Both the position numbers and the translations under genes were made by a program. 64,000 nt of DNA from Camelus dromedarius (Eukaryota), in the NCBI RefSeq assembly GCF_036321535.1, contig NC_087436.1, forward strand, positions 45,200,001-45,264,000, written 5' to 3'. A model generated the notes under the pieces. The model was not told the origin of the DNA and ran no database searches. It worked only from the letters and a program-made list of their open reading frames with translations. The number at the start of each line of letters is the position of its first letter. Position 1 is the first letter of the stretch. Positions 1 to 64,000 of the stretch are shown piece after piece.

Positions 1-1844
1 TACTCACAGGCAGACAAACAGAAGGACAGATAGAGTTACAATCAAACATGTACTTTACTCAGACAGATAATAACTAGCCCCAAGAAGTGACGTGCCTGCT
101 AGGAAAGCCTTGAACGTAGAATTTTCTGACTTTGCCTTTAACTTACTTCTTTCAGCACCGTGCTGCATAGCCAGGGCTGACTCTCTGTAAGTCTCTGTGA
201 CATAGTTTTCCATCTGTTAATGGGGCTAATAATATTTTCATATAGATTTTTGAAAGTAAAAGACATATGAAATATTTAAGAGTCTGGAAGAAATGCCTTC
301 TATTAATTGGAGCTATATGATATGACATTATTCTCTTCAGTACCTGGGGTTTACACAATAGATAGCTATTCAGTGTATATGTGAAATTATGAGGCATCCA
401 AATGCATTAACAAGGGATCTAAGGGGGAATCTTTCCCAAAGAGTGTAACTGGATATCTTTCTGGGAATAATTTAAACACAGGCTGAGGGTGAGTGTACCC
501 TCTAGATCCTTTCTAGTTTTTAATTTCTATGGATCCTAATTTTTCTTCCCCGTTTATTTATTTTTTTAAAGTAACTATGAGACTCACAGGCTAGAGATGG
601 AAAATAAGACAGTGTGCCCTTGAACTTTTCTTTCAAAAATACCATAGCATTTACAGGGATAGTCTGGATTCCTGTGACAGCACAAACTGAGGTCTCCCTT
701 GAAATGAACTCACATATGAACTCACATATCATTTTTCTTTATTTGAACCCACTCCTCATGTTTCCTTATTCTACACACACCACAAAAGAATAAGAGAATT
801 TTTTTACCAGAAAACAGGAAACTGGATTGAGTCTTCTTTTTTTTTTTTTTTTTGCTTCTTCTGTGCTTCATAAAACTGGGAATCCATACATACACTTGTG
901 TGTATCTATCCCTTCTGGAAAAGGCTGAAGTGAAGCCAGTTTTGGCTCATTTTTGACAAAGGGACAAAGCTGAATTGGAAATAACCTTTACGATCAGCAA
1001 CAGGCCCACTATGATGACATGGATTTTGCAGAAGTCTCCCTGACGTTCTCTCCTGGCTCACGTTCTACCATCAGCAACTCATCTAAGTGGAGCATTGCTC
1101 CCACAGCCTGTGTCCTTGGGATCATTCTCTCTCCCCTTCATTCACCTCCTGATGCTCCTCCGTGCAAGATTTCTTCTTCAGCACAGGAAGTCATCTCACT
1201 GTAAATTTCAAATGACTTCACAACAGTAATGGAGATACTCGGGTGCACTCTAGGCAGAGGTAGGTAATGATAGGTAAGATCTCATTTCTCCTTTGAGCCT
1301 GGCATGATTTAGCACAATAACCAGATTCCTAACAGGTTTTTCTAGATTTCACTCCCCACTCAACGTGCATGTTCCTGCAACATGGATATTCTTATTACTC
1401 AGTCCTTACTTGCATCTCTCTTTGGTTCTAGAATAAAACTACTCAAACTCAGTTTAGATATTTTAGCCTACTTTGGAATCTCAGGGAGAGTCTTATGAAC
1501 TACATTCCTAGATTTATTAGGCTTAGGCCATCCTGACCATCTAAGCATTAATTTTCCTACTGTTCACAAATATCCCTGAACTTATCTTTCTCTTTCCTGG
1601 AATGGCCTGCCCAGGACAAATCCTGGAGCTGGGCTTTCCTGATGTCTTTTATTCAATCATTTCTCTTTTCCTCCTCTCTAGCACTTAAGGCATTTCTGAC
1701 TTTCTCCATCCCCTAGATAATATATTTGCTTTTCTTATCTCTGCAGTTTTCTTTTGTTTTTTGAAATTTTCCACATGGAAGTTCTATATTTCTTCCCCTC
1801 AGCAGATTCTGACCCTCCAGTTACAGTCACCACCAGTTCAGTGT

Positions 1845-2200
1845 ACTAGTTAACATTTGGGACTCTGGAGATGGTAGACAAATCGAGATTCAAATTCCAA
1901 CTGTGACACTTAATGCCTATGTGATATGAAGTAATTTCCTACTCACTCTGCATGCCAGTGACTAGAAGCTCTTGCTCTTACCAGGTAGTGACCTTGGGCC
2001 AATGACATAATCACTCCAAACCTCACTGTCCTCATTTGTAAAATGACAGTATCTACCTTATAATGCTAGTATAAAAATAAACGTGATGAACAATACAAAA
2101 GTATTTAGCATGATGTTTAGCTAATGTTTAGCATGTTTAGCTAAAAGTTTAGCATGATGGCTAAATAAACTAATCACTCTATAAACATTAGTTATTACCT
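1845..2200 (+). mobile_element. MIR SINE fragment(s), highly diverged
   Basis: MIR core-like text gtgaccttgggc...cctcactgtcctcatttgtaaaatg...tatctacc...ataaacattagttatta. Confidence 0.7.
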
Positions 2201-4419
2201 CTATTACTTATTCAAATTATCAGCCCCACTTCGTATAGCATTTCGTATAGCAGGTTTCCTGACTTCCCTTGGTTCTCAATGTAAATGCTCTTATTTCTTA
2301 AACCCAGAATTCATCATACCTCATTAGCCAGAGGCTTTTTCTCATGGTCCACATGAAGTTTAGGGTGGAGAGCTGGGGGAGCCAGAGCACTGCCAGACTT
2401 TGTATGCAGTCAAAGTCATCTAAACACGTCTGAATTTGAGTTCTGGTGAGTCCTCACTTGTCCCATCTCTTCTGTCTGCTACAGCTTACTAACAGAGCAG
2501 TTTTCATCTCAATGCATCAAAACCTGAACGCTGAGATTGTAATAATAAGTATAGCTACAACTATAAAACGTCATCGAACCGGGGACTTATGAAACCACAC
2601 GGCGACGACCACAGCGGGGGGAATCTGTGTAAACACCAAGCGCTTCAGAATCCCACAGTCAGGAAGTCAGTGCTCTAATTAAAGGGAAATTCAGGATGGG
2701 AGATTTGACCACTGCCTCAACCACATCACTGAACTCTGGCTTTCTTCAGCTGAAGCGGCTGTCAACCTCCAATGTCTCCTTCCTCCTTCGTTGCTTTGAA
2801 GGCCACTCCTCCAGCAGTGAGAATCCATCGAAGAGAGTATCTTCGATGAGAAGCTATTCCTGTTGCTGCAAACACTTGCCAGAAATTCCAAGAAAATTTA
2901 CAAGGTACATTTGTAGGACAGCGGTAAGTCAGATGCATTTCAAGTTCCCAATTATTATACAAGAAACAGCTTAATTTTTAGATTTTGGTTTTTGTGGCAA
3001 TGGTGATAGTGGACCCCACCCACTTCTCAAAATAAAAAATAAAATAAAAAATAAAAGTAATACATATAGCAATACAAATTATTATTACTTGCAACAATCA
3101 AAAAAACTTCCTGAAAAAATGAAAACTCAGAGTTTTGTATATTAAATACTTCTGTTATTTGAAAACCAAGATTATGCTGGCAGAAAAAACTATTTTAAAA
3201 TCAGCATAGTAATTGAGCTTGCCTACAATGGATGCAACATCAAACAATGATGTGAGGTCTGGTAAGAACCAGCAAACCCTAGCAGATAGTGTAAAAATAA
3301 CCTACAGAAGCAATATTACACCCCTGAGCTTACAGGAACAGTCAGCTCAAGGGGTTTACCTAGGTTCACGTTGTCTCTATGGCTTTACTTCCTGAAGTTG
3401 CTATCAGAAGTTAAAAGAAATTCTTCATAACTGCTTTTAATGGAAACTCAGATTGGTCAATGCACATAAAATACACAAGGCAGTTTGTGTCTTATTTGTT
3501 CCCACTGTTATAAATGGAATTAAACCACTGAAAGTTGTAGACTTTGGGGGTCTTCTTTTCACTGATGAACCCAAGGTGTTTCCCCTCCCTACCAATAACC
3601 ATGATGACATATTTTCCCTAATTCTGCATATACTGAAAATAAATGGTTATGAACAAAACCCAGAAACATAATTTGCATTCGAATGAAATGACCCTGAAAT
3701 TGTTCTTTTTACTGTGGCTTTATCTGCTGTTTCACAGTGCAGATTCCTATAGCTCTCCTGCTTGGAATGACTCAGTATAGATCATAACCAGAGTTGGTGG
3801 AGGAATCCTGAAAGCAGGGATTCTGATTCCTAATGCAATCTGTATACCAACCTACTGCACGTGTTGCTCTTTATTTACAGTTTGGTAAAGATCGTAGGTG
3901 GAGATGTTGTGGACACATGTGCATGATGGTCAAACTGCTTTGAAAAAGGGATGGGGACAAGAGAGGAAGAAAGAAGGAGAGAGAAGTATCCAAGTTCAAG
4001 TCAAGCAGGCATTTCAGATTTCAAGAGACAAGCTGAAAAGGGAACACCTGCTAGACACCCTGGGTCTGAGGGCAGTCTGTGCAAGCCTTCATATCTCTGA
4101 GCGTGCACATAGTGCAGAGGGTGGAGCCTTTTAACCTCAAATCTAAAAAGATTGAGAGATTTCGGAAGGCCCAGATGTGCCAAAGGTCAGAGGGATCAAT
4201 ATGCAGACCCTACCATGGGGGAGGGGGGAAGATTTGGATAGAAAACCACTACAGAAAAGGAAACCTATTTAATTCTGAATAATTAAAAAGTTAAGAATAA
4301 GCAAAGTCGGTTGCCACGGAGGGGAAAGAGGTGGGGTGGGATGGGGGATGAAAAAAAGCAGTTGATGTGGTAATTAAGAATTTGGTGAGAGCCTGGGCAG
4401 GTCACATCCTTTCTCAGAT

Positions 4420-4626
4420 CAGAGCCCCATCAGAAATTCTTTCAAGTGTCCTTCTGCGTCGCCAAAGATGACAACAGCAAATCAATAAGTGCTTGAAATG
4501 AAAGGGGATGTTGGCGAGCCCCCAGGCTACAGATTTCCCGCCGCCTGCCTTTTCTGAACTCCTAGCGTGCCTTTGCACCGCCTCTCTTAAGAAGAGCTAC
4601 CTTTTATTCTTATTCTCAGGACGAAG
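4420..4626 (+). other. PITX2: Distal non-coding 5' exon of PITX2 (start approximate)
   Basis: Consensus donor AAG|GTAAGT at 4626/4627, next to a small CpG-rich patch (4660-4880). It resembles the distal first exon of long human PITX2 transcripts as I recall them. Confidence 0.6.
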
Positions 4627-7600
4627 GTAAGTGCTCAGTTAGCATATCTATTAAATGTCGGCTCCATTTCCAGCTCTCCGACCGAGCTGAGAGAGCGCTG
4701 GGTCGGCCCGCCAGCCAGTCAGCGAAGCTGGAGGAGAGGAGAAGGCTGTCCAGGCCGCCGGCGGGGCCACAAAGCCCCCGGGCTGGCCCAGCTTCTCCCA
4801 GGATTTAGCGCTTCTGGGTCAGGGCTGGAAGGTCCTGTCAGAGCAAAGGGCCTGAGCGACCGCGGCCACCAGAGCGCTCCTTCCACTTCATTTATTTACA
4901 AACAAGCACAAAATCATCAACAACAGAGAAGGGCCAGTGCTCCAAAATTAAAGCTCGAAATCACCGGAAACTCCGTTCTGAGTTCCAGACCTCGGTCTGT
5001 TACCCTTCCAATATTCGTCTCTCCCCTGATATGTCTTGATTTTACAGTCTTTCCAGAGCCCAGCATCCCCAAGATGTTTTAATTAGGTAATTCATTAGTG
5101 AGTCAATACAGACATGTATATATTCTTTTAGCTCAAGTGGTTAAGCACTAATTTCGAAATGCTTATAAAACACGGGAATAAGCAACGCATAGTAATTTTA
5201 ATTTGTATGCAAATCAATTGGTTCATCTTAAATGCCTAAAAACAGAAAAACAATTATTGTATTGTAGGATCGGAGGTAAGGATCAAACTGCCTGCACAGA
5301 CAATTCGGAAGCAGACCCTGGACTGGGAAGAAAATTTAGAACAGCCAGCAAATCAATAATGTTTGAGGCAGTTAAACATCTCTAGCTATTGGTATTTACA
5401 TACTGGCTTTTTGTCAGATAAGGAGTTGGGGAAATTGCTTGCCAGGGTTGAAATCATAATCCAGAGTGAAGAAAGTAAATGGTAGCACGCAGCCAGCCAC
5501 GGGGGGCTTCAAAACAATACTGTACCTTTCCCAAATCCTACCTCTTGGGTGAGAAGTGAGCTGGCAGACGTTGTTCCACATTTGTCCTCGGTTTTGCCCC
5601 ACTTTGATCACAAAATGTTATGTCCTCTCTGAGCTTCACGATTTGATTCTTATCCTAATATTTCTGCCACTTGCTTCAAAATATTAGAGAGAGGGACATA
5701 ATTCAGAATCTCACTAAAAATTCTCTGAACCCATGTAGCCAGCACCATTATTCCTATGCTGATGGGGAGCTGGGGGCTATGTTTAGTTCTCTGTACCCCC
5801 TACACATTAAATCAAACAATTGAAAAGGCAAAAGGAACGGCTAGAGGAAATGGTCCAGTGCACTAGTTTACTGGAAGGTTATTATCTTTAGACAGAGTTC
5901 AAAATTTTGGTAAAGTAACAAGGATGTATATTTCCAGGAAAAAAAATTTAAGATATTCAAGAACAGTGAATCTCACCAGGAGATCGACTCCGGAGTTGTT
6001 TATGTAAAAGTGTAACATACTTGAAATTCACTGATACATAAGGTCAGTGTCTCCCCACCCCAGGCTCACAGCCCAGGCGATCTGGCCCTTAAGGAGCTGG
6101 TACCTTTGATGCTACAATCTTGTTTACATCTGCAGGGCAGAGAATTGCTTGCTTTGCTTGGACGGTCCCTCCACCCCCTTCTAATTTGAAGTAATCGGAA
6201 TCTAAATACAATCGCCACAGCCCACTCTTCCATTTCTGTTCTGAAGAGAGAAAAAACCTGAAATCCACGTCTTAAATCAGCATGGTGGTTTGTAGCCCCC
6301 CAGCACCCTGCCTCTCTGCTGCATGCCTAATGTATTCCCTGGTGGTTCTGGGCATTAATTAGTTGTTTAATAGGAGTATGACTAAAAATGTAAAAGAAGG
6401 ATTAGGAGCGTGAAACGTATGTCCAGCTCCTTCCACACACTCGAGGAGGGAATGAGAATCATTCTGTATCTTCTATTTCTCCAGGAGCCATTTGCATTTC
6501 CCACCAGCTGCTCACTTCAGCTGCACTGGCTCTGGGCAAGGCGAGGACCCAAAAGCTCGGCACGGTGTCTGCGGCGGCCGGGGCTGGGGTTAACCAGCCC
6601 CTGGCGGGCGAGACTCCAGACATAAGGGGGGGCGAGGGGAATGTGAGCTTCCCGGAGCCCCTTCATCCTAGCCCGGGTTTGCAAACCTTTGAATCCTGAA
6701 AGAGGGAGGAGTGGCACGCGCTTATCTGCGCGTCTCTGCAGCGCAGTCCCTTTCTCTTTCTCTTGTCTCTCCGCGCGTCTCAGAATCTTCCTATCTCTGA
6801 TTTTCTCACTTTTTCTCCACTTTTCCGTGAGATTCCCCATCCTCGCCTCCGGATGAAGGCAAGGCTGTTCTGCTATGAGCGTCTCTTAATCTCCATAAAA
6901 TGAAAAGAAAGGGGAAGACGTTAACCCATAATTCAGGGGGCTGGGGAAGCAGCAAAAATCTTTGATGGGCAGCGACGAAAATGTCTTTCTTACACTACAT
7001 TACGCGGTATGTTATGACCTTAGATTTCAGTCCAGCGACTTGAAGAAATTTGATTTTCTTGCCTCAGCAAGATTTCAGAAAGCAGAAATAGAAATTCTCA
7101 GAGACAGAGGGGAAAGAAAAGTAAAAACAGCAAGTGGGCATTTTACCCTCATTTCTCTCCCCTTAAATAAAACTGTCTTGAATTTCCACCGGGTAAAAAG
7201 AGAAAATTTGAGTTTTCACGGATGTTACGTGGAGGTTAGAAATGGCTTAAAAATGTAGACCTCTCATCAGTTTTCTTCGTGGCTGAAGAGGCTAACCCTT
7301 TCCATAAAATGAGTCCATCTGTCGACTGTTAGCTATTTCAAAGTGAAGGGATTTAGCACTCAAAACAAATTGAGCAAGTTTGTTTGCCTGTTTTTACTGC
7401 TAACTCAAATGAATTCAAAACACGGAGTAATTCAAGAAAATACATAACATGTTTCAGACAGCCCCCAAATGTAGGGAAATCCCGGCACATATATGGTGAC
7501 CTAGGTTATTTTAAACGCCAGGCTTTCAAAAATGTATGTATCTCACACATGTTCTCCCAACATCATTCTTTTTTCTTAAAATTGCAAGATTGGTATATTG

Positions 7601-8149
7601 ACTTAGGAAGAGCAATAAAACTTTTAAAGGGGACTTTATCCTCTCTTGAGGACCAAAGGGGAGGACTCTCTAACGGTGGGCCTGGCTGAGTTTTGCCCCT
7701 ATGCAGGAAATAATATTGGTGGGAATACCAAATGGGACCTATGGATGTTTTCCTGACACATTTCAAAAACATGCATTAACACGGCGCTCTTGAGATTCAA
7801 AGAACGTTGTCCAATATGCCTGGCAGAAGTCTTGGCACCTGGTCTTCCAGGAGAATCGTATTTATAGTCCTTCTACCCAAAGGCAGGACAGAGCAAAAAT
7901 ATCCTCTTGCTACCAAAATACAAGCCCTTGCTGGAGTAAAGAAATCGGAAAATCAGGTTTTAGAAGTGGGGCACACATTTGGGGGAAAGGATGACCCTCC
8001 TAACTTCACATGTTCTTCGGTTTTTAGGAGCAAATCTGAATTTGAGGGTAGCTTCCTTTCCCATCCCCATCACCATCCCTTGCAATTTAATACTATGCTC
8101 GCCAGGAACCTTAACCTCGTCATTTTAAAAAATGAGATATCCGTGACCC

Positions 8150-9480
8150 GGAGTGAACTTGTTGAGTGTAGGTACAGCAGAGGAAATTCTAGACTCTACG
8201 ATCACCCGAGCCTTATCCAGCGCAACCCCTTGGTGCACACTGGTCAGCGCGCAGCGGTGCCCACCTGCGCGCGGACACTGGGTGCAGCGCTCTTGGTCAC
8301 CCCGCCTTGACCTCGGGCGCGGCTTCCCGGTCGGTGGTGCTGGGCCAGGCATCCAGGCCTTCCCCGGGTGACTAGCCTTGTTCATTTCTTCCTAGATGTC
8401 TCCCTCCCACCCTCTTCCCAGATCCCGCCACCCCACCAAGCCCCCACTCGCTCCAGTTTTCCAGATTTCTCCTCAGTCATCCTCTCACACCCCCACCCCG
8501 CCTACCTTCACTCCAGCCTCCTGTCTGTCTCCCGCAATCCCTGGTTTCTGTGACCTCTTTCCTCAACCCTGCAGGCCCGAAAGAAGGTCACACACAAGCA
8601 CAGTCAAACTCACACCCCATATGCCTCGCCCCCAAACGAACCCATGCACATTATCCTTTGTTCCATTTCTTGGGCCACTTTCTCTACCCCTTTCTCCCTA
8701 CCAGTCCGGGTTTGCTCCCCGGGAGTTTGCCCCGACGCCTTTGCCCTCCCCTTCTGATTTATTAGAGCTCCCGGTTTGGCGCAGATTCCTTTTTCTTCTC
8801 CTCCTTCCCATCCTCCCTTCCCGTCCTCCTTTCCACAGTGGGCGTGCTTGAGCCTCCTGCTCAGTCGGCTTCTGTCTAAGCGCCCTGCCCGACTCCCTCT
8901 CCTTTCGCTCTCCGGGCTCTTTCCCTGGCTCCCGACTCTCCGCCCGCGGGCCTCCACCTCCCTCCCCTGCCCCGCGTCTCGCGCCCCTGCTGGCTCCCCC
9001 CCGTGCTCGCCCGAGCGCTGCGCTCGCTCCTTGATCGCCCGCCGCGCGGCCGGCTCGGCTGCCCGCCCGCCCGCCCGCCCGCCACTGTGCAGTGGAGTTT
9101 GGTGGAATCTCTGCTGACGTCACGTCACTCCCCACACCGAGTCGGAGCTGAGGGAAGAGAGAGGGATGAGAGCGAGGGAGGGGAGAGAGAGTGCGAGACC
9201 GGGAGAGAAAGCTGGAGAAGAGCAGAAAGAAACTGCCAGTGACGGCTAGATTCCGGAGGCCGCCGCGGACCCGTAGACCCCCTCGGAACTTGGCACCCTC
9301 CGGAGCCCAGCAGTACTCTCGGGCCCGGCTTTCGGGCGCTTGCGGTGCAGCCCGCGCCTCGGTTCGCTGGAAATCTCTCCAGGACGCGGCGGGACGCGGA
9401 GACAGCCGCTCTCTCCCGGTAGCCGGTAAGTGGAGGCCCCCTCTCCCGCAGGGATGTGAGATAATGCGAGTTTGGAAATT
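8150..9480. promoter_or_regulatory. CpG island / PITX2a-b promoter region
   Basis: GC- and CpG-dense; (GCCC)n run at 9061-9083; full CRE palindrome TGACGTCA at 9115-9122. Confidence 0.8.
8839..9425 (+). other. PITX2: PITX2a/b non-coding 5'UTR exon
   Basis: Pyrimidine tract plus ttccacAG ending at 8838, donor CCG|GTAAGT at 9425/9426. Splices to the exon at 13176 to give ...GGTAGCCG-ATAACGGGGAATG, as in the recalled human mRNA. Confidence 0.85.
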
Positions 9481-12400
9481 TGTTCCACTTTGGAGATTCT
9501 TCGCCGTAGGTGATTTGTGGCTCTTAGGGCTGCCTTTCCCCCTAGGTAACGCACTTGGCAAACAGACCTTGCAAAGCCCCGTTCCCTTCGTCCCAGTCAC
9601 AGACACTAACAATCTATGCATGGGGTGCTGAAGTCGAGTGGGAAGCGAGGCCATGGCTGGCATTTAAAACGAGGTATCTTCCCTTAAATCTTGGTGCCAA
9701 CGCTGAAGGGACAAATCCTCAGATTGAGGATTAGAATTCTCAAGATAAAGGGCCGGGTACAAAGTTTCAGCTACTGGAAGATTAGCCCCCTTCCCATTGT
9801 TATCAATTGGAAAAAAAAGCTTCCATCTTAACTGGCAGTTAGTGACCTCTCAGGCCCAAGCGAATTACCTGGGAGCCAGGCCTGGATGCCAAGCTCACAC
9901 AATTACTTCGGATTATAAATCCCTTAAATTGATTACCAGTCAACTCCAATCTTGCACTTCAGGAGATACATTTTAAATGTGTGCAGGGAAGAGGACTATT
10001 TTCTGACTGTCCAGTAAGAAAAACATTATGATTCTGAATCAGAGAAATATGTTCCTCTTTTTATTCCAATTTAACGATTTTACTTTCCTAAGCAATTTAG
10101 AAATCTTTTTTCTCTTTTCTTAAAGTAAACTAAAATTTTAAAAAAAACTTTTACTATCACAAATTTAAATAATATACGGAATTCACGCATTCTAAAGTAA
10201 TTTATGAAATATTAATTTGATTTAGAGAGATTTTCTTGCATTCTTTTTAGTCCATTAATAATAATTAAAGATGCTTTTAATATCATTTTGGAGGAAAGCC
10301 ATCTAAAATTCAAATGCCATTTAAGTCAAGGAAACAAAGCACTTAAGCAATATAGATAGAGGATTTTTGTTGATGTAACATAAAATAAGCATACAAGGCT
10401 TCAAATATCAAACTTTCCCTAAAAATTAAATAGCTACTTCATTTATGGACTGTTTTACTCTACCTCAGCAAAACTACACTTAAATTATTCAGGTGCTTTG
10501 TTCCTCAAGTTGAGCGTGTTTGTCCTCAAGTGTTCCTAAAGCATCAATATTAATTGGTTTAAAAGAAGGCTTAAACTGGTAAAATACAGAACTGTGCTAA
10601 GCAGCATTTTAATTTCCTTAAATGATTATCCACTGCAAATTAATTTACTGACTAATCTCACTAATTCAGTTCACTTAAAACATATGTTCTTGTCATGTTT
10701 ATTTTTAAACTTTCCATTAAAGATTTTGTTATGCGGTAATAATGTGAATGGAAAGAAGGGAAATGCGAGGGAATTTGGAATTATTAAGACTGTATTTGTT
10801 TCCAGCAATTTCATCTTATGACAATCAACAGAAATTATTTTTAAGCAAATTGTTTTATTTCCTTCTATTTGTCTGCCCTAGCCAGAGGTTCAGCGGGCTC
10901 CATTAGCTGTGTAGTGCTTTTTAGCAAGCTCACAATAGATAACTCAAGGTGGCCAAAACAAGATTGCCGCATATATATACATTCCAAGCAGGACATGAAC
11001 TTTTAGGGTGAGAACAACTATCCAACAGGAAAAGTTGCTCATCTTAATTTGTGAGATTAGCCATTCAAGCCAGTGCCTAAATCCTGCAGCCAAATTTGTC
11101 TTGTAAGACTTGTCTTGACAGGGCAAGTTTAAGGATCAGCAGGCAGGACTTGGAGGTCCCTTCTTAAAAATTATCTTCCCCAGTTATATAGAGTCAATTC
11201 ATCTAGGAGGCCTGATCTTTAAATGAAGCAAAAAAAAAAAAATGCAGGTCTCAGGACTCATTTTGACTGCAAAATAAATCCACAAATCACAAGGACACGT
11301 AGGAGTAAGCTAAGGAACACGCCTTGACCTTATTTTCAGTCTTTAGAGAGGAGTTCTTGAAGATTTGTTTTGTGTTGCTTTGTTTGGTCTTCAGTACTGA
11401 ACCTTGGGAGTAGGGGGAGAATGTGTAATAATTGACTGACTTTACGCTGAGCGACTGGATCTTTTTCTTTTGTATATGTCATTATTTTAAAAAATAAAAA
11501 CTATTTGCAGTTACCATCTGCAAAGCTAATAATGCAGCCAGTTCAGAAATAAGAAAAAAGAAAAGAAAAAAAAGATTATCGAAATGATGATGACATGCAA
11601 ATTTCCCCTGAAATTATCATAAGTAAACATTTGAAGTCTGGACTAATAAAATCCCATCTGTGTTACTTCATATCGAGTTAGTAGAAAGCTGTGATAATGA
11701 ATTTTGTAATATCTCACGAACAGACATCTCAATCAGGGACTAATCCTGTGATTTTACTGCAGAATCACTAAATCTGGAGCCGCCAAACTGCTACTTCTGG
11801 GCGCCCGGGCCTGCAAGGATCAGCAGAGTCCCCGCCCGCGTCCACGCTAGCGGGTGGGGGAACCGCCTGGCTGTCCCCTCCCTTGGATCCCCACGCTTGC
11901 CGCGCGGGGCAGCCCCTTTTCTAGGCACCGACCTTGGCCAGAGGCCCCTCGGCCCGGCTCCTACCAGGAGAGGCCGAGAGCCGAGAAATGCGACTCAGTC
12001 AAGAGCCAAACCCCGCAGCTCCCTGCCCAGCCTCTGCCCCTCGAACAACCGGGCAACGCCCGCCCCCAACCCCAGCCCTGGACCCCAGCGAGGTGGGCCC
12101 TCCCGCCGCCGGCGTACCCTGGTTAACGTGGAGCGAGGCAGGCGCCGTGATCCAAGGGGCCTGGGGAGCTGGGACCTTCTTTCCTTTCTTCTGTCTTTAA
12201 AGCAGCCACGGCTCTTCTACCCTCCCCGACAGAGCCCCTCGCCACCCACCTCTCCCGGTTTGCCCGTGGCAGAGAAGGGGGCGCGCGTTAAACGCTTGGC
12301 TCGCTGCGCTCTGGTTAGAAATTTGAAAAAGATCTGGTTTGCCAGGGAGGAGAAGGGGGAGTACTGGGGAAGCCATTCCCTCGGAGCTATTTCTCTGTCC

Positions 12401-13185
12401 TTGGCGAGCGGTAAACCCTCCGGGGACTTTTGCCTCGCTCTCCTCAGTCTCACTCGGTCCACCCCATTTCCCTGCTCGGCGATCTTAAATCATACTTTAG
12501 GGTAAATAAATGGCTGGGTGAGTATCTCCAGGGGAAAGTGTGGCTAAATATGGAAAAGTGGCTCCTGATGGATGAGAGGCCCGAAGCCAGCTCACTCCTG
12601 GAGCACCACAGGCAGAGAGCTTTGGAGTCCTGTGTGTTTCAGAATTACAGAAAATCGAGAATTGCTGTCTAGGACAGGGACAAGTTGTTTCTGGCATTTT
12701 ATAAATATTTGCTGAGCTCCATTTAACGAACAAGCACTGTGCTGGCCTTCGCACACAAGTCCCCAAAGAGAAAGTCCTCTCCACTCATCCCTAAATTTTG
12801 TATCTGCTAAGGTTGTCCTCGTGTTCAGACGGGCTTTTAACCCCTTACACAGACACTCTTGTGGATAGTTCCACAGCCTAAGTTCCCAGAACATGGTGGT
12901 TTTATCGGCCAAGAGCCCCTGGGCCCATTCGCTGCAACTCTGGAGGCCGATCCCGCCCCTTGGTAAACATTCAGATGTCCTGGACCAGGGCTAGGATGGG
13001 GATGAGGCTGGGCAGCCAGAGGCTGTCAAGTCCGAGAAACACTCCTAAAACCTAGCACAGAGTAGGCGCCTAATAGCTAGTGTTGAATTTGTTTGCCCCA
13101 CAGGTAGCCTCCTTTGAGCCCTGCGCGCTTGCCTGCCGCCGACTCTCACAGCCTTCTTTCTCTTCTGTTTTGTAGATAACGGGGA

Positions 13186-13231
13186 ATGGAGACCAACTGT
13201 CGCAAGTTAGTGTCGGCGTGTGTGCAATTAG
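13186..13231 (+). CDS. PITX2: PITX2a/b first coding exon (METNCRKLVSACVQL + 1 nt; exon begins 13176)
   Basis: Acceptor ttttgtAG at 13174-13175, ATG at 13186, donor G|GTAAGA at 13232, phase 1. Confidence 0.97.
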
Positions 13232-13698
13232 GTAAGAGTCGTTTCTTCTGCCAGGGTCACCCGACGGGAGACCGCGCCACGCGAGGGCGGCGAGAGGGCA
13301 CAGGTCCCGCGGCGAGGCCGCGCGAGGGGGGCTTCCCGCAGGAGCCGCCCAGGGCAGGAAGGAAATCAGAACCAGGACGCCGGCAGCCTCTCCCCGCGGG
13401 GGGCTGTGGGTAGGGAGGGGGCCGCTCGCCGCGTCTCGAAGCCCCGGGCCTCCTCCTCCCGGGGGGAGCCGCTGACAGCCAGGGAGGCGCGGTGAGGGTA
13501 CGCCGCCCTGCGCCGGGTTGCCAGAGGGTCCGGGAGACTGGAGTGTCCTCCGCTCTTTCCTCTAACTGGGTCTTTGCTCTTTGTCCCTTTTTCTCCTCTG
13601 TTCTGCCTCCCTCTCCCACCCCGCTCAACCCCTGTTACATTCCGCCGCCGTCTGGGGCCTCTCTTTCCCCGCACGTGGGGCGGGCGCGCGTGGCCCAG

Positions 13699-13836
13699 GC
13701 GTGCAGCCGGCGGCCGTTGAATGCCTCTTCTCCAAAGACTCCGAAATCAAAAAGATCGAGTTCACGGACTCTCCCGAGAGCCGGAAAGAGGCGGCCACCA
13801 GCAAGCTCTTCCCGCGGCTGCATCCCAGCGCCTATG
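13699..13836 (+). CDS. PITX2: PITX2b-specific cassette exon (138 nt, GVQPAAVECLFSKDSEIKKIEFTDSPESRKEAATSKLFPRLHPSAY)
   Basis: Acceptor cccAG at 13697-13698, donor G|GTAAGG at 13837. Symmetric phase 1-1 exon whose peptide matches the PITX2b insert. Confidence 0.95.
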
Positions 13837-14580
13837 GTAAGGCCAGGAGCGAGGCGCACGCCGCGCGCTTGGCGTCCGCCCCCGGGCCTCTGGGGCTCTG
13901 GTGAGACGCACGCAGGCAAGGCCGCCAGACTGGGCGCGCCTGCTCCGAACTTAAGACACTTGGCCTCTGGGTAGGACGAGAAGCAGCCGTCCAAGCAACG
14001 TTAATTCCTTTCCCCAAATTATACTACCCTCCTGAGACCCATCACCTCTCCCTCTCGCTCTTTCTCGCTCTCTCCTTATGATCTGATGTGTGGCCTGATC
14101 TACACACACCCCAAACTACCTCGGTGCCTCTAGCTGGGGTGGAAAAGTGGTCCAACAGCGACCTCTGTCGCTCACCACGTCCCACTGCGTACAGTACCAG
14201 CAGGGCCCACCCCGTCCCGGCGGCTTTTGGTCGCGCCCCGCCCAGGCTTGTGGGTGCGGGGTTTACCGCGGAAGATCAGCAAGCGAGGTTGGCGGAGGTT
14301 CGCCCAGGCAGCGAGGTGGGGGAGCTGACAACAGCCCTGCAGAGCCTGAGGGCAGCGACTGCGCTCAGCAGCAGAGGGTGGAATGGAGTTTGCCCCTGTC
14401 GACGCGAACCTACCTGTTGTGCTGGTTCCAAGGCCTCAGGTTTTGGTAGTGTGGTTCATTGTCTTGTTTCACGCTGGACGAGTCAAGGGATATTGCTACT
14501 CAAAGACTGCAGGCTCGAGTAGAACTTAACGTCTCCAATCCCCGCACAGGCCTTTGCTGAATTGAAATGTGTCCTTTAGT

Positions 14581-14587
14581 TGTGTGC

Positions 14588-14623
<36 letters not shown>

Positions 14624-14624
14624 C

Positions 14625-14673
<49 letters not shown>
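14581..14673. repeat. Compound (TG)n(AG)n microsatellite
   Basis: Directly visible. Confidence 0.98.
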
Positions 14674-14676
<3 letters not shown>

Positions 14677-17263
14677 GTGGGACAACCTGTCCTTTGGAAT
14701 ACAGAAAAAACTCAAATTTACTGTTGCTCTATTCTCTGTGTTTTCCAGGCTCCTTAATAACTAAGTGCCTATAGAATGTTGTTGACCTTTGATAGTGTGA
14801 GGAGATAAAGCACCCCCCCACAGCCCTCATCCCTAACCCCCTCTTTCCGGATTAAAGTTTAAGGGTACAAATGTAATGTGTGCTAGAGAGGGGCGAATTG
14901 GGACCCCCGCCAAGTAAACAAGCCGTATTACCGAGAAGAAAACAAAGGCCTCCCGCATTGGGCTTCCCAGTGAATCTGAGAGAAAAGCATCATTTGTTGA
15001 AATAAAACGTCTAAAGTGGTGTGGAGCAGAATGGCCTCGACACTGCACAAAATCGCTAGTCCTCCCGCTGGGCCAGTTAAACGCTCACTTGTCCGGGATT
15101 AACCCCATGGGGTTAAATGAGGCCACACGGAGATAACATCGGGTGATTTCTGTCATTAAGATTGTGTTAAATTCTTCTTCTGTTTGATAATCGGTCGTAA
15201 AAATAAATTATTACACCGGAGCATGTTTGGGATATGGTTAAAAATCAAGAGCAGCGATGACTCCTGGGGGAAATGCTTTGTGCGGGCTCAGCCCTGGCTC
15301 CGGCCAGGCTAGGGGAGCTCCCCAGTCTCGCTTCGCACAGCGCGGGCTGGCCGCCGCCCAGCCGAGGCTGGCGTTTCTCGCTGCGCTAGGAGCCCAGAGA
15401 CGCAAAATGTCTCATACCCCTAACCCTACCCGCACCCAGGGTTTCCTTGACCCCAGGGATGGCTTCTGAGAACAGGTGGCCTCCACGTGACTAGGGTCCC
15501 TTCGAGGAAAAAAGAAGCCTGAGGTGGGATGGGGGCCTCTTGGATGTGCTAGAAGTGGCGGAGCCAGGGAGTCCTGTCCTCTCCTGTCACCGTCCGAGCA
15601 GGTGGCCCTAGGAGTTCGCTTTTGATAATTAGCAAAGAGCTAGAAATAATAAACGATTATTTTCTTAATCAATACTTTTAGGCCCGGATTATTTTTGTGC
15701 AGGGAAAGGCTCTTCCCTACACTGCCAGTAGTCTGTTTTCTGCCTTTTGGACTGAAGATGAAAACTGCTGCCCAAACACGTTTAATGCCATTAATTAAGA
15801 AGAGACACGTGGTAGGGGAAAATTATGAAAATCTTGATTTTATTGGCTTTTAAGGAATCGAGTAGACCAAAAATGTCACACAAATGTAGACAAAGCTGTA
15901 GTAAGTAAATTTAACTTACAGAATAGGCAAACTCCTAGCCACAGCATAATTTTTAAAAGAAAAAGGGAGAGAGATTATTCTCCTTAACTTTTTAATAGTT
16001 TTTATTTGCTTTTTAAAAGAAAAAATATTTACAATGACATGCAATTTTTGAAAAGGTCCCTGATATCCTATTGAAGACACTACCTTCTCCTAAACCCCAC
16101 CCCAAAACACCATGTCCTCCTTGAATATTGAAAAAGTTCTGTGAGTTGACAGGATCGATCTCTGGGAGATCTGCCTCTCTTCCCAAACAAGTCTCCGTGC
16201 CCTTGATACCCATTGAGATGACCCACAGCCTGGCTCAAACCCAGAAATGACTGGGGGGCAGGAAGTTGCCTGAAGACTCCCTAAGGCAAGGAGTTTGAGA
16301 GAAGGATGGCAAGGATGGCAAGTGAAGAGAGGAAGAGTTGGTAAGTTAAACAGGATTCCCCCAGACAGAAGGCAGGCTGAGAAGTTCCCTTTGAACAGAC
16401 GTCCTTGGCTTTTCCTTGCTTTGAGTGTCCTGAGTGGAGCCTCCGTTTGGAGAAACACGAAAAGTAATCTTGACCTTCAGGAAGAGAATGGCCTGAGCCT
16501 CCCCTGTAAATCACCTTTAAAGTTTCAGGGCTGTGGCTGTAAATTTGGGGCTGTAATCGACCCAGCTGCGGTCCGTCGGTCCCGGCGCTGGCCTCGGGAC
16601 CAGATTTGGGGCCGATACCTTCGCCCGGCCTCCCTCAGCTACGCCACTAATTTTTACGTGGTTTGGCAAAGCAGTTGGGCTGAAATTGTTCAACCTCGGC
16701 CTCTGGTGCGCGCAGGCTTTCTTCCCTAAGGACAGGGACTCCAAGACTCCAGCCGCGACACACCGTCTCACGCGGCAGCAGTCGGGTCCCGGTCTTCTTC
16801 AGAGGAGCGGGGGTAACCCTCGCCGCCTTTGTGGCCGCAGAGCCATTCATTCAATCACCAAATGTTTGCCAAGCACATACTGCATGGATTCCTAATGCCT
16901 CCCCCTCCTCCCCCAAGCAAATCATCCGGTTTCCCTTCGCCGTTCGGAAGCGACTTTAATGCTAACGAGGATACCAACAAAAGCAACCCAGACCACCTCT
17001 AGCAAAATGCTAAATGGCGGTGCGAGGGGGAGGCTCTCGGGCCTGAGCGTGGTCAGAAAGAAGGGGGATGTTTAAAAGGGTGGAGGGCTTTTAGTGCGAA
17101 GCCGGGGTAAAAGACCAGGGCGTGCCAGAGGGGCGTGAGGTCTGAAGAAGCCGGGAGATGGGAGAGGAGAGATTTCCATTTTCTTTTCTACCCCCATCGC
17201 CACCACCCCCACCCCGCTTCAGATCTTCAGCTTATTGGCAGAAGTTGCTTCTCCTTTTGGTGA

Positions 17264-17264
<1 letters not shown>

Positions 17265-17330
<66 letters not shown>
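17265..17330. repeat. (GTT)22 microsatellite
   Basis: Directly visible perfect trinucleotide run. Confidence 0.98.
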
Positions 17331-19053
17331 CCCCAAACAGGAAATTGTCCAAAGATAGTCAGTTCCTGCGGATCCCCGTTCGCGTCTTTACGGGTCGCGT
17401 TCCTCGGTACCGACGCGGTGTGCGCTCAAAGTTTCGCAAGGCTGATTCGGCTGCTATGCCGCACCGCCCGCTGTTAATATATGCAGCAGTTGTCAGAGCG
17501 ACTCGGGGGAAAAGGAAATGTATAACGAAAGCTTATTCGTGAGCAGGAATATACTAATGGAACAATCTGATGTCTTCTTAATCCTATGTAAAAAGCTTTG
17601 TCGTCTTCCTAATATTGACTGAATGGGTAATTAATGGCTCTTCATCTAGGCGAATACCCTGTAATCCAAAGATAGGCAAAAGACAACAAGCCCAAGGTAG
17701 AAGACAAAAGCCCCGACTGCGGCCGCCACCCTCTTCTCCGCCCCCTACCCAGGGTCTTCACATGGGAAACTTTCCTCTCAAGAGAAAAATGCACAAGTGG
17801 GAGAGTATACGTACCTTTCCTGGGCTAGACTTAAACACAGAACCTGGCTGTCCAGCTCCGTCTTCCCCCACCAGTCCTTCCCTCTGCATTTCTTTCTTCT
17901 CAACTTCTCTAGAAAGACTCCCCCATCGTGGCCCTGACCAGCACCTATCTCCCCAAGGCACCCATCTTTCATTTAGGGAAGCGATTGATAACAGAGGACC
18001 AACATGCAAGTCCTCAGAAGGCTCAGGCAAAGGATTGAGCTTCTTTCTCATCTAGACGGAGACTCCTTTCTCTTACAACCAAAGGCAGAGAATCTGTGAG
18101 GACAAGATGGTTGGGATGGGAAGAAAGAAATTAATAGAAGGAGAGAGAGCGTGCAAAGTTGTGTATATGTGTTAAAGAGAGATCAAGAGTGATGGAGCCA
18201 ACTTCATTGTGAGGATCTGACATGAAGAGTGCCCAAGATTCTCCCAGAATGTTTTTAACAGGCTGACATTTTAATTTAAACCTTTAGAAGTAATATATTA
18301 CTTGGGTTACTACAATGAGGTGGGTTTTTTTTTTTTTTTTGGTCAGCTGACAGCTTTTAAAATATTATTTCGCTAGGGAAATAAAAGCTTCATCTCAGAT
18401 TATAGGTGGGTATTTTTGGATTTATGTGATTTATGGTCACCATGACAACTAATGCTGAATGTTAGCTACCAGCATGTCTGGGAGAGGGAAGACAGAAAGA
18501 AGGGGAGCAAGAGAAATAGAAAGGGAGACGGACATGAGCTGGAGACGGAAAATAGAAAAAAATAGGAAGAGAAGTATTTTAATCCAATTTTTTAAGTGAC
18601 TTTAGTTAGTCCTTTGCCACTTCCATCTCTCTAGACCTAGGCATTGATGTTTATTTCAGTCTCATTTCTCTATCCCTCTTTTACCCTCAAGCACAAGTAT
18701 ACCATTGACTTTATTTTACTTTTCCACGCCTAGTTGCCTTCCGTAATTAAATGAGCGCCTAATAAACCCGTTGTGCTAACAGACTAATGTGCAAAAGCTC
18801 TACAGCACGTGGGTTAGTGATTGCAGTAGCCCCTCTCCCCCTCCCCGCTCCTCCCCTAATCCCCAGCTCCTCTTCACCCAACACTGGCGGGTGAAAAGAA
18901 CCCCCCAGCCAGTTACCCCAAACTTCAAGTGGTTTGTGGGGGACAGAAATATGGTTACCATTTGTGGAGACCCAGAGAGGGTGGATGTTGCTCAGTACTT
19001 CTACAGGCTTTTGATTAAAAAAAGAATCCGCCCCCTTTTTACAAACCTGCACT

Positions 19054-19054
19054 T

Positions 19055-19121
<67 letters not shown>

Positions 19122-19122
19122 T
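19054..19122. repeat. (TTTA)n microsatellite
   Basis: Directly visible. Confidence 0.98.
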
Positions 19123-22100
19123 TTTTTCCATTTAGGGACCAGGGAGAAACCAGTGACGGCAGAACCTTTAATTTCTGGGTGCTTTGGCTTGATGGCGGGG
19201 TTGGGGAGGACGGCGAAGGGGCCTTTTCTAGCTTGATTTGTGTGTGAAAAAAAGCCAGGCCAGGAAAAAAGGGGAGCAGAACCATTTCTCGGGCAAGGTG
19301 CAAGGTCTCCATCTGACCTCTGCGCCTTACACCGCAGGCTCGCGCGCTAGCGCGCGGACACACACACAGACACACTCTCTCACGCACGCGCACGCGCGCC
19401 TGTCATGTGGCTGCGAGCTGACTCCTGCTGGCCTCATCCTTGAGCTGGCCTGGACCTGAGCGAGACTCCTAGCCCTCTACCACCTGACAGCGCAAGGAGA
19501 CATCTAACTGAACCATCTTCATGTGAGCTTTGAGGATAGAATTTTCTCCAAAAATCGTGAGTCGCTTCACTGTGTCCCAGCTCGCGTCCCGGCCGCTGCA
19601 ACCAAGAGTTTGGCGGCGCTGCCCGACCCATCTCGCCGTGATGGCCAGAGGGCCTTTGTGCAACTAACACTAAAGAGCGTGAAATTAAATAAGACCTTAA
19701 GACTAGTAATCGATGGCAAATACCAGCTCAAAACACGCCTGACCTCGTATCACACATTTCCCTCCTCAAGGGTCTTTCTTTGAAAGAATAATTAAGAAAA
19801 CCCAGTTGAGGCGATTCCTGATGTCTTCTGAGTGGAAAACCCAAACCCTCATTGGGCTTCCTGTTCTCTCCCCCACTGCAGCAGTGCAGCACCTCCAGCT
19901 TCCCTGAAACCACTGCACTGATTTTTTTTTTTTTTTTTTCCTGGATTGACCATTTCTGTAATGGAGGCCGAAGTCACACTAATTTCCAGAACCAGTCAAA
20001 GAAGAGTAGGGGCGGGAAGGAGGCTGGTAACGGTAGAGCTGAACTCACAAAATGCCTAAGATTTCCTTATTTCAAATTCTTTTATCTGTACTGCCTAAAC
20101 GTGTACACCTGTGCACCACAACGTTTGGGGTTTTTTGTAGATTAAATCTAAAAAAAATGCCTACTACCAATACAGTTTTCACCGAAAATTGTTTCTTGTT
20201 TCCCCACTACACACTTGCTTTTCCTCACCCCAACTTTTCACATTGGAATAATCCTGCCACACATGGAGTGAACTTTGTTGGGCCTGGAAAGGGTATTGAC
20301 CAACCTCAGAGTGTGTGAAGTGATTAGAAGATTAGAAGAGAGTTGAAATTCTAGCCAGAAAAATGCAAAGAAATACTGCCCTGGCTCAGTTGGATTGAGG
20401 AGGTTGGGGAGAGGTATATGTATTATGTATGAGCATTTCTATCTATAAATAGATACATGCATAATATATATGATTTTGTTTTTACTTAACCAGAGTTCTT
20501 CAAATAATTTATTCTCCACTTGATGTTACAATGGATCAATACAATTTAAGATTCCTTATCTTTTTTGGCTTTTAGGCCACCTGAAGATCACTAGCACTTC
20601 CGACATCTCCCACATTTGGCACTCTGAGGAACTGCCACTTGCCCTTGGGTTTTTCACCCACTTTAGAGGCTGGTTTAGGCCCTTCATATGTGTATATTGG
20701 CCATAAAGTTCTGTTAGTCAATGGAGCCAATGAGATTAAATCAAACTTCCATGGATTTAATGAGACACGGGCTTAGAAATCTATACATCTCTGTGGAGTT
20801 TTTCAACTCTCCTGAGTAAGGCATTTTGAAAACCACTCAGGTTCTCCACCAAAAACTGTGGCTCCAGAGTTTGAATTGTGAAAAAGCAAGGCAGAAAGTA
20901 TGCTCCTTATGGAGGAGAACCTTTTATACTTTGATGTGATGGATTTGTTTTGTGAAATGAAGCCTTGAGCATGTGGTATTGTAGGGATAGCAACTATGCT
21001 GAGGTTTAAAGAAGATACTGGAATATGATTAGTAAACATGGGCAGAAAAGAGCTGATTCATATTGACTTAGTTATAGGTCATGGACTGGCTGGGCAATGG
21101 GAGGAAATATTTACTTTACACATATACTTTATGATCTTGGAGGAATTAGGGGAAATTCAATAAGAAAATGGCTAGAAACATTTAAAACCTTTATTTAAAA
21201 GACTTAAGCAAATTAGAGTCTTATCAGATTAAAAACCACTACAAATGTAAGAGCACTGTCTTCAGTGAAACACTGTGGGGTCTGAGAAAGAGATTCTCTG
21301 CCAAATCTCAGGGATAAAATGCGTCATTTAAGCACCAGATAATGAGCAGTATGTAAATTAATTTAACCTTCTTTACCAACAGGCTGCTTATGTAATATGT
21401 ATAATTTAGTGATAAGATTGCAGGACCTAATATGGCTGGATGTGTGAGCCTCAGCTAATGCAGACCTGTCACATGGGGATCTGTTCTGCTCTGAGCAGGT
21501 GTGTACGTGTGGAATGGGGTGAATTGGAATGAAAGGTTAAAAGTAGAAATGCTGATTTAAAGCTTGCTATGAAGAAAGTTCCTTCCTATAGCTAAATTCT
21601 TCTTAAAATGGGATGATGCTTGTGAAGAGAGACCAAAGAATTCTCACTTGGTTCTTTGGACTACTCTCAAGCATGTTTAACATGGGGGAGGAGTTCCAGA
21701 TAGGGTTGGGGAGTGGGAGCAGGGCAAAGGAGAGACACATGGGTTACAAACATATTTGTAGTCTGCTTCATCCACTCTGCCCCAGACTGAATAAGTTTCC
21801 CAATCTTAGGAACAAGGACAAGGGAGTTTTCTGAAGATACCTCATGCTCGTGTTGCAAATCATTGACTGTAATGTCAAACAAATACACATTGAGGGATGA
21901 TAACACTAACTCCACAATAAAGCAATCGCCAATGCAAAAACCCAGGGGAGATTAGTTTGTGCTCTCTAGCTGACCTAAGCCAGAGGACAAAAGGACTTTC
22001 ACAAATTATTTTGAATGATATCTTTGGATTTCTTCTTCAGTTTCTTTGGAAATAGTGCTGTAAAGATTTAGATGTCCCCAAAGTGTTTTTTTTCTCTTTT

Positions 22101-23049
22101 GTTTTATATAAATGTACAAGGATTTGTTTTTCCTAGCTGAGTGTTTCCCTAGGCTTTTGCCCTTTGCCTACAACCTACTGCCTCTGCCTGCTTAGACTCT
22201 TAACAATTCAAGACAGTCTTGAGCTCCCTAGGAATAGAAAATGACTTAAAAATTATCCTTGAAATTGGTTATTTGGCAACATTCTTAATTGTATGGAAAT
22301 TCATTAAAGCATATTTTATACGTAATTAGCTCAAGGTTGTTGATTCTACAGGCTTTATGGATTTGAATCTGATTGATAATAAAGTAAACAAGAGAGTCAA
22401 ATTTAAAGCATGGCTCTCTCTCGGGTTAGGATGAGCTTAATACAGTGTATAAGGAATTTGAAAGCTCTAGGATATGTGTCTTAATACACGTTAAGTAGAA
22501 TGGATAAGCTTTCAGCATTTTGAAAGTGCTGGGTTAGGGTTTCTATTCTATTGTATGTTTTCTGTCTGGGGACTAATAAGCATTACAGAGAACGTGATCT
22601 GAGGCGACTTTTTATTCTTGTATAAATCCAGAGTGAACCACCAAACAGTTGTTCGCTTAAAGTCAAAGCAATTTTCCTTTGACAGGTCCATTTGCTTCTC
22701 GATTTCTAATTTATTAGCCTCTCTTCTCCCTGCTATGTCTTCTTTGCAATTTAAGTAAAGCTTTTTCAGATTAGCGCCGCAGCATTCACTTGACAGACTG
22801 TTTGGAAAATTTAAGATCGGAGAGATGATTTGTTGGGTGTTTTTAAAATTTTCTAGTTTTAAGCAGCATATCTCCTTTCCACACAGGGGGAGAAAAACAC
22901 CTCTCGGTTGGAAATTAATGTAAGGAGACACGAAAGGAAGGAGGGCTGGGTGCCTTGTTGATCCTTGTACCTCTCAGCCTTCGACCTTTCCGCTTCTTTC
23001 TGCCCAGCCTTTTACTCCCAGCCATCTTTCCACCTCCCCGCCCAAACTA

Positions 23050-23330
23050 AAAGCCGGATCGTCTTGGGCCGGGCCGGAGCAGAATTCCCGGGAGTCGGCC
23101 GGTGTAGACTCCGCCGGCAAGGCGAGTTATTAGCTCGGCCCCGAACAGCTGATAGGTGAAGACAGGACTGTCCCTCCGCCGCGTCTCGAGGGTTTCTGAT
23201 TGGTGCGGAGCCACGTCACTCCAGCCCGCGAAGAGTTTGGGAGGAGGCAGAGGCGGGGAGGATTGGGGAGGGCCGCTGCCGAGTGACGTCTCGGCATCAG
23301 GAAGCCCGCCTCTGGTTTTAAGATGTTAGG
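23050..23330 (+). promoter_or_regulatory. PITX2c promoter (CpG island)
   Basis: Inverted CCAAT boxes (ATTGG 23199-23203, 23262-23266), a GC box near 23251-23259 and CRE-like motifs (CACGTCA ~23212, TGACGTC 23284-23290), directly upstream of GTTAGGCCAACAGGGAAG at 23325, the recalled start of human PITX2c mRNA. Confidence 0.8.
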
Positions 23331-23954
23331 CCAACAGGGAAGCTTGGAGCCGCAGATCTGGTCAGTCGTTCGCCTGGGTGCTGGGAGCTGAGCAGCGGCG
23401 AAGCTGGGCTCGAGCTCTACAGCCCGAGGGGGTGTGCGTGTGGGCACCGCGGAGGGTGCGCCTAGAGGCCCGCGCCGCTGCCGCCGGAGATCTAATATCA
23501 GCTACCTGTCCCTGTCACTCTTGACACTTCGCTGTCAGGGCTGCCGCGCGAGGGGCGGGCAGAGCGCGATCGGCGTTAGCTTTCCTTATTGGAGGGGTAC
23601 TTGGGGGAGGGAGGGAGGGAAGAAAGGGGTCTTTGCCCACTCTTGTTTCGCTTTGGAGCTTGGAAGCCTCCTCCCAAAAGACGCTCCGAGCTGTGCTCTC
23701 CTACCCACATCCTCATGTCTCCGTTTGCCCACTGACTTTCGGTCGCCGGACCCTTTCGCTTGAGCCTTCCGAAGGGGACTGGGGCAGCTCGGCTTGAAGA
23801 CTCAGCGGGGGTTGTGTTCCTTGGCTCTGCCAGCGGCCGCCACGGCAAGGAAACTCCCCGCCTAGAGCGCGAAGCAAGCGGAGCAGGCGGCGGCAGCCAC
23901 GGGGCTTCGCAGGGCGGCAGCCCAGGACTAGTAGGGCGACGCGTTCCTTCGTCC
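23325..23954 (+). other. PITX2: PITX2c 5'UTR (part of its first exon)
   Basis: Continuous GC-rich sequence leading into the PITX2c ATG; similar to the recalled human PITX2c leader. Confidence 0.75.
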
Positions 23955-24162
23955 ATGAACTGCATGAAAGGCCCGCTGTACTTGGAGCACCGAGCAGCAG
24001 GGACCAGGCTGTTGGCCGCCTCCTCGTCCTCCTCCTGTCACCATCCCCAGCCACTGGCCATGGCTTCGGTCCTGACTCCCGGTCAGACCCGCTCCCTGGA
24101 CTCTTCCAAGCACAGGCTGGAGGTGCACACCATCTCCGACACCTCCAGCCCCGAGGCCGCAG
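23955..24162 (+). CDS. PITX2: PITX2c first coding exon ([16 protein letters not shown]...[17 protein letters not shown] + 1 nt)
   Basis: Lies within ORF 23760..24212. Donor CAG|GTAAGG at 24163, phase 1, compatible with exon 25042. Confidence 0.97.
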
Positions 24163-25013
24163 GTAAGGCACCGCGCCGCCCCTTGCGGCCCGGCGCTGCT
24201 CGGCACTTCTAGCCCCCAAGGAAGTCGGCCCCTCCAGGGGGAGGCGTGGTGGGAGTGGTCGTTCAGCTTGCTCCCCGCAGCACTTCCGGAGCCAGGTTCT
24301 GTTGACCCCGCGTCCCTTTCGCTCTGCCTCGACCTCCAGGCTGGGGTGGCGCGAACCAAGCCGGCCATTCAGCTGCCCTCCCTGTTCCTATCCTGACTTT
24401 CCTTCTGTTTCCTGGGTCACAAAAATCTCAGCATCCCCATTAGAGGATTTTCAGAGGGGGCCCCCTGACCCCCATCCCCACTCCCACCCCGGCCCCTGTT
24501 ACCCTCTCGGCTTTCAGTTCCCAAGAAGCTCCACTTGTTAAAAAAATATTTGTGAAACTACGCCTCAGAAGAAGAGGCGGTTTTTCTAAAGGGCGGAGGA
24601 ACTTGAGTGACTCGCCGAATCCCAAAGTTTACTTTTCTTAGCCTTCCGAAACTGCATCGAAATCTGAGCTTTCTACGAGAGGGAGAGGGTTGTGTAAAAC
24701 GCGCGCTTGAGGCTGTGTCGAGAGATTTGGTGTGTCCGCGCAGAGGCGTATAAATATACTTGAAAGCACAGGCTATAAAAATGAATGTGCCGTCTCAGTG
24801 AGATAAACATGTAAATAAAACGTGCGGCGCTGGGGGAGGGGAGGAGATGCGGCGCGCACACCCACACTCACATCTGCACAACCCGCAGACGCAGCGCTCT
24901 TCGCAGCCCGGATCGGCCGCTCACGCATTCCTTCCCCGCCAGGCAGCCTCGCTCTTCCCCGGCCTCTGCGCCTGATCCAGTTGGGGTTAGCGGGTAGCAG
25001 GTGGGCATGCTGA

Positions 25014-25310
<297 letters not shown>

Positions 25311-25799
25311 TAGACCGAGATGGGGGTGAGGAGTGTGGAAGGCAGCGCCGCCCGGGAGGGTTGGAGGGGGGCTGCTTCTGCAAAGGCAGAAGGCCTCGCG
25401 GCGGCCCCAGTTGCGAGGTTACAGCTCCCCCTTCTGAGGCCAGCTGCAGGCCTGGCGCAAAAGCCCAGAGCCACACCGGCTCACAGGCCGCCACCCAGCG
25501 CCCTCCCAAACTGGGCCGCGTGCATTCCCCTGCACAGGGTATTGTGTTCCCGGCTTCACCAGACAAGAGCTAATAAAATCCCTCCCCGGCCAGGAACCTA
25601 GAACAGGCTCCAACCTGTGCCCTTTTAACAACGAAAACCCGCCTGAAACACTCAAGGGTTGGTTCTTCTTGGAAAACTTTCACTCCTGGCCTACCCCAGC
25701 CTTTTCTCTGCTCAGGTTGCCCTTTTATACGGTCTTTGCAGTTTTTCTGCCATTCAAATCTCTCCCACACCCTATTCCCTTGTTTTGTGATCTGCGGAA

Positions 25800-26900
25800 G
25801 CAGTTCTAATACACAACTCCTATTCTGCTAGTCCTCTTAGAAAAAAAGAGAAAAAAGAGGAAAGACTTTACGGTTTTGTTTATTTATCTTTTCTCAGGAG
25901 ATTGTTACTCACACCCTTCCTCCCAGTTATAATAGTTTTATTAAAGAAAGAGCTTACCTTTGTAGCAATTCTGTACTTTATGGATTGGTGAAAATTAACA
26001 GATAAATTACCCAGTAGCAATATCCTGGTTTATGCTGGTCGGTGGAAAACTCCAAGATTGTTAGGATTCTGGAAGTAGAAAAAAATACACAGCAGGGTCG
26101 AGAGACTTTGCTGTTTAAAAAAAAAAATGCTCTGGATAGAAAAATAGAGCCTCCAATTACAGCAGAGAAAACGGAAAGAAAACACTGTATAGCAATGATG
26201 AAATGAATAAAGACCAAAATGCATTCCCAAAACAGAGGCAACGAAGGCATTTTCTAGGTGGCATCTGTGTAGAGAATGAGGCTATGCTGGTGGATAAAAG
26301 AGCCGGGGTGAAATTGGAAATGGTTTTAGTTTAACTGCTCAGAGCTGCGCTCCAGCCTGGGCCGCGTGGTTTTTGCGCAAGGTCAGTCTTTCCTTAGCTA
26401 TCCTACGCGTCTGGGGAACAAGTCTCGCACGTACTCTTCTCGCCTGGGCAAAGTTTAGACCGCCCAGGGTAGAAATGGCAAGTAATTAAAATGAGAGCAC
26501 AATCTGTGGGTTCTCTGGAATCCTTCGGAAAAGCCCTCCCCCACCCCTCCGGCTTTTTTGCAGTCCCTCCCAAGTCTCCGCCGCCGCAGCGCTGGGCTCT
26601 CTCTCCCTCCGTCAGCCTCTTTCCAGACCCGCGGCTTGTCCAGCCAAGTGGGGAGTGAGGCGTGCTTTTTATAGCAGTCGGGTGCAAAGAGGAAGGGGGA
26701 TAAGAAGGAAATCGAGAATGAAAGGGAAAAGGGGGGAAAAAAGCGGATTAGGCAGCTGGTCCTGGCTGAGATGTGTAATGTGAAACATCACTGGTGTCAA
26801 CTCGGAAATCTCGGGCCAGGCCTCGCTCCAATACACAAAAGACGCCGTCTGGGGCGGCGGCGGGCCCGATGTGGATTGAGAGTGGGGTTGTGTCGGGGAC
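25800..26900. promoter_or_regulatory. Probable ASE (Nodal/FoxH1-responsive left-side enhancer) in the last intron
   Basis: FoxH1 motifs AATACACA at 25808-25815, 26084-26091 and 26830-26837, and TGTGGATT at 26870-26877; Nkx2-like CAAGTG at 26645-26650. Location matches the known Pitx2 ASE. Confidence 0.75.
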
Positions 26901-27504
26901 ACCGGACGTGGGTGGGGGCTGGCCAGCCGACTGCAAAGCCCAGCACCCGGGCTGGGTGGGCCCAGCCAGTCGGAGCGGCACCCAGCGCGCGGGCCTGGCC
27001 TGGGATGGGTGGAGGGTGTGAAGGAGCGGAGCGAAGTAAGGGGAAGGCTGCAGAGAGACTAGTTCTGGGGTCTCGGAGATTTACACGCCTAGCTCGAGGA
27101 GTTTAATGAGCTGTTGGAGAGGTGATCTTTTGCTTCTTATTTGGTTGTTTTGATAGGCGAGGAAGGGGGTCGCGGCCTGGCGCCTGTTGAGAGCGCACTT
27201 TCCGTGGAGTAGTGGGCGGCAGTGGAGATACGAGAAGGGAGGGAGTTGTATGGAGAGAGCGTGGGCTGCTGGTGCCCTCCCAGCCCCTTGTCCACACCAC
27301 TGAGTCTGTGGCTCTGGAATGCAAGCAAGTTTGCAAGGTGAACGGGGAAGGGTTGGGCCGAGAGCCCACAGCTCCGCGTTTATTTTTCAGTAAGTGTTTT
27401 TGGACCCTGAGGAGGGCCTGGGTTAGTGTACAAGCCACCCGCAGGCCGCCAGGCGTTGGGCTGGGGTTTGTGGCACAACTCAGAGCCCGGAGTCGAAGGC
27501 CTGA

Positions 27505-28242
<738 letters not shown>

Positions 28243-28930
28243 GCCGCGCCCACTGCGCCGGGATCCTAGGACCGTGCCGGAGGGGGCAGCTCTGCCCTTG
28301 AAAGACTGGGGATTACGCTAGAAGGTCGTGGGCGCTAAAGAAAGGGAGAGAAAGAGAAGACAGAAAGAAAAGGAAACCACTGAATTAAAGAAAGCTCCTT
28401 TGATTTCAAAGGAATTTCCGCAAGTTTGACATCTTTCACTAAAAGTATTTCCAACAGTTGCAAGGACACACACAAATGTTTGACTGGATATGACATTTTA
28501 ACATTACTATAAGCTTGTTATTTTTTAAGTTTAGCATTGTTAACATTAAAATGACTGAAAGGATGTATATATATCGAAATGTCAAATTAATTTTATAAAA
28601 AGCAGTTGTTAGTAATATCACAACAGTGTTTTTAAAGGTTAGGCTTTAAAATAAAGCATGTTATACAGAAGCGATTAGGATTTTTCGCTTGCGAGCAAAG
28701 GAATGTATATACTAAATGCCACACTGTATGTTTCTAACATATTATTATTATAAAAAATGTGTGAATATCAGTTTTAGAATAGTTTCTCTGGTGGATGCAA
28801 TGATGTTTCTGAAACTGCTATGTACAACCTACCCTGTGTATAACATTTCGTACAATATTATTGTTTTACTTTTCAGCAAATATGAAAAAAATGTGTTTTA
28901 TTTCATGGGAGTAAAATATACTGCATACAA
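28243..28930 (+). other. PITX2: PITX2 3'UTR, AU-rich
   Basis: Follows the stop codon, AT-rich, contains miRNA seed matches and two poly(A) signals. Confidence 0.8.
28910..28915 (+). terminator. Variant poly(A) signal AGTAAA (probable cleavage ~28930); proximal AATAAA at 28650-28655
   Basis: AGTAAA followed by CA dinucleotides and a downstream GT/T-rich tract (ttggtctggattctttctg). Confidence 0.6.
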
Positions 28931-30739
28931 ATTGGTCTGGATTCTTTCTGCCCTCCTTTGTCACCTGTCCAGGGTTTCTTAGTCACTGCTTCCTAAACAA
29001 ACCAGTTCCCTCTGCCTGCCTAGTTAAATACACAAGGCAGCAGTACTTATTTAATTTTGGTAAAAATAAATTATAGTCATTCATCAGAAACTAAAAAGAA
29101 AAAAAAAAGACACTCTCAGGGGAAAAAAAAAAAACTTGCAAAGTCTGGACTTGTCTCCCAGATTTTTGTTTGGCTTAAACCCAGAGGATTCCATTATTGC
29201 TAGCAAATAATATAAGAGGGAAAGAAGAAAGGAGAAAGAAATTTAGAAAGTACATTAGCTTGGAATGAGTCTCAAGTTTACTCTTTTGGGGGAGGGGAGA
29301 GCTGCACATCCAGTAAATCGTTCTGGAGAAGTATGAGTGTATGTATACATGTACAGTATATATACATTCCCCTCAAGAGGAATACATCAATAATAAGTTT
29401 ACAAGGAAACACCTCCAGTTCAAAATATTTAGGCCTCCACGTTTATCTTCCAGGCTTAAGTAGAGAGATTCTTCATGTTATATTACATTACTATTTCCAA
29501 ATCCTTTCAAGACATTAAAAGAAACAAAGACCATTTCTAATAACCATAGCCCTTTAGTTTCTCAAAGAGCCCAGGGGTTGAGAGGTTAGAGTGGAGTTTC
29601 CTGAGTCTTGTCGACCAATATGTAGTTGAGGCAAAGGTCATGCTCCCTGTGTTTTGTTTTAAATAATATTGACCCATTAATTCTAAACCTGCTTGTTCCT
29701 GAAATTATACAGGATTATAGTTTGCAAACTGTGGGACAATGAAGCAAATCAAGATGAATTACAGCCCTGGTCCTCCCTCCCATCCTCTGACATCTAAAAG
29801 GGGAATAAAGTCGGTGTGAGTGTTTAAAAGAACTTTAAGCACCCACTCTCCCTTTGTTGGTGGTTTTCAGCTTTTTTTTTTTTTTTTAATGTGAAATCTG
29901 ATTTTGTAACTAAGAGTAGCAAATACAACTTAGTCCCAAAGAATTCACCATGGCGCAAGGGGAGGTCGGCGTGTGTGTTGGGGGGGGGGAGCTCTGAAGT
30001 CTTTTGCCATTCGGGTCACCACCACCCATCCCCCCGCGATGGGCGAGGACAAACACCATCCAGGGGAATCGGGAACGAAAAGTAGCCGCTGGTTTTTCTG
30101 GGGCGAGAAAACCTGTGTTTTTGCGCTCAGGTTGCTTTTATCTGACTGAAACTTTACCTATAGCTTCTGGAGCTCAGACACTGAGTCTTTGTTCTGCATG
30201 AAACTGCTGCTGCCACTTAAAGAGATCACAGATAATGTCCCCGATTTAAGACCAGTGCTTAATGTACATTAACTGTCTTTCTTTTTTAAACTCTGCCTCA
30301 GACCTGCGGAGGGATCACGCGGCAGTGGAGGGCAGATAAAAGCCCTTTGGACGAGGGTCACCTCGGTCCTTGTTGTTCACTTGAGAGCAGTGGAGAGGAA
30401 AATGGTCCCCACGGGCGGACTTTGGCTTCTGGAGCCGCGGGGCTCGTCCGTCCGTGCCGCCCAGAGCCTCCGTCTGGTATGGGGGAGGGGCGGCGGGAGA
30501 AGGGACTGGGAGAGGGGATTTGGGGATGGGGAGCTGGAAGCGTTAAGGAGACCTGCTGGGAGGATTTGCGTCTGCGGGTCTAAGAGTGACCTGGGAGCGC
30601 TGGGTGCAGGAGGTGAATCTCGGCCTAGTTCGCTTGCTGAAATAGAACTCTATTTCGAAGAAATCAATCAATCTGCAGGAAACAAAAATGGAAGTCGAGG
30701 TTTGGGAAGGGTTGTCACTTCCCTGACTTGAGTGGTGCG

Positions 30740-31049
30740 GGCTGGGGGCGGAGACTCGGGACTGATGAGAGGCCCTTTCTCCCACCTCAGCTCCTTTCCC
30801 CGGACTTCCAGAAGGAAGAATTACCCTCCTCACCCTTCCCCCGCCTCCCCACACCCATCCTCCCTCGCCCGCCGGCCCCTTTCCGCACCTCCTTTTCCCT
30901 TTAAGTGAGAAAAGCCTAGTTCCCGAGCCAGCGGAGTCGGTCCCCTCGCCCCTCCCGCTCCCATGCCGGTCCCCCCCTCCAGCCATCGCTACTGCCACCA
31001 CCTCGGTTCCACTCAATCGATTTTTGCTGCATGTCAACATTTATTACCG
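30740..31049 (+). ncRNA. Candidate first exon of a PANCR-like downstream lncRNA (start uncertain)
   Basis: GC-rich promoter-like region ~2 kb past the PITX2 poly(A) site, GC box GGGGCGG near 30745, perfect donor CCG|GTGAGT at 31049/31050. Confidence 0.4.
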
Positions 31050-33849
31050 GTGAGTGTGAGGGTATTTCTTCCTCTTCTCTAGGTCTCTTAATGATTTCTG
31101 AGCTAGTTGTGTATTAAAGTGCTTAAAGGAAACTTTAAGGTAATCTATAGCATGAACACCAACCTCCTCCGCTTAGGATCAAAGATGGCGAGCGGGAGGT
31201 CGGGCCCCCAGGAGCCCGGGCCTCCCAGGCCTTCAGTCCCCCGCCGCCCACCTCTGAGCGCCCTGAGGCAGGGGGTCTGGGACAGCAACAAGCAGACAGT
31301 TCGCGGTCTAGGGGCTTTTCCTCCCTGCCCTCCTCACCTGTTACTCCAATCCTCTCTCCCGCAGGTCCTTGGTTTTTAAACTTAAAAAATTCAAGGCCCC
31401 AAACTCTTCCTTACTCTGATCCTGAATTCAAATTAATGGAGACCTGGGGAAAGGTGGATGTAGCTCACGTTTGTCTCAATTTCCTCCCAGTTCTTAAACC
31501 TGAGTTTTACAGCCCACAGCATGATTAGAAACTTAATTCTTAAAAATATCTTGGGCAGCCTGGGCCCTGTAGGCGGTTTGATTAGGAGGCAAACCCTCCC
31601 CTTCTCCTCTAGGCCCTGTTCTTTCTCCCACTCCCACCCTCTTCCTGCGAGGTGCTGAAATCCAGGAGTCCTTTCAGGAGTGTAACAAAAAAAAAGGGGG
31701 GGAGGAATAAAGAACGTCTTAAAAGTCCCAATATTCCTCGAAAGCCCCATAAATTAACCCTATGAAGAGCGGCGAGTTCTTTTAAGGAGAGTCTATAAAA
31801 ACTTGTCGCGATCTCCCAGGAGGACAACTCCCTCCCTCCCCAAACCCGGTCGAGAATGTGACCAAACAAAGGTCTGCCCTGCAATCCACAACCTAATCCA
31901 CGAGCGCCCTCGCCGCCGTCGCCAGGGCTCCCCAGCCTCCGGCGCTCACAGACGCAGCAACGCTGGGAGTCCCCGGCTCGCCGACTGAAGTTCTTGAAAG
32001 GAAAAGGGAAAACAACAATGTAATCAGATCAGAGGCCTTTATGAATATATTGATTATCCTATAGAACCCCCCTACAAGCTGCAGTTAATCTAAGCACACG
32101 GGGAAGCCAGAAACGTGGTTGACTGAGGGAAGAGAGGTCTCGGAGTAAACGGGAGAAATTTCTTATAGCAGATTTTCAGAAGGAAATTTTTTAAACTATC
32201 TATACACATTACTAATTTACTTTTTCAGGTCTTTAATCTCAAAAGTTTATTTATGACCCACCCTACTCCACCCCACCACCAAAGGAGGCCTTCTCATTGT
32301 TGCCATTCTATCTGAAAAGACAGAAACCAGAATTTATTGTGTGGAGGATACTTAACTTCATTCACTTCTGTGCCGAGTATTTTACGCATTTTATGGAAAT
32401 ATGGATTTTAGATTTTGTTTGAAGCTTAGAGAAGGCCTGCAAGAAACACAATGTCCCACTCAAGATGTATTTAATTCTACTTCATTACCTTTAAAAAAAA
32501 ATCATTTCCACTCCTGTTATAACATGCCTTGTTAGTAGTTCAGTGGCAGTTGTGGAAAGCAGAAGATACTGGAAGTTAAAGTTACTCAGCCAAAGAATGA
32601 CTAAAAGAACCATCTAAATTCCCTTTTTAAATATTTAAAAAATATTTAATAATTATATGGTAAAGGTGTTCACTTTTAGGGGATTGTGTCGGGGACTGTA
32701 TTTTTTTTTTCTTCTTCTTCTTCTTCTTCTTCTCTCAGAAGAGCTAAGAGAAGTTCAGACTCATTGGACCCTCCCTGATCAGGCTATGTGTCTGCATCCC
32801 CTGACTTTGATGGATCCTTCTAGAGCCAGTTCTCCTATTCTTCCTGCAAAAATGTTTAAGGTATTTGCCCCACCCTCGTGCTTTCTGTCTTTTTCTTTTC
32901 CTATCTTTTCCCTCTTCTGTTTTTTTCTTTTTATCCACTCCAAAGTGGGGTTTTTTGTTTGTTTGTTTGCTTGCTTGTTTTTCCTGTTCTATCAACTTAG
33001 AAAACGGACCAATGATGCTGCAACCAAATGTACCTTAGAGCGTCCTTAGAGCTTCGAGACTCCCTCTACCAATGCTTTCTCTGTCCAGAAGCAGTAGTCT
33101 TTCTGCCTCCGCCAACAGTTTGCAGCAGCGGGGGACCCGCCCCCACCCCAAACCCCCCACCCCGGCCTCCCTCAGCCGGCAGTCCTGGACAAGAACATTT
33201 ACCCTCGTCCCTCTAGGGAGATGAGACCTTGAGGCGTTTCTGCTGTCCCTAAGAAGACAGTGGAGCAGCATATGGAATGTGACTTGGAACCCAGATTAGC
33301 GGCTACCCAGTTCTTGGGTGCTTTCCCCCGTTCTGCTTGTCTCAACAGCCCCCTCATGTCTGCTTCTCTGGGTGGGTATCTGGGTGGGGTTGCTGTACCC
33401 ACATGAAGCTTGATGGCATCGTTCTCTGTCCTCCCAGATGAACTGGCAGGGCCTTCTGTAGTGTCACTGTACAGGGCCGTTTGCGTTGTGCTGACCACGG
33501 GTCTCTGTAATTCACCCCGCTGTGTGGGGGCACAGGGGGCAGGGAACGCTGTTGTGGACTGAGGTGGACACCTTGCAGGCCATCCCCAGCGCCACAAAAG
33601 GGGCTTTGCCTGCCAGAGCCCAAAGCGACAGACGACGGGTCACTTTGTCAGAAAATAAGATAATATCAAACAAAAGAAAGTAAAATAAAACCCTTCTTAT
33701 GCGGGCGCTGGGCCTCGGGGGATGTTCATTCACAGGGCTCTACTAACATCAACGCCTCCACCCTCTCCTAAAATCCATGAAATCGTAGGAGCCACTCTTA
33801 TCTGATGAGGCAGGGTCTTGTTTGTCAGTTTCTCTGACAGGGGGGAAAA

Positions 33850-35450
33850 AATCCCGCCTGCGAATACTGGGCTGCAGCTCCCGGAACGAAACTTCCCTCA
33901 TCAGCTCGGAGCCTCCTCCCCCCCTGCAGCACTGCCGGCCTGTCAACCGCCCAGCGCCAGGGGATGGCAGCCTGGACAGCTGACCGGGACCTTCTGGACC
34001 TCTGGATTCCGTGGGGACCAAGCGGCCCAGCCCTTAGAAAGACCCGCGGTGACCTCGCTCCAGCTGAACATGCCCCCAAGGGCGGCTTCGCCGTGGGCCT
34101 CACTGGCTGCCCGCACTGTGGCTCGGGCACGACCCAATCCTCCCCTTTTCTATTGACCACAACAGCTGCTTTATCTTAATGTTCATTTTTTTTGGCCGGC
34201 GACGCGGGAGAAGGGAGGTGGCAAGACTTGCCGCCTCTCATTACCCTGATGGTATTTTCAGAGGGACCCAGAGAAGTGGTGGCCCAGAGGGCAACCTACG
34301 CACCCCGCTGTGCTCCTCTCGGGTCTCCGCTATGGTGTTTGCGCGTCCCTCCGGACAACAAAACCGGAATCTGATCCGCAGCTGCCGCCGTGCGCCCACT
34401 TCCCCCCTCCTCAGCCCGCAGCCCCAGGCGAGCATCGGAGCCGGGTGCTGGAGCGGCACAGCCTGCCTCCGAGTCCCGCTGGGCCGAAGCGCCCGCCCGC
34501 GCGCCCGCCGCCCCTGCACGCGCCGCTCCCGGCCTGGGCCGCGGCGTCGTGGGCGGTCTGGACTCAGCCCGGGCACAGCCTCCCGGCTGCGCCTCCGGGG
34601 ACAAGAACTGGGCCCGGGCTTCCGACCCCCAACCCCCGCCCCCGCTCCTCTACCCTCTCAGAGTCGGCCCAGGGAGGCCCAGGCCGGAGGAGCCCCCGTC
34701 ACATCCTCCTCACCCTCTCTCGGGCTTCTGAGCCTTCACTCCCGAGCAGCCATATACCTTGAATGGGTCGTCCCCGCCTGCCTCCCTCGACCTGCCTCTC
34801 GAAGCCCTGAGGTTGAACATTAACCAGCCGGAGCTATAGAGTGGGGTAAAACGTTACATATAAAAATGAATCATCTATCCGATCCTGGGAGTGAGGACCT
34901 ATAGAGAGTTCTGCGCCGAGAGCTGCCCCGGCCAAGTCCCTGGCCCGATGCACCGACCCTTCCGGCGGCCACTTCCCCAGCGGCTGGGATTGTGTTGGGG
35001 CGGGAGGGTTAGAGGTTAACGGACCAGCATTTCTCCTTGAGTAGCTTGATACTTAGGCCTTCTAACGCAAGTGAATGTTCTTTCCTCTCACACTTGAGAT
35101 ACACAGAAAGATCTGAGACAGATTTCCTCTTTTCCAAAGGTTAGTAGGAGCAGCTGCAGTTCCAGAAGGAGTCGCTGCCCACAGGGTCCGGAACATAGTT
35201 TGGGCGGACATCTCCGGGAATCCGCCGCCAGCCCTGACGCTCTGGGTGGACCCTGGGAGGCAAGGCTGTGTGGGTAAAGAATGGAGCACCCCAGGCCGCC
35301 AGGAGCCAGAGGCGAGCCGCGAGGAGGGTGACACAGGGGATGCGGGTCCTGATCCCGAGACAGACTCTGAGCAAAGCCCCGGCCAGCGATCTGGCTGAAA
35401 TCCCAGGCTCAGGTGCCAGCCTAGCCCCCACTCCCCCGGACCCTGTCACT
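33850..35450. promoter_or_regulatory. Downstream CpG island
   Basis: High CpG density with no recognisable coding exon. Confidence 0.7.
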
Positions 35451-38400
35451 CCTACTCTCTGACCTATTTGTTTCTTTAAACATGAATATTAGAACGTTAC
35501 AGTGGTACTTCAGCACTGACTTATGTGCCCAGTCAAATGTACAGAACATATGAAAAGATAACAGCTGGAGAAGCAGTGAACCTCCTGAATTCTTGTGCCC
35601 TCACCTGGAAACATTAGCAAATCCCTGAAAAGGAAGGTCATTTCCTTCCTGTATCCCGTCTCTTTCCTTCTCCCTCATTCAAGAAAAGAGAGAAAGTAGG
35701 TGCAAACAAGAGAAAGATGTGATGTTACAAGAGCTTTCAGGAATTGCCAACCAACGCGAAGAAAAATTCTTGTACCTCTTAAGAAGACTGGTGTATTTCT
35801 ATGCAAAATAGCTGCTTTACTCAAAATAGAGTGCCTAACCTATAGTAACTTCTCAGCAAATATTTTTTGAGCAGGTAACCCCCTCCCCTTGGACCCTCCT
35901 TCTGACCTGTTCATTGAAGCAGCACCATTTTTACTGAGAGCATTCACCCGAATCTTTGTATTTAGGTGTGCAATCAAGTAGCCGTGGTGGTGTGTATGTC
36001 TGGGGTGAACTCTGCCTCATTCCACTACTCTTATGCTCATGTCTTAGCTTCTTCAAGGTCACCTGCTATTCACAGCCTGTATAGTGATCCTGAGAGTTTC
36101 AGGGGATGGGGGAGAGAGGCAACTGAGATATTGGGGAACACGGTTTTCAGACAATCAGCAAGGCATCAAGCATGTGGTGAGTACTATGCATGTGTATTAG
36201 TTGGATATTAAACAGTTCCAGAAGAAATGGCTTTGAGCTTAAGATGTAGTTAAAGGATGTCATCACTTCATGTAGTGTCAATGCTCTAACTTTAGTGCAT
36301 TCAATATTCTATGTGGTTCTCTTAGAGCAACAGAGCCCAAGTTTGTCATCACTCAGCTTTGTGTTACCCCTCTTCCCCAAGAAAAAGAGAATTGACTCAA
36401 ATGTTCTATCAGTTAGCTCCTCAGAGAGAATGAACACATCAAAGCAAATAAATAAAAAGAGGTATGAATCATACTCAGTTGCCCTCCAGTGACTTAGAGA
36501 CATAGAAAAACATAGGTAGATAAAGGACATTTACTTTTAAAGGTGTGCGTGGTTGGAAAAGGGGGTATTATAAAGGGTATTGCAGTGCTCAAACTGTCTT
36601 CTCCCCCACCAAATTACCATGTTATCTGACACCCTCAATCTATTTGTGTCCTGAGTAACAGACAGTTTGACCAAAAGGTCCTAGACTAGAGGGCTTGGGT
36701 GATTGGAAACAAGTTTGACAAGAAAGGAATCTGGGTGGGTAGAAGTGGAGAGAGGATGAGGCCACAGTGGCTGGAGAAGCCCAGCAACTGTTAAGTCTCT
36801 GCCAGACCCTGCATTCACATGAAATGCCTTGTCAGAGAACAGGGGATTAGGAAGAGCTATCAATACAGCTTCATGGGTGGGAGAAATTTACACATCTCTC
36901 CACATCCCTTTTCTTTGCCTTCCCTTTATTTACTACCTTCTTCGTGTCCTCCTCCTTTTTGCCCTTCTCCCATCTCAGGAGACTCTCCCCAGAATTCTAA
37001 ATGCTCCTGGATTATCCTTGGCTTGTCCCCTCTTTTGAGTTAAGACTTCAGATTGTTTGCAGTGTTTACTCTTCCAGATATGAAACGTTGTTTTATCCAA
37101 TCCAGAATTTACCTGTAAACCATTTGTATTCATAAATATGGAGTGCTTGTATAAATAATAAAGGTGTCAGGGCCAGTAAGTAAAGCATGCAATATGGGAA
37201 TCTGTATTTTCATAGCAACAGAGGGACTGTACTTTGCACGTTCTTTAATAAAGCCCCACTGCATGTTGGGTATCCTGGAAGGGTCAGTGAGCACACTCCT
37301 TTCATTCCAGGCAACATTACCCTTAGCATTATGACTACCAAAGTGGTAAATCTCAGCTTAGTTTACTATTCTTAGTGTGGAAGCTCCTTCTCTGCCTGAA
37401 ATCACCACCTGTAGATTTGCATACATTGTCAAAATTATGTGTTCCTGGAGAAGACAGATACCGTCCTGTGTAGAGTTTATGTGCTAATATAAGTTCCTTT
37501 CTGCATCTTTCCATATAAAAGTATTTCTCTTTCTTGTGTTATGTCCTATTGTTATTAGCTCAAGCAGTATTTTATAGAGGTTTTTCTTCTTTTTATGGTT
37601 GGAAAACACCTTTATTGTCATTCTGTAACTTTCAGATTAGGACTTGGTAGAAAGACTTCTTCCTCCACAGAAGAGCTGCCACATTTCTATCCTCCTTTGA
37701 TTTCTTTTTTTTCTAATTTCTTCCAACATCTCTCCCAGATGTAAGTCTAAATCTCACATCTCTCTCCCTTTTTAATTTTTAAAATTTCAGTTCTGGGCAC
37801 TCATTTTTCCCATACCTGAAAATTATCCCTTGTCCATACTACTCCTTTGTCGTTTACTATGTGGAGCATTTTAATGAATTAACATTTGGGGGATCATTTT
37901 CTTTTAGGTTTTTTATGGGAGCCTGGCATAACAGTTGGCAAACAGTAGATGTTCAATAAATGCCAACTGATCAAACAGTATAATTAAAACTTTGTTCACA
38001 AAAATCAAAGATCAAAGACATTAAAATCTATTTAATTGGCATGAATTAAACTTCAGATTAATTCTAATTAATTTCTAATATTTTCTCAATAAATCAGATA
38101 TTTGAAAGAATTCTATAGAAAAAATTTCAGCTTAAACTTTTTTACCACCACTTCATCTTTATGTGAGAATTTTTAGGATAATAATTCATATTGTTCATCA
38201 TTTTCATTAATGTTCATAAGACATTGGACACATTTTAATGTTTCCTGATATATCTTTATTAAAATAAACATTTAAAAATATATCTATAACGTGGGAAACG
38301 TGTGTGGTGAGGGAGACAGGGAGGAGATGTGCGTGTGTGTGGTGTGTAGTGTGTGAAGGGGGGTGAGGAGACACATAGATGACAGAATTTTCCAGTTTAC

Positions 38401-38820
38401 AATGTCACAACCTAAGATTATTTTACTAGTTGAGATTATGATCCCCAATTCTCATAGTTATTTTACACTTTTAACAACTTTACTATTCACAATATACAGT
38501 AAAACGCAGTGCATCAAAATATACTTGGACAAAGTTGTCTTTTCACTTTTGTAGTTAGAAATAAGGAAACTTGAGACGTTAAATAAAAATGTTAGTCAAC
38601 CCTAAAACAACACAAAAGTATTCGTCCAATCAGATGTTGATTAAAATCATAAGCTAAACAAACCACAGTAACTTTTTTCTGCTGATTTTTGCCCAGATAG
38701 CTTCAAATATTTTTAATTAATTTATTGGTGGCAAATATTCCTTAGATCACTTACCTCATTCACTCCCACTTTCTAGCTACTACCATAAAAATAAACACAC
38801 ATCACTACATCAATGGGTAG

Positions 38821-38866
38821 TGATGAGACAACTATGATGAGACAACTTTTGATGAGACAACTATGA
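38821..38866. repeat. Short tandem repeat, ~3 x TGATGAGACAACTA
   Basis: Directly visible. Confidence 0.85.
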
Positions 38867-39457
38867 AGCATTTAGTAATTCTTATACTAGAGAAAATATT
38901 TTGTCTTATCACACTAAATAAAGGAGCAAACAAACAAACATATATGAACAAATACGTAAATGTAGGGATTGGAATGGTAGGGTGTTAACAGTGAGGTGGG
39001 TTTTGCAGTGCCTATAGGGCTTTCAAAGACCCCAGTTTCTACTGAAGAATCACTAGTCCTGGCTTCGTTGTTTCTTAGAAGGCACTCTAGGGAGGGTTAG
39101 ATGACTGGAAATTCGAAAAATCAAGGGGAATGATGATTGGGAACTTACAAAATGTGATGGAGTAGATAGATATTTTTGATCGGCTCAGGCACTACAATCA
39201 TCATTTTAAAAAATTATCTACACACTCAAAATAGGAGGCCAATATTATTTTCACAGCACTCTACATATACTGATGCTCAGAAGTATCTTGCCTCAGGCTA
39301 CCTGGTTAGAGTAGCAGAAATGAACCTAGGATAGGACTCAAATCAGGCACAATCTGACAAGAGGCTTGTACTCCCAACCACTAAGCAAACTGCCACTGTG
39401 AAAGAATTTAGTCTTCTGCATTACTTTCTGTTGATGTGATTAGAAAATGTCATTCAT

Positions 39458-40170
39458 GACTATTACCAAAAAGTGTACAAATAACAAATGTTGGCAAGGG
39501 TGTGAAGAAAGGGGAACCCTTGTACACTGTTAGTGGGAAGGTACATTGGTGCAGACACTGGAAAACAGTATGGAGGTTTCTCAAAAACTAAAACTAGAAT
39601 TACCATATGACCCAACAATTCCACTCTTGGGTATATATCTGAAAAAAAAGAATCTACTAATTTGAAAAGATACATGCACCCCAGTGTTCATAGCAGCATT
39701 ATTTACAATTTCCAGGATATAGAAGCAACCTAAGCGTCCATAAGCAGACTAATGGATAAAGAAGACATGGTAGATATAACCAATGGAATACTACTCAGCC
39801 ATAGAAAAAGAATAAAATTTTGTCATTTGCAACAACATGGATGGACTTGTGATGCTAAGTGAAATCAGTAGGATAGAGAAAGATAAACAATCTATGAAAT
39901 CACTTATGTATGGAATCTAAAAAATATAACAAACTAGTGAATATAATAAAAAAAAAAGAAGCTGATTCACAGATATAGAGAACAAACTAGCGGTTACAAG
40001 TGGGTAGGGGGAGCGGGAATATAGGTGTGAGGAAGTTGAAGGTACAAACTACTGGATGTAAGACAGGCTCATGGATGTATTGTACAACACAGAATATAGC
40101 TGATATTTTGTAACAAGTATAAATGGAAAGTAATCTTTAAAAATTGTATAAAATTAAAAAATTTTTAAAA
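39458..40170 (+). mobile_element. 5'-truncated LINE-1 (end of ORF2 plus 3'UTR) with a ~16 bp TSD
   Basis: Classic L1 text (ataacaaatgttggcaagg...ccatatgacccaacaattccactcttgggtatatatc...atggaatactactcagcc). TSD agaaaatgtcattcat (39442-39457) / agaaaataccatttat (40171-40186). Confidence 0.92.
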
Positions 40171-40699
40171 AGAAAATACCATTTATAAAAGGCATACGTA
40201 TTAAGGAAATATATGAAAATAATATTACCTCATTAGTTTATGAGATGAATAGTGTAGTGACTTAGCCAATCAAAAGTAAATTTGTTCTACTCTTTTCGCA
40301 TGTGTTTCAAGGAATATTTCTTAGACTAAAGCAATAGGTATGACCTCCTAAGATATTTTGAAATGTGACATTTTGGATATGTTAGGAAAAGGAGAAAACT
40401 CTTGCTAATATTAAAGAAAGGATACACAAACACACACACAGACATCAGCTGGCATATGAGCAAGTGCATTTTCCTTGGTCTTGTACACTACAACCTGCTT
40501 CATTCTTCATTCTTCTTGCCTCTCTTCACCCCTGTTGTCCACTTTTGAGGCTGACTTGCGATCTCAGCTTAGACATTCCTACTCTGCAAAAGGCCTCCCT
40601 GATATTTTGGCCTTGGCTTAGGTCAAGGTTTCCCTCCTGTGTGCTCCCATAGCCATAGCAAAGCACATAATGCACTTCCCCGTGAATTTAACACTCTTG

Positions 40700-40950
40700 A
40701 AGCGTATAGGCCAGCTATTTTGAAGAATGTCTCCATTTGCTTTGCATGTGTGTGATATTTTCACGTTATTAGACTCAGATTACATTTATCTTCTATGATA
40801 TTCAGGAATATTACAGAAGTGATGCTGTGTTCTTAGGCACATAGTGCCCGTTTAGACGATGTTTGGTGGTGTTACATTGATCACCTGATTAAGGTGGTAT
40901 CTGTTAGCTTCTCTATCATATTGTTACATTTTTCCCCACTGTAGTTAGTA
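40700..40950 (-). mobile_element. Old L1 (L1MC/ME-like) 3' fragment
   Basis: ggccagctattttgaagaatgtc...attagactcagattac...gatcacctgattaaggtgg motifs. Confidence 0.55.
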
Positions 40951-40959
40951 TTTCACGAG

Positions 40960-41185
40960 AAGCTTCATGGTGAGAAACTGAAGTCCCCTGCCAACAACCG
41001 TGTGTGACCTTGGAAGGAGATCCTCCATTTCTTCAAATGTGTGCAAGCCCTGGCTGACAGCTTGACTGCAACCTAAGCTGATTCCAGATTTCTGACCCAT
41101 AAAACTGTGTGAGACGAATATTTATTGTTATAAGATGTTAAGTTTTGGAGTTATTTGTTACATTGCCATAGATAACTAAGACACT
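40960..41185 (+). mobile_element. MaLR (MLT1-type) LTR 3' fragment
   Basis: gctgacagcttgactgcaacc...tttctgacccataaaactgtg...ttttggagttatttgttac...atagataactaagaca. Confidence 0.7.
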
Positions 41186-41589
41186 ATATATCATTTCCTA
41201 TCTTCCAAAAGTTTTTGTCACTTTTCACCTGTTGTAGTCTTTTCTCATCTTCACTTAGGGGTTTTTTCTTTTTTTTTTTTTTTTTTTTCCTTCTTTTTTG
41301 CTGCCATTTTAATTGCACTTGGAGGAAAACAAAGATAAATCTATTCAATTCTCCACATTTTATCAGCAGTCCAAAGAAGTGAATGTTAAGCACAGATATG
41401 AAAGAGAGAAAGGGTAGGACTTAATGATGCTGTGTAAGAAAAAATTTGAGACAGAAGAAACATAAGAAAAACACTAAGAGGCAGAAGAATACATTTACAG
41501 AAAATAATAAGCAACGGAAAAAGATTTTAATTCCATATTTAGTAAATATAATTCTGATATTTTTTAAGTATAATTTTAAGAATACTTGT

Positions 41590-42070
41590 TTTATCTGTCC
41601 AGCCTCATACTCTCATCCATGGATAGAACGGTCCACCTTTGGAGGAGCTGCTTTTCCCTTTACTCAAGCTGTGCTGTTCCAGTGGAGGCTGCCAATGACA
41701 GAACTGGTCACTCTGTTCACAAGAGGAGGCATATGACCGAGGCTGGCCCTGTGGTCCCTCCCTGGGAATTTTCAAATTGGATTTAGAGAAGAGAAATAGT
41801 CCTTTTCATGATGAAGAGATGCTGTGTCAAAAGGCAGGTTCTGCAGGGCAGAAGGGTTGCAGTGCCTAGCAAGACAGAAAGCTGACTCAGAGAAGCACAA
41901 ATGAGAGCTGGCTGGGGACAGTCTAGCTGTGTCCCTGTTCCTGTGATCCTGGAGGTCCAGCTAAATCCATGCCCTTCCTGAGACATTGCTTATCAGGTCA
42001 GTATATTTCCTGTTTTGCCCACAGTAGTTCAAATTGAGTTTTTGTTACTTGCAACCCAAAGAGTTCTTCT
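41590..42070 (+). mobile_element. MaLR (MLT1J/K-like) LTR, diverged
   Basis: ggcatatgaccgaggctggcc...ttgagtttttgttacttgcaacccaaagagttct 3' end. Confidence 0.6.
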
Positions 42071-43449
42071 TCAATAGAGGGTCCCCAATAAATAGTCTTC
42101 TTCCCTGGAGAGAGCAGAAGAAAGTGTCTTTGGAGCCATGATTTGAGAGAAACTTTGGGTATCTTCAGGGGCTCCAGTGTGAGCAGAAAAATCTCATCTT
42201 CTAGAGGCCCTCTGCTAACACTCCCTGGGAAATCCTGACATGGGGAAGAAGGAGAGTTGTGCACATAAAAACACACACACACACCTGTCCAGCTTTTTTG
42301 CCAATACAATAATATTTACTGAAGGTCTATTATATTTCAGGCACTTTCACAAACATCTGTTCTGCATTAGCCTAAGAAACTTGATTTTTTTTCAGACTGT
42401 TCCTAATTATAGATGAGACAATACTTTGCATATAAAAGATGTTAAATATTAGTCTTTATGAAATGGGAAAGTTATGAGCAAAGACTCATCGTGTGTACCT
42501 TTCTATACTTTCTCTGTTTAACCACCGGTTTGGGTGTCTCTTTTACTTTCATAATAAAAGGTTACCCCAAGAAACTTGAGGCAAGATGTCAAATGCAAAT
42601 GCTATTTCAGTATTACTATTTGAATGACTTGTTTCTAAAGACATTTTGAAAAAGACTGTAAAAAGTGAACAAAAAATCCAAATTAAACTATAACTAAATA
42701 GCGTGACTTGCCTTGAAATTCTAGCTTTATTTATGTAAGTTTGTGTCCTCCAAAGGAGCGGACTGAAACAAGTCAGACCAAATCTATATAAACAGACTCA
42801 GGTTTAGGAGAACTGTCGTGTTAAAGGCATTAATTCCAACTTTGATTATTACTTTGAAACTTGGACAAGTAGTGTTTGTCCAGTAATTTCTCATGTGTTT
42901 TTCTCCCTCTCAGTCTTCTTGGGGGAAAATGGTTATGACAGCTTAAAGTTCTTTTCTGAAGAAATTTCCATACTGGCAAAGGTACCAACTTTTCACTTTC
43001 GCAGTGGGTGGTCCGGCACAGAAATTCCCCAGTGGCTGAGATTCTGGAGCCTGGCTGGGCCTCCCATAAGCTACACTGTTTAAACATTTTTATATGTAAT
43101 TTAAGATGTGAACTGTTATAATTAAAAATGGGTAATTAGATTTTTCCCATTGGAAAGTTGTAAGGAATTCCCAGCATATTCTGTAGAGTTAAGACTATAA
43201 GTCTGTGTCAGAAATTAAATTTCTTCTTGCTCGCTTTTTAAAAAATAATGTCCTATCTTAATTCCTTACTTCTCTTTTCCATTTTTTATCCTGTATTCTA
43301 TACTCCTCATTTTTTTCTTAATTGTTAAATATACACGTATATTTAAAATATAATTCATATGTTTTTGTTTTTGAAATGATTCTTTTATTTAATAAAAAGT
43401 AATTGAACACTGTTGTAAGACTCTGTGCTAGAAAAAATAAAGGATAGGA

Positions 43450-43670
43450 AGCTAATATTTATTAAGATAAGTGTTCTATTCTCAACACCTCAGTTAATTA
43501 TGAAAACAAATCTATGAAATAGGTACTGCTATTCCCATTTTACAGATGAGGAAACTGCGTTGCTAAGAGATTAATTAATTTGCCTAAGATCACCTAACTA
43601 GGAACCAGTAAAACTGAATTTAAATCTGGGATTGTTTGCCCTCCAAAGATTTTTCTCTTAACCACAATAT
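43450..43670 (-). mobile_element. MIR SINE
   Basis: cccattttacagatgaggaaactg...ttgcctaagatcac MIR core. Confidence 0.8.
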
Positions 43671-43929
43671 ACTGTGTTTCTACTCATTAACCCAAACCAA
43701 TATATAATACTACCCAACTCATTCTGTGATGGTTTCAACTCAGAAACAACCACCTCTAAGTAACACAGATGTGCTAACTACTACATACAGAATGATACTA
43801 TGTCAGTAGAAAGCTTAAAATATATAAGAAGAGATAAGTCATGTAAGCATATAACTGGAACCTAAGTTAGAAGTCAGTCAGCACCTTAGGAGTCTTACAA
43901 AGTACCTGGGACTTTCAGAAAAGAGTGAG

Positions 43930-44500
43930 CATACTTCTGGTTAGGAGGATTAAGACATCACGTTTGAGATTCCTTTTGATTTTGACTTTGAAAGATGGGC
44001 AGGGTTTTAAGAGAAGTGAAGGGAGAGCATTTCAGGCAGAGCAAAAAGCACAACAAAGACTTAATAGTAGCTGTGTGAGTTTGGTGAACCAAGAAAAATC
44101 CAGTCTGGGGAAGTGGTGAAAGATAAGGCTGGCAAACGGAACTGTGGCTAGAATGTGGCAGTCATTGAAAGCTAGACTAAAAAGTTTGGAGTTCATTGTG
44201 TAGGCCCTGAGCAGATGGAAGTGAGGTTTTTGAGTAGCATAGTAAATGGATAGATGCTGTGCTTTAGTGACTTAATGTGGCGAGGATGTGTAACCAAATT
44301 GCCACAAGAATTAAATTAAAAGTTTTAAATTGGTGCATGATAGAGAGAAAAGAGGAAATAGAGCTGAGAAAGTTGGGAAAAAAAAAAAACTACACTGGAT
44401 GAGTTTAGGGAAAGGGCAAATTCAAACAAACTTCAAGTTTTTGAATAATAAACTTCCGTTATTCTGACTGAATGATGCGGCCATTAGCAGAAATATGGAA
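43930..44500 (-). mobile_element. L2 LINE fragment, diverged
   Basis: gagcatttcaggcagagc...aaagac...gaaagataaggctgg...aagtttggagttcattgtgtaggc pattern. Confidence 0.55.
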
Positions 44501-45779
44501 ATGCTATTCATTTTGAAGAGTAATTTCTTAAATTGGGTGAACAAGAAAAGGAATCACGGCAAGAAAGACAGTGAGAAATACAGTTTTGGAATTGCAACAT
44601 CGGCAAGGCCAGATTTTCCAGATACAAAATTCCCCCATTGATGCGTTCAACCAAGACTGATTTTACTGAGAGGGCAAGTTGATGGCAACCTGTTATGATT
44701 TGTAAGGCAGCCCAAAGTTTGTCAAAACTTTTATTTGTTAGCTGTATCAGAAAATCCGCACCATAAGATGTCTTAAGATGGATTCAGGCATCAACAACAA
44801 AAGGTTCCTAAGTATTATTAGATTGCCCAACTTCTTTAAGAAAAAAAAAGTCAAACTTTCATAGAGATTGAAAAAGATTCCCGTCTTGGAATGCTGGGGG
44901 CAGGCTTTGGTGGGGTATTGGTACAGGCAAGAGGAGCTGGGTACCAAGAAACTTGGGGGGGGGGGAATTCATGATCTCTCAATAATTTAGTAAACAATTC
45001 ACCCATTAAAAATATTTTTGAAGGATCAACCAGGCATAGGGCATCTTGCTAAGTCCAATGGGAGAAAACAACAGCAATGACAAAAAAAAAAAAAAAAACA
45101 GAAACAAAAACAAAAAACCTGTTTCTATTCTTATGTGGTTCGGTGAGCAAAGATAATGAATTTATCTTATCTCATAATTTGGTTACTGGCTGATATTTTG
45201 TGTACAGCCCTAGCAAATAAGTTACATGTTTCCAGATTAGAAAATTCAAAGCATTATAACCTTTTGTACTCATTTGTGAGGGTTTTGTCTGTCTAATTCA
45301 TCCGTCTTTCAAAATGCACTGGAGTTCCTGGTAAAGTTGGAGCTGCCCATTGTTCAGTGCACTATATCATCATGGTGCGTGGGAGAACTGGACTCTTATT
45401 TATGTTGGACAGAAAATTAACTTAATGTATGTGCTATTTCTGTAATGGTGCAGGTGAGGATATATGTACTTACTTTATCAACTTTAAATGTATAAATAGA
45501 CCTAGAGACACAAGTGTATAGCAAGATTTTTATCAACACATTGCATTTTTAAAATTCCATAGCATAGCATACTTATCAACAATTCAAAGCTGGGGAGTAT
45601 TGTTGATATGAGAGTTAAAATTCAAAAACATCTGAATAGGTTGAAATAAAGAATTGAAACTACAATTGGAATTTAATGTTCAATATGGGTAATTTTTATG
45701 TTTAAAAAAATCAGTAAATACCAAAAGTGATGAAGTTGGCTTAATAGATTAAAATTAAATTATCAGGGATTTTAGTGGA

Positions 45780-48285
45780 TGTAGTAGCCAGCCTTCACGA
45801 TTTATTCCAGGTTCCTATAATTCACATCTTGTAGCCCCCTTTCACGATGAATAAGTTTGATCTATGTCACTAATAGGCTTTGTGGAAATAATGATGTGTG
45901 CTTCCAAGGCTGGGGCATAAAAGATATGGCAGCTTCTGCTGTACTTCTTTTGGATCACTTTCTCTGGGGAAGAAGTAGCTGCCATGAGGACACTCAGGCT
46001 GCCCTATGAAGAAATCCATGTGGTAAGGAACTGAGGCTGCCTGCCAACAGCCAGTAGGAACTTTCCAGCCATGTGAAAGAACATCTCTGAAGCAGAACCT
46101 ACAGCTTCAGTTAAACTTTCAGATGGCTACAACCTCAGCCACTCTCCTGAATCCAACCTCATGAAAGACCTTGAACTAGGACCACTCAGTTAAGCTGCCC
46201 CCAAATTCCTGACTCTGAGAAACTGAGATACTAAATGTTTATTGATGTTTTGAGGCACTAAATTTTGCAGTAATTTTATTGACACATTAGTAGATAATAT
46301 ATTTGGAAGTGGGCTGCTGCCATAACAAATCCTAAAAATGTGGGTAAGGCATTGGAATTAGGCAGTGGCAGAAACTAAAAGAATGTTGAAGACAGTATTA
46401 GTGGAAGTTGAAAATGTCTTGAACAGACTGTAATTATAAGCCTCATAGTCTCTGAAGAGGCTGCTGGTGAGGAAAACGTTACTGGAAACCGAGAAAAGGA
46501 GAACAGTTTTATGATGTTGGCAGAAGGTTGAGCAACACTGTCACCTGCAGTGATGTGGGACCTGAAAAATGTATCTAATAACATGAATGATCTAGTTAAG
46601 AGATTTTCAGTTAGAGTGTTAACGTTGCTGCTTGCTTTCTTCTTTCTGCTTATGGTCAAATGAGAAAGAGGTAAGATAAGCTAAAGGAAGGATTGTTAAA
46701 CCAAAAAAAGCCAAGACTTGTTAGTCTTGAAAACTGCCAGCCTCTCGAGATGGGATACAATGCAAAAACAAAGAAATGGCTTCTGAGCAAAGATTAAATC
46801 CAGGTACTGTGAGACAAACATAGTATAAAAATGAAGCTGACACTATGACTGTACAGTCCTTTGTTAAGATTTGCTAAGGTTACAACTCAAGAGAGCTATT
46901 CAGTCGACATTAGGGCTTCTAGGAAGCTTAAGTGTACTGTCCTTCAGTCATCTTAGCAGAAATCCTACATAAATAAGGAATTATCTCAAACAGATTTGTA
47001 GGTGTGGCTTTTGTATAATGGAGTAAACCTTAGTAAGATTCACAGGAGACCCACAAAATTTTAAAGATTATTTAATTGTTAGAAACATCAGCAGCTTGGA
47101 CTGAAAGGAACAGATATAGAACAAAAGGAAAAGAGGCCTTTGGACCTAAAGACTTCTATAAACAGGAACCAGACTGAGAAAACTACACAGCTTTAAACCT
47201 AGACTACCTTCATGGAAAAATAAATTGACTCACAATGCAGACCAGGAGCTTAGAGGTCACAGTGAAGAGTCATGGAAAGCCATCCCCAAGAAGCAGCAGG
47301 AATAAATTCCAGTGAAAGAACTTCCAGTATGTGCCTACCTGGACTACAGAATTACTATGGACCAGTGATTCCAGTATTCCTCTTGTTTTCTGCCCTTTGA
47401 AGAGGAACATCCATAGTGGTCATCCAATTCCTGCTCCACCATTGTCTGTTGAGTGTGTGTGGGGGTGGGGGGTGGGGGGTAGGCTGGGTTGGCAGTGAAC
47501 AGATATCTTATCTCTAAAGAGATAAGGTCTTCACAGGTCTTCAGATTAAAGAACTATTCTCAAGGAGCTGTGCTCAAGGAACCACTCCCAGAAAGCTTCA
47601 TCCACATCTAGGTCTGGTTGAGATGACAAGATTCTAGACTTTGAGATGGTGCTGTAATGGGATAAGATTTTTGGTGGCCTTGAGGCGGTATTAGTATAAT
47701 TTACCTGTGGGAGGGAGACTAGTCAATGGTGGGGGTGGGTAGAGGATGGACTCCAGGGCCAACCTCCAACATGCCCCCAAATTATTCTTGCTTCCTGGGA
47801 CTTATGCCCCTGTGTGGACCCTTCCCTCCCACACTGGATAGGGCTGACTAGTGCAGCCAACAGTATATTATGGAAATGACAATATATGGATTCCAAAACT
47901 AGGACGTAAAAGATTGTGGCTTCTGCCTTGCTCTCTCTTGGATCACTCACTCTGGGGGAAGTGAAGTATCATGTCATTTCATGAGGACACTCCAGCAGCC
48001 CTAAGGACAGGTCCATATGGTAAGGAACTGAGCCAGCATGAACTTGACTGCCATAAAAATGGACCAAAGTAGAAGCAGATCCTCCAGCCCCAGTCAAGCT
48101 TTCAGAGGACTGTAGATCTAGCTGAGATTTTAACTGTAACCTCCTGAGAGACACTAAACCGGGACTACCCAGCTAGGCTGCTCTCAAATTCCCAAGCCAC
48201 AGAAATTTTGAAAAATAATAAATATTGTTGTTTTCAGCCACTAAATTTTGGGGTAATTTTTATGCAGCAACAGATAACTAAAACA
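45780..48285 (+). mobile_element. MaLR provirus (MLT1F/G-like): LTR ~45780-46301, internal region ~46302-47750, LTR ~47752-48285
   Basis: Two similar LTRs (both contain ggatcact..ctctggggga, atgaggacactc, ggtaaggaactgag, cactaaattttg, agataa). TG...CA termini and a 5-bp TSD gtgga/atgga. Confidence 0.85.
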
Positions 48286-48789
48286 ATGGACTACAATCTC
48301 ATTATGAGGCAACAGAATGAAATGCCTGCTTAAAAATATTATGTGCTTTTCGACTGTATCAGTGGAACAAAGTTCCACATCAACTACGGTAATAGTTTGT
48401 TTCTAGATATATCAATTTAAGATACTGTACACAGTTTGAGTAACATACTTTGAAAGGCATTGAAAACACACTGAGAGCACTAAAAGACTATCAGGATAGT
48501 AAAGACTTAACAAAATACAACATGGAGAGTACCTGAGAACAGCTGGTGATTTGTGCATGAGAACACCTGGTAATACACTGAGTAGACGTAGGGGTGATGT
48601 GACATCTGTACATGTATTTAGGGCATTAGCATGAGAAATATGTAATAGACATATCCTGCATGTTCTGTGTTCCTTCCAAGGGGAGAAAAAGAATGAAAGG
48701 CTAAAAGTCATAGAACAATAGACTTCAACACAGAGAAGCATTTTTTTGATGCTTCCAATTCTCTAAAAAAAGAAAAAGAAAAACTACAC

Positions 48790-48990
48790 AGGAGGTACAA
48801 ACTGCTATGTATAAAGTAAATAAGCTACAAGGATATGTTGTACAGCACAGGGAGTATAGCTAATATTTTATAAAGCTTAAATTTATAAACTTTACAACAT
48901 CTATAAAAATATTGAATCACTGTGTTGTATAACTGAAACCAATATAATATTGTAAATCAACTATACTTCAATAAAACAAAACATAAATAT
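48790..48990 (+). mobile_element. Short L1 3'-end (L1MA-like)
   Basis: gaggtacaaact...ggatatgttgtacagcacaggg...tgtaaatcaactatacttcaataaaa. Confidence 0.8.
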
Positions 48991-51900
48991 ACAAAGAAGA
49001 TGAGTTGATGTCCTCATTCTTAAAAAATATCTCAGGAATTACTGCTAGGAAAATATTTACAATTATGAAAACAACATGCCTGTAATACTTTTATTTATTA
49101 GATAATTTTGTCCAATGTAATAATATTTCTTTAAACAGAAGTGTGAGAAGAAACTATACTCGTTTCCAATTGCCTCTGAAGTTATTAAAGAATCTTTTCT
49201 CAGTTTTACCATCTATAAATTACGATTAATATTTATATAAAACATATATGAATGTTATGCAAACATTGGCTTGTTATCTATTGTGCTTTGAAGATGAAGA
49301 TTCTGATAATTGTGGAATACTTTAAAATATAGTTTCATTTCTCAAATTTATTAAGACAGGGATCATATGTTCACTGAATAATTCATATTAAGATACCAAC
49401 CTTAAGTATGAAGTAAACATTTTTTTTGATGTTACACAGGCTCAGGGTCCGGTAAAAGCCCATTCTTAGCTTGCTGTTTAGGAAAATCTCATGTTCAAGA
49501 TCTTTTCTTATCATTGATCCTCAAGGCTAAGCCTCCCAAGTTATTTTTCCATCATCGTTATTTTTATTTTATATTACCAGTATAGATTAAGTAGAAAAAT
49601 ATATAAGGCAAAGTGCTCATAAATATATCAACATTTGAACATGGATACTTGCCTTTCAAAATCTTAGTTAATATGCCAAGATTTTTAGATTGGAGTTCAA
49701 AGTTCTTAAGTTCTTTGCTTTATAACTGAGGGGGAATGTCTGCTTTTTTCACTTCTTACAAAATGTTTCTAGCCTATGAGCCTTACCAGTCCCTGGGATC
49801 CACTGGGATTAACATTTATGAACTGCAAATACACAAAAAGCAAAGGGCCAAGGCTTTCCAAATAGGTATAAATTTGCTTTTCTTGTGTAGTAAATGAGGT
49901 AATCTTAATTATCGTTAAGGAGAATGGAGCACACTCATTTTCTACATATATTGCAATTAAATTGTTTCTTTAAAAACTGAATTGGTTTGGGTTTAGAATC
50001 TGGAAAATGTGTAAGAAAGTATATTTCTGATAATTACAGGAGTTTCCACTTTTCATGTTGGATGGCTATTTATGTGTGACAATGTTAAATATTTAAAATA
50101 CTGAAAAATTAATGTATTTAGTTTCCATCTTTGAAAGGCTGAGGGCTTTTTAATTCTAAAGGCACTGTTAAACTATGTTTGAAGATTTAGTTTTAAGGAC
50201 ATTATAGTCTAAACTAACTAAAATGTTGAATGTCTCTGAATATGGAGCATAATGTTTTACTGCTATGTATTTATTTCCTATAATGGAAGCTAACTTCATA
50301 TAATTTTAAAAGAAAATAAAATTTAGAATGTAGAATAAATGGATTTCTATTTTCTCAATCATCTCTATAAATCATATGCCAGTATCAAAATATATTATTC
50401 TTATTGATATATAGAATATTTATGAAAGTTCAATATTCCTTTAAGTCATAGCTTAAAGTGAGTTTTCAGCATTTGACTTCAAAGAAAATTAATTTACCCT
50501 CAACTTACATAATCCTTGGCCCTAATATATTAATTATAGTTCTTCCTTTGTGGCTCTGATGTTTACACTTTAATTCACAGCAAGATAACATGTGAAATGA
50601 CACTATCAGTGCAACAAAGGATATGCATCTTCATATTTTAGAATACAATTTCATGGAGACTTTGATACATTATTATAGTTCATTTCATCCTATGATTAAC
50701 TTGGTGCATTATAACACTGTAGAAATAAATATACACTACTTAAATAGTGTAATGGGAAAAAGAGATTCAGTGTGGAATATACTGACCATTACCAGGGATT
50801 CATGGGTCACCTATCCTCTTTATTCATCTTTAAGTAAAAACAAGACCAAAACCATCAATTCAATAGCACAAGTGTTCAGATTACATTTCGTTAAAAAGGA
50901 TTTTAGGGAAGAGTTTGGGGAATATCATTTGGAGAACATGTGGCCCATCCACATACAAATGAATAGTAGTAACTACTTGACTTGGAGTTGCCAGAATTGA
51001 CCATTCGTATACTGAACATGTCTCATATATTGGAAGACTCTAAAACTTTTCTTTAGCTCTGAGCTTTTCTGATGATTTCCTAGTGATTAAAAAAAGAAGA
51101 AGAAGAAATGCTACTCCTTTTAGTAAAGGATTTGAGAAAACTTTTTAAGTGCATAGGTTTTTTTAAACATAAATGTAATTAAATTATTGGGGAAATTTTA
51201 TTTTTAAAACATCATTAAATTGTGAGCTAAATTGGATATCACTTCTTTGTATCCTCAGATCCTAACAGTATCCAACACCAGGTAGAAATTCACTAAGTAT
51301 GTATTGAATGAATTATTTTACAAATAAAATAAAACTATCATTTAAAAACATTAGCACCTTGGTATTATTAAGTTTGGAATTAATTCAATAGTAACAACTC
51401 AGTTTATTTTGTTTTCAAAGGCCAAATCTATATCATTCAACATTAACATTTTATAGGTAACCAAAACTTAATATAGTTAGGCACAATTGTATAAATATCA
51501 CTTATTAATTCCACATTCATTTTAAACTAATATGGAATTAATAAGTGTCTTTCTGGCTAAAAGCCCAAGTATGAAAAATAGGATGAATTGTTGAGGGTAA
51601 GTGACAAACAGGTAAAAAATAGAGATGTATAACAGAAATGTGAATAGGTCTGAACATCTCACATATTGCTAACTAGAATAAGCATCTTTACTTAATTGAA
51701 TCTGGAGTTTATTTGCATTTGTACCAGACACTTGGAAACTAGCTACTGTTACTGTTACTAGCTATTGTTGAACTTTTAATGGATCAGATGCTATGCCAAT
51801 TTTAATAGGCAGTAATTATTTTGTCTAAAAGTACGTGAAAATTAAAACAAAAAGGAAATGCTGACAGATGTTCAGCTAAATTATTACTACCTTGGACTTC

Positions 51901-53369
51901 ATCTTGTGTTTTCAAGTTCTCTTTTCTCCTCAAAAGCTTTAAGAAAACCTCTAAACATCTTCACTGAGATCTGTTTCTTGAATTCTGCATACTTTTATTC
52001 TCAGATTATGTTACATGTCCAGATTCACTCTAGGACTGCTAAATATAGATAAGTAATACTAATTTACTAAAAAGAACTGCTCCCTCTAGTGAATTCATAG
52101 TATTACTTCACTTTTTGGCACTGCTGCGCTAAGTAATTTAATAAATGATACAAATAATGATGACTATTAGGTTGATGATAGTGGTCTGGCCTACTTTTGT
52201 GGTGTTAAATACTAATGTTTTCTGTGCTTGAATACAGGGAAGTTTCATAATGACTGATAAGAGCTGCTTGCTGGATATTTTAGAACACTACATTAAAAAA
52301 CTCTGCATTTTAAAAATAATTTATTTCTAAAACTCTTTGGATTACTTTTGAAACACATTTGGTGCCAAGTCATTTTGAGGGCTATGATCGTTAAGCAAAG
52401 TAAAAAGAGGGAATTAAAACAATTGCCCTAATAGTCAAATTATGGTTGAAAGAAGTTTAACTGGAAATCTAATTCTATTAACTGGAAATCTAAATGCCTG
52501 TCTTTGCTCTGGTTACCATATACCTCAGACAAATTAGACATTATTAACATTATTCCACTCTACTAGTCAAAAATACTGAGCAACAAATGATATAGATACA
52601 AAAATATTTGAAATTCTTTGCAGTTATACTTAAATTTCTATTACAATACCTGCATATAAAGTAAAACAGTGGGACTGCTGTGAAAGGAAGAGCATGATTT
52701 CTCAATTTGTTAATGCAAGACCTAGCCTTCAGATGACTCATTCTAAATCACAGGAAGGAGAAATTAATATTGAGAAGTTGTCCAGGTGATTACATTTATA
52801 CATCTAATTAATTTAAATGGGACAATAATAATAGAGCAAAACAAAAGGAAATCAGTCTGGAGACTCACTTTTCTTTTAAAGCACGATTCCATTTTCTGGG
52901 GAATTTGAATTATTTCTGTATTCGACTACTTTCCCGCAATAGGCAAAGCCTTTTTATAATGTAATTTCAGTTATTAAAGCAGATGGTATGGGTTACCAAT
53001 CCTATCGAGTTAGCTTTTCTGAATCAGTAATAATAGAGTAACTCCAGCAAGTTTACGTAGCTTTCACCTTCCAAGTGCTCAGCAAATATTAATTCATCAT
53101 TGCTGCACTCTCATGAGGAGGTAGGAATTTTTAATAAATAAAATATAATAAAATATATTCTAGATTAATTTACTTGAAGGCACCTGTGAAAGACAAGCAG
53201 AAAAACTAAAAAATTAAATGATTATATTAATTAGATGAAAGAAGGTAATATTGTTTTATGATTCACTCTCCCTTGGAGTCATTTCAGGAGGAGCTCGTGG
53301 GAGTAAGGGGCCTGTCAAGGTTTTAAAATTTTTGTTTCCACCCTCCTTTCTCAAATGAAGGAACAATTA

Positions 53370-54120
53370 GCAGCCTTGCCAGGGAGATGTGACTGAGTCC
53401 AGGCAAGGTGAGCCCAGGTCTCGCGAACCCGCGCGTCCAGCCCTTCCCCACTTCACGGGACCCCAACGAACAGAAGCCCCGCCCCCAACGCCGGGAGGCG
53501 CCCGCGGCCCCCTTGGTCGCTCACCTGCCAGGCGAGGCGGGGATCCCGGTCCGGCGAGCCCAGTTAGGTAGGTCCTGCCCAGGGTATCAGTCACCTCTGC
53601 CTTTTCCAGCGGCTTCCTTCGTTCCCTCCATGACCAAGCGCGCCACGTACTTGAGAAGCCCGGAGCTTCGTCCTGGACCTGCCGGCCTCTCTGCGCGCGC
53701 CTCTTGCTCCTTGCTTGGAGGTGGAGCGGGGCTCTGGCCTGGAGGAGGCCTGGGCCGGAGCCCGAGGCCCGCAGTCCTGCGGCGCGGGCTGGTGGACGGC
53801 GGACGGTGGGCAATGGAGGGGGTCCCGGCGGGCCGAGGTGCGGGGTCCGGGCCGGGTGTGCAGGCGCCGTGCGCGGGTCCGGCCTCACCTGCCTGCGCTC
53901 CTTGCGCGTCGCGACCCCCGCGCGGCCCGGCCGAGGAAGGAGCGGAGAAGGCGGGCGGCTGGGCCCCTGAGAGCAAGGAGGGTGTTCACACACCGGGAAG
54001 GCGCGCGAGGTTTGCGGCCTTCGCCATCCCACGCGCTCCCTCACGGTGGGGCCTGATTACAGGTCGAGGGAGGCGACGGTGTGTCAAAGGGCGCTTGGCC
54101 TCTCTCACAGAGTGACTTAG
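53370..54120. promoter_or_regulatory. Orphan CpG island in AT-rich intergenic DNA
   Basis: Abrupt ~750 bp GC/CpG-rich block with a GC box (CCCCGCCCC ~53477) and minus-strand splice donors. Confidence 0.8.
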
Positions 54121-55829
54121 GTCTTACCCAGAGTCCGCACTTTGTGTCACAGCTCTCAGCGACTTTCCCAGTTCCCTGGCTCTGTCCTTTGTGGAAACTT
54201 TAAAACTGTCTGTTCCTGGACGTTGGTAAAGCTTTCTGGTTGTCTCTGCTGAGCGTTCTTTGCACCAGAGCAGCAGAGCTATCATTATAGGCAAACCTCA
54301 CATCCCAGCACCACTCGATGAGTTTTATCCAAAGGTAACATCAGTGTTTTTGTGGCAATAATTGATGAAGAACATTTTACTTACTTACTTACTCACTCAC
54401 TCATTTAATTAATTTTCATAAGTAGTGAAAAATCAAGATTTTGGATGAATGTATTAGAATTTAGAGGAAGGAGAAAGACAGTGGTATAAAATCAGGATAT
54501 GTTTATTCGGTATATTCCCAGCCTTTTTCTTGCACTGTCCATGAAAAGGGCCCCCTTTGAAAAGATGAAATGAGATTCAGGAAAGTTCACTGTTCCTTAG
54601 ATGGAGAAGATATTTCGACTTTTCCTCAGAGTATTTCTGCTTTTCGTCACCCTTGATTTAGGGAGATAGAAAGGCTAAGTAAGAGTTGGACTTCATTTCA
54701 TCAAACCTATCTGTCTTCATTTAGGTTTTGTCAGTCCTTTTATGACTTGCAATTAAACACTGCACCCCCATCTCTGGCCATGGTTCAGATAATAGCCCAT
54801 TCAGCTATTAGCCTATCTCTGTCAACAAAGAATTTGAGATGGTTTTAAAAACTACGCATATAGAAAAGAATACAAATAAAATATAACTATTAAGAACCCT
54901 CAAGGTGGGGTGAAATTGTGCACAATTGCTAAAATTGATTAGCCAATTTGGCTCTAAGCTTCCCCAGGTTCCTTGAATGAAATGTACTTTCTGCTCAGAG
55001 CAAATAGTAAAAGAGCTAGAAGGCATTTTGGTTTCTACAAGGCCACTCTGTAAAATCCTTAACCTGCCACTAGAGGCTGCTCTTAATTCTCGATATGTGA
55101 GGTCTAATCTAGTGAAAAGAGCTCTTTTTCCAAACCAGTAAGGAACAGGAAATTACTTTGGAAATTGCATTGCTTTGCTATTCACATATTGATGTCTTTT
55201 TCCCACTAATAGTTCTTTCTTTTTTTAAAAAAATTATCATTATATATTTTTGGGTTCATATCAATTCTGTTTGATGTTTGGTTATTGGTATCCAAATAGA
55301 AGATAAAGGCACTCTTACCTTTGGCTTAAACGTTTGTATTTCAGCATGGTATGTAGGCCTGGGATGCTTTTGGTTGCTGTTACTGAATTTCTTTTTTTGC
55401 AGTTAGAAAGAAGACTCACTTTTTATTAAGACACAATTCATGACCAAAAATGCATTGTGTCTATCACTTGTCTTATTAACTGTTACAATGAATTAAATAG
55501 TTGTTCTCTTTTACCTGCTCTCTTTTTTAATAAAATAAGGAATATTCAGAAAGGGCTTTTCAGATAACCGAGATATAATTAAACTTCAAATAAGCAAAGG
55601 CTGAATGAGTACAAGGTGAAGATTTATGAAAAGTTCTAACAGCTGAGAGAGGCTTTATCCCTCATCAAAGGCATACTGTATTCAAAATATTTTAATTTCT
55701 GACAAGTGATATCTACCTCTTAAGTGTTGGATGGCAAAGTATTAATCTGCAACATGAGACTTAAAGTAAACATTCAGCTTTCTGCATAATGTGCAAGACC
55801 TGCCCTCTTTGACTTCCAGGTCTCATTGC

Positions 55830-56297
55830 AACTTGTAGAGGGTACAAATTTTAGCATCTGTTGAGCTCCTGCTATGTACCAATTACTGTGCGAGGTGTTT
55901 TATGTACAATTATCTCATTTTGTCCTAACAACAGTCTTATGAAGCAGGTATTAACACCTTTTAAAATGAGGAAATAGGCTTAGTGAGGTTAAAAGTAACT
56001 TGTTCAGGATCCAACAGCTATTAGGGGGTGAAGCTGAGATCAGATCTGGTCTGGCTGATGGCAAAGCCCATCCGCTTTCTAATTTATGAAACACTAAGTT
56101 TAGCGAAACAAGGGTACTATTAAGGAATAATTCATACATTTGATAAATAGTTCTTGAATGTTACTTTCATCAGCTAAATTCCATACTTGTTCAGATTTCC
56201 TTAGTTTTTATCTATTGCCTTTTTTTATTAGTTTCAGGATCCCAACCAGAATACCATATTGCATTTAATCATTATATGTCCTTGAGGCTCCTCTTGG
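55830..56297 (-). repeat. Inverted repeat, left arm (MIR + unique + L1MC-like 3' piece)
   Basis: Reverse complement of 57367-57840; gives the twin 62-aa ORFs 55951..56139(-) and 57531..57719(+). Confidence 0.97.
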
Positions 56298-56660
56298 TTG
56301 TAATAAACTTCTCAGACTTCTGTTGTATTTGATGACTTTGACAGTTTTGAGTACTGGTCAGCTATTTTGTAGAATGTCCCTCAGTTTCAGTTTGCCTGAT
56401 GTTTTTCTCATGATTAGACTGGGGTTATGGATTTAAGGGAGAGTGACCACAGAGGTGAAGTGCCATCTCATCACATCATACCACCATTATGATTTATCAC
56501 TGATGTTGACGTGGAACACCTAGCTGAGGTAGTGTTTGTCAGGTTCTCTGCTTTAAAGTTGCTTTTTTTTTTTTTTTTTTCCTCTCTTTCCATGCTGTAC
56601 TCTTTGGAAGGAAGTCATTGTGCATAGCCCACACTTACGAAGGGGGAAGCTATGCTCCAT
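56298..56660 (-). mobile_element. L1MC-like 3'UTR fragment continuing from the left arm
   Basis: tctcagactt...gatgactttgacagttttgagtactggtcagctattttgtagaatgtccctc. Confidence 0.7.
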
Positions 56661-56975
56661 GGCAAACAAGGTGGCTTAAACAACAGAAATTTGTTGTCTT
56701 GCAGTTTTGAAGGCTAAAGTCTGAAATCAAGGTGTCTGCAGGTTTGTCTGCTTCTGAGGGCTGTGGAGGGAAGATCTGTTCCAAGGCTCTCTCAGTGGCT
56801 TAGGTGGCTATCTTCACTTGACACTGTCCCTGGATTTGGGCCCACCCTGAAGATCTCACTTTAACTTGATTACCTCTCTAAAGACCCTGTCTCCAAAGAA
56901 AGTCACATCCTGAGAAGTGAGGGGCTAGGATTTCAATATATGAATTTTCCGGCGGACACAGTTCAACCCTCAGCA
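56660..56975 (-). mobile_element. MLT1-type LTR
   Basis: gtggcttaaacaacagaaatttg...tctgaaatcaaggtgtc...acttgattacctctctaaagaccctgtctccaaa. Confidence 0.75.
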
Positions 56976-57366
56976 CCCTCCTTCTTGGCATTCTCCTTCC
57001 CTGGCTTCCTTAGAGCTCTTTCTCTCATACATCTCTGACCACTCTTTCTCATCCTCTTTTTCTGGTTTCTCTTCCTTCATCTGTCCCTTCAGCGTTGCTG
57101 TTTCCCAGTATTCTGTGCTCCTTATTCCTGTTTTTCATTCCACATGCTACCCTTGGGGCTCCATGCTTGCACAAGTTTAACTGTCATAGATAGAGAGATG
57201 CCTCCAAAATCTATAGCTGAAAAACCTGTATCTCTTACATTTGTCAAAACTCATAGAATGTTATAGCACAAAAAATAAACATAACATGTGCAAATTAGAA
57301 AGAAAATTATTTAGGATTTAGGATTTGTAATAAATTATATTTTGGGGATCACATTCTGTATTCGAT

Positions 57367-57840
57367 CCAAGAGGAGCCTCAAGGACATCAAATGATTAAA
57401 TGCAATATGGTATCCTAGAGGGGATCCTGAAACAAATTAAAAAAAAAAAAGTCAATAGGCAAAAACTAAGGAAATCTGAATAAGCATGGAATTTAGCTGA
57501 TGAAAGTAACATTCAAGAACTGTTTATCAAATGTATGAATTATTCCTTAATAGTACCCTTGTTTCGCTAAACTTAGTGTTTCATAAATTAGAAAGCGGAT
57601 GGGCTTTGCCATCAGCCAGACCAGAAATGATCTCAGCTTCACCCCCTAATAGCTGTTGGATCCTGAACAAGTTACTTTTAACCTCACTAAGCCTATTTCC
57701 TCATTTTAAAAGGTGTTAATACCTGCTTCATAAGACTGTTGTTAGGACAAAATGAGATAATTGTACATAAAACACCTCGCACAGTAATTGGCACATAGCA
57801 GGAGCTCAACAGATGCTAAAATTCATAACCTCTGCAAGTT
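57367..57840 (+). repeat. Inverted repeat, right arm
   Basis: Reverse complement of 55830-56297. Confidence 0.97.
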
Positions 57841-60800
57841 TAGCTAAACTCTCAACAGTTTCCTTAATTGCCCATGGGATAAAGGCCTCAGGTTAACTTA
57901 CCAGACTTCACAAATTCTGGACCCTATTACATCAGTTCAGGTTTGCCTTTCAGCATTGTGATCCTAGTCCCTTCCTCTTTTCTACATTATATCAACTTTA
58001 TTAAAAATGCCAACCTTTTTTCCACCTTTGTTGTGTCCTTCTAACTACATGTTACTCATTCTTCAAGATAAAGTTTAACCCCTAATTCAGTTAGGACTTG
58101 GCCAACTCTTTAAATTACTGTTTAAGGCCAACTTTTACTATTAAAGTATCAATTGAAAACTAGTAATTTATTTCTGTTTACTAATATACATTTAAAGATG
58201 TATCTTCAGAGGCAAATAGTAGACAATTGGGAGTATTTCTAAATAATACTAGTCAGACAATCCTATTTTTATCTAAAAACTCCACTTAGTATGTGAGTTA
58301 TCTTATCACTTATCTTATCACTTAGTATGTGATTGAGTAAATATAGTTTTGTGCAGCCCTGGAGGGATTCCATATTGGTGTTGAGTTTCAGTCTATCAAC
58401 AGTTTATATGCCTCCTTCCTCCTAGCTGAATTCTCAGCCAACTGGGAAACAAATAAATAGTTATTATGGATAAAGACTAGGCTGGAGGACATAGCTTAGG
58501 TGGGCAGTAATAATAATGAACCCAGAGAATTTGGTAGATTCACCACTCTGCCACAGCCCCCTGGGCAACTTCATGCCCCATGGGGAGCCTTTATTGCTAT
58601 TTGCTTTATTTCTGAAAACAGATCAGAACATACACTCTCTGAACAGGTGGACTCCTAGAAGAGGAAAGTAGTGTGAATTGACCCAAGTATGCCCAGTTCC
58701 TGTTCCTAAATTTGAGGGGAGACATGAGTAAAGGGGCAGAGAAGGGTCAGTACTTTTGCTCTATTGGAAGGTAACTCCGCATTGAAGGACACATTTGAAG
58801 TTGGAGATAAATTCATTCCTAACATTTGGGGAGGAAGGAAAGGGATTCTTTCCAGAGACGTTTCCTGGGGACTCATCGCACTGCATCAGTATTCCGGAGA
58901 ACTTCAAGAAAGAAACTTTCTCTTCTACCATCTCTAAACTAACCCAAAGATCACCCTAATTCTTGAATTACATTGTGGATAGCTACACTCTTGACTTAGT
59001 ATTTATAATCTCCTGTTATTGACAATATTTGGTTTGAAAAAGACAGTATACTAAAACTAAGGCTGTATCTGTGAGGTGTCGTATGAAATCAGAGCATCCA
59101 CATTTGATCTTGTGTACTTAAATCTTATTCCTGTCGCTTCAAAATAGAGACCCTCTTTCCCCAACACCAAATGAAATTTGAAAATAAAAGTGTCCATGTA
59201 AGAAATCTAAGCATTGTAGTCAGAACCAGAATTTAGGATAGATTCTGGGACACAGTTACATGAAGCGTGAATTTAGTGAGTGAGATTAGAAGATTCCAGT
59301 TGACCACCAGGACTCCTCAGCTTTATAAATCAAGGCCAACTGCTCTAAATGTTGTAAATCTTATGTTGCTCTGTTTTATTCTCAATTTATGACTGCACAT
59401 GTGATTTAAAAGTTTAAGCTAAACTTCGATAATTTATGTATAGTCATTAACTAATCTTAGCTGGATCTGGAGGGTAGCCTATCACTTTATATTTAAAAGA
59501 AAAAAAGCACAGCCCTTTACTCCTTTACTTACCCCAACTTATGCATGTGTTAACTTACCAAGGGTTTTGTCTTAATTTTTTATAGCTTCCTTCTTAGTAA
59601 AATTCAAGTTTGGATTTTTCTGAAAAATCAGAGCATTGAATCTCCTTATTATCATGTTGTGGATTGATCTTTTAGGAATAGCATACATTTATTTGAGTTT
59701 TCATTAATACTTAGACCTTTAATTCCGTGGGTAGGAATCAGTTACCACTCAGGGATAATCACTGTTACAATGTTGACATAGATGCTTCCAATTATAAATA
59801 TGTCTTGAAGTGTTAATTACAAAGATGTATTAAATAAAGGTATAGATCTTATGATACTTTATCAAGAGTTCTTTTATTTTTTCCACTAAGAAGAGATGGC
59901 TAAGGAGGAAGCTTGGCAATGTTTTCTTTAAATCTTTTACAGGCTAAAACAACTGGAACTGTGCTCTACATCCTATAATTTTTGGACCTTAATAATCAGC
60001 CTATGTGTTAGGTAGATACAAAATTATTTTTATGGGAAAATCTTACCTTTGCACGATGGTTCTACTTTTGTAGTAGACTTCTATTCAGACACCTGCTTCC
60101 CAACTTTCATAAGAATATGTCAACATTTCCCTGAGTCAACCTAACTATTAAAGTAGCAAGAGAGAAAATCTGAACTCAGACTTACTACTATTTTGGTAAA
60201 ACACCGAAACTCAGTTGAAAATAGTATTTTTGAGAGGTTATCTGGAGAATATAAACTCCATATCATTTCTCTAGAAATCCTAAAATTTAACATTAGATTA
60301 AGCCAGATGTCAATTAGCTGTATACTTGGACACTATTATTTTGGCTTTCTGTAGAATTGTTTTAATTGAGAATTGACTAGAATTTAGCAAGTCCTGACCT
60401 CAATAAGCACAGTTTTAGTGGAACAGTGGAGATTGAAAGCCCAATTAGAATGAGCTCAAGGGAGAAATTTTAGATGAGCCTAGACAATACTTTGTTTTGT
60501 TTTGCTTGTTTTTGTCTTTTATTCTCTGATAAAAATAACTGTGCGAGTTTCTAGCACAGATCTTGGACATAAATTCTCTATAATATTGGTTGAATGAATA
60601 AGTGAATATCTCTAGGTGTGTATAAGGATTTATTCAGGTACGTGCATAAGGATTTATCTAAAAGGGAGCCCTAATAGTGGAATTGCTAGATCTGATGGCA
60701 TACACATTTAAAATCTGATAGTTTCTGTTAAATTCTCCTCTAAAAAAGCATAGACAACGCTTTAGAAAAATTTTGTGGTAACTAGAAGGAGAGATCTAGA

Positions 60801-61458
60801 AGGAGAAATAGGGTTGAGAGATTTGGGTTTTTTTTTTTTTTAACTTTTTGAGAAATAATAGCATGAGTCTCTACTGATGCACAGAATCTAATAGAGAGAG
60901 GGTGTAGATTTTCTAGTACAGTGCTTTGCAAAGTTGAATAAAGATGAGACCTAGTGCGCTGGCCGTAGGAAGGAGCTCAGCCATAATGGTAGAGAAGGTA
61001 GAACATATGGGAATGAATGCTGGTATCTTACTCCTGTGTATGGGAACATCATCATTTATCTGACAAGTTTAGTAACTGGCAAAGGTTTTTCACTTTCAGG
61101 AGCTGTGCAGTGAAAATCCTTTCATCTTTGTACAGCATGTGAATGTTTTTATATAGTATCTACAGGATAAATCTCTAGAAATTGTATTGCTGGGTATAAG
61201 GAAAAGCAAATGTAAAATTGTAAAAAATGTTGCCAAATTCCCACTCAAAACACTATTTCAGTCCACACAGCTACCACCAGTGGTGAGAGGGCCATTCCCC
61301 CATCCCCTCACCAGTGGTGAATTTCACCAGTCTCTTGTGTTTTGGTTGATTTGGTAGGTGAAAAATTGTATCTCTATTTTGATTTTGTGTATTTTGGGGT
61401 ATTCTCTTTCTCTCTCGTTTTTCAATTTCTGAGTGATTTTAAAAAAACATATTATTGA

Positions 61459-61598
61459 GGAGGGAGGATATAGCTCAAGTGGTAGAGCACATGCTTAGCA
61501 TTCACAATGTCCTGGGTTCAATCCCCAGTACCCTCTCTAAAAATAAATAAATAAACCTAATTACTTCCCCCTGGCAAAAAAAAAAAAAAAAAAAAAAA
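61459..61598 (+). mobile_element. tRNA-derived SINE (camelid vic-1-like) with poly(A) tail
   Basis: A box tagctcaagtggtagagc, B box ggttcaatccc, (AAAT)n linker, A-tail at 61576-61598, degenerate TSD aaaaaaa...attga. Confidence 0.85.
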
Positions 61599-61619
61599 GT
61601 AAACCAATTTAAAAAAAAT

Positions 61620-64000
61620 CTCATTGACACATGATATACATACCATAACACTTACCCATTTAAAGTATACAGTTAATGATTTTCAAGATTCATCTATGTT
61701 TTATCATATATCAGAACTTCATTCCTTTTCCGTAATATTCCATTACAGGTATATACCACATTATAAAATCCATTCATAAATTGGTTTATTTCATTTTTGA
61801 CTATTATGCATAATGCTGCTATCAACATTTGGATACAAGTTTTTGTGTGGTATATATTTTCATTTCTCTTGGATATATACCTAAGAGTAAAATTGCTGGG
61901 TCATACAATAACTCTATGTCTAATATTTTGAAGAACTGCCAAACTATTTTCCAAAGCAGCTGCAGCATTTTAAATTCCCACTAGCAATGTATGAAGTTTC
62001 CAATTTCTCCATATCCTTGCCAACAGTTGTTATTGTCTGTCTTTTTTTATTATTACCATCCTGGTGGGTGTGAAGTGGTATCACATCATGGTTTTAATTT
62101 GCATTTCATAATGGCTTAAGATGTTGAGCATCTTTTCATGTGCTTATTGTGTATTTATGTATCTTTGGAGGGATGTCTTTAAATCATTTGCCCGTTTTTT
62201 TTAATGGGGTCATTTGTTTTTTTATTATTGAGTTGTCAGAGTTCTTTATATATTCTGCATGCCAGTCCCTAATCGTATATTTGATTTACAGATATTTTCT
62301 TCCGTATCATGGGTTGTCTTATCACTTTATTAATAGTATCATTTGTAACACTAAAGTTTTAAATTTTGACGTAGTCTAATTTATCTTATTTTTTCTTTTG
62401 TTGATTATGCTTTTAGTGTCATGTCTAAGAAATCATTGCTTAATCCAAGATCACAAAGACTTACTTGCATATTTTTTCCCTAGCAGTTTTGAAGTTTTAG
62501 CTTCTAGATCTGTGATGCTTTTTGAGTTAAATTTGTATATGGCATAAGAAAATGGTTCTTTTTTTTTTTGCTTGTGGAGCTCCACTTATCCTAGCACCAT
62601 TTATTGAAAAGACTTTTTCTCCATTGAATTCTCTTGTCAAAAATCAAATGACCATATATGTAGGTATTTATTTCTGCACTCTCAGTTCTATCCCATTGAT
62701 CTGTATGTCTATCTGTATGACAGTAACATTGTATTGATTACGGTCACTGTGTAGTAAGTTTTAAATTTGAGAAGTGTGAGTTCTATAACTTTGTTCTTAT
62801 TTTGAAGATTCTTTTGGTTATTCTGTGTTACTTTCATTTCAGTATGAATTTTACGATCAGATTGTCGATTTCTGCAAAAGAAGCAAGGCGAGATTTCAAA
62901 GGCATCACGCTGAATCTGTAGATCAGTTTGAGGAGTATTGCCATTTTCACAATATTAAGTCCTCTAGTCTATGAACTGGAGATGTCCATCTATTTAGATC
63001 TTTAAATTTTTCCAACAGTGTTTTATAGTTTTAGGTCTATGAGTCTTAGACTTCTTTTAATTTCACTTTCTTATTTTTCATTACTAGTATATAAAAGTAC
63101 AATTAATTTTTGTATATTGACCTTGTATCCTGCAACCTTGCTGAACTCATTTAGTGGTAATTGTGTGTGTGTGTGTGTGTGCACGCATGTGTGTATATTT
63201 AGGATTTTCTATATGCAAGGTCATGTCATTTGATAATGGAGATCATTTTACTTTTTCCCTTTTCCAATCTGGTTGTCTTCTATTTCTTTTTCTTACCCAA
63301 TTACCATTACAAGAAGCTGCACCTCAATGTTAAGTAAAGTTGCAAATGAGAACATTCTTGTCCTGTTGCTATTCTCAGGGGGAAGGCATTCAGTCTTTTA
63401 CCTATACCTGTGATGTTAGCTGCTGGTGTTTCCTAGGTGCCCTTTATCAGGTTGAGGAAGTTCCCTTCTCTTCCTAAGCTTGTTGAATGTTTTATCATGA
63501 AAAGGTGCTGGATTTTGTCAAATGCTTCTTCTGCACTATAGGGATGACCATGTGGTTTTTGTCCTTATTCTGCCAACATGGTATGTCACAATGATTGATT
63601 TTCCACATATCAAAACATCCTTGCGTTCTTAGATAAATTCCACTTAGCACCTGGTCATGGTGTTTAATGATTTTTCTTTGTTGCTAGATTTGGTTTGCTA
63701 GTATTTTGTTGGGTATCTTTGTGTATATGTTCAAAAGGGAGGTTGACCTGTACTTTTGGGGATTTTTTTTCTTGTGATATCTTTGCCTGGTTTTGGTGTT
63801 TGAGTACTAATGACCTCACAGAATGAATTGAGAAGTATTCCCTTGTCTTCTATTTTTGCAAGTTTGTGAAGGATTGATGCTTATTTTTCTTTAAATGTTT
63901 GGTAGAATTCACTAAGGAGCCATCTGCTCCTGGGCTTGGCTTTTTGGGAAGTTTTTTTTATTATTAAATCAACCTTTTTATTTGCTATAGGTCTATTCAG
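61620..64000 (-). mobile_element. Older LINE-1 (L1MB/MA-like) 3'UTR and decayed ORF2, running off the window end
   Basis: Antisense L1 motifs (aattgctgggtcata, ggtgtgaagtggtatc, agcaccatttattgaaaagac, gaatctgtagatcagtttg, gaggaagttcccttct) with many stops. Confidence 0.92.

Follow-up and report, generated by a model that had tools for sequence, protein, structure and literature searches.

The inverted repeats at FLNA and EMD on the eutherian X chromosome are an old pair that has been kept alike and that flips the segment between its arms; they are large, lie around genes and occur in many species. The palindromes of the primate X and Y chromosomes have arms of 8-140 kb, which are mostly gene-bearing, up to 99.99% identical and conserved across species, and flipping of the spacer by crossover is known in the X palindromes (PMC8327919). 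The conversion rate in X palindromes has been put at 4.5e-5 (PMC8981503) and the human paralogue average at 2.5e-7 (bioRxiv 10.1101/135152). Conversion between human paralogues has a mean tract of 250 bp (CI 63-1000) and slows as the copies diverge (bioRxiv 10.1101/135152); between copies more than 10% apart it is rare, with 325 events in 66.1 Mb (PMC10172114). Short inverted duplications are a common class in human long-read call sets, with 277 events and a median length of 284 bp (PMC12350158).

Here, we describe an inverted repeat within a 64-kb stretch of the dromedary genome, which was analysed as a whole and is referred to as the window. Unlike the X and Y palindromes, it has gene-free arms of 0.48 kb that are 95% alike, is apparently autosomal and is known from one genome. 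Judged from the sequence, its arms appear to be an old inverted duplication whose core was re-homogenised later, most likely by non-allelic gene conversion.

Results

A self-BLAST of the whole window, which contains no N, returned one strong inverted match, 55830-56305 against 57840-57359 (482 columns, 23 mismatches, one gap), and in a global alignment 453 of the 476 aligned columns were identical, or ~95% overall. The locus has the anatomy of a palindrome, in that two inverted arms of common origin flank a unique spacer of 1,053 bp; with more than 90% identity, the arms also reach the level of the flanking inverted repeats that mediate recurrent inversions, although they are shorter than the 654-bp minimum of the human set. 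Inverted arms of ~470 bp around a spacer had been proposed in the initial annotation of this DNA, and both alignments confirmed them. The outer ends of the arms were placed correctly, and the inner ends had to be revised: the arms reach 8 bp further inward, and the spacer measures 1,053 bp rather than 1.07 kb. In the following list and throughout, MIR, L1MC, MLT1 and L2 are the names that we presume for the repeat-like parts of the arms and spacer.

55830..56305, forward strand: left arm, 476 bp
55830..55846, forward strand: outer diverged edge, left copy; 4/17 sites differ; partner 57824-57840
55847..56184, forward strand: core, left copy; 4/338 sites differ, probably through 3 events
55850..56085, no strand assigned: MIR-like SINE relic in the left core; limits approximate; partner ~57585-57820
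56185..56305, forward strand: inner diverged edge, left copy, L1MC-like; 15/121 sites differ, plus one 6-bp indel; partner 57359-57485
56306..56660, no strand assigned: spacer part 1, L1MC-like; continues the left inner arm and is without counterpart beside the right arm
56660..56970, no strand assigned: spacer part 2, MLT1-like LTR relic; weak match to an LTR-like copy at 46199-45933
56970..57358, forward strand: spacer parts 3-4, L2-like to ~57215 and then an L1-like piece (by eye)
57359..57840, reverse strand: right arm, 482 bp; reverse complement of the left arm
57438..57443, no strand assigned: 6-bp indel, extra in the right arm; in a T-run near 56226, 42 bp inward of the core boundary
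57486..57823, reverse strand: core, right copy; partner of the left core in the global alignment

The estimate of about four mismatches in a core of ~340 bp held exactly, with 4 differences in the 338 sites of 55847-56184. In the global alignment, these fall at 55878, 56043, 56044 and 56148, and the longest perfect runs in the core are 164 and 103 bp. The adjacent differences at 56043-44 may represent one event. At this site, the left version completes a perfect 8-base palindrome (56041-56048) that is found in the left arm only and is possibly the product of a short template-switch event. The inner part of the arms had been described as more diverged, with indels; the divergence is real (15/121), and there is a single indel of 6 bp rather than several. 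This divergence is even along the inner edge (5/42, then 10/79), and the boundary with the core is sharp. The outer 17 bp were likewise correctly described as more diverged than the core (4/17, p 2e-4). At least 13 matches in 17 would occur by chance with a probability of 3e-5, a value not corrected for the choice of end point. Divergence did not differ between the outer and inner edges (p 0.25), and the fact that both edges are diverged to a similar level fits the view that they date the duplication.

The best two-changepoint model recovered the same core with a log-likelihood ratio of 15.1. None of 1,000 permutations reached this value (maximum 9.96), and the contrast between core and edges therefore survives the post-hoc choice of boundaries. 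Uniform identity along the arms, which, together with absence of the second arm from close relatives, had been set beforehand as a sign of a simple recent duplication, is thus absent. By Fisher's exact test, the core differs from both edges taken together (4/338 vs 19/138) with p 7e-8, which means that the arms are more alike in the core than the age of the duplication allows. The Jukes-Cantor distance is 0.136-0.152 for the edges and 0.012 for the core, corresponding to ~14-63 Myr and ~1-5 Myr, respectively, at 1.2-5e-9 substitutions per site per year; of the three rates used, 5e-9 comes from a rate quoted in PMC8605555 and the slower ones are assumed. As a control, we used a nearby direct pair of LTR-like sequences (45773-46297 and 47740-48277), which has arms of similar size 1.4 kb apart and is ~70% alike; 153 of its 505 columns differ, evenly along the pair, and its longest perfect run is 13 bp. 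The even decay of this pair indicates that closeness alone does not keep repeats alike, with the reservation that the control is older than the inverted repeat and in direct orientation. The two LTR-like repeats enclose an internal part of 1.4 kb, and we take the whole element (45773-48277) to be an old MaLR.

Several parts of the arms are repeat-derived. The SINE-like part has independent copies in the window at 43459-43629 (102/164, 62%; score 395) and 1946-2121 (111/171, 65%; score 342), both scoring above the shuffled maximum of 233, and the L1MC-like stretch that extends the left arm is matched by an independent copy at 40683-40933 (162/227, 71%). The presence of other copies at 62-65% and 71% identity identifies these arm parts as interspersed repeats. 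The claim that the core includes a MIR is thereby upheld as regards an interspersed repeat; the family name is our presumption. MIRs have been described as relics of the Mesozoic and as the chief SINE annotated in camelids (PMC8605555). In the SINE part, the arms are 99% alike, much closer to each other than independent copies are (p 2e-24). The inner edge, at 88%, is also closer than the independent L1-like copy (15/121 vs 65/227 differing sites, p 5e-4), in a comparison of neighbouring rather than identical stretches of the repeat. The earlier view that the arms are not independent insertions thus gains from both parts, and the sequence supports a single old duplication.

The L1-like 355 bp beyond the left arm had no match right of 56700 with E < 1.6. 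Because this segment is without a right partner, either the duplication was once longer and was then trimmed, or it arose in one complex event. The second part of the spacer matched the LTR-like copy at 46199-45933 in 152 of 237 columns, with a score of 300 against a maximum of 266 in eight shuffles. The third and fourth parts we presume to be L2 and L1. For the L2 label, no relevant Pfam match was found in six frames (a single Dynactin match, E 0.32, is attributable to chance), the best Atlas score (0.79) was uninformative, the one match returned by phmmer was an unrelated tandem-repeat protein, and none of 50 targeted alignments gave p < 0.02. By eye, the right flank and spacer region 56970-57215 resemble consecutive parts of a single L2 in the same orientation. 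If so, the right arm would be the original, the left arm an inserted inverted copy of ~830 bp and the present orientation of the spacer ancestral; as all five attempts at confirmation were negative, we offer this as a lead. Also by eye, the start that the spacer's LTR lacks may be present in the left flank, and similar short words are present at 55825-55832 and 56659-56667, the ends of the presumed inserted segment; these words could be decayed junction microhomology. An origin by L1 3′ transduction was rejected since the outer end is without poly-A, and twin priming was rejected since the two L1-like pieces are separated by what we take to be older repeats.

The surroundings of the inverted repeat include one recognisable gene and an isolated CpG island.

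25086..28242, forward strand: PITX2, homeobox exon at ~25086-25253 and last exon with OAR motif at 27679-28242 (protein matches)
53400..54100, no strand assigned: CpG island, GC 72%, CpG observed/expected 0.84; 1.7 kb left of the left arm

The best PDB match of the homeobox exon is 'Pituitary homeobox 2 / 3' (E 1.7e-26), and the last exon contains an OAR motif (E 3e-9); from the protein encoded by the last exon, we take the gene to be PITX2 rather than a paralogue. The inverted repeat starts ~27.6 kb 3′ of its stop codon, which ends at 28242. The CpG island stands alone in AT-rich surroundings, 25 kb past that stop codon, and carries splice-donor-like motifs on both strands (by eye). None of its five ORFs had a Pfam match. 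From its sequence, the island is possibly a promoter or enhancer, and no other candidate promoter was noticed in the vicinity of the repeat. Several GC-rich islands are also present at 30000-35400, within 7 kb downstream of PITX2; in human, this is the region in which the lncRNA PANCR has its start, a few kb past PITX2 (PMC7553719). At 61461-61600, there is a tRNA-derived SINE with an A-tail, which matched the Rfam tRNA model with 42.7 bits and was not called by ARAGORN; it resembles the camelid SINE.

No gene was found in the arms. A 62-aa ORF in the core had neither a homologue nor a Pfam match, exact look-up of six ORF sequences returned none (the PITX2 frame, which is not a valid positive control, was one of these), and a 20-base motif of the core had no match in a metagenome scan. 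Neither a GC nor a CpG excess over the background was seen in the core, at low power for GC. Among the papers listed by literature searches, including PITX2-directed ones, none dealt with this locus. At what we take to be the approximate orthologous position in human, there was no inversion among the matches listed from PMC6467913 (2 of 5, both on chr2) or among those listed from PMC12350158, where the only chr4 row listed was a 190-bp insertion. No function is evident, and no effect on PITX2 is indicated.

Discussion

How might a core that is ~99% alike have come to lie between diverged edges? We propose that an inverted duplication of at least 476 bp was formed locally long ago and that the edges keep its age. 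The arms, which lie 1 kb apart on one chromatid, would since have passed sequence to each other through non-allelic gene conversion or template switching, probably on many occasions, and such exchange would hold the central 338 bp ~99% alike. The ends would escape, because the outer 17 bp border on flank without homology and the inner 121 bp are situated at or beyond the 6-bp indel, a candidate barrier to conversion. Where an exchange in the core ended in a crossover rather than in conversion, the spacer would be inverted. The initial annotation, which is supported in part, had proposed an old duplication with a repeatedly homogenised centre. Its old age is borne out by the edges, and the pattern is most simply read as a later homogenisation of the core. 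We put the probability that the core was homogenised repeatedly by non-allelic gene conversion at roughly 0.6.

The core, at 338 bp, is within the reported range of conversion tracts (mean 250 bp, CI 63-1000). If the locus is at steady state, the formula 2u/d (PMC8981503) implies a conversion rate of 1.8-5.6e-6 per base per generation, which is ~7-22 times the human paralogue average and below the rate of the X palindromes. The rarity of conversion above 10% divergence favours a core that never drifted far. The GC content of the core (36% vs 35% background, with 24 of 70 tiles as high) speaks against conversion, but at low power: from GC-biased conversion we would expect, roughly, a shift of ~2 points, and a shift of that size is invisible in 338 bp.

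The behaviour of such a pair of arms was explored in toy simulations in which the indel barrier and the protection of the edges were built in. When conversion was left out, the core/edge pattern arose in 1 of 2,000 simulations; when it was included, in a set of 80 settings of 300 runs each, tens to hundreds of events produced the pattern in as many as 50% of runs. If a perfect seed of 50 bp was required, the runs showing the pattern had medians of 8-244 events, and the pattern was frequent (>10% of runs) only with at least 34 events. In a separate set of 18 settings of 400 runs each, with seeds of 134 or 200 bp, no run showed the pattern; at rates close to the human average, it arose only with no seed or a 20-bp seed. 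Persistence of the pattern thus seems to need an unusually high local rate. The one-in-2,000 result, together with the non-uniform identity, led us to reject a simple recent duplication.

The literature and the toy model alone favour repeated conversion over one late event, which has a real but lesser chance of being correct. Under a single late event, the arms would have been free to diverge by ~13% until ~1-5 Myr ago, when one conversion tract or a double template switch replaced 338 bp in one arm by the sequence of the other, the diverged edges acting as landing pads. One tract explains the sharp core boundary and the flat inner divergence equally well, and its size would be within the reported range (bioRxiv 10.1101/135152). 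Moreover, in simulations with no seed requirement, 2-3 events gave the pattern in 3-7% of runs, one of the events erasing 27-46 differences, and template switching is known to turn imperfect inverted repeats into perfect ones (PMC8755829). Against this stand the rarity of exchange between copies more than 10% apart (bioRxiv 10.1101/135152, PMC10172114) and the near failure of the simulations with a 20-bp seed at the lowest rate, in which 0-1 of 300 runs showed the pattern. This counter-argument is weakened by the fact that a genome scan selects striking cases. A core duplicated recently by itself and set by chance between two independent L1-like copies would account for diverged edges in another way, given that the inner edge is an interspersed repeat. 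We consider this extremely unlikely: the inner edge continues the core without any shift in register, its two copies are more alike than the independent copy is to them (p 5e-4), and the outer 17 bp match as well (13/17).

An error of assembly or polishing, in which one core was filled or corrected with reads of the other arm or one arm is a fold-back chimera, is improbable. The window is free of N, the arms keep 23 distinct letters (four of them in the core) and an indel, and a fold-back chimera would be expected to be uniformly identical and not to return to unique flank. By the same reasoning, collapse during assembly would need a core that was near-identical at the outset. We regard it as less probable still that selection keeps the arms alike, whether through dsRNA transcribed from the nearby CpG island or through twin regulatory elements of PITX2. 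The island and the gene are 1.7 kb and 27.6 kb away, respectively, and an arm-to-arm fold of ~460 pairs is predicted, with -1,046 and -1,051 kcal/mol on the two strands, but any inverted repeat folds in this manner. Changes tolerated by G-U pairing are without strand bias (4 vs 7, p 0.55), no Rfam family reached its gathering score in the element, and the ORF in the core is without homologue or domain. Repeat-derived DNA would not be held at 99% by selection acting alone, which could do no more than protect a pair that was already converting.

If repeated conversion is taken one step further, the locus may be a minimal, gene-free, autosomal palindrome in which a 340-bp core has been in concerted evolution for tens of Myr at about ten times the average paralogue rate and in which the spacer may flip in camelids. 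We advance this fuller picture tentatively, and it is more doubtful than repeated conversion as such. Should it be true, it would hold for arms below the size of every inversion-mediating repeat in the human set of 45 inversions (PMC6748972), the spacer would be flipping beside a CpG island in the PITX2 regulatory region, and the locus would provide a small neutral test of how short and close inverted arms escape divergence. Concerted evolution would also turn it into a compact and probably neutral gauge of conversion between arms lying close together and of the points, flank or indel, at which it ends. Arm identity misdates such duplications ~13-fold (0.012 vs 0.152). The locus changes no general principle.

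Among known systems, the human repeats that mediate inversions resemble this locus in having a high-identity core in diverged copies, as in HsInv0209, where 782 bp at 99.9% lie inside copies at 94%, and in being a substrate for recurrent flipping (PMC6748972, PMC3961182). In contrast, they are longer than the arms described here (654 bp to 24.2 kb), and here one orientation is known. The human short inverted duplications share the class of origin and the size, but they are young polymorphisms, whereas here the edges are ~13-15% apart and the core appears to be re-homogenised (PMC12350158). The patchy identity and the tract of a few hundred bases are also those of non-allelic (interlocus) gene conversion between duplicates (bioRxiv 10.1101/135152, PMC10172114). 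With the primate X and Y palindromes, the locus shares inverted arms, a unique spacer, ~99% identity (here in the core), conversion as the likely cause and a spacer open to inversion (PMC8981503, PMC8327919). With arms of 476 and 482 bp in which no gene was found, it falls outside the class of large sex-chromosome palindromes. The FLNA-EMD inverted repeats are old and kept alike like the arms described here, but they are much larger and, unlike these, flank genes. By analogy with these systems, the locus would work like a miniature conversion-maintained palindrome, and the mechanism itself is already well described.
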